This document shows positions 1 through 64,000 of a stretch of DNA of 64,000 bases, piece after piece. A program made the position numbers and the translations under genes. This DNA is from Octopus vulgaris. Lineage: Eukaryota. Positions within the stretch are counted from its first letter, which is position 1, and each line of letters begins with the position of its first letter. A model generated the notes under the pieces. The model ran no database searches, had not been told where the DNA came from, and saw nothing but the letters and a program-made list of their open reading frames with translations. The stretch lies in NCBI GenBank assembly GCA_951406725.2, contig OX597831.1, positions 65,596,001-65,660,000 on the forward strand. The letters are read 5' to 3'.

Positions 1-384
1 AGCTTGATTTTGAGTGAAACAAGTTAAAGTAATATTTGAAGTATAAAATACTGTCAGTATGGTAAAAGTATAACAAATCTTGCCAATTGTTATGATTGAT
101 TGATTGATTCTAGTTTCAGCTCACGAGCTGTGGCCATGCTGGGGCACCGCCATAATTTCAACAGAATGTTGTTCTTAATGTTGATGTTTTTTCATTCTAT
201 GAAAGTAGAAAGAAATTAATTCGATCCGTTGTAGGAAAATTGTTAAAAACTGGTTGAGACAATCGCTGTACTACAAAATAAATTGTAAACTGGTGTGTTA
301 TTCTCTAGAACAGAAGGAAAAAAATTAGTTGAAATCGATGTAAAGTGAACAACAATCTAGAATATATTAATACGCAGATAAACT

Positions 385-709
385 ATTAAAAAAATTTTAA
401 ACTTCGTATACTGGTAGAATGTGTTTATAAAACATTTTTTTCTCTTGGCTTTATTGAGAAAATTCTATAGTTTGTAAGATATTTGTTGTTTTTTTGCTTC
501 AATTTCTGCAATATCAACCAATCAATGACGTCTATTGAGGTAAAAAAGACATTCTGTGCCGTATGAATATGTCCCTCATTTAAGAAACAGATTGGGTTTA
601 TTTACATTTGTGAAGAAAAAAAGATACCCTTCCCCCACCCCTGACACTAACTAACCCTAACTAACCCTAACCCTAAAACAAATTGAAATCAATAGATCGA
701 TACTAGGGT
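385..709. mobile_element. Internal fragment of TTAGGG-containing MITE family (no termini)
   Basis: Near-identical to the interior of the copies at 10096-10522 and 35501-35917, including the (CCCTAA) run. Confidence 0.8.
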
Positions 710-759
710 TAATTTTAAAAGATTTCAATATGAATCTTTGAGGTAAAATAATAAACACC

Positions 760-1800
760 GACATGGAAACGAAGAGCAGCAGTAGAAATGGTTGTTTCAT
801 AATTTGTTACTGGAATATAATATGATCTGGGATAAGACGAAGATCTCATGGATATAATTTTAAAATGTGACCAAACAATAGATAGTTCCCATATTAGTAG
901 CAAGGTTATAGTAGTTAAATGTATTTGTTTAACCTGTTTAACGGATGAGATTAAACACACTGGATGTTATATTGTATTTGTTATATGTTAACAGTACGTG
1001 GGACAGAGAGCAACCGTCTTTGTCTGATAAATAGTTCGTGATCAGAAAGGATATTGCCTCAGAAACGTTCAATACGTGATCAAAAATTCTAATAAAATTA
1101 CAAAACTGAGTCTAGCATATGATGTCTACTTATAAATATGTCGATGGTGTTATGTCGATGGTAAACACATGGATGAATGTTAAGCTCATAAATAACAATG
1201 AGGAGAATGGCTTTTGTGGTTTATGTTCTAGAAATGAATTCTATTGTGAGAATAAATTCCGAAGATTCATCAGAAAATGTAAACGGAATAAGTTTTATTT
1301 CATTAGGAATACAAAAAAAAATAGCTATTGTCGAATGTTGTAATAAAGAAGAAGTCATGAAGAGAGGAATTTGAACGATTATTACAATATAAATTGTGAA
1401 TTAGACCTATTTCAAACTCAATGTTTAGCACATTCCTCGCAGGCGTTCTTAATACTCTCAAATATTCCAAGCCGTTTACTAATCACTTCGCGAGAGAAAA
1501 CCCCCACCCCACCAAAAGAAGAAAACGAAGAATAAAGGTATTTGTCGTGTCAAAGTAAAGAATACGGAAGTTAAAATAAAAATATACAGAAGCTAGAAGA
1601 ATATGAAATAGTAAAACTATGGCTACAAAATAATTAGAACACTAATATCAGGGATGAGATGCAACTGGGAAAATAAGGAATAAACAAGAAAAGCAACGTT
1701 AAGACCAATGTTATTTGCAGAAATTAGATTATTTAGATTGTTATAGGTGGAACATAACAGATATGAATCTGTTTATGGTAAACCATAAAACTGAACAGAA
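760..1800 (+). pseudogene. Heavily decayed LINE fragment (possibly RTE APE endonuclease)
   Basis: Patchy peptides (NNNEENGFCGLCSRNEF.ENKF) reminiscent of the RTE endonuclease N-G-L-C-N motif; many stops. Confidence 0.3.
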
Positions 1801-1899
1801 ATTAACAGAAGTGAAAAGTAAAACAAGAAAAAGAATTTAGCGTATTTTTCTTCGCTGCTGGGTAGGTAGCTTAACGAGAAAATGGTATATACCTACCTA

Positions 1900-2704
1900 C
1901 TACTTGTACCTATTTTCATAAACATTGGAATGGCGCAAAGAGATAGGTTCTGTGTGATTCTGTTTATCTTGGCACAAAATTTAGCGAAATTTGTTTTAAA
2001 ACATAGTAGCTAGATCCGGAGCATAAGAAATATCACAAGGAACCTAAACTTTTTTTTTTGTTGATGCTCAGAGTTATGAAACAGTTTGACTTTATAGTAT
2101 AATGGTGGTGTGTGAAAAAAACTTATCTTCCTGACTAGAAAAAACTCATGTTACCCTCTCTGTTTCTCTCCTGTGTCAATCATCTTGGTATTATTTAAAA
2201 ATTGGCACTTGAAAAATTAACCGAAGTATATTAAAATAGAGTTAATAAAACAACAAGCAACTTTTTTCGTGCAAATGTCTTACAATACCTGTTCAGTAAC
2301 AAGATAGGTTACAACATTTTGACTTGTTGACTGGATATTCGCGCCATTCATAATCATAATTTGAAAGCTATTTGTGTCTCAGCAATGAGTAAGTGGCAGA
2401 GGCTTAAATAGTTTAACCATTGGATGTACGATTCCAATCAGGTAGCACATAATTTAACAGGTTCAAATTCATAAAATGTCTTCAGAAATAAGTGACATCA
2501 TTTGAATTGTCCCAATGAGTATGTCTTGAGTGTGATTTAGTTGCTATTTCTACCAAATCGAACGACTACGTTGTACTATCGGAGGCATTGGGGAAATATA
2601 CCAAAGGAAGTTAGGCATAAGGTGGTCCTCTGTATATTCGGAAAATGAAAGAAATGCCAGCGTCGAGAGAGAGAGAGAGAAAGAGAGAAAGAAAGAGAAA
2701 AATG

Positions 2705-2736
<32 letters not shown>

Positions 2737-3480
2737 AGATGGAAAGAAGGAGAGAGAGAAAGAGATAGAAAGAGGGACAGAAAGAGAATATGCTCTCGGA
2801 TAATGTTTCATTTTAAAGCATATGTTTTCGTATCAGAACTAAATACAAGAATGATATAATGTGAATAAAAAAAGTTTGTAAATTTCTATGCTTTTAAGTG
2901 ACAGAAAACGTCGACTGTACCATGTTCCGTTGATAACACATAATTAGCAATTGTTCTAAAATGTCATCAAGATTATTACCTTCCTATGAGATATGATGTT
3001 ATTATGTAAATAATACAGAATGTTATTTGTAAGAAACACTGCCCGGGTATATAGTGTGAACAATTGAACCAACAGGAATATACATGCAACACCTTTCAAA
3101 ACAAAACTACATGAGGCGAATATGTCAATCAAAACTTCTATGAAATAAAATACAAATGAGCCAAAAGTACTTGTGGTAGTCAGCTGACTTACAATGCGCT
3201 CATTTTATCCGAAGTCAGCGAAAAAGATTACACTTCTGGACAGTTGACTCAGAATCTTCAGCTTACACATTCTACGTCTGGGTTCACGTTTGTACCATTA
3301 ACTACAAGCTTGCTTATAACACTGAATGTACAAACAGCAAAATGTTGATTGTAAACAGGCAGTGGCTAATTCTGAAAATCACGTTTGCAAGAAACAGAAA
3401 TACAAGAAGTTTTCTAGAGTTCTGTACGTTGTTGATTCAGAAAAATTGTTACTTTAAGGCAATCTTGTTTTCTTAGAGAC
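1900..3480 (+). pseudogene. Decayed R4/Dong-like non-LTR retrotransposon (RT, zinc knuckle, RLE)
   Basis: Remnant motifs GMAQRD.F.VILFIL (QGD), FFVD, HIISNCSKMSS.YYLPMRYD, SEKDYTSGQL.QNLQL; similar to copies at 25.3-28.1 kb. Confidence 0.55.
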
Positions 3481-3613
3481 AAGCTCCTTTATTAAAGAAG
3501 GTTACCAAATAATGAAATGAAATGAAGAGTTCATAGATAAGCATAATGTCTGCCAAGCTAGTTGTTAACATAGGGACCATTCCTTACAAAGGAACGAATA
3601 CTATTTTATATAA

Positions 3614-3806
3614 TACAGTTCTATATTTAAGAGATGAGGAATTATGTACATTATTTACATTTGACGGATATTTGTCCTCATCTTGTTTGATGTTAACAAC
3701 GTTTCGGCTGATATACCCTCCAGTCTTCATCAGGTGTCTTGGGGAAATTTCGAACCTGGGTTCTCATTCCTAAGGTATTTTTCGTTGATGTTGTTGTTGT
3801 CGTTGC

Positions 3807-3874
<68 letters not shown>

Positions 3875-3940
3875 TCACTGCCTGGAATGGAACTCGGAAT
3901 CTTGGGGTTAGTAGCCCACGCTCTTAACCACTACGCCATA
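3614..3940 (-). mobile_element. tRNA-headed short element with internal (AAT)n and a hammerhead motif
   Basis: Box A TGGCGTAGTGG (3928-3938), box B-like GTTCCATTCC (3884-3893), (AAT)n spacer, HHR at 3695-3738, 3' hairpin AGATGAGGA/TCCTCATCT. Confidence 0.7.
3695..3738 (-). ncRNA. Type I minimal hammerhead ribozyme motif
   Basis: GACAC-CUGAUGA-A-GACUG/CAGCC-GAAA-CG-UU; palindromic stem III ACGU; stem I weakened in this copy. Confidence 0.7.
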
Positions 3941-5214
3941 TAACTTCGTAATTTCAATCAGCTAAGTGTCTAGATAGTATGCTAAGATATGCCTCAGGCA
4001 AAATAAAAATACTTAACACAGATGAAATATATGTGCTTTATGTGGTAGAAAGCGAATATCAATTTTTGAAACAAGGTATTAGGGAGCGTTCCCAATGAGT
4101 GAAGTTTTAAGAAAAAAAGAGGCTGGTATACACTACTTTGCGTTCTAAGTGTAAATTCGAATATAGATATTGCCTAAAATCTAACGAAAGTACATTGGAA
4201 TTTCGTTAGAGAAGAGATGTAGTCCAATGCGAGCAAAGTGATCTAATAATATAAAAATTAGTTGTGCTGGATCCCAAACAATTTTTCTGATATCTAGGGC
4301 TATGGCACACCTTTTGACGAATGTTCAGGTAAATGTTACATGTTCAGGATAGACTGGCTAAGAAACTGCTGAATTCAGATTAAGATAATGTTTGCACTTG
4401 TACACACACACGCACACGCACATACACGCTGATATTTTCCTATGCCTGTAATACTTTATAATCATTTTCATGTTTCTACAAAGGAACAAATGTGTGCAAT
4501 ATATGCGCGAGGATCGGCTCCGGTGCGTAGTCATTTGCACGGATTAAAACGAATCCACACGTGTAGTGTACGTGTTCATGTCATCAAAAACAGAACTTCA
4601 GGAAGAGTTAGTTATTAGTCCGTTGTCTTTTGTTTTCTATTTCTCGTTGTCAATGAAGTTTGTTAGAATCAATTACGACGAGAAACAAGTTTTTAAGAAT
4701 TTTCCCCCGAATCCAGCGAATGGATTATAGTTTTCAGTATTGCCATTGTTGTTGTTTCTCAGATAACCATATTTTTTAAAACTGAATTGAGATCCAGCGA
4801 CTAGGAAGGTTATGTAGAACCTCACTTAGCAAAGCATCACTCTTTAAAAATCTCAACTACAAAAATATTACGAAACTCTAACGTTTTTGCCTATAATTTT
4901 CAGAAACAAATCGACCTAGAAATTATGCTAAAAACTGCCGTTCAAACCGAAAAGATCCGATTTATCTGTGCCTATCGTACAAAAAACAAACAAACATATA
5001 GGTTAAATTGATATCACCAATACGTTCACTATGAAGTGGTACGTAATAAATCCTTTACAATACTCCCAAGAATGTACTAGTGATCTTGTCTTAGTAGGCC
5101 GGTTGTGATGTCAGCTGAAGCATTACACAGATACTATTAAGAACTCGAAAGTCATTTGACAAAATGACTTGCTGCCTCTACTGAACGTTCTTGTATTTTC
5201 GTGCCTACACCTAT

Positions 5215-5590
5215 GTTCTTTTATTGGTTTCATTCACTGGACACAGCTTTGCTGCAGCACCACCTTCAAAGGTTCATTAGATCATATCGACGCCTTTACC
5301 TTACTCTATACGTTGAAACGCAATGTTACGGTACCACGGCCGTTGATCGGTCTAAACATACATACGGCACGACACACGCACACACATACAACACACTCAC
5401 ATACAATCATACAATCATACAATCATATACAAGCGTATATGACGTGTTTCCGTATAGTTTCCATCTACCAAACTTAATTTTCAAAGCATTGGTGGACCAG
5501 AAGTTATCGTAGAAATTTACTCAAGATACCCGTGGTTTCTGTACACAAAATCATGCAGTTGCAAAGCTAATGTCTCAAGCATATGGCTTG
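5215..5590 (-). mobile_element. Old diverged copy of CORE-type SINE
   Basis: Degenerate matches to both halves of the 41246-41677 copy, separated by a microsatellite. Confidence 0.55.
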
Positions 5591-6314
5591 CTAAGATATT
5601 TTTTCTAACTTCAGAAATCACAGAAAGTTCCTTGCAAAGTCATTGGCTCGTCAAATTTCAACCAAGTGACAAGGAAAAGTGACATTTGATATGGATGTCC
5701 CAAATTCTTCTCGACATTGCAAACTACAATTCGAAATTGTGCTTCAGAGCGTTTCAACTAAAATCATTCGTAGGTCTTTCGTGTCTTGCATTCATTAAAA
5801 ATCTTCTGCCCAATCTAAGCTTATTTACAATAGTCCTTTATACACAGTTTTTTTTTGTAGAAATTCTCGTGTCATTTCTTCCATTAATAGCACGGCATGA
5901 TGTTTAGTAATTCAAAACTATGCCTTCTTAGTGCACTGTTACTATGGCTGGTCTAACATAAATGTTACTGTATTTTAACAAACTGAAATTTAGTATCAAA
6001 GCTATTGATTTAATAAAATGATGCTTTTAGAAAATTGCAAAATCACCATTAAACATATAACAGAAGTAAAAACAACAAAGAAACAAAAATGAAAAGTCCA
6101 AGAAGAATGTGAATGCTTTTATTTCATTCATTTTAACATGTTGACATTTTGTTTCTTTTACTATATATGCAGATTTGATCTTTGATATAATGGCTGCATG
6201 AAGATAGGACTGGAACGACATTGGGCTGCTACTTTAATTTATCAACCCAAAAGGATCAAAGACAAAGCTGACCTTCAGGGGAATTGAACTTAGAAAAGCG
6301 CGCACGTCTTTCTG

Positions 6315-6380
6315 TATACATACATACATACATACATACATCATACATACATGCATGCATGCATACATACATATATATAC

Positions 6381-6431
<51 letters not shown>

Positions 6432-6599
6432 CATAAATATATATATATACATATACATATATATATACATGTGTATATACATATATATATATATTTACAT
6501 ACATATAAATACACACAAACATACATACACATGTGTGTGTATACATATGTATATGCATTTATAAGTATACATCTGTATGTATATACACAAACGTATGTA

Positions 6600-6640
<41 letters not shown>

Positions 6641-6780
6641 AATATATATATATATATACATATATATACATGCGTACAAATGTGTGTGTATACGTACGTA
6701 TATGTATTTATAAGTATACATCTGTATGTATGTATGGGTGCATATATATATATATTATATTATATTATATTATATTATAT

Positions 6781-6820
<40 letters not shown>
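6315..6820. repeat. Compound (TA)n/(CATA)n/(TG)n microsatellite
   Basis: Directly visible. Confidence 0.95.
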
Positions 6821-6823
<3 letters not shown>

Positions 6824-7898
6824 ATCGTTCCGCCATTGTTGTTTTGGCACGCGCCGGGCACACCGCCGATAAAATTGTTAAGTTGATGAAACTTCCAAAA
6901 GCAACAGTTTATCACGTGTATAAACAATTTAAAGAAGAGGGAAAGGTTGATAGAAAAGTACACAAGACTCGCAGTGACTCCAAGCGCAATCCAAAATTTC
7001 TTGCTGGCCTCAAACGCTCGATTGAAGCCAACCCATCCACGTCCATGTCAACTCTTGCAAAGAAACGCAATGCGTCCCTTTCCCTGGTGTCCAGAGCTGT
7101 GAACAGTAACATTGGCATGACTGGATATGTTCGACGACGCCATCACCTCCTAAGAGCCAAAGTCAAAACAATCAGAGCCGAGAGATGCCCAAAGCTTCTG
7201 TCACTCATCAAGCATCAAGGCGCAGGAAAGACTTTCGCGTTTGTGGACGAAAAGTTCACCGTGGACGAGGTGAATCGCAGAAATTCTCGAGTGATTCCAT
7301 ACAACAGTTCTGACATCCCCACTGAGTTTGAGACTAAGAATCCTGCCTCCGTGATGATATCTGGAACCGTGACGAGTGATAGAAGTGTCATGGATCTACA
7401 CTTCATTGAGTCTGGCTTGAAGATCGGTACAGAGGAATACCCGGACATCCTGCCTGAAGAACTCTCTGTTACCTTCGATGGAGCAAAAGTTTGGGCTGGA
7501 CAAGGTAGTGCTTATCCAGGACCCTGCACCATGTCATGGGTCAAAAGCAACACAGGTGAGGAGGTGCCATTTTTTGTGAGGGTCAACATCTAGCCCAGTA
7601 AGAGCTCAGATCTCACCCTTCTAGATTATATATTTCTTTACTACCCACAAGGGGCTAAACACAGAGGGGACAAACAAGGACAGACATAGGTATTAAGTCG
7701 ATTACATCGATCCCAGTGCGTAACTAGTACTTAATTTATCGACCCCGAAAGGATGAAAGGCAAAGTCGACCTCGGCGGAATTTGAACTCGGAACGTAACG
7801 GCAGACGAAATACGGCTACGCATTTCGCCCGGCGTGCTAACGTTTCTGCCAGCTTACCGCCTTCTAGATTACATATTGGGCGTACTTCAAACAAGGAC
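6820..7898 (+). pseudogene. Tc1/mariner transposase pseudogene, probably DD37D (maT) type, interrupted by a SINE
   Basis: HTH N-terminus, FVDEKFTVD, NRRNSRV, KNPASVM, frameshifted IQDPAPCHGSKATQ and *PSKSSDLTLLDY; continues as LLDYILGVLQ after the SINE. Confidence 0.9.
7629..7861 (-). mobile_element. tRNA-derived SINE family 1
   Basis: Head GGCGGTAAGCTGGCAGAA, box B GTTCAAATTCC; TSD CCTTCTAGATTA at 7617-7628 and 7860-7871. Confidence 0.92.
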
Positions 7899-8476
7899 AT
7901 ACATACATACATACATACATACATACATACATACATACATACATACATACATACATACACACATACATACATACATACATACATACATACATACATACAT
8001 ACATACATACATACATACAACATACATACATACATACATACTTACATACATACATACATACATACATACGTACATACATACATACATACACACATACATA
8101 CATACATACATACATACATACATACATACATACATACATACATACATACATACATACATACATACATACACACATACACACATACATACATACATACATA
8201 CATACATACATACATACATACATACACACATACATACATACACACATACATACATACATACATACTTACATACATACATACATACACACATAAACACATA
8301 CATACATAATACGTACATACATACATACATACACACATACATACATACACACATACATACATACATACATACATACACACATACATACATACATACATAC
8401 ATACATACATACATACATACACACATACATACATACATACATACATACATACATACATACATACATACATACATAC
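7898..8476. repeat. (CATA)n tetranucleotide array, about 580 bp
   Basis: Directly visible; abuts a CORE-SINE head. Confidence 0.97.
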
Positions 8477-8641
8477 ACGACGGGCTTCTTTCAGTTTCTG
8501 TCTACCAAATCCACTCACAAGGCTTTCGTCGGCCCGAGGCTATAGTAGAAGGTACCTGCCCATGATGCCATGTAGTGGGACTGAACCCGGAACTATGTGG
8601 TTGGGAAGTAAGCGTCTTACTACACAGCCACTCCTGTGCCT
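8477..8641 (-). mobile_element. CORE-type SINE (family 2), 5' half
   Basis: tRNA-like head plus CORE-like segment matching 41513-41677. Confidence 0.88.
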
Positions 8642-8671
8642 ATGTATATGTGTGTGTATATATATACACAT

Positions 8672-8802
8672 ATCATCTATCTCATCTAGATCGCCCCTTA
8701 AGAAGCCCCAAGTCTGTTTCCACATGTTTTTCCCATCCATCTCGATCTTCCATAATGGTCCTCACCTCCTGTACCCCTTCCATACCAGTATCCACCAGCA
8801 AG

Positions 8803-8803
<1 letters not shown>
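8672..8803 (-). mobile_element. 5'-truncated RTE LINE 3' end
   Basis: [28 protein letters not shown] matches the RTE C-terminal DTG...DR..W pattern. Confidence 0.55.
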
Positions 8804-8856
<53 letters not shown>

Positions 8857-8864
8857 CACACATA

Positions 8865-8917
<53 letters not shown>

Positions 8918-8994
8918 TTTAGACAAAATGAGATAGCAAAGCCAAGGCTACGAGGAATTTTCAGAACATTTATAAGGAAAAAGATATAGATATA

Positions 8995-9043
8995 GTCTTA
9001 CAGTTTTTTTCTGGAATATTGTGGATATCCCTTCATCAAAGAC
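8995..9043 (-). ncRNA. Degenerate hammerhead motif
   Basis: GUCU-UUGAUGA-A-GGGAUAU/AUAUUCC-A-GAAA...CUG-UA-AGAC; stems I and II pair, core and stem III mutated. Confidence 0.55.
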
Positions 9044-9571
9044 GATGTGAGATGGTTAAGTAGATATTCAAGTTCGAAATAAGGAATTATTATGGAAAAG
9101 AAGAGATAGTTTATATTATTTATCCTTTCGGTTTTTCATTATATTCCCCGTTAATATAATAATCAAAATAAGTATTAGTTATCCCTATCCTTATTTCTTC
9201 CAATTATCACCCCTTTCCCATTAGGCATTCCCTTGGTACCAACCCTACGCACTTCTTTATGTGGCTCCATTACATTGAAAGTCAAGTAGATTGTTTGTCG
9301 TTAATTGATTTATCACCATTAGCTAGAATACAGTTGACAACTCCCGATGGATTTGATTCTAAATGGCTGAAGACTACATTCTACATAAAGTCTTCTAAAT
9401 GTAAGTCACTAGGTTACCATTCTTTTCCATCTGCTATTCTCCAAATTATAGCAGATGCAACAAGATATGCATTATTTTTTAAACCAATTCTGTCCCAGAT
9501 ATGTCAGTGCCATTATCGATGTGAATATATTAAGGAAATGGTTGTATCCTCCATGTTTGAAATCTGTGCGG

Positions 9572-9654
9572 TCATCTGACGAGAACGGTTTCTTTCAAAT
9601 GACGTAATGTTTTCATTAATCAGTTAAAGGAGTCGCTTGAAACGGCCGTAATGA
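9572..9654 (+). ncRNA. Hammerhead ribozyme, canonical core, long stem II
   Basis: UCAU-CUGACGA-[56-nt stem II GAACGGUUUCUUU...AAAGGAGUCGCUU]-GAAA-CGGCCG-UA-AUGA. Confidence 0.8.
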
Positions 9655-9678
9655 ATTGACACTTGTACATCTTTGTTA

Positions 9679-9753
<75 letters not shown>

Positions 9754-9759
9754 GTATGC

Positions 9760-9817
<58 letters not shown>

Positions 9818-9825
9818 GTATATAT

Positions 9826-10031
9826 AAAGTTAATCCAAACAAGAAAGCACAAAAAAATGCAACAACGCGAGGACGTGGAACAAATATAGTATTATTGGAC
9901 GCTCAGGAAAGAAGGAAAGAAGGAGGGTTTAACGTTTCGAGCGGAGCTCTTCGTCGGAAACATAGGAGAAGGAAAGATCCAGAGAAGGGAAGACAGAGGG
10001 AAAGAAATCGCCAACGGTACACACGCGGTCA
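9826..10031 (-). mobile_element. Short Penelope-like non-coding element carrying an HHR variant at 9927-9961
   Basis: GUUU-CCGACGA-A-GAGC/GCUC-GAAA-CG-UU-AAAC; homologous to 61000-61203; adjacent to (TA)n. Confidence 0.7.
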
Positions 10032-10095
10032 CACACACATACTCACATATTTATTCATATATAATTAGGATAAAGTCATTAATTAATGATTTATC

Positions 10096-10522
10096 GGATC
10101 TTTTCGGTTTGAACGGCAATTTTTTCTAGCGGTGTCATATGAAATTGTCACCCATAATTATGGCCCTAGTATCGATCTATTGCATTTCAATCTGTTTTAG
10201 GGTTAGGGTTAGTTAGGGTTAGGGGTGGGGGATGGGTATCTTTTTTTCTTCACAAATGTAAATAAACCCAATCTGTTTCTTAAACGAGGGACATATTCAT
10301 ACGGCACAGAATGTTTTTTTAACTCAATAGACGTCAGTGATTGGTTGAAATTTCAGAAATTGAAGAAAAAAACAACAAATATCTTACAAACTATAGAATT
10401 TTCTCAATAAAGCCAAGAGAAAAAGATGTTTTATAAACACATTATACCAGTATACGAAGTTTAAAATTGTTTTAGTTACCTAGAAATTATGTTAAAAACT
10501 GCCGTTCAAACCGAAAAGATCC
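10096..10522. mobile_element. MITE with GGATCTTTTCGGTTTGAACGGCA TIRs, 8-bp TSD and internal TTAGGG repeats
   Basis: TIRs at both ends; TSD GATTTATC at 10088-10095 and 10523-10530. Confidence 0.93.
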
Positions 10523-10818
10523 GATTTATCAGTGCCTAGCGTACAAAAAAAATACATATAGGTTAAATGGATATCTAAAGTAAAATTATAAATAATGGCA
10601 CTGGAGGGACAGCAAGCCACTTAAGTTAACACTCCGTTTATCACAAGGCTGTATACAAGGAAAATAGACAAAAAAAAAAAGGATTTATAAAAATATTGTG
10701 GACAACCCTACATCTTAGGATTTCACGGAATGTTACATTGAGTGGTTTGTAGTTGTTTGACGTTTATTTCAAGCATACAGGCGTTGTCACTCCAGCGCCC
10801 TTATTTAAAATTATATAT

Positions 10819-10999
10819 AGGGAGAGTTTACGAAAAAAACAAAAGACGAAGACAGGTGGTGTACAAAACAAACAGATGTATTAGTATAACGCTCAGGAAT
10901 GGAAAAAAAAGTCTTCTACGTTTCGAGCCTACGCTCTTCTACAGAAAGGGACACAGAAAAAACAAGGAGAGAAAAAAATGTGTGTAGTGGCTAACGATC
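10819..10999 (-). mobile_element. Short Penelope-like element with HHR variant at 10913-10948
   Basis: CUUU-CUGUAGA-A-GAGC/GCUC-GAAA-CG-UA-GAAG; near-identical to 21868-22057. Confidence 0.72.
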
Positions 11000-11282
11000 A
11001 TTATATATATAAAATTGTACTTTACACACACACACACGCACGCACATGCACACGCACACACATTCTCACTCACACACACAAAAACGTATCTTTTTTATAA
11101 TATCTATTTTTTAACTTTATGTTTTATAGTCAAAATGACACTGTACCAAATAAGTTATCGTTTCAATAAATAATAAACAAAGTATTAGTAACATAGAGTA
11201 TGTTATTAATGATTCTAAGTATTAAATAATGTAAAGCCCAAATAGCATCACGTGCTCATAACAACAACAGTAATAACTATAA

Positions 11283-11626
11283 TCTCTCTCTATATAAACG
11301 GCAAAATGTCTGTGTGTGTGTCTTTTATACAAATCCACAATTTTTCGATTAGAGAGCTCGCACTTTCTATGGCTATTCAAAACCGTCCAAAGATGGTCGT
11401 GCACATCTTTACATTTCCCCAGTCGCCTTGCAAAGCTATTAAAAAACCAATAGAAGTGACTTTTTTGTGAATTTTCTATCCCAAACCCAATCAAAATGCC
11501 CGAAACTTGATACGCCAATTGAATGCCAGCTAGCTGTATGTGATTGGTCGGAGATTTGGACAGTACTCGCGTGTATGTGCGAACGCTGTATATGCATGCA
11601 CTAGCGTTGCCGGGTCATAGTGCTAG
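11283..11626 (+). mobile_element. Non-autonomous Helitron family A
   Basis: 5' TC, 3' CTAG followed by T; homologous to 36622, 41944, 46483; half of the 3' hairpin deleted. Confidence 0.85.
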
Positions 11627-11699
11627 TAACAGTATAAATACTGGTAAAAATGGTAAAGAAAACTAATATTAGTAATTATAGAATCAATAAGAAAAGATT

Positions 11700-12010
11700 T
11701 GATATGAACATTGAATTTAATAATTGCAGGTAGAGTATTAACTATTAATAACTTTTTGACAAAAATTAATAAGGTTGCTGATTGTACTTCAACTAATAAT
11801 ACCAGGTAACGTGAAAAACAAAAGCAAAAACCAGAAAAATATTAAAGAAATATAACATGGTACAATCTTCCATATTGCTTTCAATGAAAAGCACTCATGC
11901 CAAGAATACATTTAAAAATTTTCATAAATAACCTACCAGTTCAACAAATTTTTGGTAAGTCAGTTTTTTAAATTATCTTACTAATTACACCTAATTTAGC
12001 CTCTGTTAGA
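11700..12010 (+). pseudogene. Penelope-like element fragment (RT-EN linker)
   Basis: RNITWYNLPY...QIFGK...SY resembles the PLE 'IIWFNPPY...KIFN' region. Confidence 0.5.
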
Positions 12011-12302
12011 GCGACGTCTATTCACCATAGCGAGACAACAGCAGTAACAGCAACCACAATAATAATGATGATTCAAAATGCCATTCCATCAAAGTGAGAA
12101 CGCATATCTCCTCGTTCAAATTTTGAATTTGAATTTCTATAACTTTGAATTTCTATGTATCACATTTCATTTTGAAGTCGACAAATACAGGCAAGCTATC
12201 GAAATACCATTCAAGTCAATAAAATATCTATTGCAATCGCATCGCGCTCTTCGCATTGTAACAACAACAACAACAACAATAATAACTATAATTGTAAACA
12301 TA

Positions 12303-12436
12303 AGTGTTTTGTTCATCATACTTAAACAAACCTTATTCAGGAACCTTTTGAGCGGGATGAGCTTCTCGGCTTGAAGAAAATTCTAACGGGGCTCCCACCT
12401 ATCAAGATAAATACCGCACTGTTTATCTTGATATTT
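12303..12436 (+). mobile_element. Fragment of the (ATT)n-flanked element family (see 45178-45720)
   Basis: CTTAAACAAACCTTATTCAGGAACCTTTTGAGC...GAAGAAAATTCTAAC matches the reverse complement of about 45318-45443. Confidence 0.75.
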
Positions 12437-12443
12437 TGACATC

Positions 12444-13590
12444 TTGCCTGTCTTTGTTAAGTTCAAAATGAAAAGTGATACTGATCGAATCTGGCACAAT
12501 TGGATTGAAAAGAATCCCATTTGGTATCCAGATAAAGTTCGGGATGGACGTTCACATGCACTACTGGAATTTCTCGAATCTTGTCAGACAGGCATTAAGG
12601 AAAACCTTAAAACAAGTGGAAAGAGGTCATGGAATAACCTCACAAATTCTCAGCGTTACGCACCGCATCGTCTTGATAATAATGATTCTATTGTTATCAA
12701 AATGGCGGATAAGGGAGGTGCTATTATAATTATGGACAAGAGTTAGTATATTTCGGCTTGTGAAGAAGTTCTAAATGACAAAACTTCATATGAAGAATTA
12801 CCTGTCGATCCAAACCCCAATTACAGAGAGGAACTTGAGAAAATAATTCTAGAAATGGAGGAAAACATTTTTATAAATATGGCTGAATCCAGGATTTTAC
12901 GGTCAGAAGGAAGAGCACCTATATTTTATTGTCTCCCTAAAATACATAAAAAGTTCGAAAAATTCCCCCCACTGTGCCCAATTTCCAGTAGATACAAATG
13001 TTGTACAACCAAAATTTCCGAGTGGCTGGATAGCTTTCTAATCGTAAAAAGTCGTAAAAAGATCGGGATACTTTTGATTTTGTGTCTAAAATCAACAACT
13101 TTTCTAAGTACCAAAGCAATGTCGAAAACTGTTCTTTGGTAACCATGGATGCCTCTTCTCCATATCCTAATACTGACCACGATGAAGGGGTGGAAGTATG
13201 CATGAATGCCTTCGAAAAACGGTCAAACAAAAGTTATTCCATCTAATTTTCTCTGTAAGTTACTGAGATTTGTGTTACTTTCTAACACATTGAAGTTAAA
13301 ACAAAAATCTTACCACCAGACGAGGGGTTGCACCATGGGTAGCCCCCCCCCCATGACAATTAATTTCGCTAATGTCTTCATGATGAAACTCGAGACGCAG
13401 TTACTGAAGACATTCAAATCATAACATGGTCATGAACCAATACTTAATGTTAGTAGTATAATGGTTTCGCCTATACTATATGAAAACTATACTTATTGAC
13501 TCTACTACATCTGAATATATTGAGCGGATACCTGTTGTGACTAAGGTCGATCATAACAAGCCTGTGGAAACGCGCGTAGCGATGCACTAT
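12444..13590 (+). pseudogene. Penelope-like retroelement reverse transcriptase pseudogene, 3'-truncated
   Basis: IVIKMADKGGAIIIMDK, FYCLPKIHK, PLCPISS, LVTMDASSPYPN, YHQTRGCTMGSP; stops and frameshifts; degenerate HHR remnant GAAA-CGCGCG-UA near 13567-13578. Confidence 0.9.
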
Positions 13591-13591
13591 G

Positions 13592-13725
<134 letters not shown>

Positions 13726-13794
13726 TTATCTATCTATCTGTCTGTCTGTCTATATGCGCGCGTGCGTGCGTGTGTGTGTGATTGTATGTGTGTG

Positions 13795-13986
13795 TGTGTT
13801 TGTCCCCCGCCACCGATTGACAAGCGGTTTTGGTATGTTTACGTCCTCGTAACTAAGCGGTTTGGCAGAAAAAACCGATAGAATAAGCACACCGCTTAAA
13901 ATAAATTAGGACTGGGGTCGATTCATTCATGTACAAATTCTTCAAGGCGGTGCCACAGCATGGTGACAGTCTAGTGACTGAAACAA

Positions 13987-13988
<2 letters not shown>
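13795..13988 (+). mobile_element. CORE-type SINE 3' half (diverged)
   Basis: TGACAAGCGG...GGGGTCGATT...AAGGCGGTGCCACAGCATGG...GACTGAAAC. Confidence 0.75.
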
Positions 13989-14053
<65 letters not shown>

Positions 14054-14199
14054 CAACGACCTCGAACCCACAAGAGTAAACAAGAGAGACAGAGACAGGC
14101 AGAAACAAGGAAAATACCACTTACATTTGAACACTATACAAATATTCTTTAAAAAAAACTTTCCTTTTAATTTTTGTAAATTTAATTATTTAATTGTTA

Positions 14200-14235
14200 C
14201 AGTTGAAAAAGGCTCAATGACTGAAACCGGTACTG
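14200..14235 (+). ncRNA. Hammerhead variant with U3-A8 core, within a short element between (TA)n tracts
   Basis: CAG-UUGAAAA-A-GGCUCAAUGACU-GAAA-CCGG-UA-CUG; palindromic stem III ACCGGU. Confidence 0.6.
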
Positions 14236-14283
14236 AAATGTTGTTTATAAAATTATTTTAGCATTTTCTATCCTGACTTGTTT

Positions 14284-14336
<53 letters not shown>

Positions 14337-14337
<1 letters not shown>

Positions 14338-14730
14338 TAGCAGTATCGCCCGGCGTTGCTCGGGTTGTAAGGGAAATAACTATATAAGCATTTATAGAGA
14401 GTTATAGCCAAAAAATAGCAAAAAAATGCATTAAAAATTGAAAAAGAATTAAGGTAAATTTTTTTTTAAATCGTTGACACATCGTAGATATTTTTAGAGA
14501 GTTACTTCCCTTATATAAAAGCGAAAAAAATGCATTAAAATGGAAAAATATGATGGTAAATTTTTTTAAATCGTAGACTCATCGTAGACGCACGCTAATA
14601 CCCAGAAGGGCTCGATATGAATCACGACTATAAGATACCCGCTTTTGGTTAAACTGCACCGCAAAATGTGGGAGTAGTTAGGAATCTAAATCGTAGGAGA
14701 CAGACACACAACTTCACTCTTATATAAAGA
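14337..14730 (-). mobile_element. Non-autonomous Helitron family B
   Basis: Minus strand 5' TCTTTATATA, 3' hairpin CCCGAGCAACGCCGGG followed by CTAG; internal tandem repeats. Confidence 0.82.
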
Positions 14731-15112
14731 TGCTTTTTTTTTTCAGTCATAGAGTTAGATTTATGAAGGTCTTCAGTAGAAAATCCTTCGAATTCTGACT
14801 CGCTGCTTGATATAATGAAATTCGTATCCATTTTTTGTCAGAATTACAAATTTTGAAAACACAATAGGAACAAATTTCGGAAAAAAATCTCCCATAATTC
14901 ACGGAATTAAAATTACACTTCGATTTTTGTACAAAACTGTAGTTGAAGTGTTTACGAAGTATAATACGTGTTTTCACGAATGTACTAAAGAGATTTGCTC
15001 TGATATTCTCATTTAAATATGAATAGGTAAATTCGGGCGGCTTGGTAACTATATATAAGTGTCGTCTGTTTATACATAAACACTGTTTCATACTGCAATT
15101 ATATATACATAT

Positions 15113-15894
15113 ATCTATATATAATATTATATAATAAAATATATACAGAGTAAAATAAAAACCAATTTACCTTTTCTGTCCGTCCGTGTGTCTTTGCAAA
15201 TGTGTTGGAATGATAAGTGAGTTGAGTTTTGGCGCCTTTTTTACTAATAACAAACACACACGTGTTTGTATGTAGTTGTATGTGTATGTAGTTGTATGTA
15301 GTTGTATGTGTATGCGTGTGTGTGAGGAATGACACACACACACTCACGCACGCACACATGTACATCAATGCTTTCGGAGTGATATGTTAAAATATTGAGT
15401 TTTCTCGAATTTTGTCTTAATTGGTGGTAAAATTGAAAGAAATTTTTTATGGCATCACCCACTGAAGTACTCTGAAAAATCTTAGGTAAATTCTAATTGA
15501 AGAAATTGTGTGAGGAGTAAATGGTTATGTATTTATTTGTTTCTGTTTGCTGTGTTTTTTTATTTTTTGAGTAGTGGTTTAAATACTTTCAGTTTAGTCT
15601 TCCTCAAATCACTCTGTCGCTATTTACTTTCATTTTATTCGTCGCACACTGTGTGTGTGCGTTTGCGTGTGGTGTAAACCAGACTAAGAAAAGCATTTGA
15701 CACACACACCAGAATGTGAGTTTTCTGTAAATTTTGCTTAATTGGAGTTTAAATTTTAAAAACTGGATCTAGCATGACGCGATGCATTCTACTCTTAAAA
15801 ATGCTAGGTAAATTGTAATTGAAGAAATCCTATATTGTAGATTTCTATAACTCCCAAAGGGAGGCAGATAAAATCTGCCTTTTATAATAAGAGA
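15113..15894 (-). mobile_element. Probable Helitron-like element with internal ~110-bp duplication
   Basis: Minus-strand TCTCTTATTATAAAAGGCAG start; 15397-15507 resembles 15718-15828. Confidence 0.45.
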
Positions 15895-16035
15895 TATGGG
15901 TGTACATTTTTATAGGAGGACCCACGGGAATAATTACAAGGTAGCTAAATGCTGCTTAAGTGTCCCAGGAAACAACAATCACACTTGTGTGTGATTTGAT
16001 TCCGGGATAAATAAATCGTATTTAGGAGAAAATAG

Positions 16036-16163
16036 GAAAATTTGTATAAGGAGACAAAAGGTCAGGACGCTATTCATATCTTCATATCTTCTATATGTAG
16101 AAGATATGAAGATATAAATGATTCAATAACATCCTGACCTTTTGTCTCCTTATACAATTTTTC
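16036..16163. repeat. 128-bp near-perfect palindrome/hairpin
   Basis: Outer ~39-bp arms and a perfect 18-bp inner arm ATATCTTCATATCTTCTA/TAGAAGATATGAAGATAT. Confidence 0.9.
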
Positions 16164-16216
16164 ATATGTATGTTGTATATATATATATGAGACCAAAGTG
16201 TACATACGTCGCTATG

Positions 16217-16270
<54 letters not shown>

Positions 16271-16599
16271 TATAAAATACAAAATGGGACAAGAACGCAA
16301 AATATCCAGACAGTTTGATGATACAAGAAAGAGACAACAAAACATCCAAATAGACGATACAAAGAAAACAAAGATATTCGGAGTTTTCTTTCCTCAGTCG
16401 AGTTCCAGACTATCTTTTCAATTTCGGCTGTTTATATTCGAGACTGATCCAACCTGGCCAGTCCCCTTTCATCAATTACAAAAGCCGGTCCTTGAACTTG
16501 TTAGTAAAGACGGCCTGTTAAAGTGGGTTACTTCGAGGTTATTCAAGATTGTTCAGTTATTCTACTCAGATATGAAAATATCATTTTGATTGATGAATC

Positions 16600-17700
16600 T
16601 TCCAGGAATCTTTCAGCATTTTGTTTTTCACTGACATGCTGGAGTGCACATTTCGAGCAACAACTTATAGTATTTAACTTAACATTAGATGAAACTGGAA
16701 ACCATTCAATCTATTCCGACGGGCAGAATACAAAGTGCGCGTACACATCAGAGAGAAACAGCGGCACTGGCAAAGCACTTGAAGGAGCAGCTGCTGCGCC
16801 ACCCCAGAGACAGTCTCATAAGAGTTTGCCAAGTCTTTGGATCCATCATCAGTTTGAAGAAGATGAAAATGTTGGGCTAAAGTGTTGAGCACTCCTCTAC
16901 CATTACAACCAACACTTGCGAGGTGGAGGTAGTCCATTAGTTTACACATCTCAGCTTCACTATAACGGACAATCTAGAGATTAGAAGAGCTGCCTCAACA
17001 GTAACTAGGCTGACCGTGAGTGTCTAGAAAAACAATGAGTTAACAGTGCCCAAGAAAGTTGCAGTCTGCAGATATTGCTTTCTGAAGACACTGCTTTACA
17101 GCATGTATTCCAGACACGACAGGCATCTCAAAGCCTCCTACTCATGCAGGCTAAGAAGGAACCTGGACATTATGTGGTCTGACCGAGTCATCAACAACAA
17201 AGTCCTTGTCTGCACGCAGTTACTCAGCCTCCTTATCCTACTGTAACGACGAAATCGCCGCTGAGTAAGCCTCATACACAGCTTGGTCGAAGAGAACGCC
17301 GAGGGACCTTCTGTATGAGGAATTGGTCTGCAACAAGAAAATAGAAGGTCGATCCTATTCTCGTTCCAAAGATGTCTGCAGGAGAGTGAAGTCTCTGTAC
17401 AAGAATGATGGGAGATGGGAGGACATTATTTATGATCGCTTTCGCTGCAAACTGGAACTAGACAAGGGTTAAAAAGACTAGAAGAGATAGTGAGGCTAGC
17501 CGATGAAGAAAAGCAAAAATCGACAGAAAACAGCACCGTGATGAACCAGACAGGGAGCGCCTTCGAATACAATCACTGAAGCCTTGACTCTTTCACTCAC
17601 TTGCAAGCTTCCAGCGCCACAGCTGACTCTGTTCTACCAACAAGACCAAAGCAAGACTTTCCAGGCAGAGATCCATAGTCTTACAAAGCTAACGAATATC
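16600..17700 (+). pseudogene. RTE-clade LINE, decayed RT C-terminal half
   Basis: AALAKHLKEQL..CQVFGSIISLKKM, KTLLYS, RLRRNLDIMWSDRVINNKVL, GRSYSRSKDVC. Confidence 0.8.
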
Positions 17701-18120
17701 TCCTCCACTTCCTCCACTTCCTCCTCCTCTTCCTCTACCTCCTCTTCCTCTACCTCCTCTTCCTCTACCTCCTCTTCTCTTCCTCTTCCTCCTCCTCTTC
17801 CTCTTCCTCCTCTTCTTCCTCTTCCTCCTCTTCCTCTTCTTCCTCTACCTCCTCTTCCTCCTCTTCCTCTACCTCCTCTTCCTCTTCCTCTTCCCTCTAC
17901 CTCCTCTTCCTCTTCCTCCTCTACCTCCTCTTCCTCTTCCTCCTCTTCCTCCTCCTCTTCCTCTTCCTCTTCCTCTTCTTCCTCTACCTCCTCTTCCTCT
18001 TCCTCCTCTACCTCCTCTACCTCCTCTTCCTCTTCCTCCTCTACCTCCTCTTCCTCCTCTACCTCCTCTTCCTTTTCCTCTTCCTCCTCCTCCTCCTCCT
18101 TTCCGTTCCCCCCCTCCTCC
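17700..18120. repeat. Polypyrimidine (CCT/CTT)n microsatellite
   Basis: Directly visible; source of the poly-S/E/RG ORFs. Confidence 0.95.
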
Positions 18121-19232
18121 ACGTATAGAATATAAAAGTGCGTTCACCTCATTAATTACTGTCGGTCAGAAAGTTAATTCCGATTCAGTGTTGATTGAGT
18201 TGCGAAATTGGAACAAGAATTGTTTCAGACCGCATACCTGGCAGTTTTAAACACATCAACTTACAATTGATCATTTATTAGATATTATAAAAATGAATTA
18301 GGGCTGGAATTATCTGGAAGAATATACGAAGCTTTTGGGAGATCCAATTGTGATTAATTGATTAGTCGATGATAGCTGCGCAGCTTTCGTGATATCTGCA
18401 TTTTGATCTTTTGTATGATCGATCAACAAATGAATGCATTTATCTATTTCTACGTTAACAATAATTTTATTCCATACTTCGTATCAAAATTCTCCAAGGA
18501 GAGAGCCACCAACAATAATCTTCCATCGGGAAAACTTTCTCGTGTTTATATTGATAATACTTTTGAATAATATTCTATTAAATATCAAGCAATATACAAT
18601 ATAAAAGTAGCCCAGCTTTATTATATCGGATGGCACGCTGTTGTTTCTCTTTTTAATACGTAAATAAATGAAATAAGTAATGATTCACAACTTAATAGTC
18701 TCCAGAGATAGGTTTGAATATCAGAAAGGCTTTATTGAAACTATATTTATACTAACTTAGAAAAGATGCACAGTACAGACGGCAGCAGTTCAGTTTCTAT
18801 CGGCTGAGTCTACTTCAAGAGTACAGAAATTTAAACCAGTCAATTCTGACGCGGCATTTAGCTTCGTTATGAAGCTACTCCCACGCCTAGAAGTACATCT
18901 ATTTGTTGTGGAATCTTTCCCTCCTCTCTTTATCACAATTTAGTTTCAAATGTCTAATTACGAGTGAAATGAACTTACTATTGTCGGAGGTTCTTATATT
19001 TATAACTCTGTGAATACTCAATGTTCAAAGTTTAGGGTTAATAATAATAATAATAATAATAAAAGAAGAGAAGCCAGATTTGGTATTTTCGTTAAGATGC
19101 AAAGTACATTTATTAAAATTATAGTTTGGTTAAATTAAGTTGGTAATGAGAACAAAGCGTCAAGGTAACACGGAAAGGAAATCTGAATCAATACAAATAT
19201 GAAAAAAATGAAAAAAGAGACATTGAAATTTG

Positions 19233-19370
<138 letters not shown>

Positions 19371-19529
19371 GTGTGTGTGTAAAGACGAAAGAGAATAGAG
19401 GAAATGATTACTATGTTAAATGGTACATGTGAATAAAAGCAAATAAATTATGGAGAAAAAATTATCCAGAATGAGACTGAAAAGAGAAAAAAAATTATAC
19501 TATTATTGAAATGACTGGTTATGCAAAAT

Positions 19530-19660
19530 TGTACAGTAGCAAGTAACTGCATCATCAGCAGACAAAATAATAGATGGAGTCAGGCCATGGTTGCCATGAT
19601 ATAAATGAAAATAATTTGTAAACAGAGGCGGTTTCCTTTGTCGCCAACGTCTCCTTTATA
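19530..19660 (-). pseudogene. Decayed LINE RT core fragment
   Basis: RQ..PL...LF followed by SIILSADDAV (YADD-like). Confidence 0.4.
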
Positions 19661-20182
19661 TTTTGATCAGTGCTAGTTAGTTCCTCTATGTACCCCTTCA
19701 CCGCTAACACATACCAATTACCACGAACCTATTCAGATTTTCATATACAATTACACATTAAAGTAGAAAGAAGTAAGAAACCATCATCATTATCATAAGC
19801 AACTTCTCATTATTCAGTATTCAAACTGAGGCCCTGTTTGCTACGGTTTGATAATACTGCCAACAGGCATCAAATTAACCGAGGGAAAACACCTCGACGG
19901 AGTGTTGTCCATTCTACGTACACATACGGTAAGGTCTCACTTGTGTATTGTAGTTAATTGAAATACTTTAATTAACTGAATTCATCTAATTAATTAGTAG
20001 ACCAAATCTACCTTCAGGTGTCTTTAAAATCTAAAAACTACAAATAAGGGAAATAACCCTAATACCGCCACGATTGAAATGTTTTGGACAATAAAGTCAA
20101 TGCAGATGTGTTGTCCCCTCCACGCTGATTTGTCCTTAGTGTTTTGTTTAGAATTTAAATATTTAAAGGCGGAATTTTTTTT

Positions 20183-20371
20183 GGCGATCCTTCGGTATAG
20201 GTACACAAGTGACTTTGTTTACATTTCTGAAGATAACAGAAACCCTTTTCTTCCACCTCTAACCCTAACCCTAACACAAACCCTAACCCTAACCCTAGCC
20301 CCCGTATATAAATAAACAACACTTTCTTGAAATGTATCCGGTACTTCCGGTACTTATACCGAAGTTACGCC
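20183..20371. mobile_element. Small MITE with GG-starting imperfect TIRs and internal (CCCTAA)n
   Basis: GGCGATCCTTCGGTATAGGTAC / GTACTTATACCGAAGTTACGCC; T8 on both sides (possible 8-bp TSD). Confidence 0.7.
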
Positions 20372-21069
20372 TTTTTTTTTTTTCATCAACTAATTGTTTG
20401 GATAGTCTCTGTTGAATGACCCTTTCGGTTCACTGTATTACGTATCTGAGACCTTGTCATATTGGTATTCATCGAAGTGCTGCTTGTAATTTTACTTCTG
20501 GCACAGAGTGATTATTTCTATCGGTCACTGTTTACCGCCCACTCAGTTCCTCACAGTATTTGCTATAAACGTGTGCTGCGAGAACACTTTTTAATCATTG
20601 ATCAATAATATTATTCCGTTGCTTTCCTTTTCTCTTCGCATTTACTAGTACTCCTCTAACAAACCATTTAGCTGTCATATAACCTCACCAGTAACACTTT
20701 AACAGAATATTGGTTTCATACACTCGACCAATGTTCTCTTAAAGTGAGACAAGCCATGACATTACGTTGAAAAATCAATAACAATATTTACATATAATTT
20801 GACCTTGCCCTGCGAGCTTTCATAACGTCAGGAGGATTTCCATTTATGCTGCATTTATGCTTCCGTACAAATCTCGCTTTACATTAAATGGTTTAACGGA
20901 CGTGATAATTTTAATCTATATGTTAGATTAAATTTCAGTTTGTTTCTGTCAGGTTTACTGATGATGCGGAATTAAATGTATTGGAATATAAGCTGCATAA
21001 AGTTTTGGTAACTTCCTACTAAGCCCTGTAGGTTATATAACACATTTCAGAGGAGTCGGTAGCAACTGT

Positions 21070-21149
<80 letters not shown>

Positions 21150-21155
<6 letters not shown>

Positions 21156-21349
21156 TGTGTTTGTGTGTCTGTGTTTGTCCCCCTAGCATTGCTTGACAAC
21201 CGATGCTGGTGTGTTTACGTCCCCATAACTTAGCGGTTCGGCAAAAGAGAGACTGATAGAATAAGTCCTGGAGTCGATTTGCTCGACTAAAGGTGGTGCT
21301 CCAGCATGGCCGCAGTCAAATGACTGAAACAAGTAAAAGAGTAAAAGAA
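21150..21349 (+). mobile_element. CORE-type SINE 3' half
   Basis: Matches the 41246 copy; GAGTAAAA tail repeats. Confidence 0.88.
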
Positions 21350-21743
21350 TAGTTAGAATATTTAATTAAATAATAGTTATATATAGTTTATTTATAGCAG
21401 GATTTTATTGAGAAATCTTTTATCTGTAATATAATCGCTTCATTCTTTTTTGTCTTGTGTTGCATTTAACATTTCAGTCATCCTTGGAACAGGTATGTGC
21501 TGAATATGAGTATTAATGTTAGCGGTTAAATAGCAATCATCTATACTCGATTGGCCGGTGTGCTTCCGAGGGGAATATTGAGTTGGCACTATTGTATTAG
21601 ATGTCTGAAGAGTAAGCAGGCGCAGTGAAAAACAGTTTGAAGTTAATATTTATTTCGCGTGGATAGCCCTCTCATTCCACAGACACATACACATACATGC
21701 GAATTCTCAATAAGTTAGCAATATTCAAATACGCCTAGACGTC

Positions 21744-21819
<76 letters not shown>

Positions 21820-21867
21820 GTCTGTCTGTCTGTCTGTCTGTATGTCTTTCTGTCTGTCTGTCTGTCT

Positions 21868-22054
21868 AGGGAGAGTTTACGAAAAAAACAAAAGACGAAG
21901 ACAGGTGGTGTACAAAACAAACAGATGTATTAGTATAACGCTCAGGAATAGAAAAAGTCTTTTACGTTTCGAGCCTACGCTCTTCTACAGAAAGGGACAT
22001 AGAAAAAACAAGGAGAGAAACAAGGAGAGAAAAAAATGTGTGAAGTGGCTAACG

Positions 22055-22057
<3 letters not shown>
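21868..22057 (-). mobile_element. Short Penelope-like element with HHR variant at 21959-21994, inside (TCTA)n
   Basis: CUUU-CUGUAGA-A-GAGC/GCUC-GAAA-CG-UA-AAAG; near-identical to 10819-10999. Confidence 0.75.
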
Positions 22058-22143
<86 letters not shown>

Positions 22144-22562
22144 CCTACATACCTATAAACCTACCTACCTACCTATCAACTCCCGCTCCTTTTCTGTCTT
22201 TATACCAAACTATCTACGTCCCCCTATATAAGTAGGTACCTATCTAAATACTTATCTATATCCTACCTACATCTTACACGATAATATCCATCCCCATGCA
22301 TTTTCAGTACCAACTGTTACCAACATTTGTGATACTTAACCAGTCTTTTAAAAATTTTTTATCTTCCACTTGTTTCAGTCATTGGACTGCGGCCATACTG
22401 GGGCACCGCCTCGAAGAATTTTCATAGTCGAATGAATCGATCCTGCTACTCATTTTTCTATTACTTTTTTTAAAGACTGGTACCTATTCTATCGGTCTTT
22501 TTTGCCGAAGCGTTAACACACCAACCCCAGTTGTCAAGCGGTGATGGGGACAAACACTGACA

Positions 22563-22642
<80 letters not shown>

Positions 22643-22697
22643 CAAGCACGCACACATACATTCAATAATATCAATGCCAAATAATGATAAGGCATAC

Positions 22698-22896
22698 GCG
22701 AACTTTAGGCTAGCTAAAGTATGTTTGTGACATATTTCAACTTGTAAAGGCAAACTGACGGCAGTTACTGTGGTGAAAAAGATTCTTTTACACCTTTTAC
22801 CACGAGAGACAAACTTTTTCTCCATAGTAACTGCTGTGAATATGCTTTTGAAGTTGAAATGTGTCACAAACATATTCTAACTAGCCTAAAGTTTGC
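22698..22896. mobile_element. Palindromic (fold-back) MITE
   Basis: ~85-bp imperfect inverted arms AACTTTAGGCTAG...GCAGTTACTGTGG / CCATAGTAACTGC...CTAGCCTAAAGTT. Confidence 0.82.
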
Positions 22897-22924
22897 TGAG
22901 CCATGTAAAGACACACGTGCTTTT

Positions 22925-23100
22925 CTCGAACTATTCTTTTCTTTCCCGGTGGACACGTTTTCCTCTTTTCTCTTTCTGACGAAGAACCTTCTCCGAAGCG
23001 TCACACATTAAGCTTTCTCTGAGCGGCAAAATTATCGATTTACTGTGTACGTCCTTTTCACTTTTCTTGTTTTTCCTAATTTTGTTTTTATTTTTGATTT
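22925..23100 (+). mobile_element. Diverged HHR-bearing element (9826 family)
   Basis: CUGACGA-AGAACCUUCUCC-GAAGCGUC; downstream CTGAGCG...ACGTCC as in the 9826 family. Confidence 0.5.
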
Positions 23101-23257
23101 GCCTACACTTAGACACACACAAACACACATGCAAACACGACGAGTTTCTTTCAGTTTCCGTCTATTAAATCCACGGGGCTATACCAGAAGACACTTGCCG
23201 AAGGTGCCACACAGTGAAACTGAACCTGGGACCATGTGGTTAGGAAGCAAGCTTCTT

Positions 23258-25254
23258 TATTTCATTACATTTGCCATAAAGGCACAATACAGATGAAGCT
23301 TTGCGGGCTGGACACAGACACAATGATGATGACGGAATGAAAAAAGAGATGGTTGGTGGGGGAAGCAGCCAACGCTGATTGTTACTTCCCGATAACATTG
23401 TTCTTGCTTTTAGAAACACAAATGAGGTGTTGAACCCCTTACAACAATTACAAATTGAGTCGCTGAGCCGCTTACCAATCAAAAAAAGTTAAGAAAATAT
23501 TCAACTTGAGGCGCTAAAGCTCTCACGAATCTCCAAGTTCGAATCGAGGCACTAAGACCTCTTACTCTGCCTCCCCGATTAAGTCTCTTGCCCCCCGCAG
23601 GCAAGCCTGAAGTCGCAAGCCGGGGTCCCATGAAAGATAATTATATTCTTCCTTAGTAAAGGAATCCATTACCCTATAGAAATAATTTTCCTCTATGACC
23701 TCCGCAGACACCTGCGGAGGCCAATCCGGGCTATCAATGCAGGTCAGGACCGCCTTTTCCCGACCTTCAAGATTCCTCACAAAGTTCCCTTAAGAAAGAA
23801 GATCACAAATTCCTCATTTATTACACTGGGAGGGGCCACAGTTTCCTCCGTCGGTGGCACAATCCCACCGACGAGGTTTCAGGACATGTCGGCAGTGTAC
23901 TGCTAACCGCCGGCATTGTCCAATTCTTTTTCTTCTTTTTTCTTGTCTTTGATACGGGAGGGGGGTAGTTCCTTCGCTTTAACCGGATGATCATCGCTCC
24001 CTCCCGCAGCTTTAGGGTCCTTCGGTGAGCAACCATTGTTGCCCGCCTTCTTCCTTTTTTCCCCTTTTCCCGGGGAGGTTTCTACCTCCTCGACTACCTC
24101 CATCTCTCCCTCCGGAGGAGGAGAGGGCTCTTCCACAACCAACTGTTCCAGGTCCTGGGGACAGTTCTTTTTGATGTGGCCCGGTTCCAGGCACAGGTGA
24201 CATTTGGTGGTGGTGGTAGGGGGCGTCCCTCAAGAATCATCGGGTACCTACAACCGGCCATTTTCAAAAAATCAGATTTTTGACTGATTGGGTCCACAGG
24301 GTCAAAACAACTTTTGACCCAACCCAATCAGCCGCAGGCAAAAATTTAACATTAAGCAGCTTGGATCCGCTGCTATCCAGACCCCGGCGGATAGTGTTCT
24401 CTATCCACTCGGGTTCTATCCCGGGTGGTAACTCGCAGACCCAAGCTCTTGTCAACTTCTTCCTACCATACGTGGGAAGAAACAAAATCTCTTTGCTGGT
24501 TCGCAAATTTGCGAGCCTCCTCAGGGGTGTCAAATAACAACCACACCGTTGCATATTTGACCGCCCTGGAGATTAATTTAATAGTTGGCAAATACTCTGC
24601 CAACTCTTTTTCAATTTGAGTCTTTTGAAAGAGGGCGATGGTGTCGAGCGACTTTGAGTAAGTCCTTAACATCACCGTCCTCTCTTCAAAGTCTTTCATC
24701 CACTGTTTGGGCGGAACAATCTCCCACTCCATCGCAGTGTTGTTTGTCTTTTTTGCCATGTTTTTTTTTTGGAAAAAAGTTCACAGTATTAAAAAAAACC
24801 AAAAATACAGAAAGGAAGGAAGAAGACAAGAAACAGCTCCAAAACACAGCAAACTATTCTGGTTGTCTTGGTACTCCTGGCCAACTCGGTAATCCTCTTG
24901 GTAAGGACACAAAACAGTTACACAACAATTTCACCAAAAATTGGTAAAAAATAAGCACAATTATAGTGGGGGGGGGGGTACACCCCCAAAACACACTTCT
25001 CACCGCTAAGTGAGACTTTAAGCACAACTACAGGCAGACAATCTGCCAGGAACTCAGTGGATATTTCTTGCTCGACAAAAATAAATAAACACAAGCAATA
25101 CACCGCCACTGAATCCCGAACCCCGAAACAAATGTCTTACCTGGTAGTTGTGCTTCACTTGTTCAATAATTCACGACGTTGGTGTACAGCGACGTGACCC
25201 CTAGCAGTGCAAAGAAAACAGTGACCAACGCATGCGCATGAAGCAGGCTTCTTG
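23258..25254 (-). mobile_element. ORF1-only (HAL1-like) Tx1/L1-type retroelement
   Basis: 15-bp TSD GGAAGCAAGCTTCTT (23243-23257, 25255-25269); no RT or EN within boundaries; 3' end forms AATAAA with the TSD. Confidence 0.75.
23562..24759 (-). pseudogene. Gag-like ORF1 with CCHC zinc knuckle (frameshifted)
   Basis: Overlapping ORFs join into MAKKTNN...ELPPGIEPEWI...LEGRP..KCHLCLEPGHIKKNCP (CX2CX4HX4C) plus a charged low-complexity tail. Confidence 0.85.
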
Positions 25255-25299
25255 GGAAGCAAGCTTCTTACTACACTGCCATGCTCTATACATATTAAA

Positions 25300-26230
25300 A
25301 CCAGCAAGATCCTAACATCAACTGCAAACTTCCACAGAAGCAGTGATATTGACAGATTCTATCTGAGAAGAAAAGAAGAAGAGGCTTGAGATCAGTGCAG
25401 ACAACCTTTGAATGTGGAATTTTTCCTAGAAAAGAGCTGCTCTAATAGCTCCTGTTAAAAACAGCAGCAAAAATAATGCATCAGCCCCAAAATGAAGTGA
25501 ATATTATTCTGTGCCTTTGCAGCGAGCTTCTCCAGAAATATTCATTCATCCTGATGACCTGCCATCAGAAGACTTGGAAGAGAAACTCTTTGCTTTTCGC
25601 AAAAAGGTTCTGCATGAGTATATTTCCTATAAACTTGAGGATTATGAAATGTTAACATGAATTGCAGACGCTCTTGAATTCATGGCTGTTATAACACATC
25701 TCATTTCAAAGACAACACGTTTGCAACTCAAGACAAGAGATAATTACAAAATATCTCATAAATAAACGGGATGGTGAAACCCTTGTAAACTGCTCAGATT
25801 TAACGGCAAATGTCAGTTGTATCACTCTTCTGTGGAAGACCTTACATATGTAGCTAGTAACTTCTCCAAAGGTGTCATCGTGGTACTTCCTTCCACTGCA
25901 ACATGATGCTGTCGCTAAAACCATGTACAACGCCATCCGCAGTAAAGCTGACCTGGGATATATATAAACAACTCCTCTATTGGTGGAGGATTTCCATCAA
26001 AACTTCTAAGCAAAACATAACAGGCTGGACATAGTTATTTGAAACAAAAAGAAAAGTTATGTACAATCATAGAGGTTAGCTACCCTTCAGATGTAAATAG
26101 TTCTTCCAAAATTAGTGAATAGGAGAATGTCTATGGACAACTGCTTCGAAACCTGCTGCTCTTCAACTCATTATAAATGCACAGATTATAAATTCACTTG
26201 GTTTTGTTAGTAAATGTCTAAATGACTGTT
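25300..26230 (+). pseudogene. Decayed R4/Dong-like element (RT end, knuckle, RLE)
   Basis: SDIDRFYLRRKE..RGL, YFLPLQHDAVAK, KHNRLDIVI, EVSYPSDVN, ENVYGQLLRN. Confidence 0.75.
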
Positions 26231-26678
26231 GCTGCTCCGTGCAGAAATCTAGGTGAGCGGGATCAGAATCACCACAGTGATAACAAAGACGAACAATGGT
26301 TTAAATTTTTGGAGCCATTTATTTTCTACTCGTGCGTTACATCGTGCAGGTGTACCGCGTGAATATACAAATGTTTGGCAAGTGTACGGTAGACTACAAA
26401 TTAAGAAAAATACAAAAATAAGACAAACTTAAATACAAAAAAAATTATTTGAACAAGATTTTACTGATATTTTATTTCTTGATATACAACTTTCTTGTAA
26501 CAAAGTTTGATTTCAAAATACATTCAACAGGTTTATCATGACTGATACACGTGGGCGAAAATTGCCGAATGAAGAAAAAATGTTGGATATACTGAGACAC
26601 TTTCACCCATGGATATACAATTATCTACACATCATTATATGTCACAGATTAATGTAAGGAAAACTAGATATATATATA

Positions 26679-26903
26679 TATTTCTTTACTAACTACAAGG
26701 GGCTAAACATAGAGGGGACAAACAAGGACTGACAAAGGGATTAAGTCGATTACATCGACCCAGTGCGAAACTGGTACTTTATTTATCGACCCCGGGAGGA
26801 TGAAAGGCAAAGTCGACCTCGGCGGAATTTGAACTCGGAACGTAACGACAGACGAAATACGGATACGCATTTCGTCCGGCGTGCTAACGCTTCTACCAGC
26901 TCG
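26679..26903 (-). mobile_element. tRNA-derived SINE family 1
   Basis: Matches 7629-7861. Confidence 0.92.
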
Positions 26904-26999
26904 ATATTTACAAAATCTTTGTCGGCTCATCATTCTAGAAGCAGCAGAGAATTGGTCACACTGGTACAAAGTCACATTCGCAGTAACACGAAATAACCA

Positions 27000-27681
27000 A
27001 AGAAGGGGAACATTCAGGGATGACAGCGGGTTTTCCGAGATATAGATGGACACAAAAAGGGAGAATGCATGGATATGTGTCTTGTATAATTGAGGATGAT
27101 ACTAATATCATTCAGAAACATGGTCTCTTCTGGATTCGTAACCACTACATCGTAAAATATTTTGAAGAGTATGAGTTTGCTATCCAAAAGCTACCTACCT
27201 ACAAAATAACTACTGAACAAAGTAGATAATGAAGCTCTTAAATCTTAAGGTGCGATGCAACCGGAAATGTTGATTATATCTCATTTCTGAGGACAATTTT
27301 ACATGCGTAATCAGCAGATTCCTAAAAATCATTAAGGTATACTTTTCAATGTGATATGATGCTGTTGTTTAAACAATATACGTTGGCGGAAAACTTGCCA
27401 CAGAATAAATGAAGAAAGAATTTCTGCTGTTGAGTAAACATATGCATTTCAACGGAAGAATTATGGAAAAGATTCCTGTCAAAACTGCCGAAATCGGTTA
27501 GTAAAAGAATATTTACGGACAACTGCTTCGAATTTGCAGATTCTCTGCCAAGATTATGCATTTATACCTATAATTATTAGTGCATTTCGCCTAAATGTCT
27601 AAGAGGTAATCTAAGGAAATTTGTTCATAAAACCTAGGTTTTTGAGAAAGTGATAGTTAACATTCACTATACAAATACATT

Positions 27682-27718
<37 letters not shown>

Positions 27719-28080
27719 AACACACCCGAAAATGTAACCTACATCATAAGCAGCTGTTCTAAAATGTTATCAAAACACTGTCTACAATTGAAATATAATG
27801 TAGCTACAAAAATGATGTATAATGCAAATTGTAAGAAGGATTTTCCTGAAGGCAGAAGCGTAAGAATTAACGGTAATGTAGAAGGCATATTCACCGATAA
27901 TATAAAAGAATACTGGTCCAATATTCCTGACCAAATCCCCATAAGACATAAGCACAAGAGATCAGATGTAATAGACAGGTAGGGAGAAAAAGAAACAGTG
28001 CATTGTATTTAAAATCGGTTGTCTAACAGAACTTAACATAATGTTTAAGATAATATGCAGTTATGGTGAGGTAAATACGA
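27000..28080 (+). pseudogene. Two further decayed R4/Dong-like 3' fragments (27000-27620, 27720-28080)
   Basis: RMHGYVS..YFEEYEFAIQ, NIYGQLLR.LQIL..FIPIIISAF; YIISSCSKMLSK..EYWSNIP..KHKRSDVI. Confidence 0.7.
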
Positions 28081-28430
28081 AACGGCTGGTATTGTATCTG
28101 GATTATAACTTTCGCTTTATGTTTAAACATACACGCGCACGCACGCATGCAAACACGCATACATTTGGAAACAGCTGATGATTCACTGTCTCAACTCAAA
28201 GTTAACCCACCTCATGCGATCGTTCAGGCAGGATTTAAACTGCTGGTAAAAAGTATACTGCTGGGAAAACTAATGTTTACACTGGTAAAACACTGTTTTG
28301 TTCCCTGGTGAGAGCTTAAAATGTAGTAGTTATATATCTTGGAAATTCCAAACGTTGAAAACCCTAAGGTTTTTCAATAGAGGAACCGAGATATTGCAGC
28401 AGTAAACTGTTACCAACTCACAATTAGATA

Positions 28431-28857
28431 CCTATTTCTTTACTGCCCACAAGAGGCTAAACACAGAGGGGACAAACACGGACAGACAAACGGATTAAGT
28501 CGATTATATCGACCCCAGTGCGTAACTGGTACTTATTTAATCAGCCCCGAAAGGATGAAAGTCAAAGTCGACTTCGGCGGAATTTGAACTCAGAACGTAA
28601 CGGCAGACGAAATACCTATTTCTTTACTACCCACAAGGGGCTAAACACAAAGGGGACAAACAAGGATAGACAAACGGATTAAGTCGATTATATCGACCCC
28701 AGTGCGTAACTGGTACTTATTTAATTTTATTTAATCGACCCCGAAAAGATGAAAGGCAAAGCCGACCTCGGCGGAATTTGAACTCAGAACGTAACGGCAG
28801 ACGAAATACGGCTACGTATTTCGCCCGGCGTGCTAACGTTTCTGCCAGCTCGCCGCT
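28431..28857 (-). mobile_element. SINE family 1 with tandemly duplicated 3' part (1.8-mer)
   Basis: Units 28615-28857 (full) and 28431-28614 (headless); flanking TTAGATA repeat. Confidence 0.9.
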
Positions 28858-29097
28858 TTAGATATCATTAAAGTTACAGCTTGTGGAAATTCTCTCAAAC
28901 GATTCATCAGCCGTTTCCGAATAGACTCTGATATATATCTAGAGTACTTGTTCACACGTTTGTAAAACACGTGTGTGAGTATGTGGGCTCGTGCGGCTGT
29001 ATGTGTGTGTGTATGTGTGTGTGTGTATATATGTATATATACACACACGCACACACACACACATATATATATATAAACACACACACACACATATATA

Positions 29098-29415
29098 CAG
29101 AGTATGATGGGTAAATTGTCGCCATTTAATACTTTAAAATTTGCGCATGCGCATCGTTTGTTTTTTATTTTGTCGACTACACTGTATAGTAGAGTCAGTT
29201 GGGCACCGTCTCTGTGAAAAACAACACCATGACGCAATGCACTGCCAGAAATTTGGAAACGACACGCTTGGTATTCGCGACGGCAGCTCCTATACGAACA
29301 GATGGTGAACACACAGAACAACTTTTGGCTTCCCGTGTCCCCTAAACACGTACCGAGAGTGATAAAAATCAAACATCCAGTCGACGTTATGGTGTTTGGA
29401 GTGATCACTGCAACG
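29098..29415 (+). mobile_element. Tc1/mariner (DD37D-like) deletion derivative, left end
   Basis: TA followed by CAGAGTATGATGGG terminus; MVNTQNNFWL..VPRVIKIKHPVDVMVFGVIT. Confidence 0.75.
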
Positions 29416-29545
29416 AGCCACTTCGCTGCTGATTGTAATGATACGACTGAATAGCGATGATAATGAAATGTCTTAATAATGAATGTAATGATAAAACTGG
29501 GGATTTTAATGAAACAGGTCAGTGGTGGTGGTCGTAATGGATGAG

Positions 29546-29936
29546 CAGGCGTGGTGGTGTGTTAAGAAGTTTGCTTCCCAGCTACATGGTTCCGGAATCA
29601 GTTTCAGTGTGTCTGGCACAAAAGCCTTGTGAGTAGATTTGGTAGGCGGAACCTGAAGGAAGCCCGTCGTATATATATAATAATAATATTAGGGAGTAAA
29701 TCCAAACTTACAGGGAAAAATTAGATTCAGGATTAAATCCAATTTTACAGTATAAATATACATATGAATTAAATTAGAAATAAAACCACTATTAGGCAAC
29801 TCAAACTGAAAAACTTAAACCAAAACATAGAAATAAAATTAATTAATATAATATACAAAATATAAAATACAAAATTCAAAATTTAAATTATTTAAATTTA
29901 AAGTTAAAAAGTTAGAATTATTAATTTATATTTATA

Positions 29937-29985
<49 letters not shown>

Positions 29986-30270
29986 CGTGCGTGTGTGTGT
30001 GTGTGTGCATGTTTGTTTGTGTGTTCGTATATTTATGTGTGTGTGTATGTGTGTGTTTGCGTATGTTGTCCTCCCCCACTGGTTGACAACCGGTGTTGGT
30101 GTGTTTGCGCACCTGTAACTTAGCGGTTCGGCAAAGGAGACTAATAGAATGAGCACGATGCTTCACGAAAAGGCACTGTGATCGATAAGTTCGACCAAAA
30201 TTCTTCAAGGCTGTGTCCTAGTATGGCCACAGTCTAATGAATGAAGCAAGTAAAAAAATAAAATAAAAGA
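29546..30270 (+). mobile_element. CORE-type SINE with an AT-rich element (29680-29940) inserted in its internal microsatellite
   Basis: Head 29546-29670, tail 30060-30270; insert shares CCAAACTTACAGGGAAAAATT with the reverse complement of 45083-45104. Confidence 0.75.
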
Positions 30271-30356
30271 CAAGCATATAATGTTGTTGGTTTTACTGAA
30301 ACAGCTGAGTGCTGGTTGCCATGGCACGACTAAGCTGTGGTTGTAATGAAACAACT

Positions 30357-30747
30357 TAGGAGGAGGAAGCACTCCGTCGGTTACGACGACGAGGGTTCCG
30401 GTTGATCCGATCAACGGAACAGCCTGTTCGTGAAATTAACGTGTAAGTGGCTGAGCACTCCACAGACACGTGTACCCTTATCGCAGTTCTCGGGGATATT
30501 CAGCGTGACACAGAGAGTGACAAGGCCGGCCCTTTGAAATACAGGCACAACAGAAACAGGAAGTAAGAGTGAGAGAAAGTTGTGGTGAACGAGTACAGCA
30601 GAGATCACCACTATCCCTTGCCGGAGCTTCGTGGAGCTTTAAGTATTTTCGCTCAATAAACACTCACAACGCCCGGTTTGGGAATCGAAACCGCGATCCT
30701 ACGACCGCGAGTCCGCTGCCCTAACCACTGGGCCATTGCGCCTCCAC
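30357..30747 (-). mobile_element. tRNA-derived SINE family 3, full length
   Basis: Box A TGGCCCAGTGG, box B-like TTTCGATTCC; TSD AATGAAACAACT at 30345-30356 and 30748-30759. Confidence 0.92.
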
Positions 30748-31184
30748 AATGAAACAACTAAGATGTGGGTGTAAGGAAATAAGTTAGCGGTGGTTGCGGT
30801 AAAACCACTTTGTGGTAGTCGTAAATACTTCTGCATTCACTGAATTAACACTTCAGAAATACTTAAAATGAAACACTTCAGCATTGAGAAAGTCGATCCA
30901 GTTCCTGTGTCTATGTTGCAAGTTGATTCTTGTACTTGAGAGAACGTAACCATTCTGGTCTGCTTGGCAGAACCAGATTTCTTTTGCCTTCGGCGAAGTT
31001 AAGTTGCAGTCATTTGGTTCTGACGTTTTAGACAACTTATTCTCTGTTCCAATTTCCTTTTTCTCTTCTCACTTTTGTGCTTTTGCTACCAACCATACAG
31101 GCTCGGTACTATACATTTGGGTAGCACGTGTAAAATCGGTTTTGAAAAAGGCAAAAATTGAATATTGGAGACATAATGATGTGA

Positions 31185-31780
31185 GTATATCTACCATTTA
31201 TGTGGAAATTCGGTGTGTGTTTGTTTGTGGCTAATTCCTCCTACATCGTTTTATTGATTTTGATGAAACTTGTCACGTGAATAGAACTCATGTATGAAAA
31301 CCTCGTGACATACTTAGATTGTTTGAAAAAAATCGATAATACGGCCCTTGGAAGGGACCTTTATATCTACCACATATAATTAATTTTTTAAAAACACCCA
31401 TGGAAAATAACCCATAACACCTGAACAACATTTTTTAAACACTCAAGGGAAATAACCCATTTCATTGTTTATGTTCGATTACTTTGAATATTGATTTTTT
31501 GTGTGTCCTATTTCTAATTTTTGCAGACAATATCACTTTTATACTTTATTTGACACGGGAGTAGAACTCATGTCTAGAAAGTTTGTGACATACTTAGGTT
31601 GTTGAAAAAAAATCGATAACAGGGCCCTTCCAATGGATCCTTCTATGTACTACATATTACTAATATTTTATTTAAACAACCCAAGAGAAATAACCCATAC
31701 CACCTGCAGATTTTAGCGAAGCGATCAATATTTGATTCGCACGATCAGCTGACCTAATTCTGCATTTCACTACTCACATT
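31185..31780 (+). repeat. Unclassified (Helitron-like?) repeat with ~155-bp internal direct repeat
   Basis: 31271-31425 resembles 31550-31708. Confidence 0.55.
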
Positions 31781-31782
31781 TC

Positions 31783-32094
31783 GCTTTATTGAGAAAATTC
31801 TATAGTTTGCAAGATATTTGTTAATTTTTTCTTCAATTTCTGCAATTTCAACCAATCAATGACGTCCATTGAGGTAAAAAAAACATTCTGTGCCGTATGA
31901 ATATGTCCCTCGTTTAAGAAACAGATTGAGTTTATTAATATTTGGGAAGAAAAAAAAGATACCCTTCCCCCCCACCCCTAACCCTAACCCTAAAACATAT
32001 TGAAATGCAATAGATCGATACTAGGGTCATAATTATGGGCGACAATTTCATATGACACCGCTAGAAAAAACTGCCGTTCAAACCGAAAAGATCC
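31783..32094. mobile_element. TTAGGG-MITE, one-ended copy
   Basis: Ends in AAAACTGCCGTTCAAACCGAAAAGATCC. Confidence 0.88.
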
Positions 32095-33626
32095 CAAAGA
32101 GCTGTGTTACCAGGCTAATGTCTGACAGAAAGCCATTTTGGTAGTATATTTTAACAAATCTGTTCTCACAAAATTAAGGTGGCATGCCATATCTCGGAGA
32201 ATTATTGAAGAGCAGCTCCTTGTGACTTCGCAGAATTAAGTAATTACATAGTTTTGACAATCCATCCATAAAATATAATATAAATATGTAAGATATGCTA
32301 GCAATGTTATAGCCACGTTCCTGTGGACCATTGCGGTTTTCTCTTGCTTGATTTTGTCAGTAAATAGCAGCCTCATATTTCCTTCTTTCTCCCAGTCGAC
32401 TCAGATGTTGTTATATTGTTGGTTTCACTATGGTCTTGTAAAAACAGATTGAAGACATCCAGTATGTATCGTATTGCTCTTGTTCAACATGTCACCTGTT
32501 CACTCTAGTTCAAAATATTTACTTGTATCTTGCTTCAGTTTCTTGCGATGAGTTAGCAATATCATTACCGATTCAAAGACGAAAAGATACAATCTTCCAT
32601 GTTCCATTTATGCAATTTCTTTTGACTGGATACGTTATTCATGCTAAGTCATTACTACATCCTGTTACAGTTGGGAAGGCTTTTTTCTCTTATATTTATG
32701 TTACATGGTTTCTTTCACAAACTCGTAAAAAGAAAGTTTTTATTCATCTGATCATTCCACTTTTGTTTTTTCCGTTTTGAATAATCATTTCTTTTCATTG
32801 AACATTTCCTGAGAGAACGGGTTATGGTCGATAGAACTGTGTTTATTTCGTGAAACCGAAACATGAAAGACAACTTAGATTTTAAAGAAACGTGTTTTCA
32901 GTAACTTATAACATTCTTATTTAGTTTGTCTTTGAGATGTAAAATAGGAGCTTACCATATTAAAAGTATGTCTAATGGCAGGTATGATACATATTCACTA
33001 TCATAAGTTTATTCACATTTCATCCAAACTCTAACAGAATACATAAAGGCAAAAAGATTTTTAAAAAAGTAATAGCTATGTTTTTACAGAAAAAATAAAA
33101 ACTACAGGAAATATTTTTTAAAAAAGCGGTATTTCTTCAGCAAATAGTGATCCGAAATGAACAACTAGTAAATAACTAACACAGAATCCCATGTCTTCTT
33201 ACTAATCAACGCTGATTGATGACCGAGTGAGCGAGCAATCCCAAACAACATTAACAATAATTATAAGAAAATAACGGTATTAACAATGATTGAATGTCAT
33301 CAGATACGTTCGTATGATAACGAAATAGAAGTCTGAATTTCTAATTGAGCTATTATTATACAGAATAAAAAAATCAATAAAATAAGACAAAAAAAACCAA
33401 CGACGAAAATCTTAGTAACAGACTATAAAAGTTATAAACTGCCTCCAAGGCATGATCTTATGTGCATATACTTACTACCGTCTCTGTACATATATGTGTA
33501 TGTATGTATGTATGTATGTATGTATGTATGTATGTATGTATGTATGTATGTATGTATGTATGTATGTATGTATGTGTGTGTATGTATGTATGGAAATCTC
33601 TCTTTCTATGCCTCCTCTCTCTCTCG

Positions 33627-33661
<35 letters not shown>

Positions 33662-33703
33662 GAGAGAAAGACAGAGTGAGTGAGTGAGTGAGTGAGTGAG
33701 TGA

Positions 33704-33760
<57 letters not shown>

Positions 33761-33990
33761 AACAGGTAAGATCAAGTAATGCTCACATGATTTGAAATTA
33801 CACTCCAAAATCTTTCTCTAGGACTAAGTCCGCGGGGTAAAGAATGGCTATAAGAGGAATACAAGTGAACTGACGTGGAGAAAATAATGCAAATAGACAA
33901 ATAAACACGCTTGAGCTTAATATATATATATATATATAAGCAATAATAAATCTCTGAACGAGGTATAAACAGTAATTGCACGACAATGTA

Positions 33991-34121
33991 AAGTATATTT
34001 GCCATCTCAATATGGCTAACCACTAAGGGTGGGTGTTACTGTAGCTTGTAGCCCATGGAGAACATCGTCTCCAGCTGGCTTTAGGCACACTTTCTGTGTC
34101 CGATAGGACACAGAAAGTGTG
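33991..34121. repeat. Dispersed repeat (second copy 38568-38678) ending in a perfect 16-bp hairpin
   Basis: Shared AAGTATATTTGCCATCT...CCAGCTGGCT...ACACTTTCTGTG; hairpin at 34086-34121. Confidence 0.75.
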
Positions 34122-34145
34122 ATACGCACGGACTGCAGTTTCTGG

Positions 34146-34237
<92 letters not shown>

Positions 34238-34292
34238 CGTGTTTGTTTGTGTGTGTATGTAAATATATATATAGGGATATATATATCTCTCT

Positions 34293-34800
34293 CTATCCGC
34301 TCAGTCGAAGTCGACTCTCGGTCACTCGTTGGATCAGTGTCCTCCAGTCAGTTCTATCCTGGGCCGCTTCTTTCAGATTGGCTATGTCCATTCCGGTATC
34401 ACTCTTGATGGTGTCAAACCAGCGGGTTCTTGGTCGGCCTCTTACTCTCTTGCCACTGACCATTCCGAGCATGATGTCCTTCTCCAGGGATTTTCTCCGC
34501 ATAATATGACCGAAATATGCCAATCTATGCTTGGTGATCCTAGCTTGTAGCGACATTTTCGGCCTGATCTGCTTAAAGCCCAACCGTTCTCCTCACCGTG
34601 GTGCTGGGGGTGGCAACGGCATATGGTAAGTATGCTGGCTAAACGGCTCTGGCCTGGGAAAAGACCTGGCCACCTACCCCAGTATCCTGGCCAATATACT
34701 CTATGGATCAAAAGTGTAAGAATTCTAATATGATGGTACCAAACAGTGGGATCCCCGGGCTGCGAGATACCACATTGGCTACTGGAGAAGAGCACAGGGG
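34293..34800 (-). mobile_element. RTE (BovB-like) LINE: intact 3' end with an apparently inverted 5' piece
   Basis: RLAYFGHIMRRKSLEKDIMLGMVSGKRVRGRPRTRWFD...DRTDWR..TESR on minus; plus-strand CCAGTATCCTGGCC...GCTACTGGAGAAGAGC resembles the RTE 5' region. Confidence 0.85.
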
Positions 34801-35500
34801 ATATAGATATATATAGAGAGAGAGAAACAAAAACTGAAAATATTCAGAAGATGAACACTTGTGTATAAACATATTGGTATTTATATATTTACGGAACAGA
34901 TTTACATGGAGTACAAAAGATACAGAAAACTAAGGGGAGACGGCATAGTACACCAGGTCCGACAGCTGTTTCTGGGACCTGGAATTATGTAATGGTTGTA
35001 ATGTTGGTAATGGAATGTGGAAAAGTCAAGAATATGCATATAGTAGTGGGTGTATATAAGCGTTAACGTAAATTCAGCCTCTGTCTTCAGTGTGAAGAAA
35101 TTGGTTAGATGGTACACACTTGTTAGTAACGAACTAAAAGACCTCTGCGATGGGTGGTTAACTAATTCCATTTAACAGAATTGTTATTTCTACGCCATAA
35201 GTTTATTTCTCAAACGTGTAACGCAAATGGCAAGAGGTGTCAAAAATGTTGATTAACTGATGCGTGGACATACACCAAACACATACAGGCATGCACGCAC
35301 GCGCACACACGCATGCACACATATGGGTGCGCACATGGATTAAAACTGTTATATATCAGAATCTGGAACATAAAAAAGAATAATAATGGTATAATGCACA
35401 GAGTGTTTATTAAGGTACGTGGCGGAGTGAGCATGGTGTTGGCGACGATTAAGTTGGTGTATATACATAAATAGCTTTTAACAAGAATACTACTGATAAT

Positions 35501-35917
35501 GGATCTTTTCGGTTTGAACGGCAGTTTTTAAAAATAATTTCCACGTAACTAAAAAATTTTAAACTTCGTATACTGGTAGAATGTGTTTGTAAAACATCTT
35601 TTTCTCTTGGCTTTATTGAGAAAATTTTATAGTTTGTAAGATATTTGTTGTTGTTTTTCTTCAATTTCTGCAATTTCAACCAATCAATGACGTCTATTGA
35701 GGTGAAAACATTCTGTGCCGTATGAATATGTCCCTCGTTTAAGAAACAGATTGAGTTTATTTACATTTGTGAAGAAAAAAAGATACCCTTCCCCCACTAA
35801 CCCTAACCCTAACCCTAAAACATTGAAATGCAATAGATCGATACTAGGGTCATAATTATGGGTGACAATTTCATATGACACCGCTAGAAAAAACTGCCGT
35901 TCAAACCGAAATGATCC
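35501..35917. mobile_element. TTAGGG-MITE, full length
   Basis: TIRs at both ends; TSD CTGATAAT at 35493-35500 and 35918-35925. Confidence 0.93.
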
Positions 35918-36502
35918 CTGATAATGATTTCGAATTTTAGGCCAAATAAGCCATCATCGGACCGTGGTATATTTTATGGCTTTAGTTCATCTCTGTTAAG
36001 TTAAAAGTTTCTAGCGTAAGCTGAGTTCTATTGAATGATTGGCCGGCCGAAACTTCTTAGTCACTATCAGTACTATTGTTTTCAAAGAATAATAAATTTG
36101 TACTCTGCCAAATTTACTGATTTATTGTAAAATTGTTTTTATTATAACAAAACAATCATTAATATATACAATCTATACATAAATATGAATGCATCTGTCC
36201 TAATAAATCTGTGGCCATGTTGTTACGCCCTGCAGTGTTCTGCCTCGTAGATAGCTATTCCTGCTCGCTGCTTTATGTTGTCTATGACATGGCCGAATAT
36301 TGTCCGTGTATTAGTTTTATAATGTTTTTTAAACACCACATGCGTTGGACTGTAACACTCGTTGCAAAACACTGCAAACAATAATTATGTACATATATAT
36401 GTGCACACACAAGCATAAAAATATGCGTACGTTTATTCACACTTTTATAAGCATCATATAAACACGTGTACACATGCGCCGCGCACGTGTATGTATGTAT
36501 AT

Positions 36503-36577
<75 letters not shown>

Positions 36578-36621
36578 AACAAAAGTATCCCCGCTTCATT
36601 ATGTACATTGTATATTATATA

Positions 36622-36982
36622 TCTCTCTATATATAAACGGTAAAATGTCTGTGTGTGTGTCCTTTATACAAATCTACAATTTTTCAGTTAGAGCGCTCGA
36701 ACTTTCTATGGTCATTTAAAACCGTCCAAGGGTGGTCGTGCATATCTTTACATTTCCCCAGTCACCCCGCAAAGCCATTAAAAAATCAATAGAAGTGACT
36801 TTTTTGTGAATTTTCTCTCCAAAACTCAATAAAAATGCCCGAAACTTGATACGCCACTTGAATGCCAGTTAGTATGTGATTGGTCGGAGATTTGGACAGT
36901 ACTCGCGTGTATGTGTGCACGCATGCAGCTGTATATGCATGCACTAGCACTATGACCCGGCGTTGCCGGGTCATAGTGTTAG
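36622..36982 (+). mobile_element. Non-autonomous Helitron family A
   Basis: 5' TC; 3' hairpin CACTATGACCCGGC/GCCGGGTCATAGTG. Confidence 0.88.
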
Positions 36983-37299
36983 TACGTATATAATGTGCAC
37001 AAAATATACAATTTATATTATATACAGTATATACATTGTATTCATTGCTAAAACACTGCTATATCTGAAGTTACATGTTCTGGTAATTAGCTGACAGTTA
37101 TGAATATTTCGAGGTCTATTTTCTCTCCACCTCATTCTCGGATAGGTTTCTTATTCTTATTCTGCAGCCCCCACACGTCACAAAGGAAACAACCAATGTT
37201 TTGCAGCCGTTGGATAATGACTTCCGTACGTACATACATACATACATACATACATACATACATACATACAATTAAAGTAGGCAGCGGTTTAGCAATGTG

Positions 37300-37934
37300 T
37301 TACCAAAACATAGAAAAGAAAGGTGGGAGTGGTAGTAGGGACCTCGAAGTTTCTCACCAAGGAGTTTTATTTCGTGGCTCTTCTTTTCTTTTTCATGTTA
37401 TTTTGCATGCTTTCAACGAATGTGACATCGAAATCAAGCTTAAACGGCTTCTTTTTCCAGAAAAGGAACGATTTGGCTGCTATTTCTAGCATTCCCTGCT
37501 ACCACGTAACAGCTATTTGTGTTCACACCGAAATATTTGCGTTCGCACCGTAATATTTACCAACTTTCGTCCATCCATTTATTTTTTCCACTTTAGTCAA
37601 TATTTTCTCGACATCCACCTCCGCGAGGTCACGGATCAAGTGGAAACACCTCAATCACTGTTCGCTCTTGACAGGACAAAAGAAATTTCCCGGTGTCTTT
37701 GCAAAAGTAATTTATAATAATAAGTGGCGGTGTATCAGGTTGAAAGAATGACGCGTTCAATACTAAATATGTTAAGACAATCTGAAAACAATAGAAACCT
37801 TTAAACGTTTTAAACCGGTTTTTATGAAATTTTTGGGTTACAGACTTGAGTTAACAGAATCTAAGTGTAATGGAAGTTAATTAGTCCGATAATGATAACT
37901 TCGTTAATTAACGATTGACGGACTTACGCCCACC

Positions 37935-37938
<4 letters not shown>
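37300..37938 (-). mobile_element. Possible Tc1/mariner remnant (terminus TA-CAGAGGTGGGCG)
   Basis: Terminus motif adjacent to TA only; coding signal weak. Confidence 0.35.
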
Positions 37939-37991
<53 letters not shown>

Positions 37992-38099
37992 TCAGTTGAT
38001 GGGCCCCACTACCTCAAATGTTCTTAAAATGTAAATCCACATCTCTATAATGTTACCACTTAATATGAAAATTATATATTAATGGAAAACATCTATTAA

Positions 38100-38183
38100 T
38101 GGCTGATGAGTGCTCAGCATTTTAAAACTGTTGTAATACTTACAATATTTAATAAAATGATGTAGTGCGAAACGATCGTACCA
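38100..38183 (+). ncRNA. Hammerhead ribozyme, canonical core, long stem II
   Basis: UGG-CUGAUGA-[59-nt stem II]-GAAA-CGAUCG-UA-CCA, in a ~330-bp element between two (TA)n tracts. Confidence 0.82.
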
Positions 38184-38313
38184 AATTACCGGAGTTATTC
38201 TTTTTGCTTATTTTGATTATAATCAGCCTATAGATTTATATGGATAACACCATACAGAATTCTGGTGCATCTAACTTAAGTACCATATTCATTTGAATCT
38301 AAATTTTGCTGAA

Positions 38314-38373
<60 letters not shown>

Positions 38374-39599
38374 TAAGTAATTCAATGTTGTTGACATCTC
38401 GAGCCAACCGTGAATTTACGTCAGATTCTCGTCAAATAAATGGTGACGTGTCATTCTCTGAATTGCGGTTGAATAAATGCGCGTTTTCAACCCTGAGGAA
38501 ACCTATGATATTGGAAAAATAACAAAATTTTGTTAAAAGATGTGTGTGCGCCTATATATATATCGTGAAGTATATTTGCCATCTAAATGTGGCTAACCCT
38601 TAAGGGTTTATTCTACTGTAACTTGTAGCCCCAGGCAGACATCTCTTCCAGCTGGCTATTGATACACTTTCTGTGCCCTATCAGTATTAGCAAAGGGAAG
38701 TCGTCTTTCCCATCTCCAACTTGAATTTAGTTCACTGACCCTCAGTACTACTTTTGCGGACCACAGGTTGGGAACCACCGCTTTAAGCTGGCGAGGGTAC
38801 CTTTACATGGGCGTTGGACTTGTTTGAGATAACAGCCAAAAGAGTTCTTAAATCATACCCTGAAGAAAATGTAAAGACACTTTGAACAAGACTGGATGGT
38901 CATGACAAGAGATTTGATCATAGGTCTCCTCCATCAGGGCTTACTAGGCAATTTAACGAGCCAAGAAGGAAATCTTTTTTAAAAATCATCAGATCTACAA
39001 GAAACAACAGCCAAATCTATTAAAAGAAATGGAAGGGAATATTGTATCATGAAATCCTGAATACTTTCTATTTGAAAAGGTACAATTGTCACGACTAGAA
39101 TGCCTTTATTCATGATTGATCAGTCTAAACAACAGCAAAGTATTGCCACGCTTCAATGCATATTTCTAATAAAGTGAATGGTACTTAAAAACCTGTTACA
39201 GCTGACAATAATTACAAAATACAAAATGTTTCAAGAATTTACAAGCTTTTTATTCGAAAACTGTCCGTTTCTTCATTGTATAATTGCTGTTGTAATTGTT
39301 ATACCAAACCAGGTCCACACTGATTCACCATACCTATGTAGAATCGAAGACATTCCAACAACGACCCTCTGGGCTTTTTAGAGCGTATAAGACTAAATCA
39401 AGTATGACTCCTTCGGTTTTTGTAAGGTGATGAGTGTGATTTAGCTGCTATTTCTAGCAAGTCGACCGACAATGTAGGGGCTCCCTGGTTGGCTTGTCGA
39501 AAGGAAATTTTTGGGAAGTTTCCGATTGGCGGAGTTGTATATTGAACAGTGGTCTCTGCCTATTTTTAGGTACTAAGAAGTAATTTGAAAAATATATCG

Positions 39600-40100
39600 G
39601 AATAGGATGACGTCACATATTTCTGTTTCTGTGGTGATTGTTGCGTGATTTTTTCTGGTGTGGTGATTCTCTGGTAATTCGCACTATTTTGTATCGATTA
39701 ATACAGCGGATATTAGATGTTGCAAAATAGTTGCCAGCCTGAGATTCTTTTAATAGATTTTTTTCTATCAAATTTTATGAAAAGTCAACCCATTTGGTAT
39801 AACAGCTTGACCGATGGGTTTTAGCTGTCTTCAACACTATAGCTATTCTTGCGGAAAAAATTGAACTCTATGTATGATGGCATTCAATTTATGATTGTCT
39901 AGTTTTGAAAGTATTTATATAGTCAAACACTGTAGACCACGCAATCTTCGATGATGTTTTATAGCTGTATCACAAAGGCTAGGCTTCCTCTTCGGGGGCT
40001 AAAAATATGTTTGATCTGAACAGCTGGTGATCCTCTATAAAATGAAATACGTATTGTGCAGCAGTGACGGGCATTATTATTCGGGACCATATCCGTCTGT
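39600..40100 (-). pseudogene. Decayed CR1/L2-like RT fragment
   Basis: HFIEDHQLFRS..RGS...NIIED..D.I.F.K.D..H.L spacing resembles RT subdomains 2-3. Confidence 0.35.
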
Positions 40101-40125
40101 TAGGTAGTCTTATCAACGTCTTTAG

Positions 40126-40355
40126 GGCGGCGAGCTGGCAGAATCGTTAGCACGCCGGGCGAAATGCGTAGCCGTATTTCGTCTGCCGTTACGTTCTTAG
40201 TTCAAATTCCGTCGAGGTCAACTTTGCCTTTCAGCCTTTCGGGGTCGATAAATTAAGTACCAGTTACGCACTGGGGTCGATATTATTGATTTAATCCGTC
40301 TGTCTGTCCTTGTTTGTCTCCTCTGTGTTTAGCCCCTTGTGGGTAGTAAAGAAAC
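40126..40355 (+). mobile_element. tRNA-derived SINE family 1
   Basis: 16-bp TSD AGGTAGTCTTATCAAC at 40102-40117 and 40356-40371. Confidence 0.95.
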
Positions 40356-40599
40356 AGGTAGTCTTATCAACATGTCGAAACTTCTAGATCATCGTTGTTC
40401 TTAGTCTTCCATCTTTACTACATCATGTTATTCTCATTTGAATTAGTAAACAAGCTTTGAGGAACAAAGACACACACACCTTTCTTACTTTTTTCATTCT
40501 TTATCTTTTTACTTCCCTAAACACTGTAACTCTCTGGAACGACTTTCTTGTTCACATTTTACCCAATGAAACACTGAACATTAGACCCCAGTTACCCTA

Positions 40600-40890
40600 A
40601 TCTTACTTGTACTTGTGGCGACATTCACCCTGGGCGGGTTGAGTCGGCTTCTTCCACCACCCTCGAGGCATCTCGAACCATGGCGGTGGAAGAAGTTTCG
40701 TGGGAATAGGAATTTCACAAGCGGTCCCCAACAATCCCGCATGTGGAGACATCCTGTTTGCCGCAGATTGTCCGCAGACGCAGGGACAGAACGACCGAGG
40801 AGTTGCCGGTTGCCGAAACAGATACTCCGAGGATTTTCACCGTCTGCCGGGTTGTGGCCCTAATACCACTGCTGGAGATGACCTGTAAGG
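40600..40890 (-). mobile_element. RTE-like LINE 3' end
   Basis: GC-rich island ending AMVRDASRVVEEADSTRPG* with a CAAGTA repeat tail. Confidence 0.55.
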
Positions 40891-41245
40891 TCTTCAATAA
40901 TACCTGATTATGAACTCTGTTCTTCTTTAATAATACCAGACAACATTTACAACCACATAAATGTGGTCTTTTTAGAAGATATCTTATGAATATTCGAATA
41001 TTCTGTGGATGATCATTAGTCTCTGACCAATCCTGATTAAAACAAACCTACAATCAAAGACTTTCAGCCGTGATCCTACGGTGTTTTTGGAAGTATATGG
41101 GACAACACTGTCTAATGTGTCTGTCATATTAAAAGACAGTGACTAGTTTTATGAGGGAGACTTTGGTTGCTAGTCTGATGTGCTTGTGAACTTGGTATTT
41201 CATCGATGTTAGAAATCCGGAACTTAGGAAGTATGACGGTTAATT

Positions 41246-41677
41246 CTCTTACTCTTTTACTCTTTTACTTGTTTCAGTCATTTGACTGCGGCCATGCTGG
41301 AGCACCGCCTTTAGTTGAGCAAATCGACCCCGGGACTTATTCTTTGTAAGCCCAGTACTTATTCTATCGGTCTCTTTTGCCGAACCGCTAAGTGACGGGG
41401 ACGTAAACACACCAGCATCGGTTGTCAAGCAATGCTAGAGGGACAAACACAGATGCACAAACACAGATACACAAACATATACACACATATACATATACAT
41501 ATATACATATATACGACGGGCTTCTTTCAGTTTCCGTCTACCAAATCCACTCACAAGGCATTGGTCGGCCCCAGGCTATACCAGAAGACACTTGCCCAAG
41601 ATGCCACGCAGTGGGACTGAACTCGGAACCATGTGGTTGGTAAGCAAGCTACTTACCACATAGCCACTCCTGCGCCT
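41246..41677 (-). mobile_element. CORE-type SINE (family 2), full length
   Basis: tRNA head, CORE-like GTGGCATCTTGGGCAAGTGTCTT, internal microsatellite, GAGTAAAA tail. Confidence 0.93.
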
Positions 41678-41943
41678 CTTATCAATTATTCTCTGAATTA
41701 GTGGGAGACTTGTTAAAAAGTATAAAAGGTCCAAATCTCACCAAGGTTATCTTTGACTGTCATCATTACTAGATCAGTTAAATACAGAACCAGTAAAAGG
41801 TATCATGAGAAACCATAAAATAATGAAAAGTAAAGCCTATCCCAGTGGCATGTGAAGTCAAAGCGTCAAGGGATATTAGTATATTACGAGAAGGTATTAA
41901 ATCCTGCGTTCTATTGTTTCTGCCACACAATTTACAAAATCAC

Positions 41944-42303
41944 TCTATATATAAACGGCAAAATGTCTGCGAGCGTGTCCTTTATACAAATCCACAATTT
42001 TTCAGTTAGAGGGCTCGCACTTTCTATGGTCATTCAAAACCGTCCAAGGGTGGTCGTGCACATCTTTACATTTCCCCAGTCACCCCACAAAGCCATTAAA
42101 AAATCAATAGAAGTGACTTTTTTGTGAATTTTCTCTCCAAAACCCAATCAAAATGCCCGAAACTTGATACACCAATTGAATGCCAGCTAGCTGTATGTGA
42201 TTGGTCGGAGATTTGGACAGTACTCGCGTGTATGTGCGCACGCACACAGCTGTATATGCATGCATTAGAACTGTGACCCGGCGTTGCCGGGTCATAGTGC
42301 TAG
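41944..42303 (+). mobile_element. Non-autonomous Helitron family A
   Basis: TC...hairpin...CTAG followed by T. Confidence 0.88.
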
Positions 42304-42499
42304 TAATTATTAAACGAAAAAAGTAAAACATTGATTAACTGACCCGAGATAACTGACCCGGGATATGAACAGTGTTCACTCTTTCTTTCAGTAAATTCAC
42401 TACCTTGATGACCACAGAACAAACGCATTAGTCACTAAATTAAATCCTTTTGATTTATTTAATCTAGAGAAAGAGGCTTTATGGCCTAGGCTGGCCTTT

Positions 42500-43000
42500 C
42501 GAGACTAGTGAGACTGATGTGGACGATGTTTTGGGGAGGAAGAATTAGACGAAGGGGTTAGTGAGGTGTTTGGTAGCGGATAGGCGGCGAGCTGGCAGAA
42601 ACGTTAGCACGCCGGGCGAAATGCGTAGCCGTATTTCGTCTGTCGTTACGTTCTGAGTTCAAATTCCACCGAGGTCGACTTTGCCTTTCATCCTTTCGGG
42701 GTCGATAAATTAAGTACCAGTTACGCACTGGAGTCGATGTAATCGACTTAATCCGTTTGTCTGTCCTTGTTTGTCCCCCTCTGTGTTTAGTCCCTTGTGG
42801 GCAGTAAAGAAATAGGGGACAGGGGTATACAATATGGCTGATAATACGAAGAAAGACGAAGGAATCGGGAAGTATGAGGGGAGCTAGCACGAGACCAGCA
42901 AGTTCCGTGGTACTAGTTGAAGAGACAAAGGGGAGACAATACATCTGTAAACCAGAGGCTGGAGTATGTACTAGAAATTTAGGATTTTAAGAGAGAAATA
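42500..43000 (-). pseudogene. Jockey/CR1-group LINE 3' remnant interrupted by a SINE
   Basis: LCLFN*Y..ELAGLVLAPL..RLSSYYQPYCIPL..FFLPKT. Confidence 0.5.
42583..42816 (+). mobile_element. tRNA-derived SINE family 1
   Basis: Full-length match to the family. Confidence 0.93.
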
Positions 43001-43969
43001 TCTAGCAGCATTAATCTCGGAAGGAATATGATTTGGAAATGCTCAGAAAAGCTCTGTAAAATAGAAAGGAGTACAGAGCTTATATTTTATCAATCGGAAG
43101 ACTATGAATCAACATTTTATCAATATATTTACTTTAATCATTCTAGCACCTATTTTGTTGCCATTGTTTCTGTGCGTATTTATTTATATATCACTGTTTA
43201 ATTTCATGTATATATAATATATATATGTTTATAAACCGTTAAGCTATTACACGGAAGAGCAGGTGTAGATACATAAAGTGAAACATATAAAGCTTTGCAT
43301 GAATGAACAAATATTTTTGCATCAAAAGAGCTCTTTCCACCACAACGATTCTTTTATTTACAAAAAATGTCAGTCTCTGCCGGCAATGAGAATGATTAAT
43401 CTTAGTAGTTTACTTCAATTTTCAGCTACTTGTTGCTTGTGTAAGCCACAGAGTAGTAATTTGGCAACCCTTAGCAGCTACGACTGTTCAACGTATCAGT
43501 TTCTCTTGTTCAGAGCTTCCTGTTGTTCGAATCAGCAAGCTGTGAACTAATTAGTAGTTGGAGAAAGCCAATAAACCAGACTTGTCTAGCTTAGAATCTT
43601 TTACAACTGACTGGATTTTGCCAATTTTTTTCGCCAAATTTTCGAGTTTATTATAAATATAATTAGTCAATATATACTCACTGTTATGTTTGAAAAGAAT
43701 TTGAGCAATAACGTACTGGAAGAAAAATTATTTGAAGAGTTATTTGAAGATGATATTGGTAGACTTACCATGCACTCTGGATTTAATGAGTCTACCCAAA
43801 TTTAGAGTATTTGACCTCGACATCCTGGTCAGGAGAGATTATTCTTTTAATCAAAAAAGTGTAAAACTTCATAGGATTTAAGTTTATTACTTAAGACAGA
43901 CTATAACCATCACATATTAAATTAAGCTTGCATATCTGCTTCCATCACTACTAAATACCATAACACACC

Positions 43970-44190
43970 AAAGAGGGATCCTCTATGTGCTCGCTTGATC
44001 TGCTAGAAATAGCAACAGATCTCTCTTAAATTACGCTTTACCATAGTCTTAGAAGAAAAAAAGAAAAAAAGAAAGAACGAATTGGATAATGCAGTGCTAG
44101 ATACCTGAAAATAACAACTGTATCTTACCTGGAACTGATTAGATATGTCTGATGAATTAGCCCTGACTTTGGGCTAAACAACAACGACAG
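43970..44190 (-). mobile_element. Old diverged interspersed repeat with core GATTTGGCTGCTATTTCTAGC (other copies near 2533, 37470, 38810, 39300-39495, 41040, 49390-49550, 51025)
   Basis: Recurrent degenerate motif at 8 or more sites. Confidence 0.6.
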
Positions 44191-44370
44191 CAAAAACAGC
44201 AACAATTACAACTAAATCCCTTATAAGAGCTTACGTATTTGCCTCCAGAGACGGTATGCCATTAGATGACTGTTGACAGGGTTTCTCCTGTATACGATAG
44301 CATGTGGCTTTTGAGTGAAAGAGGTGTTGTTCTGTATATACATACATGCACGCATACATGCATACACACA

Positions 44371-44471
44371 TGTAATGCTGATGGAGATGTTGATTGTATT
44401 GGGTTACGTAATAGGGTTTGCCGACCTACGTAATGATGGTGCTTGGTTTACCGAAACACGTGTACATTATA
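44371..44471 (+). ncRNA. Hammerhead motif with long stem II and one core substitution
   Basis: UGUAAUG-CUGAUGG-[68 nt incl. UUACGUA/UACGUAA]-GAAA-CACGUG-UA-CAUUAUA; 7-bp stem I. Confidence 0.65.
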
Positions 44472-44542
44472 TAAAATAGAAAACATCGGTTATGTTTTCT
44501 GTGCTCCTCTCTTTCCCCCTTTATATATATATATATATATAT

Positions 44543-44841
44543 CACGTGACTGACCAGGCAATCAGATGTTGCTACACATCGCTGGTCACAATGCCCTTCG
44601 CATTGTTTTAGCCTTCAAATGACGCCACCCCGCTGGCTAAGCGAGCAGGCCAACAGAAGACAGAGTGAGAGAAAGTTGCGGCGAAAGAGTACAGCAGGGA
44701 TCGCCACCACCCCCTGCCGGAGCCTCGTGGATCCTTTAGGTGTTTCGCTCAATAGACACTCACAACGCCCGGTCTGGGAATCGAAACCGCGATCCTACGA
44801 CCAGAGTCCGCAGCCTAACAATTGGGCCATTGCGCCTCCAC
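44543..44841 (-). mobile_element. SINE family 3 head with an alternative 3' tail
   Basis: 44663-44841 matches 30567-30747; 44543-44660 is unrelated to the 30357 tail. Confidence 0.85.
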
Positions 44842-44934
<93 letters not shown>

Positions 44935-45119
44935 GAAAAAAAAAACACCTTTTATCAATTCAATAATGAAAAATTAAATTATACCATTTAGAAAAATTAC
45001 ATATTATAGAAATATTAAATATAAGATAAAACATATAACGATGATTAAGTAATGTGCAAAATTGATTTAGTATTTCTAAATTGAATTTTTCCCTGTAAGT
45101 TTGGAATAATATTCCCTCA

Positions 45120-45177
<58 letters not shown>

Positions 45178-45720
45178 GAGTGAGAGAGTAGTTCATGCCA
45201 TCAAAGTGACACTGGGGTAAAATATACGAAGCCGAAAATACCCATCATGACTACCCGTCTGATAAGGGTACAGCAGGCAAATGCATCACAACCATATGTG
45301 CGCGACATGGTGATCTCATATCAAGATAAACAGCACATGACCTTGCAGGTGGGGCCCAGTTAGAATTTTCTTCAGGTTGAGTAGCCCATCCTGCTCAAAA
45401 GGTCCCTGAATAAGGGTTGTTTAAGGATGTTGAAAAAACCACCCATGTTTCCAGAGGTGAATTATTCAGACCCCAAAGAATCCCTCTCAACACATGGCTA
45501 TGATGCTCCCCCACTACATCAGAGATGCACATATCGTCAGCCACTTAGGGATATGGTCAACTGATTAAGGTCAAACAACTGACAAGCAAATCTGTGGTAT
45601 TGAGCAGAATATTTGCTGTAGCCCATCTTTTATACCAAGACAAAATAATGTAGATGATAACACTTCCAATCAGTTAAGATCAAAAGCCATGAGAGCCACT
45701 GCCTGGTACTGCATCAGGGC
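45178..45720. mobile_element. ~540-bp non-coding element flanked on both sides by (ATT)n
   Basis: Sharp boundaries with (ATT)n tracts; partial second copy at 12303. Confidence 0.75.
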
Positions 45721-45873
<153 letters not shown>

Positions 45874-46074
45874 GTGTGTGTGTGTGTGTGTGTGTGTGTA
45901 CGCATATATACCGGTGTGGGGACTGAACTTAGAACCATGTGATTGGGAAGCAAACTACTTACCAAACACTCACGTGACTGTGTGGTAAATATGTGGATAT
46001 GTATTTATTTATATATGTATGTATGTATGTATCTATGTATGTATGCATGTATGTATGTATCTCTCTCTCTCAAG

Positions 46075-46127
<53 letters not shown>

Positions 46128-46482
46128 CATGCACAAGCACACACACAGATACTATAAGTTACAACAAAAGAAGAGAGATAACTTGAGGTGTAGCTCCCAT
46201 GATAGAAGCAGCTAATAAGAAAGAAATGATAGAAAAGATTTAAAGGCAAAGAGGGTAAGGAAGAATAGAAGAGAATATAAGTGAGAGAAAGTGAGCTGAA
46301 ATGAAACATCATTATAATAAGAAGTTCCATTAAAACAAACGATATCATAGATACAACAGAAATGGCAGAGATTGTCAGTTTTAAGATCAGCGATGAGATT
46401 TTTGTTTTCTTCTATATTGCTAGAAAATAGTTTTTAATGCAAACAGTCGATGCTCATATTTGCTGCCTTGCTTTAAACTTTA

Positions 46483-46849
46483 CTAGCACTATGACCTGGC
46501 GTTGCCGGGTCATAGTGCTAGTGCATGCATATACAGCTGCGTGCTTGCGTACATACACGCGAGTACTGTCCAAGTCTCCGACCAACCACATACAGCTAGT
46601 TGGCATTCAATTGGCGAATCAAGTTCCGGGCATTTTGATTGGGTTTTGGATAGAAAGTTCACAAAAAAGTAACTTCTATTGATTTTTTTAATGGCTTTAC
46701 GGGGCGACTGGGGAAATGTAAAGATGTGCACAACCACCCTTGGACGCTTTTAAATGACCATAGAAAGTGCGAGCCCGCTAACTGAAAAATTGTGGATTTG
46801 TATAAAGGACACACACACAGACATTTTGCTGTATATATATAGAGAGAGA
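46483..46849 (-). mobile_element. Non-autonomous Helitron family A
   Basis: Reverse complement of the 41944 copy. Confidence 0.88.
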
Positions 46850-47040
46850 TATGGCTAATGTTTACTTATTACGTCAATATTTAGGTGTAAGCTTAAGCTT
46901 TAATGAATACCGTGAAGAAGTAACGGGACAGCAATACGCAAGATCGGTTTCAGGAAAAATACATTTAAGTTCAGAGATAGAGCTTACATTTAAGACATGG
47001 CGGTGTTGTGTGGACAAAACTACCTTAGACAAATATTTTC

Positions 47041-47225
47041 GCTGGACAAAATGCTTAGCGGCATTTCTTACGGACCTTTACGTACTGAGTTTAATTTTCG
47101 ATGAGGCCAACTTCGCTTTTATCTTTCGGGATCGATAAAATAGCGATAAGTTGAGCACTGGGGTCGATGTAACTCACTTTCCATCCCATCAGAATTGCTG
47201 GCCTTGGGCCAAAATTTGAAAGAAA
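47041..47225 (+). mobile_element. Diverged SINE family 1 relative
   Basis: AAATGCTTAGCGGCATTTC...CTTTCGGGATCGATAAA...CACTGGGGTCGATGTAA. Confidence 0.7.
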
Positions 47226-47388
47226 TATTTCTGTTCATATAGAGAGGGAAAAATTATATTTGAGAATATCGTAGCATAACATCGTTATTTGCTTTTGTTT
47301 TAGACAGAAAAGCTGTGTTTAATATGTATGAGAACGGCGATCGCCAGCATATCGTCATCCTAGTCATCAAAGTGCATCTTGAATCTCC

Positions 47389-47422
<34 letters not shown>

Positions 47423-48149
47423 TCAGACAGTTTGAGGACTTGCAAATAATATGATATAGGTTATATTCTATGGCGTATCAGTATACTAATAACGAACTGC
47501 AAAAACGTCAGACAATTTAAACGCAGTTTTCTTTCGCATCAAAATGAGGTTTCTGACAAAGTGTACATCGTTAATAATTGGAATGTCTTAGAGAAACGAA
47601 AATAAATTAATAAATGGGCTGTACTGATTTTAACAAATGCGTCTGTTATTTACCAATGCTACACATTCCTTATGACAGAAACCATCATTAGACGAAGCAT
47701 AATTTGCCGAAGAAGAAAACAAGCAATTCTTTATAGCAGAATAAATGAAAGTCAATTTCGAATAAAGACAGATTGGACATAATGTTCTTATTCTTATTCA
47801 TGAATAATTACCAATTGGCTATAGTTTGATTATCAAGCCAAATCCCAAACAAACCGAACAAATTAAATGGACGCTTGGTTCGGCAACAAAAGCCAATCTA
47901 AGATACGCGAAATATTATACATTATAAAATGGAGTCTTGAAGTGTATTCGATATTTAAAGAATAAAAGTATGAAATAAACCTCTGTAGATATCCTTTTCT
48001 ACTCTAGGTACAAGACTTGAAATTTTGGGGTAGGGGGCCAGTCGATTAGATCGATCCCAGAAAGGATGAAAAGCAAAGTCTACAGAACATTAGGTCTTGA
48101 TTTCTGCAACGACTTGCATAGTTCGAATCGAGTTGGAAGCACGAAGAAT

Positions 48150-49300
48150 AAACTCTAGACAAGTCAAACTGAATGATTTGAAAAATGAAGGCTACAAATG
48201 TTGATAAAAGATCTCTGTAACGCTGGTACTACGACATACAAAAATCAAAATGAATATGCTCAGTTTTTTTTTTTTTAGAAAATTCTGTAGATCAAGAAGA
48301 ATCTTTGCTTTAATATTTCCGATTGCTGCTTCCAATCCCTTATCATTCACCTTTCATGGAACAAGGATTGGAAATACATTTTGAAAAGAATGTATTGCCA
48401 ACTTATCTTTTTACTTCTGTCTGAAGATGATATTGTTAGCCACTCTATTATATTTTTGTAGAATCACTGCTTTTATTGATATTTGGCTCTCATCCATGAA
48501 TCCTTTGGATTTATATGGGGAAATACATCCTAGACAAAGATTCCTAAAACGGAAAATTACATTGCACTCACTTTCTTTTCCATCGTGATTTTATATCATT
48601 TCACAAAACGATTTACTCTACAACAGTCTCGAACGATTTACAAAATCTATGGACATTGTCTCCTTCTTCTCTGAATATCTTATGTAACATTTTCTTCTTA
48701 GCTTTGTGTATTTGAGCTCACAATACTTCAATATTATATAAATTTTGAGAGACTTCTAAATGCAACCAAGCAAGATTAGCGTTTCCTTTCGTAGCGAAAT
48801 ATATTTTACCTACAATTTCGTTTCTCATTGTATTTACAACATATTCTATATTTTCCCTGCTACCTTACATATATCTTATGCAAACTTTTATTCTCAAGTA
48901 TCTTTCTGTCAAAAGTTCTATCATTTAAGTCTATCATTTTCTATTCCTTCACATATTCTGTCATTCAAAGTTCCATTTTTCCTTTCTCCTTATTCAAAGT
49001 AATTTTGAAATACTTTCAAGAAAGATGCTAATCAAATGTCTTAGAGATGTCTACTGTTCGGTCATTCATGTTCTCTTTTAAATGTAGTAATCCTTAAAAC
49101 TTGGCGGTAAGGAATACTATTTATTCTATCTTCTAGTATCGTGAAGTTATTGCTTAGATCGTCTTTGGATATGGAGTTGGTCATGTTCTGTTTTTAAGGT
49201 ATTATAAAAGCTACTTTCTTGCTATATTTTCTTCAGAAATATAGGTTTCAATGGTGGACGCTGATCTTCCATCTGACTTCTTACACTATTTCTTGATCAC
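48150..49300 (-). pseudogene. Very decayed non-LTR ORF N-terminal region (R4-like?)
   Basis: A-rich coding-like minus strand; only weak motifs. Confidence 0.25.
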
Positions 49301-49969
49301 AAATAAGTTTTTATAAACTTAAAACAAGACAAAAGCGTTATCACAACCAGATGTTTATTCCTAGGTAAATCTTGATGGCACAACCTTCTGATCAAAGACA
49401 TTCCAACTGTGATTATCTCGTTCCTTTTAGGTGTATGCAAGATTTCATTGTGTGACGTAACTATTTCTTATTAAAAGCAGTAAGATGTAATTTTAAGCAG
49501 ATTTGGCTGCTATTCCTAACAGATCGAGTGACCACGTTGAGGCTCCCACACTGGATCGATACAGGTATGCTATTACAAGGTGGTGTTAACTGTTTAATCA
49601 ATCACATATGGTCATCTAAAATGAATTATGATTATCCCTTCTCTTACTCAAGTAACACCTACATTACTATAATCTTCACATGTATAGGTGCAGTGTAGGG
49701 ACTAGACACGTAAATAGGGAAGACTGCATTGAAAACAAAGCCGTACACGACCAATTGGAAAAGTTTCATTCCCCAGGACGTTTCAACCACAAATGTACTT
49801 CTTCATCTCTCTTATTTTACCACTCATAGACGGTTACTCCTTGGTTGTGTCTCACCTTCAAGGTCTCACCCTAGCCGCGTTTTTCTACTGATATTGACTT
49901 ACAGGTTTTCATATTAAACCTCAATTGCATCAGATTTACTAGTATGTTAGGACATGTAAAAACTATGGT

Positions 49970-50331
49970 CACCCGCTCACAACATCATAAGCGGAAAGTG
50001 TAACCTCTCGAAAGAGCTGTTCTTCACTCCTGCTCCAGAGCGTGGGCTGCGGGGGGTCACTCCGAAAAGCTCTATCTAGGACGATTTCATCTCAATCGAA
50101 GGAGAGGGGTTTTCTCCGTCCGGGTTGCAGATCCGTGGAATAAGCTGCCGGACGAGATAGTGAAGATGCCTACGATCGCTCGGTTCAAAGTCTCTCTTGA
50201 CCAGAAATGGCCTGAACTCTTTGTATGACCACCCTCCCTGTACATAACTCCCTATCCCCCTACATGGCCTTGCTCTTGCTTTTTGAGCCAATAAACATTA
50301 AAATTAAAATTAAAATTAAATTAAAAATTAA
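49970..50331 (+). mobile_element. CR1-group LINE 3' end
   Basis: LR-GHSEKLYLGRFHLNRRRG-FSVRVADPWNKLPDEIVKMPTIARFKVSLD with an (AAATT)n tail. Confidence 0.85.
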
Positions 50332-50705
50332 ATCTTATGAAATATATTTTGAATACATTCTTCCCGACTTAACAAGTGCTGCGTCGTGACATTGTTGCTG
50401 CCAAACCACCAACTGCATCTCTTGGAATATACTTAGTCGTAGTTTAACATAATCATACAATTTATTTTATGATGCAATTGTTCATTTCTTTAACTTTTTG
50501 AATGTTTCTATGTATTGCTGAGTTGGCATCATTCTTAGTATTTGCTTATCTACAATTACATTGAAACAAACACTAATATCAATAGTAATCAAACTTGTTT
50601 AACTCATATTGTTCTAAGCCTGATTTTCGTTTTCAATCAGTCGGAAAAAATGCTACCGTGATAAAGCGGAATTATTATTTAAGGCGTTGAAGCCGTGGTT
50701 ATTTC

Positions 50706-50935
50706 TATTTCTTTACTACCCACAAGGGGCTAATCACAGAGAGGACAAACAAGGACAGACAAACGGATTAAGTCGATTACATCGACCCCAGTGCGTAACT
50801 GGTACTTAATTTATCGACCCCGAAAGGATGAAAGGCAAAGTCACCTTGGCGGAATTTGAACTCAGAACGTAACGGCAGACGAAATACGGCTACGCATTTC
50901 GCCCGGCGTGCTAACGTTTCGGCCAGCTCACCGCC
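50706..50935 (-). mobile_element. tRNA-derived SINE family 1
   Basis: TSD TGGTTATTTC at 50696-50705 and 50943-50952. Confidence 0.93.
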
Positions 50936-52369
50936 TTGGAACTGGTTATTTCGTTGTGTTGTGTATCAGGAACTACTTTGTTCAGTGTATTCTTCTTTCC
51001 ACGAAGACAAATTGTGAGTCGAGTGGAAATTTGGCTGCTATTTTCAATGATTTGAGCGGTCATGTAAACGCTCCACCTTTGGCACGAGTAGAATCTTCCT
51101 TGTCGAAGTACATTATCATTCGCGTCATTTCTGGCAGTTCCTCTGCTGAATGCTACAACGATGCTACGATACGCTCTTCGGGAATAAAAGTGACAATACA
51201 GTTTCGTTTCTCAGTTGGATGCACTTCCTTTGGCTTAATATGTTTTAAAAGATTTAGAATTGTATAACTCCCCCACCGCGCCCCGATATACATCTAAATC
51301 ACAAATCGTTTGTCACTTATCGTTTATATCTTCCAGCAAAACCGGTCATCCAAGACAAATTACTAATCTTATTACATTTCACTCTTACTGTTTTTCTTTT
51401 AAAAGGCAGTCTGCTTATGTCCACGGTCTTTTTAAGGTTAGAGTTGCTATTTTCATATCTTCTGGTATTTTATAAAGACTATTTAAACTAACAGATGAAA
51501 GGTCATCGAATTCTAATAGTGATAACGCTCCAGCTATGGAAATAAGAACATCGCTATGGTTCTTCAATAATAAATGTTTGAGGAATCTGATTCGAATGTT
51601 CAATCAGTTCATTCGGTCTTATTCCACTTTATTTTTATTTGTAGATGCATTCACTTCACTTTCTCATTCTCTCTCGTGGCATGGCATTCACACATGCGCG
51701 CTCGCACACACACACACACTCACGAACGCATTCGTTCATAACATAAACTTATAAAGAAACACATGCGAACTTACGTAGTTATAAACAAATGTACATCTAC
51801 ATATAAACACAGACAACTGATTGTTTTCTCTATTCTATATTTCGTGTTGGTGTGTGAACTAACAGATCTACAATATGCTAGATAAAGCAGCCTTAGGAAA
51901 CAATCTCTGACAGTTTCTTGTTGCCGTAAGTACTGCAAGTTATTTATTGCTGTCTCTCATCACAGCTTTGATAAGTGCAAACTCTAAGAAGAGATACAAG
52001 AACACTGTCTGTTTTCTCAATTACCCATTTATTTGCCTGTTAATCGATTATATCCTACGTGTTTTTGTATCTGTAACCATATAATTAGTCATTCTTAATA
52101 ATTTTCAATGTCTAGCATCGTCACGTTTTGCTCTAGTCTTTTTACTTCCATATTTTCTTTTGGTGTCATAATATATATATTTTTTGTGATAAAGACCAAA
52201 AGAATATATATTCATATATTGATTTCTCTGTTTGCTGTGACTGAACATGCTGATTGTCATTTTACACAAGGATTAATATCTTAATGTGTACACATGCACG
52301 ATTTGATACGTGTTTAAATATACATGCATTCTTAAAAGAGGATTGCACTTTCTCTCATATATACACATA

Positions 52370-52622
<253 letters not shown>

Positions 52623-52684
52623 TGTTTGGATTAACTATATATATATATATACTTTATTTAAAAGCAGCAGAAATTTAACAAAAG

Positions 52685-52722
52685 CTGTTACTCGGAGTTT
52701 CACGTTCCCGTTCGTCAGACAG
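52685..52722 (-). ncRNA. Canonical type I hammerhead ribozyme in a fold-back element (52652-52826)
   Basis: CUGU-CUGACGA-ACG(GGAA)CGU-GAAA-CUCCGAG-UA-ACAG; stem I extended by a ~37-bp inverted repeat. Confidence 0.85.
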
Positions 52723-52832
52723 TTTTGTTAAAATTTCTGCTGCTTTTAAATAAAGCATATTACTCTACCTCTGGTATTTGAGTACTCTTGTTTCCACCTT
52801 GTTTCACATTTATGTGTTTACTCCGATATATG

Positions 52833-52904
<72 letters not shown>

Positions 52905-52911
52905 TATATAT

Positions 52912-54001
52912 TAGGGCTGGTAACATTTAGTTTAATTTTAATAACTAACTTTTGAGAAATTAACGATTAATTAATAGTTAATTTTTAATTAAAACATAAA
53001 AATGTCTACAGTTGCATTTATCGACAAGTTTACGATATTTCAATTAAAATTCGGTTAAAAACAAGAAACAACACAAGCGTTGTCTCACTCAAATTTCGCG
53101 CATTGTCCGTTACTAGAACCTGAATCTTCTTTGCTATGTCCCAATCTTCTACAAATTGTTTATATAACTCAGCAACTTTGTTAGCATAGAGACGTTCAGC
53201 AAAATGCACACATCCAAGAATAACACTTATTAAATTCCATTCACCAGCAATCCAATGGTCGGTGATTTCGCAATAACTTTCATTACCTAGGAATATCCAA
53301 AAATCAGATATTAGCGCAAGTGCCTTTGAATTTTTCTTACTGCTTCTTTAACACATTCTCTTTTGCTCTTATAAATATCAACCAACATTTTATCAATAGT
53401 GCGCCAACAAGGTAGTTTATATTCGGTATTTTGAAGCGCTGTGCGCAATACTTACTGAATCCCATCATCTTCTACTATCCATATTGGTCAACCACTATCA
53501 GCTATGCAGTCTGCAATTGATATTTTAATGTCAGGTTGTACGGTAGCACTCATCGGATGATCAGAACGACGATAAAACTGACTCAAAATAGTCTGCTTGA
53601 AGGAAGATGATACCGCCGCTGTAGACTAACTAAATGAAGCTGACTTTGCGAGTTGAGGTTTCAAATACTGTAGCGAGTGTTTGTTTTGAAGGTGGTAAGT
53701 AAGCGATGTGTTAGATCCGTGGTATGCGAATGATCTGTCGCAATGGATGCAATAAACGTTATCAGCAGTTTTTATATTACCGTCAGCCAACAATTTAAAT
53801 CCAAAATGTTCATGTAATCGACCTGACATAGGTTTATATTACATAACTCGATTCTTCTCCGCCGCCATTTTACTGTTGTTACTGTTGCTTCCTGACTTCC
53901 GGCATATTTATTAATGATGTGTAGAAAATTACATCTGAAACCAATTAATAAAAATTTAATCGTTAAAATAAATTAACGATCAATCTTTAAATTCCGCAGC
54001 C

Positions 54002-54004
<3 letters not shown>
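52912..54004 (-). mobile_element. hAT (ZBED1/Tramp-like) DNA transposon, internally deleted
   Basis: TIR TAGGGCTG/CAGCCCTA; BED finger VYCIHCDRSFAYHGSNTSLTYHLQNKH; ALISDFW and VTDNARN motifs; stops. Confidence 0.92.
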
Positions 54005-54070
<66 letters not shown>

Positions 54071-55679
54071 CTTAATTTATATTGTTCTATCAAGTGTTAC
54101 ATGGATGATTTGAAATGTAAGGTACTCTTTTTTCTTTTTATTAAACATACACTTTTAGTATGTAGCAGGTCTCTGCATAGATTCGAAACAGAATCTCTAG
54201 TTCCAGTCATAAAATTTCTGATGGACAATCGGACTCATCAAACAGACAGATGACATCAGCAATAAGTTGGCCACCCCGAGTGTTGCTCAACTAATAGACT
54301 AGTGACGTTTGCGATAAACTGACCAACGAAGGTTGCTGAATATGAATCATTTCTTCTTAATAAAAGCACCTTTATTAAACAGTTCGGTAAAGAAACAGGC
54401 GCAGTTATGGTTCACCGGTGGCTATACAACATTTAGCCGATGTTCGCCAGCTGATTCCGTCAACAGACTTCTTCAATTTGAATCTTCGCTAAACTCTTAT
54501 CCTAAAACTGAACTATGTCAGTTCACACTTACATTCACATTCATTCTCATCTTCTCTCAGGCTCTCATTCTCACAATTTGATTGTTTGGTTCGATAAAAT
54601 TATTTACAACGTTTTATTAAGCGTAACTGCAGAACCAGTAGCCAGCAACATAATTTAAAGTATGCTCTACAAACATGTATGAATAATTAAATCATATACA
54701 AGTATTTATCATTCGAGGATTCTAACATTTCTTTCTTTCTATCATTGCAGACTGTCAACTCAGATCTCTTATGATCTGACAGCACTTTTAATGTAATTAA
54801 ACGGTTTTCGTTAATGGATATAATTCTTGTCTTAATTCTTATTGCATCATCAAAGTCTTTCCGTAAGAACACCCCTCATTTAACGTAGCATAACAAACGC
54901 TAAAAGCCTCTCTGTGAAACGTAAAGTGGTTACAACTCACGTTTTTATCTCTTCATCGGTAGAAAAAGTGGATGATATGACTAGCTTTTAAGCTTGTCAG
55001 ATGAATGTCTGAGAAGATTTTTGATTACTTGATTCTCTAATGAAGGAATAACAAGATTGGAACCTCTTTAGATTGATCCCATTGTTTCTGCTCTCGGTAA
55101 TGTCGAAGAGATTAAAGCAGATATCAGGAATGGAAGATGTGAACAAGAGAGAGGAGTGAAAGAAATTGACGAAGAAGATAAAACAGTTAAACTTCTCACT
55201 GATGTAAAGCTTCTATAAGTCAAGGGTGGGACGAATGAACTGGAAAAAAGTTTGGACTCGACATCGACAATAAGATGACATAGTTGGGTATGTGGGTGTA
55301 CGAATGTGTGTGTGGTGTGGTGGTGGTGGTGGTGGTGTGTGTGTGTAGTGTGTGTATGTCTTCGTGTGGGGCCGTGTGTGTAGTAAAAATTATCTCCCAG
55401 TCAGTATGACAAGCATGTTTTTGTACCAAGTGGTTATCAAGGACACTTGAAACCAAATCAAACCATGCACACGTACACATGTGCATCTATCTATATATAT
55501 ATATATGCATGCACCCATATATGCGTATATATGTAGTGCTTTGGTCCTGAATCTAGTCGGTTTGGCTGCCAGCATCAATTCTGTTCGAATTGATTTCATA
55601 TTCAATGAATGACGTGAAAATAATTTTTGCTATGAATCAATAAATAAAGAGTTATTAACAATTAAAGTTTGAAAATTTT

Positions 55680-56875
55680 GGTAATTTTAGCCAATCGTAA
55701 GCCACGGACACATTCACGTCTGTTTCTATAGTAACAAGCAGAGTATGAGAGCTCTTTGTCTGCGAGAAAGCACTTGTTGACAAATACATTGAAACAACTT
55801 ATTTTACCCATCCGACGACAATTGAGAATGTGAATTTATGCAGCGCAGCAGATATGAAAATTGTGATTTATTCGAGAAATCGATTGAAAGCATTTTTAAC
55901 TTTCGTTTTCAATGAACTGGTCAACAAAATGTTTGTTTTTGAAAAACTATTAATTTATAATGTAACTATTTTGTTTTTAAATAAATCTTTTAAGTTGGTG
56001 CTATCGCATTAAATGCATATTGACTGCCTAAAACTACAAAAGACGTGTTGTTTACTCTTTCTTTCTTTTGTTAACCTGAATGATGGTACCTACACTCAAC
56101 AAGTGGAGAGTACGTGGGCCTCTGTGAAGTGAGGTAATAAACGTCGCTGTGGAACTCACCATTCTATGATAGATTCATATCTCTGCGAATTTATGAGGCG
56201 CAGGAGATATGAAAAGTGTGATTTGTTTGAGAAATTGATAGAATGTATTTCTAATTTTCGTTTTTAATTTTCAAAATATTTTGTAATGTGTTGCTTATTG
56301 CGTGCTTAAATTGTTTTTTAGGCTTACTTTGTTCACTCTTTCATTTTCATATATGACGTATAGAACATTGTCATTTTATAAGATTTTGCTGGCAAATTTT
56401 TAAATTAACATAAACATTTATGAAATGTTTTGAATTAAGACAAGCAAAATTTTTAAATTAATATAAACATTTATGAAAGAAAATTACCGGAGACTTTCAT
56501 CTAATTCTTCTAAATCTTTCTGTTAAAACTGTATTCAAACCATTTGTGGGTAAAAAAGTGTAATGTGTTGTTCATCGCATTTGCATTAAATGCATATTGA
56601 ATGCTTAAAACTACTTGTTTTCTCGTTTCTTTTTGTCATTGAGGTGATTGTGAGTTGTGTTAAAATAACAGCTAAATAACGCTTTTTGGGGATAAATCTT
56701 TTAAGTTCGTGTTATCGCATTGAATGCATATTGAATGCTTCAAACTAAAAAAAAACACGAGTTGTTTACAAATGCTGACAACACGTGCTATTTTCAGGAT
56801 GTTGACGACAAAATGTGCAGTCACGCACAAAATTACTGCTTCCAAATCCTGTTTCTTGACTGAATGAAAATTACC
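55680..56875 (+). mobile_element. Merlin (IS1016/IS1595-like) element remnant; transposase C-terminus at 56067-56267
   Basis: FVNLNDGTYTQQVESTWASVK*GNKRRCGTHHSMIDSYLCEFMRRRRY..DLFEKLIECI; putative GGTAATTTT/AAAATTACC termini. Confidence 0.75.
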
Positions 56876-56910
56876 AAACTTTAAACCGCCATAACTTTTT
56901 CAAAACATAT

Positions 56911-57139
56911 TACTCTTTACTCTTTACTCTTTTACTTGTTTCAGTCATTTGACTGCGGCCTTGCTGGAGCACCGCCTTTAATCGAGCAACTCTACCCCGG
57001 GACTTATTCTTTTGTAAGCCCAGTACTTATTCTATCGGTCTCTTTTGCCGAACCGCTAAGTTACGGAGACGTAAACACACCAGCATCGGTTGTCAAGCAA
57101 TGTTGGGGGGAAGGGGCAAACACAAACACACAAACATAT

Positions 57140-57206
<67 letters not shown>

Positions 57207-57370
57207 CGACGGGCTTCTTTCAGTTTTCGTCTACCGAATCCACTCACAAGGTTTTGGTCGGCCCGAGGCTATAGTAGAAGACACTTGCCCAAGGTGCCAC
57301 GCAGTGGGACTGAACCCAGAACCATGTGGTTGGTAAGCAAGCTACTTACCACACAGCCACTCCTGCGCCT
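56911..57370 (-). mobile_element. CORE-type SINE, full length
   Basis: Matches 41246-41677. Confidence 0.93.
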
Positions 57371-57711
57371 ATATATTTCTACAAAAAGTGAAATAATTCC
57401 AGTAATTCAGTTTGGAAAAGTATATTATTGTGCCACATTTTAAAATTTTAGATAAACTTTAATTTTTGATATGCTGGCTGCCAAACCAACCCAACTAGAT
57501 CTGTAGTGGCGCAAACCATATGCTTATCAAAGCTAAATAATTTGCGAGGGGCTTAGAACTATGATCAGGAATTCAGCTTCTTACTGATTTAATTTTTTCC
57601 TTTGATATCTCATTGGTGGTTGTTGATCTAAAATATTCGGATATGTGCGTGTGCATACCCAGGTATATGGAGACAAACGTGGGGTGTTAGAGGGGATACA
57701 TAAGTTTAGAA

Positions 57712-57909
57712 CAGTGGTTCCCAAACTTTTTAGAGTCGCGACCCACTATTTATCACACCAGTTTATGACGACCCACTAATAAGTCTTGAACTATCTCGAT
57801 AGACAGCAGTTAATCAAAGCTAATGCGTAATTTTATAACTTTTCGCGACCCACTAAGATTCCGTTCGCGACCCATCTGTGGGTCGCGACTCATAGTTTGG
57901 GAACCACTG
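57712..57909. mobile_element. hAT/Charlie-type MITE
   Basis: TIR CAGTGGTTCCCAAACT; 8-bp TSD GTTTAGAA; repeated CGCGACCCA subterminal motifs. Confidence 0.95.
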
Positions 57910-58036
57910 GTTTAGAAGGTCAGCGTAGGAATCGGTAGTTTGGAAGTTAAGGTTATATGTATATGTGTAATGGTTATACATATATGTATAAATGTTATAC
58001 ATATAGCCTTAATTCTTGTCCCATTCTTAATCACAA

Positions 58037-58181
58037 GTGCCCGACGAACGGGAACGTAAAACTCTGAGTAAAAGTCTTTTGTGATATTTTTGTGATGTTT
58101 CTGCAGATTTAATGATAAAGCATATTACTCTACCTCCAGTATTCGAGTACTATTTTCCCCACCCTTTTTCACATTTATGTG
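58037..58181 (+). mobile_element. Diverged copy of the 52.7-kb HHR element
   Basis: CCGACGA-ACGGGAACGU-AAAA-CUCUGAG-UA followed by TAAAGCATATTACTCTACCTC. Confidence 0.75.
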
Positions 58182-59074
58182 CATTAAGTGGTAATACTTT
58201 ATATTTTGTATTATCTTTTAAACAGTTATTTATTAGTTTTCATCGTAACAAGGTTTTTATAATAATTGTTAATTATTATCTATTAAATTACTGGTATAAG
58301 TTTAACATTAAAGCATATGAGGATAACGAATAATTAATACGTATGTAGTGTTTTAATTATTAACTTTTGGGTTATGAAATAGTATAATTCACTCAGAATT
58401 AGTTAATATCTATCGAGTTTGTTTTTGTTTTGGAAAGAATAGAATATGAAAGCTTTCACTTTTAGATTAATAACTATGGAAGACTGGTGAGAATATTATC
58501 TGCATGGACTTCAAGGGCTTGGTTGTTATTTAGTTAGATAATTTCAGAGTTAATTATAGGTTTACTGACTGAATTTGTTTACCGATACTGCTTTTGTACA
58601 TAGGGTAAATGTGTTTCTTTGTTGTAATTTAATTGATAATGTTAATAATGTTTAATCGTTGCTAGAATTAAGATTGAATGAATGTGGTGATATATATGGT
58701 TCGTTTGTTTCCAAGCAACACTTTAGTGCTGTTGAAACCGCCGGATTGAATGGTACTGTCCAGGTGTCGAAACCATAGTGATATCCGTGGAGCAGCTGAT
58801 GATGAAGGTACGTTGGATTGTTGGTATGACAGTTATTGTATATGCGGAATAGTTTAATAAGACATCTATTTGATATATATATACGTTTATCAATTTGTGT
58901 TGCAAGATTCTTAATGTGAACTGGTGTGTTGAGACATATATTGTTGTATTTCGGGACGGTCATTTTTTCCTTTTTGCCAAATAAACACACGCACTATATA
59001 TTTGTTCTTCACCCGTTTATTAACGTTCTTTGTTTAACTCATGTCCATCGTCTGGAAGTCTTTCGTCACACAGC

Positions 59075-59105
<31 letters not shown>

Positions 59106-59435
59106 AGGCGAAGGAGTGTATGCTTACCAAACACATGGTTCCAGGTTCAGTCTTCTACTATAGCCTCGGACCGACCAAAACCTTGTGAGTGAATTTGGTT
59201 GACGGAAACTGAAAGAAGCCCGTCGTATATATGTATATGTATGTATATATGTGTGTGCGTGTGTGTTTATGTGTCTGTGTTTGTCCCTCCAACATCGCTT
59301 GACAACCGATGCTGGTGTGTTTACGTCCCCGTAACTTAGCGGTTCGGCAAAAGACCGATATAATAAGTACTAAGCTTACAAAGAATAAGTCCTAGGAGTC
59401 GATTTGCTCGACTAAAGGCGGTGCTCCAGCATGGC

Positions 59436-59437
<2 letters not shown>
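59106..59437 (+). mobile_element. CORE-type SINE, internally deleted
   Basis: Head and tail match family 2. Confidence 0.88.
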
Positions 59438-59478
<41 letters not shown>

Positions 59479-59774
59479 GTATATATATATCTATATATAT
59501 ATATATATATATATACACATGTATATATATATAGATAGATAGATATACATATACATAAATATACATATACACATATATATGTATATATATGCATGTATAT
59601 GTATGTATATATACAAACACATATATATGCATGTGCATGTATATATACATACATATAGATGCATACTCAATCGTATATATACATGTGTGTATGTATATGT
59701 GTATGTATATACATACATACATGTATATATACGTACATATATACATACATGTATATATAAGTATACACACACCG

Positions 59775-59833
<59 letters not shown>

Positions 59834-60229
59834 CATTGCGCACGCTTCTGTAAATTAGATGCTTATATTTATAATGGTTATTTGTTGCCTTTGTCAAGTA
59901 ATGCGAACTAAATTGTGTGTTCAAATAAGGCAACTGAAATATCCAGAACAAAACACACACACGTGCAATTTTCTATGCAATAAATTTTGCGAGAGTTGTC
60001 CTAGTGCCAAAGTCAAAATTAGCTTGAAGATATATATTGTTATAGTAATTGTATGTATGAATATTTCGAGTTCTTTAGAAAAACTTCCTTTACGCAAAGC
60101 AATTAGAAAGAGGACTATTGAAGACTGAAAAAATGCAGATTTAAAACAATAATATGCACTATTGTAAATAAGTCAAGTTAATTCGAGCAGATACTTGGAA
60201 ATGAAATGAAACACCACGCACAAACACGG

Positions 60230-60273
<44 letters not shown>

Positions 60274-60295
60274 ACACGCGCACATACATATGAGC

Positions 60296-60344
<49 letters not shown>

Positions 60345-60391
60345 GGTGCATCGGCATGGCCGCAGCTCTGAGCTGAAACTAGAGAGAAAAA

Positions 60392-60435
<44 letters not shown>

Positions 60436-60799
60436 TAGGCCTAAAAAAGCCCTTATTGTTGGTTCCCTGTCCTGTTATTCCTTATTTGTACTGTTTTTTT
60501 CTACTGTTTTTTTCTTCATTTGTATTGCTTTTACGTCCTATTCTTGTCACTTGTTTTACCCCTCTGCAAAATAATTTTATTTAATTCCTTTTGCAGGAAG
60601 GATTGTTTTGACTGGCCGTGTTCTGCCCTTACCTTCGAAACACGCATTGAGTCGAACCAGGGGTAGCTAATGAAGGGAAATTTTCCTTGTATTGTTTGTC
60701 CTGTACTCTGTTTTTTCGTTGTTAAAAAAGTCCGTTTCCTTGTTTGATTTTATGTTTTCGTTTCTCGTTGTGTTCTACGTTTATTTGTGGTGTCCTGTA

Positions 60800-60840
<41 letters not shown>

Positions 60841-60999
60841 TTGTATATATACATATAGATGTAAGTATGTACATATATGTATGTATACATGCATATATTT
60901 TATTTATTTATTATATTGTTATTATATTATATATATATATATACACACACACACGCACATACATACGTGTGAGTGCATGCGCGCGTGTGTAATTAACCC

Positions 61000-61203
61000 C
61001 CCCCCAAAAAAAAACGGAGAAAAACACAAGAAAAAAAACAACAACGCGAGGGCGTGGTACATGCAAAGTATTAAAGGACGCCCAGGGAAGGAAAGAAAGG
61101 TGTTTTACGTTTCGAGCAAAGCTCTTCTTCTGAAACAGGAGACAGAGGAAAGTCTAAGAAAAAAGAAAGACAGAAGGAAAAAAATTACCAACGATCCACA
61201 TGT
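61000..61203 (-). mobile_element. Penelope-like short element with HHR variant at 61101-61137
   Basis: UGUUU-CAGAAGA-A-GAGC/GCUC-GAAA-CG-UA-AAACA; homologous to 9826-10031. Confidence 0.7.
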
Positions 61204-61204
61204 A

Positions 61205-61268
<64 letters not shown>

Positions 61269-61269
61269 G

Positions 61270-61300
<31 letters not shown>

Positions 61301-62009
61301 GTGTGTTTTGTATATGGCTATTACGAGTCGTTATTTCTCTTGTGAGGTCACTTACATGATGTGAAAAGGATGCCTTCTTAAATCATGCGACCCTCAAGCT
61401 TTCTCGTCTTCCAGAGTCCAACAGATGTTCTTGGTTCCTAGTCAAACGAATCTTCTTTTCCTCAGTTTCTAAACAATAGTGGCTTTGTAAACAATACCGC
61501 AGTAGAGGAAGCTTCAACATTCACCAACCGTTTTGAAATTACACCCTTTAAAGTGATACCACGTTTTGTTTCTTTCTAATATACACACACACGAACACAC
61601 AGTCATCCCTGCGGTGCGGTCACCTAACGTTATGGGGTTTTTCACGCTTGTAGTAATTCTAAAGTACGACCCCTAATTTCGGTCACAGTCTGTGAATTTT
61701 CTTATAGGAATTTAAAATCTACATTTCCCTTGAGTTAAGAGATTGCTTCTCAACGTTTTTGGTTAATCAAAGTAGTTAACACTATGAAAACCTATACTCA
61801 CGAAACCTAGGTACCTACCTACCTACCTACCTACCAACCTACCTACCTAACTACCTACCTACCTACCTACCTACCTACCTACCTAACTACCTACCTACCT
61901 ACCTACCTACCTACAAACCTACCTACCTACCTAACTACCTACATACCTACCTACCTACCTACCAACATACATACGTACGTACATGCATACATCATACATA
62001 TATATTCGT

Positions 62010-62192
62010 TTATTCTTTTATTTGTTTCAGTTATTTGACTGCGGCCTTGCCTAAAGAGCTCTTCAGTCGAAGAAATCGACCCCATGACTTATTCTTTGTA
62101 AGCCTAGTGCTTTTGTCGAACCGCTAAGTTACGGGGATGTAGACACACCATCATCGGTTCTCAAGCGATAGTGGGAGGGGTACAAAGACACA
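62010..62192 (-). mobile_element. CORE-type SINE 3' half
   Basis: TTTGACTGCGGCC...GAACCGCTAAGTTACGGGG. Confidence 0.8.
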
Positions 62193-62260
<68 letters not shown>

Positions 62261-62371
62261 TTTCTTTCTATAAATCAACCTTTACCACGACCGCTGTCAT
62301 CTACTCCAACAACCACCGCTATTACCAACGTGCCAATTCCTTAATGACTAATAAAAACAGCAGCATTTAGA

Positions 62372-62526
62372 GCGGCGAGCTGGTAGAATCGCTAGCACGC
62401 CGGGCGAAATGCTTAGCGGTATTTCGTCTTCTGTTACGTTCCGAGTTCAAATTCCGCCGAGGTCGACTTTGCCTTTCATCCTTTCGGGTCGATTAAATAA
62501 ATACCAGTTACGCACTGGGGTCGATG
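62372..62526 (+). mobile_element. SINE family 1, 3'-truncated
   Basis: Head and box B intact. Confidence 0.88.
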
Positions 62527-62721
62527 CATGTATGTGTGTATGTATGTATGTATACACACACACATACACACACATATATTTCAAAGATTTAACAAAAACA
62601 CAACAAAAGGAAAATTTAACAAAAGCACAATTAACGGAAAGTTCGTAGCTAATTCCTCATCAGTCAACGTCTAGAACGCGTACATATAAATACACCTGTA
62701 CTCCTATACGTGTGTACTCAC

Positions 62722-62837
62722 CTTTAAGCAAGAAGACATATATATAGTATCATTTTGAGAAAGGCAAAAGTCGTAAAAAGTTGCTGAATAAATATAACAT
62801 CTGACCGTCCACATTGTACGACACCAGGGGAGCAAAG
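62722..62837 (-). other. Candidate 116-nt exon
   Basis: TTTAATTTTGCAG acceptor and AAG|GTGAGT donor; one open frame; no recognisable protein. Confidence 0.3.
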
Positions 62838-63423
62838 CTGCAAAATTAAAGGAATTTTTCCTCGTGTCAGACACAAGTTCAAAGACAATCGAAGGACGAC
62901 GTCACACATCGCATCAAATACAAAGGGAAGACCTCGACATTGTGTTGCATGAATAGCTTTCAATAAAAGCTCGGAATTAGTATATATTTCGGGCCCAGGA
63001 TTATTGAGAAACTAAAGATTTTCAGAAAATGAATATTCGTCCGTAAGCTCTACGTTTCAGTAGAACAAAACTCTGTTATTTAGCCATATATATTTTTTAT
63101 TGGAAAGTAAAGGTGTTGTTAATTGGAAGTAAAGAGAATTTCTGCTAATATTTGTTAATTAATTGCTATAAAAAGCAAGTTTATACTACATCTGTAATGG
63201 ATTGCTGCTTTCCAAAGTACATTTCTTTAGGTCTGTATTTCTTCATTTTTCTCTCATTTCCGTTATATTCAGAATATTAAAGGATAATGAATTTTGTAAG
63301 GTGCAATGGTAATTCAGAGAGCGATAATCTTGATATTCGGAAAATTCAATTATCCAGCAATCCTCCGATCCCAGTGGACCGGATAGAAGGAGGGGTTTAT
63401 GTACATAGATTCATAGTAGATAA

Positions 63424-63875
63424 TACATACATGCATACATACATGTATGTATGTACGTATGTATGTATGTATGTATGTATGTATGTATGTATGTATGTAT
63501 GTATGTATGTATGCATGTATGTATGTATGTATGCATGTATGTATGCATGTATATATGTATGTATGTATTTATGTATGAATGTATACATGCATGTAAGTAT
63601 GTGTATACATGTATGTATGAATGTGTGTATGTATGTATTTATGTATGTATACATGCATGTAAGTATCTGTATACAAGTATGTATGTATGAATATGTGTAT
63701 GTATGTATGTATGTATGTATGTATGTATGTATGTATGTATGTATGTATGTATGTATGTATGTATGTATGTGTACGTTTGTATGTATGTATTCTGCATATT
63801 CATATGTTTGTATGTTTGTGTGCTTTGATGTGTGTGCATGTCAGAGTGTGTCTATGTGTGTGTGTGTGTGTATGG
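63424..63875. repeat. (TATG)n compound microsatellite
   Basis: Directly visible. Confidence 0.95.
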
Positions 63876-64000
63876 ATTTTGTGACTATGTACTGCGTCTG
63901 TATGTATGGATGTGCATCTCCATATGTGTCCCTGAGTGAAGTAAAGTGTGTGAGTGTATATGGTCATGTGTTTCAGTCTCCATTTGTGCATGTGTGCTTG

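Follow-up and report, generated by a model that had tools for sequence, protein, structure and literature searches.

What is a repeat that combines a tRNA-like head, carrying the two internal boxes of a Pol III promoter, with a hammerhead ribozyme, and what mobilizes it? Such a repeat lies on the minus strand in a 64,000-nt stretch of the Octopus vulgaris genome (contig OX597831.1, positions 65,596,001 to 65,660,000; hereafter the window). An earlier note, made from the sequence alone, took it for a SINE/retrozyme hybrid, a separate non-autonomous element that borrows the machinery of Penelope-like elements (PLEs). We find instead that the repeat is almost certainly a copy of the pLTR of a PLE. 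Judged by its sequence, the parent is a coding PLE of the Penelope/Poseidon type, of which the window holds the pLTR and about 53 codons.

The order of parts given in the earlier note for the minus strand (a head with boxes A and B, (AAT)n, a minimal hammerhead and a 9-bp hairpin) is present from 3941 to 3610, and the features are collected in Table 1. The hairpin is not terminal, as had been stated, because the copy extends about 20 nt beyond it. We assigned boxes A and B by the box consensus of type-2 Pol III promoters. The window copy was compared with a column majority taken over 31 heads and 40 tails. This majority sequence has exact boxes A and B, stems I and II of 5 bp each and the AACGUU palindrome, and forms a minimal type-I hammerhead (CUGANGA/GAAA core, stems I and II, palindromic stem III), whereas the window copy does not. 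The window copy departs from the majority at 3918, 3889 (box B), 3785, 3724 (stem II) and 3690, and has lost 2 nt from the 3' strand of stem I, near 3698, which breaks its ORF frame. The damage to stem I (the 2-nt deletion) and to box B (G>C at 3889) had been recognized before; the break in stem II by G>A at 3724 had been missed. The majority sequence restores the pairing of stem I, and also that of stem II. Given the damage to box B, stem I and stem II relative to the majority, we regard the window copy as a decayed fossil, and no clear target-site duplication was found for it (3610..3941). The Rfam hammerhead search suggested in the earlier note gave no match at E<=10, and folding of the 9-bp hairpin showed a modest gain over shuffled sequences (z -1.4 to -1.9).

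Table 1. Features of the repeat copy in the window (positions count from the first letter of the window)
Feature	Position	Strand	Basis
Entire copy: pLTR with the N-terminal stub of the ORF, from a Poseidon-type PLE; 3' end of the "long" form	3610..3941	-	
tRNA-like head, positions 5-75 of the 75-nt head	3871..3941	-	sequence and column majority
Box A, type-2 Pol III internal promoter, intact	3928..3938	-	sequence and column majority
Box B (here carrying G>C at 3889)	3885..3893	-	compared with column majority
(AAT)n/(AAC)n spacer, length variable	3788..3870	-	
First ~53 codons of the PLE ORF, ATG at 3767-3765	3610..3767	-	
Minimal type-I hammerhead within the coding sequence	3694..3738	-	
Hammerhead stem I, 5' strand	3738-3734	-	
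Hammerhead core CUGAUGA	3733-3727	-	
Hammerhead stem II, two arms	3725-3721 / 3710-3706	-	
GAAACGUU, 3' of stem II in the hammerhead (GAAA plus AACGUU palindrome)	3705-3698	-	
AACGUU palindrome	3703-3698	-	
9-bp stem-loop, arms 3683-3675 and 3640-3632	3632..3683	-	
~30-nt PLE "tail" between the two 3'-end classes, with two putative RT start sites	3610..3640	-	

The hammerhead pattern matches twice in the window, one of the two matches being the copy at 3610..3941. Elsewhere in the window, positions 12618-13430 (+) hold a disrupted RT fragment from a different PLE family, which has 25-27% identity to each of the two PLE families studied here and ends at an (ATCT)n array, and an open frame at 6820-7593 (+) presumably resembles a decayed Tc1/mariner-type transposase.

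Genome-wide, exact matches numbered 3,470 for a 24-mer from the hammerhead, 4,056 for a motif from the head and 9,064 for the 20-mer that follows the spacer, and the reversed-pattern control gave none in each case. Corrected for a non-CpG divergence of ~4-5%, these counts correspond to ~20,000-24,000 hammerhead-side arms and 9,000-11,000 heads. The claim that head and hammerhead form one family was borne out from both sides. Among the first 30 head-motif matches on contig C1 (hereafter the head-picked copies), 27 have the hammerhead part downstream. Among the first 30 hammerhead matches, 14 have the head in cis, with 10 starting at the head, 2 cut inside it and 2 linked to the ORF; the other 16 are cut at the 5' side, 8 stopping in the spacer and 8 further 3'. 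Co-occurrence at this level excludes a chance juxtaposition. Independent insertions into one microsatellite are ruled out by the genome-wide linkage of head to hammerhead and of ORF to head. The sequence was also present in 20 sequencing runs under six organism labels, and reads of a second organism cover the ORF-head junction. On record, none of the runs listed as containing it is an RNA run, which says nothing about expression. The spacer and a 9-nt repeat near the 3' end often carry later repeat insertions (e.g. L053, L057 and L071); the 9-nt repeat varies by whole units, which keeps the reading frame.

Sequence flanking the copies leads to the coding element. In tblastn searches of the flanks, PLE RT sequence adjoins some copies and runs straight into the head. 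When loci were picked by the last 700 nt of the ORF, 26 of 30 had head sequence directly after the ORF, four of these 26, all on contig C31, resembling one duplicated insertion. Near-full-length copies run from the hammerhead region into the 5' part of the ORF, a junction with 81 exact matches only. The full unit thus reads, in order, the ORF stop codon, 29 nt, head, (AAT)n, ATG, hammerhead, stem-loop and the rest of the ORF; the ATG lies 34 nt upstream of CUGAUGA, and the pLTR hammerhead overlaps the ORF start.

The column majority of 77 segments is a single open frame of 835 codons. The longest natural frame, of 465 aa, matches Pfam RVT_1 with 39.7 bits, above the cut-off, and has 992 relatives at E<=1e-20; its identity is 40% to Anolis sagrei protein P0091, over 99% of the 465 aa, and ~30% to the local Neptune-type ORF. 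The Pfam GIY-YIG model gave no match to the family's own ORF fragments. At its C-terminus, this ORF aligns with the relative P0079 (38%, E 6e-53), and the alignment spans the Pfam GIY-YIG domain of P0079. A Zn finger within the RT-EN linker, which marks Neptune and Nematis (bioRxiv 10.1101/2021.04.23.441226), is absent from the 835-codon frame and present in the 781-aa family of the same genome. The assignment to the Penelope/Poseidon type is based on the RT match, the GIY-YIG alignment and the linker without a Zn finger. No intact ORF occurred among 73 ORF-bearing loci, and for this reason the family may be inactive.

Other candidate partners were rejected. The young 781-aa Neptune-type family shares neither the head nor the hammerhead region, and the other GIY-YIG elements from a Pfam search of the genome are likewise without head or hammerhead region. 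The Neptune-type family (L151-L166, e.g. L153:787-5450), located on contigs C16, C17, C6, C2, C4, C5 and C7, is very young and has many intact ORFs. Upstream there is a further open frame, at most 479 aa long, with no Pfam match; the family also has a 3' UTR of ~95-nt tandem repeats and a degenerate hammerhead-like motif, and its copies end in (AT)n.

The 3' ends of the copies were surveyed in 130 arms from 109 loci, chosen regardless of 3' end. Arms ended at positions 140-151 of the hammerhead-side region in 67 and at 170-182 in 51 of the 130, which places 118 ends in two clusters ~30 nt apart, and 36 of 44 inverted pairs consist of one long and one short arm. The same two 3' ends were seen under another organism label. 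The short end coincides with the foot of the 3' arm of the 9-bp hairpin (the equivalent of 3641), 129 nt past the ATG, and the long end lies ~28 nt beyond it. These two clusters and the pairing of long with short arms are the "tail" and the inverted arm of PLEs. For Anolis PAc, Frangieh et al. showed that the protein initiates reverse transcription at two neighbouring sites of a stem-loop within the ORF start, that the tail spans the interval from one site to the other and that the main substrate is uncleaved RNA (PMC11167929). Direct repeats of at least 8 nt were found at the ends of 2 of 8 simple copies, one of them a tandem artefact, and of 2 of 8 controls; no poly(A) tail was present in the column majority of 40 tails. 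The integration marks agree with mobilization by PLE proteins, as proposed in the earlier note. The separate SINE/retrozyme that would borrow these proteins is not borne out, because the unit is the PLE's own pLTR with the start of its ORF and because short and ORF-linked copies are alike.

Two unusual sets of ends were also seen. L304, L305 and L322 break at one point 231 nt past the tail in the ORF, and two of them join a head; the common break possibly reflects a third RT start site or a deleted master. L116 and L117 (C1:11300254-11300611) form a tail-to-tail pair in which ~30 nt of flank are mirrored beyond both ends, a geometry unlike that of the usual head-to-head pair.

The 5' ends are concentrated at the head. 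Exact counts of 20-base words are 4,056 at head position +3, 1,013 at -38 and 572 at -396, a 4-fold drop over the 41 nt before the head compared with only 1.8-fold over the next 358 nt. The start lies between -7 and +2 in 24 of the 30 head-picked copies and at -26 in one; five run into the ORF, three of which share a variant. Of the junctions listed, eight join ORF-start sequence to a further piece: four, leading to a new head, lie exactly at -6, one at about the head start and three further in, and the four at -6 carry 1-4 extra letters, mostly A. We infer that at the -6 junctions synthesis ran off a genuine RNA 5' end, located 13 nt before box A, and then switched template. Two copies, L311 and L312, begin at the head and continue beyond the tail for 340 and 53 nt of ORF, respectively. 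Of seven near-full-length copies with a visible upstream pLTR, none extends back to the head. Three RNA-seq runs of a second organism, aligned to L191, had nearly equal mate directions and no peaks of starts or ends, and 67-71% of their reads continue into unlike sequence, so that read-through is inseparable in these data. The same reads have an excess of A>G/T>C differences, which would need matched DNA to be read as editing.

A tRNA-like promoter ahead of the hammerhead makes it likely that the element uses Pol III to spawn SINE-like copies of its end. Specifically, the sequences suggest that short copies probably arise from Pol III transcripts begun at the head and reverse-transcribed by the element's own protein. 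Pol III would initiate at a purine ~6 nt before the head and, without TTTT in its path, could read through the ORF. The RT/GIY-YIG protein would nick AT-rich DNA and start the cDNA 129 or ~157 nt into the ORF, a two-site start as shown in vitro for Anolis PAc. A start in the pLTR nearest the RNA 5' end would lead to run-off at the head and to SINE-like copies of 300-400 nt, and a start in the downstream pLTR would give ORF-bearing, 5'-truncated copies. The cDNA end could then snap back on itself at the short palindrome by the head or switch to a second RNA, producing inverted and partial-tandem insertions. The usual template would be uncleaved RNA, with the hammerhead cutting only as a dimer or with the help of protein. 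Solo copies with intact boxes may in turn be re-transcribed and serve as secondary sources.

Boxes A and B start at head positions 8 and 53, the spacing of a tRNA, and a loose box A/B pattern arises in 0.2% of shuffles. The Rfam tRNA model scored one copy at 14.4 bits (E=5; cut-off 29) and gave no match in a second copy, and with ARAGORN neither the window nor either of two well-preserved copies yielded a tRNA. In 1.3 Mb of sequence, the best non-self matches of the head, each of them weak (E 0.016-2.6), were tRNA-type heads of other repeats and a tRNA-Arg gene, all aligned colinearly. Of the earlier description of the head as tRNA-like, the boxes stand; since neither Rfam nor ARAGORN makes a call, we use the term for the two boxes and the colinearity with tRNA-type heads. 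A tRNA-Arg(CCG) gene called by ARAGORN (L027:896-970) lies ~600 nt from a family copy.

One alternative treats the head as an inert passenger, with long Pol II or read-through RNAs as the sole templates; the stop at the head would then be due to snap-back of the cDNA or to an RNA cut at the tRNA-like segment. Even with no promoter present, cDNA synthesis on a longer RNA could stop at a palindrome by the head, and a short palindrome does lie exactly in the stop zone, with an inverted piece just upstream in 20 of the 30 head-picked copies. The head also does not fold as a cloverleaf, and Penelope of D. virilis has a LINE-like internal promoter (PMC2377424). However, copies joined to flanking DNA or to another RNA stop at the same place, with extra letters of the run-off type. 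Moreover, both boxes are exact in the majority sequence although its acceptor and T stems are without pairing, and an inert head leaves the deficit of TTTT runs, described below, unexplained. We therefore consider an inert head rather improbable.

Another alternative has most short copies descend from independent non-autonomous masters, in the form of a PLE-dependent tRNA SINE that split off from the pLTR and is now a lineage of its own. The ~4:1 excess of head over upstream sequence and the state of the boxes (of 117 copies, 94 have an intact box A and 86 an intact box B) speak for such masters, as does L042:836-1883, where 240-nt units of the short copy stand in tandem and have private changes in common. 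In addition, the spacer has a median length of 50 nt in 89 head-start copies and of 26 nt in 28 ORF-linked copies (P 0.001), which hints at sources other than the coding element. On the other hand, the head belongs to the coding element itself, and the head-start RNAs behind L311 and L312 read into its ORF. No diagnostic non-CpG site separates the 28 ORF-linked from the 89 head-start copies, one CpG site differs between them (P 0.0009), and the divergence of the two classes is similar (4.7% in ORF-linked and 4.0% in head-start copies, P 0.09). Without a diagnostic difference, a separate SINE lineage is not needed, and we regard independent masters as an unlikely main source.

Amplification as a non-LTR retrozyme, in which hammerhead-cut tandem transcripts yield circular RNA for rolling-circle reverse transcription, is very improbable. 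It draws on the single L042 array, on the AACGUU palindrome that permits a dimer ribozyme and on a weak excess of internal 5' ends directly behind the predicted cut, where 12 of 92 fall and 6.7 would be expected (P 0.035, with the window set post hoc). But several of those 12 ends look like small deletions, the copies are dispersed monomers or inverted pairs with one clear array among 90 mapped loci, they terminate at the head and at the two PLE 3' sites rather than at the cut site, and the start and joints of the array itself lie away from that site. There was no joint at the cut site among the RNA-seq joints listed, which come from a library unsuited to circles. Most copies retain sequence upstream of the cut site, which argues that self-cleavage does not shape the inserted copies.

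If short copies do begin as Pol III transcripts at the head, the same polymerase might read the whole coding element; from the sequence we consider this possible but doubtful. The sense strand of the 2,548-nt majority sequence contains no TTTT run, compared with 2.9-5.0 expected: shuffles gave 4.4 (P 0.008), 3.2 (P 0.027) and 5.0 (P 0.005), and 2.9 were expected with protein and codon usage fixed (P 0.028-0.035), in a borderline test that was chosen post hoc, after the head had been seen. Neptune-type ORFs of the same genome hold 8-9 such runs. The density is 0.5 per kb in 43 natural segments of the family compared with 3.8 per kb in relatives, and 19 of 20 long frames of distant PLEs, taken from metagenome contigs and several of them from one family, hold at least one run (observed/expected 1.14). 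GGGG runs are also absent from the majority sequence (expected 1.05), and one headless relative is likewise without TTTT. For these reasons, and because the test was post hoc, the TTTT deficit is suggestive only. Since translation of an uncapped Pol III RNA is unexplained, the protein could have a Pol II source.

A box A/B pattern after the ORF was absent in 27 of 28 related PLE loci scanned. At L333, whose element is ~35% identical, a loose box A/B pattern lies between the ORF stop and the hammerhead, with a chance rate of 0.0008 per such interval. The segment is not homologous to the family head, and neither Rfam nor ARAGORN calls a tRNA in it; the locus has two TTTT runs, both near the ORF start. 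This segment may represent an independent promoter capture. L333:2757-3020, on metagenome contig JGI1357J11328_10009043, belongs to a distant tandem PLE with a 918-aa open frame and an RVT_1 match, and its ORF start carries a histone-3'-like stem-loop (Rfam 15.9 bits, below the cut-off). In its broadest form, the proposal is that an autonomous PLE, read end to end by Pol III from a captured tRNA-type promoter and with its 2.5-kb ORF purged of terminators, sheds SINE-like copies of its 5' end via internal RT initiation, and that, with the independent capture in L333, this is a recurrent birth route of Sm-alpha-like hammerhead repeats. We put this forward tentatively, as a scenario that could well be wrong.

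Several known systems share parts of this organization. PLE hammerheads, with many solo copies, have been described (PMC4209133). [quoted passage not shown] Unlike in PAc-type elements, the pLTR contains tRNA-like boxes A and B, a sharp 5' start is found there and the ORF is free of TTTT; the only PLE promoter described in the sources consulted is LINE-like and TATA-less (PMC2377424). In Schistosoma, the repeats Sm-alpha and Sj-alpha are SINE-like, with a Pol III promoter and a hammerhead (PMC6765202, PMC2770079), and resemble the octopus repeat in having a tRNA-related Pol III promoter followed by a hammerhead and in their high copy number. In the portions of these accounts that we draw on, they are described as non-coding, often tandem and released by cleavage, with no autonomous partner named, whereas the octopus repeat is part of a coding PLE and has a minimal PLE hammerhead and PLE ends.

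The TRIMp3 elements Cassandra, Helenus and Ajax likewise have a small-RNA-derived Pol III promoter in a terminal repeat, possibly acquired via SINE insertion (PMC10886601). They are non-autonomous LTR elements with PBS/PPT and target-site duplications, whereas here the coding element itself bears the promoter-like segment; autonomous TRIMp3 partners have been argued to need Pol II, given the weak processivity of Pol III (PMC10886601). Animal non-LTR retrozymes derived from pLTRs have been described (bioRxiv 10.64898/2026.07.22.740005; PMC7761336) and are, like the short copies, non-coding hammerhead repeats related to PLE pLTRs. By definition they form tandem arrays in which every unit has a hammerhead, and pass through circular RNA intermediates, in contrast to the mostly dispersed octopus copies with 5' ends defined by the head, and the main text of the former source does not contain the terms "tRNA", "Pol III" or "promoter". 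With tRNA-derived SINEs (SINE2) the short copies share a head with boxes A and B, a length of 300-400 nt, a number of ~10^4 and the absence of internal TTTT. They differ in that the 3' part is a PLE pLTR with an ORF stub and not a LINE tail, in the apparent lack of a 3' simple-repeat tail, in that no consistent target-site duplication was seen among the 8 simple copies, in the common inverted arms and in that no separate lineage was detected.

The new feature is that a head with boxes A and B lies within the pLTR of a coding PLE. A tRNA-type promoter in such a position was not found in the literature, as far as the sources consulted extend, and an annotation of octopus repeats makes no mention of ribozymes in the portion available (PMC13282606). 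The family may already be filed in Repbase, Dfam or SINEBase under some name. Autonomous retrotransposons are assumed to depend on Pol II, and a Pol III head is taken as the mark of a non-autonomous element; boxes A and B in the pLTR of a coding PLE blur this line. It also offers a direct route from a PLE to a SINE-like family for which a separate fusion event is not required. With ~10^4 copies that record both ends of the RNA, the family constitutes a large natural read-out of the PLE mechanism. Finally, the finding makes it testable whether repeats of the Sm-alpha type are orphaned pLTRs of such elements.
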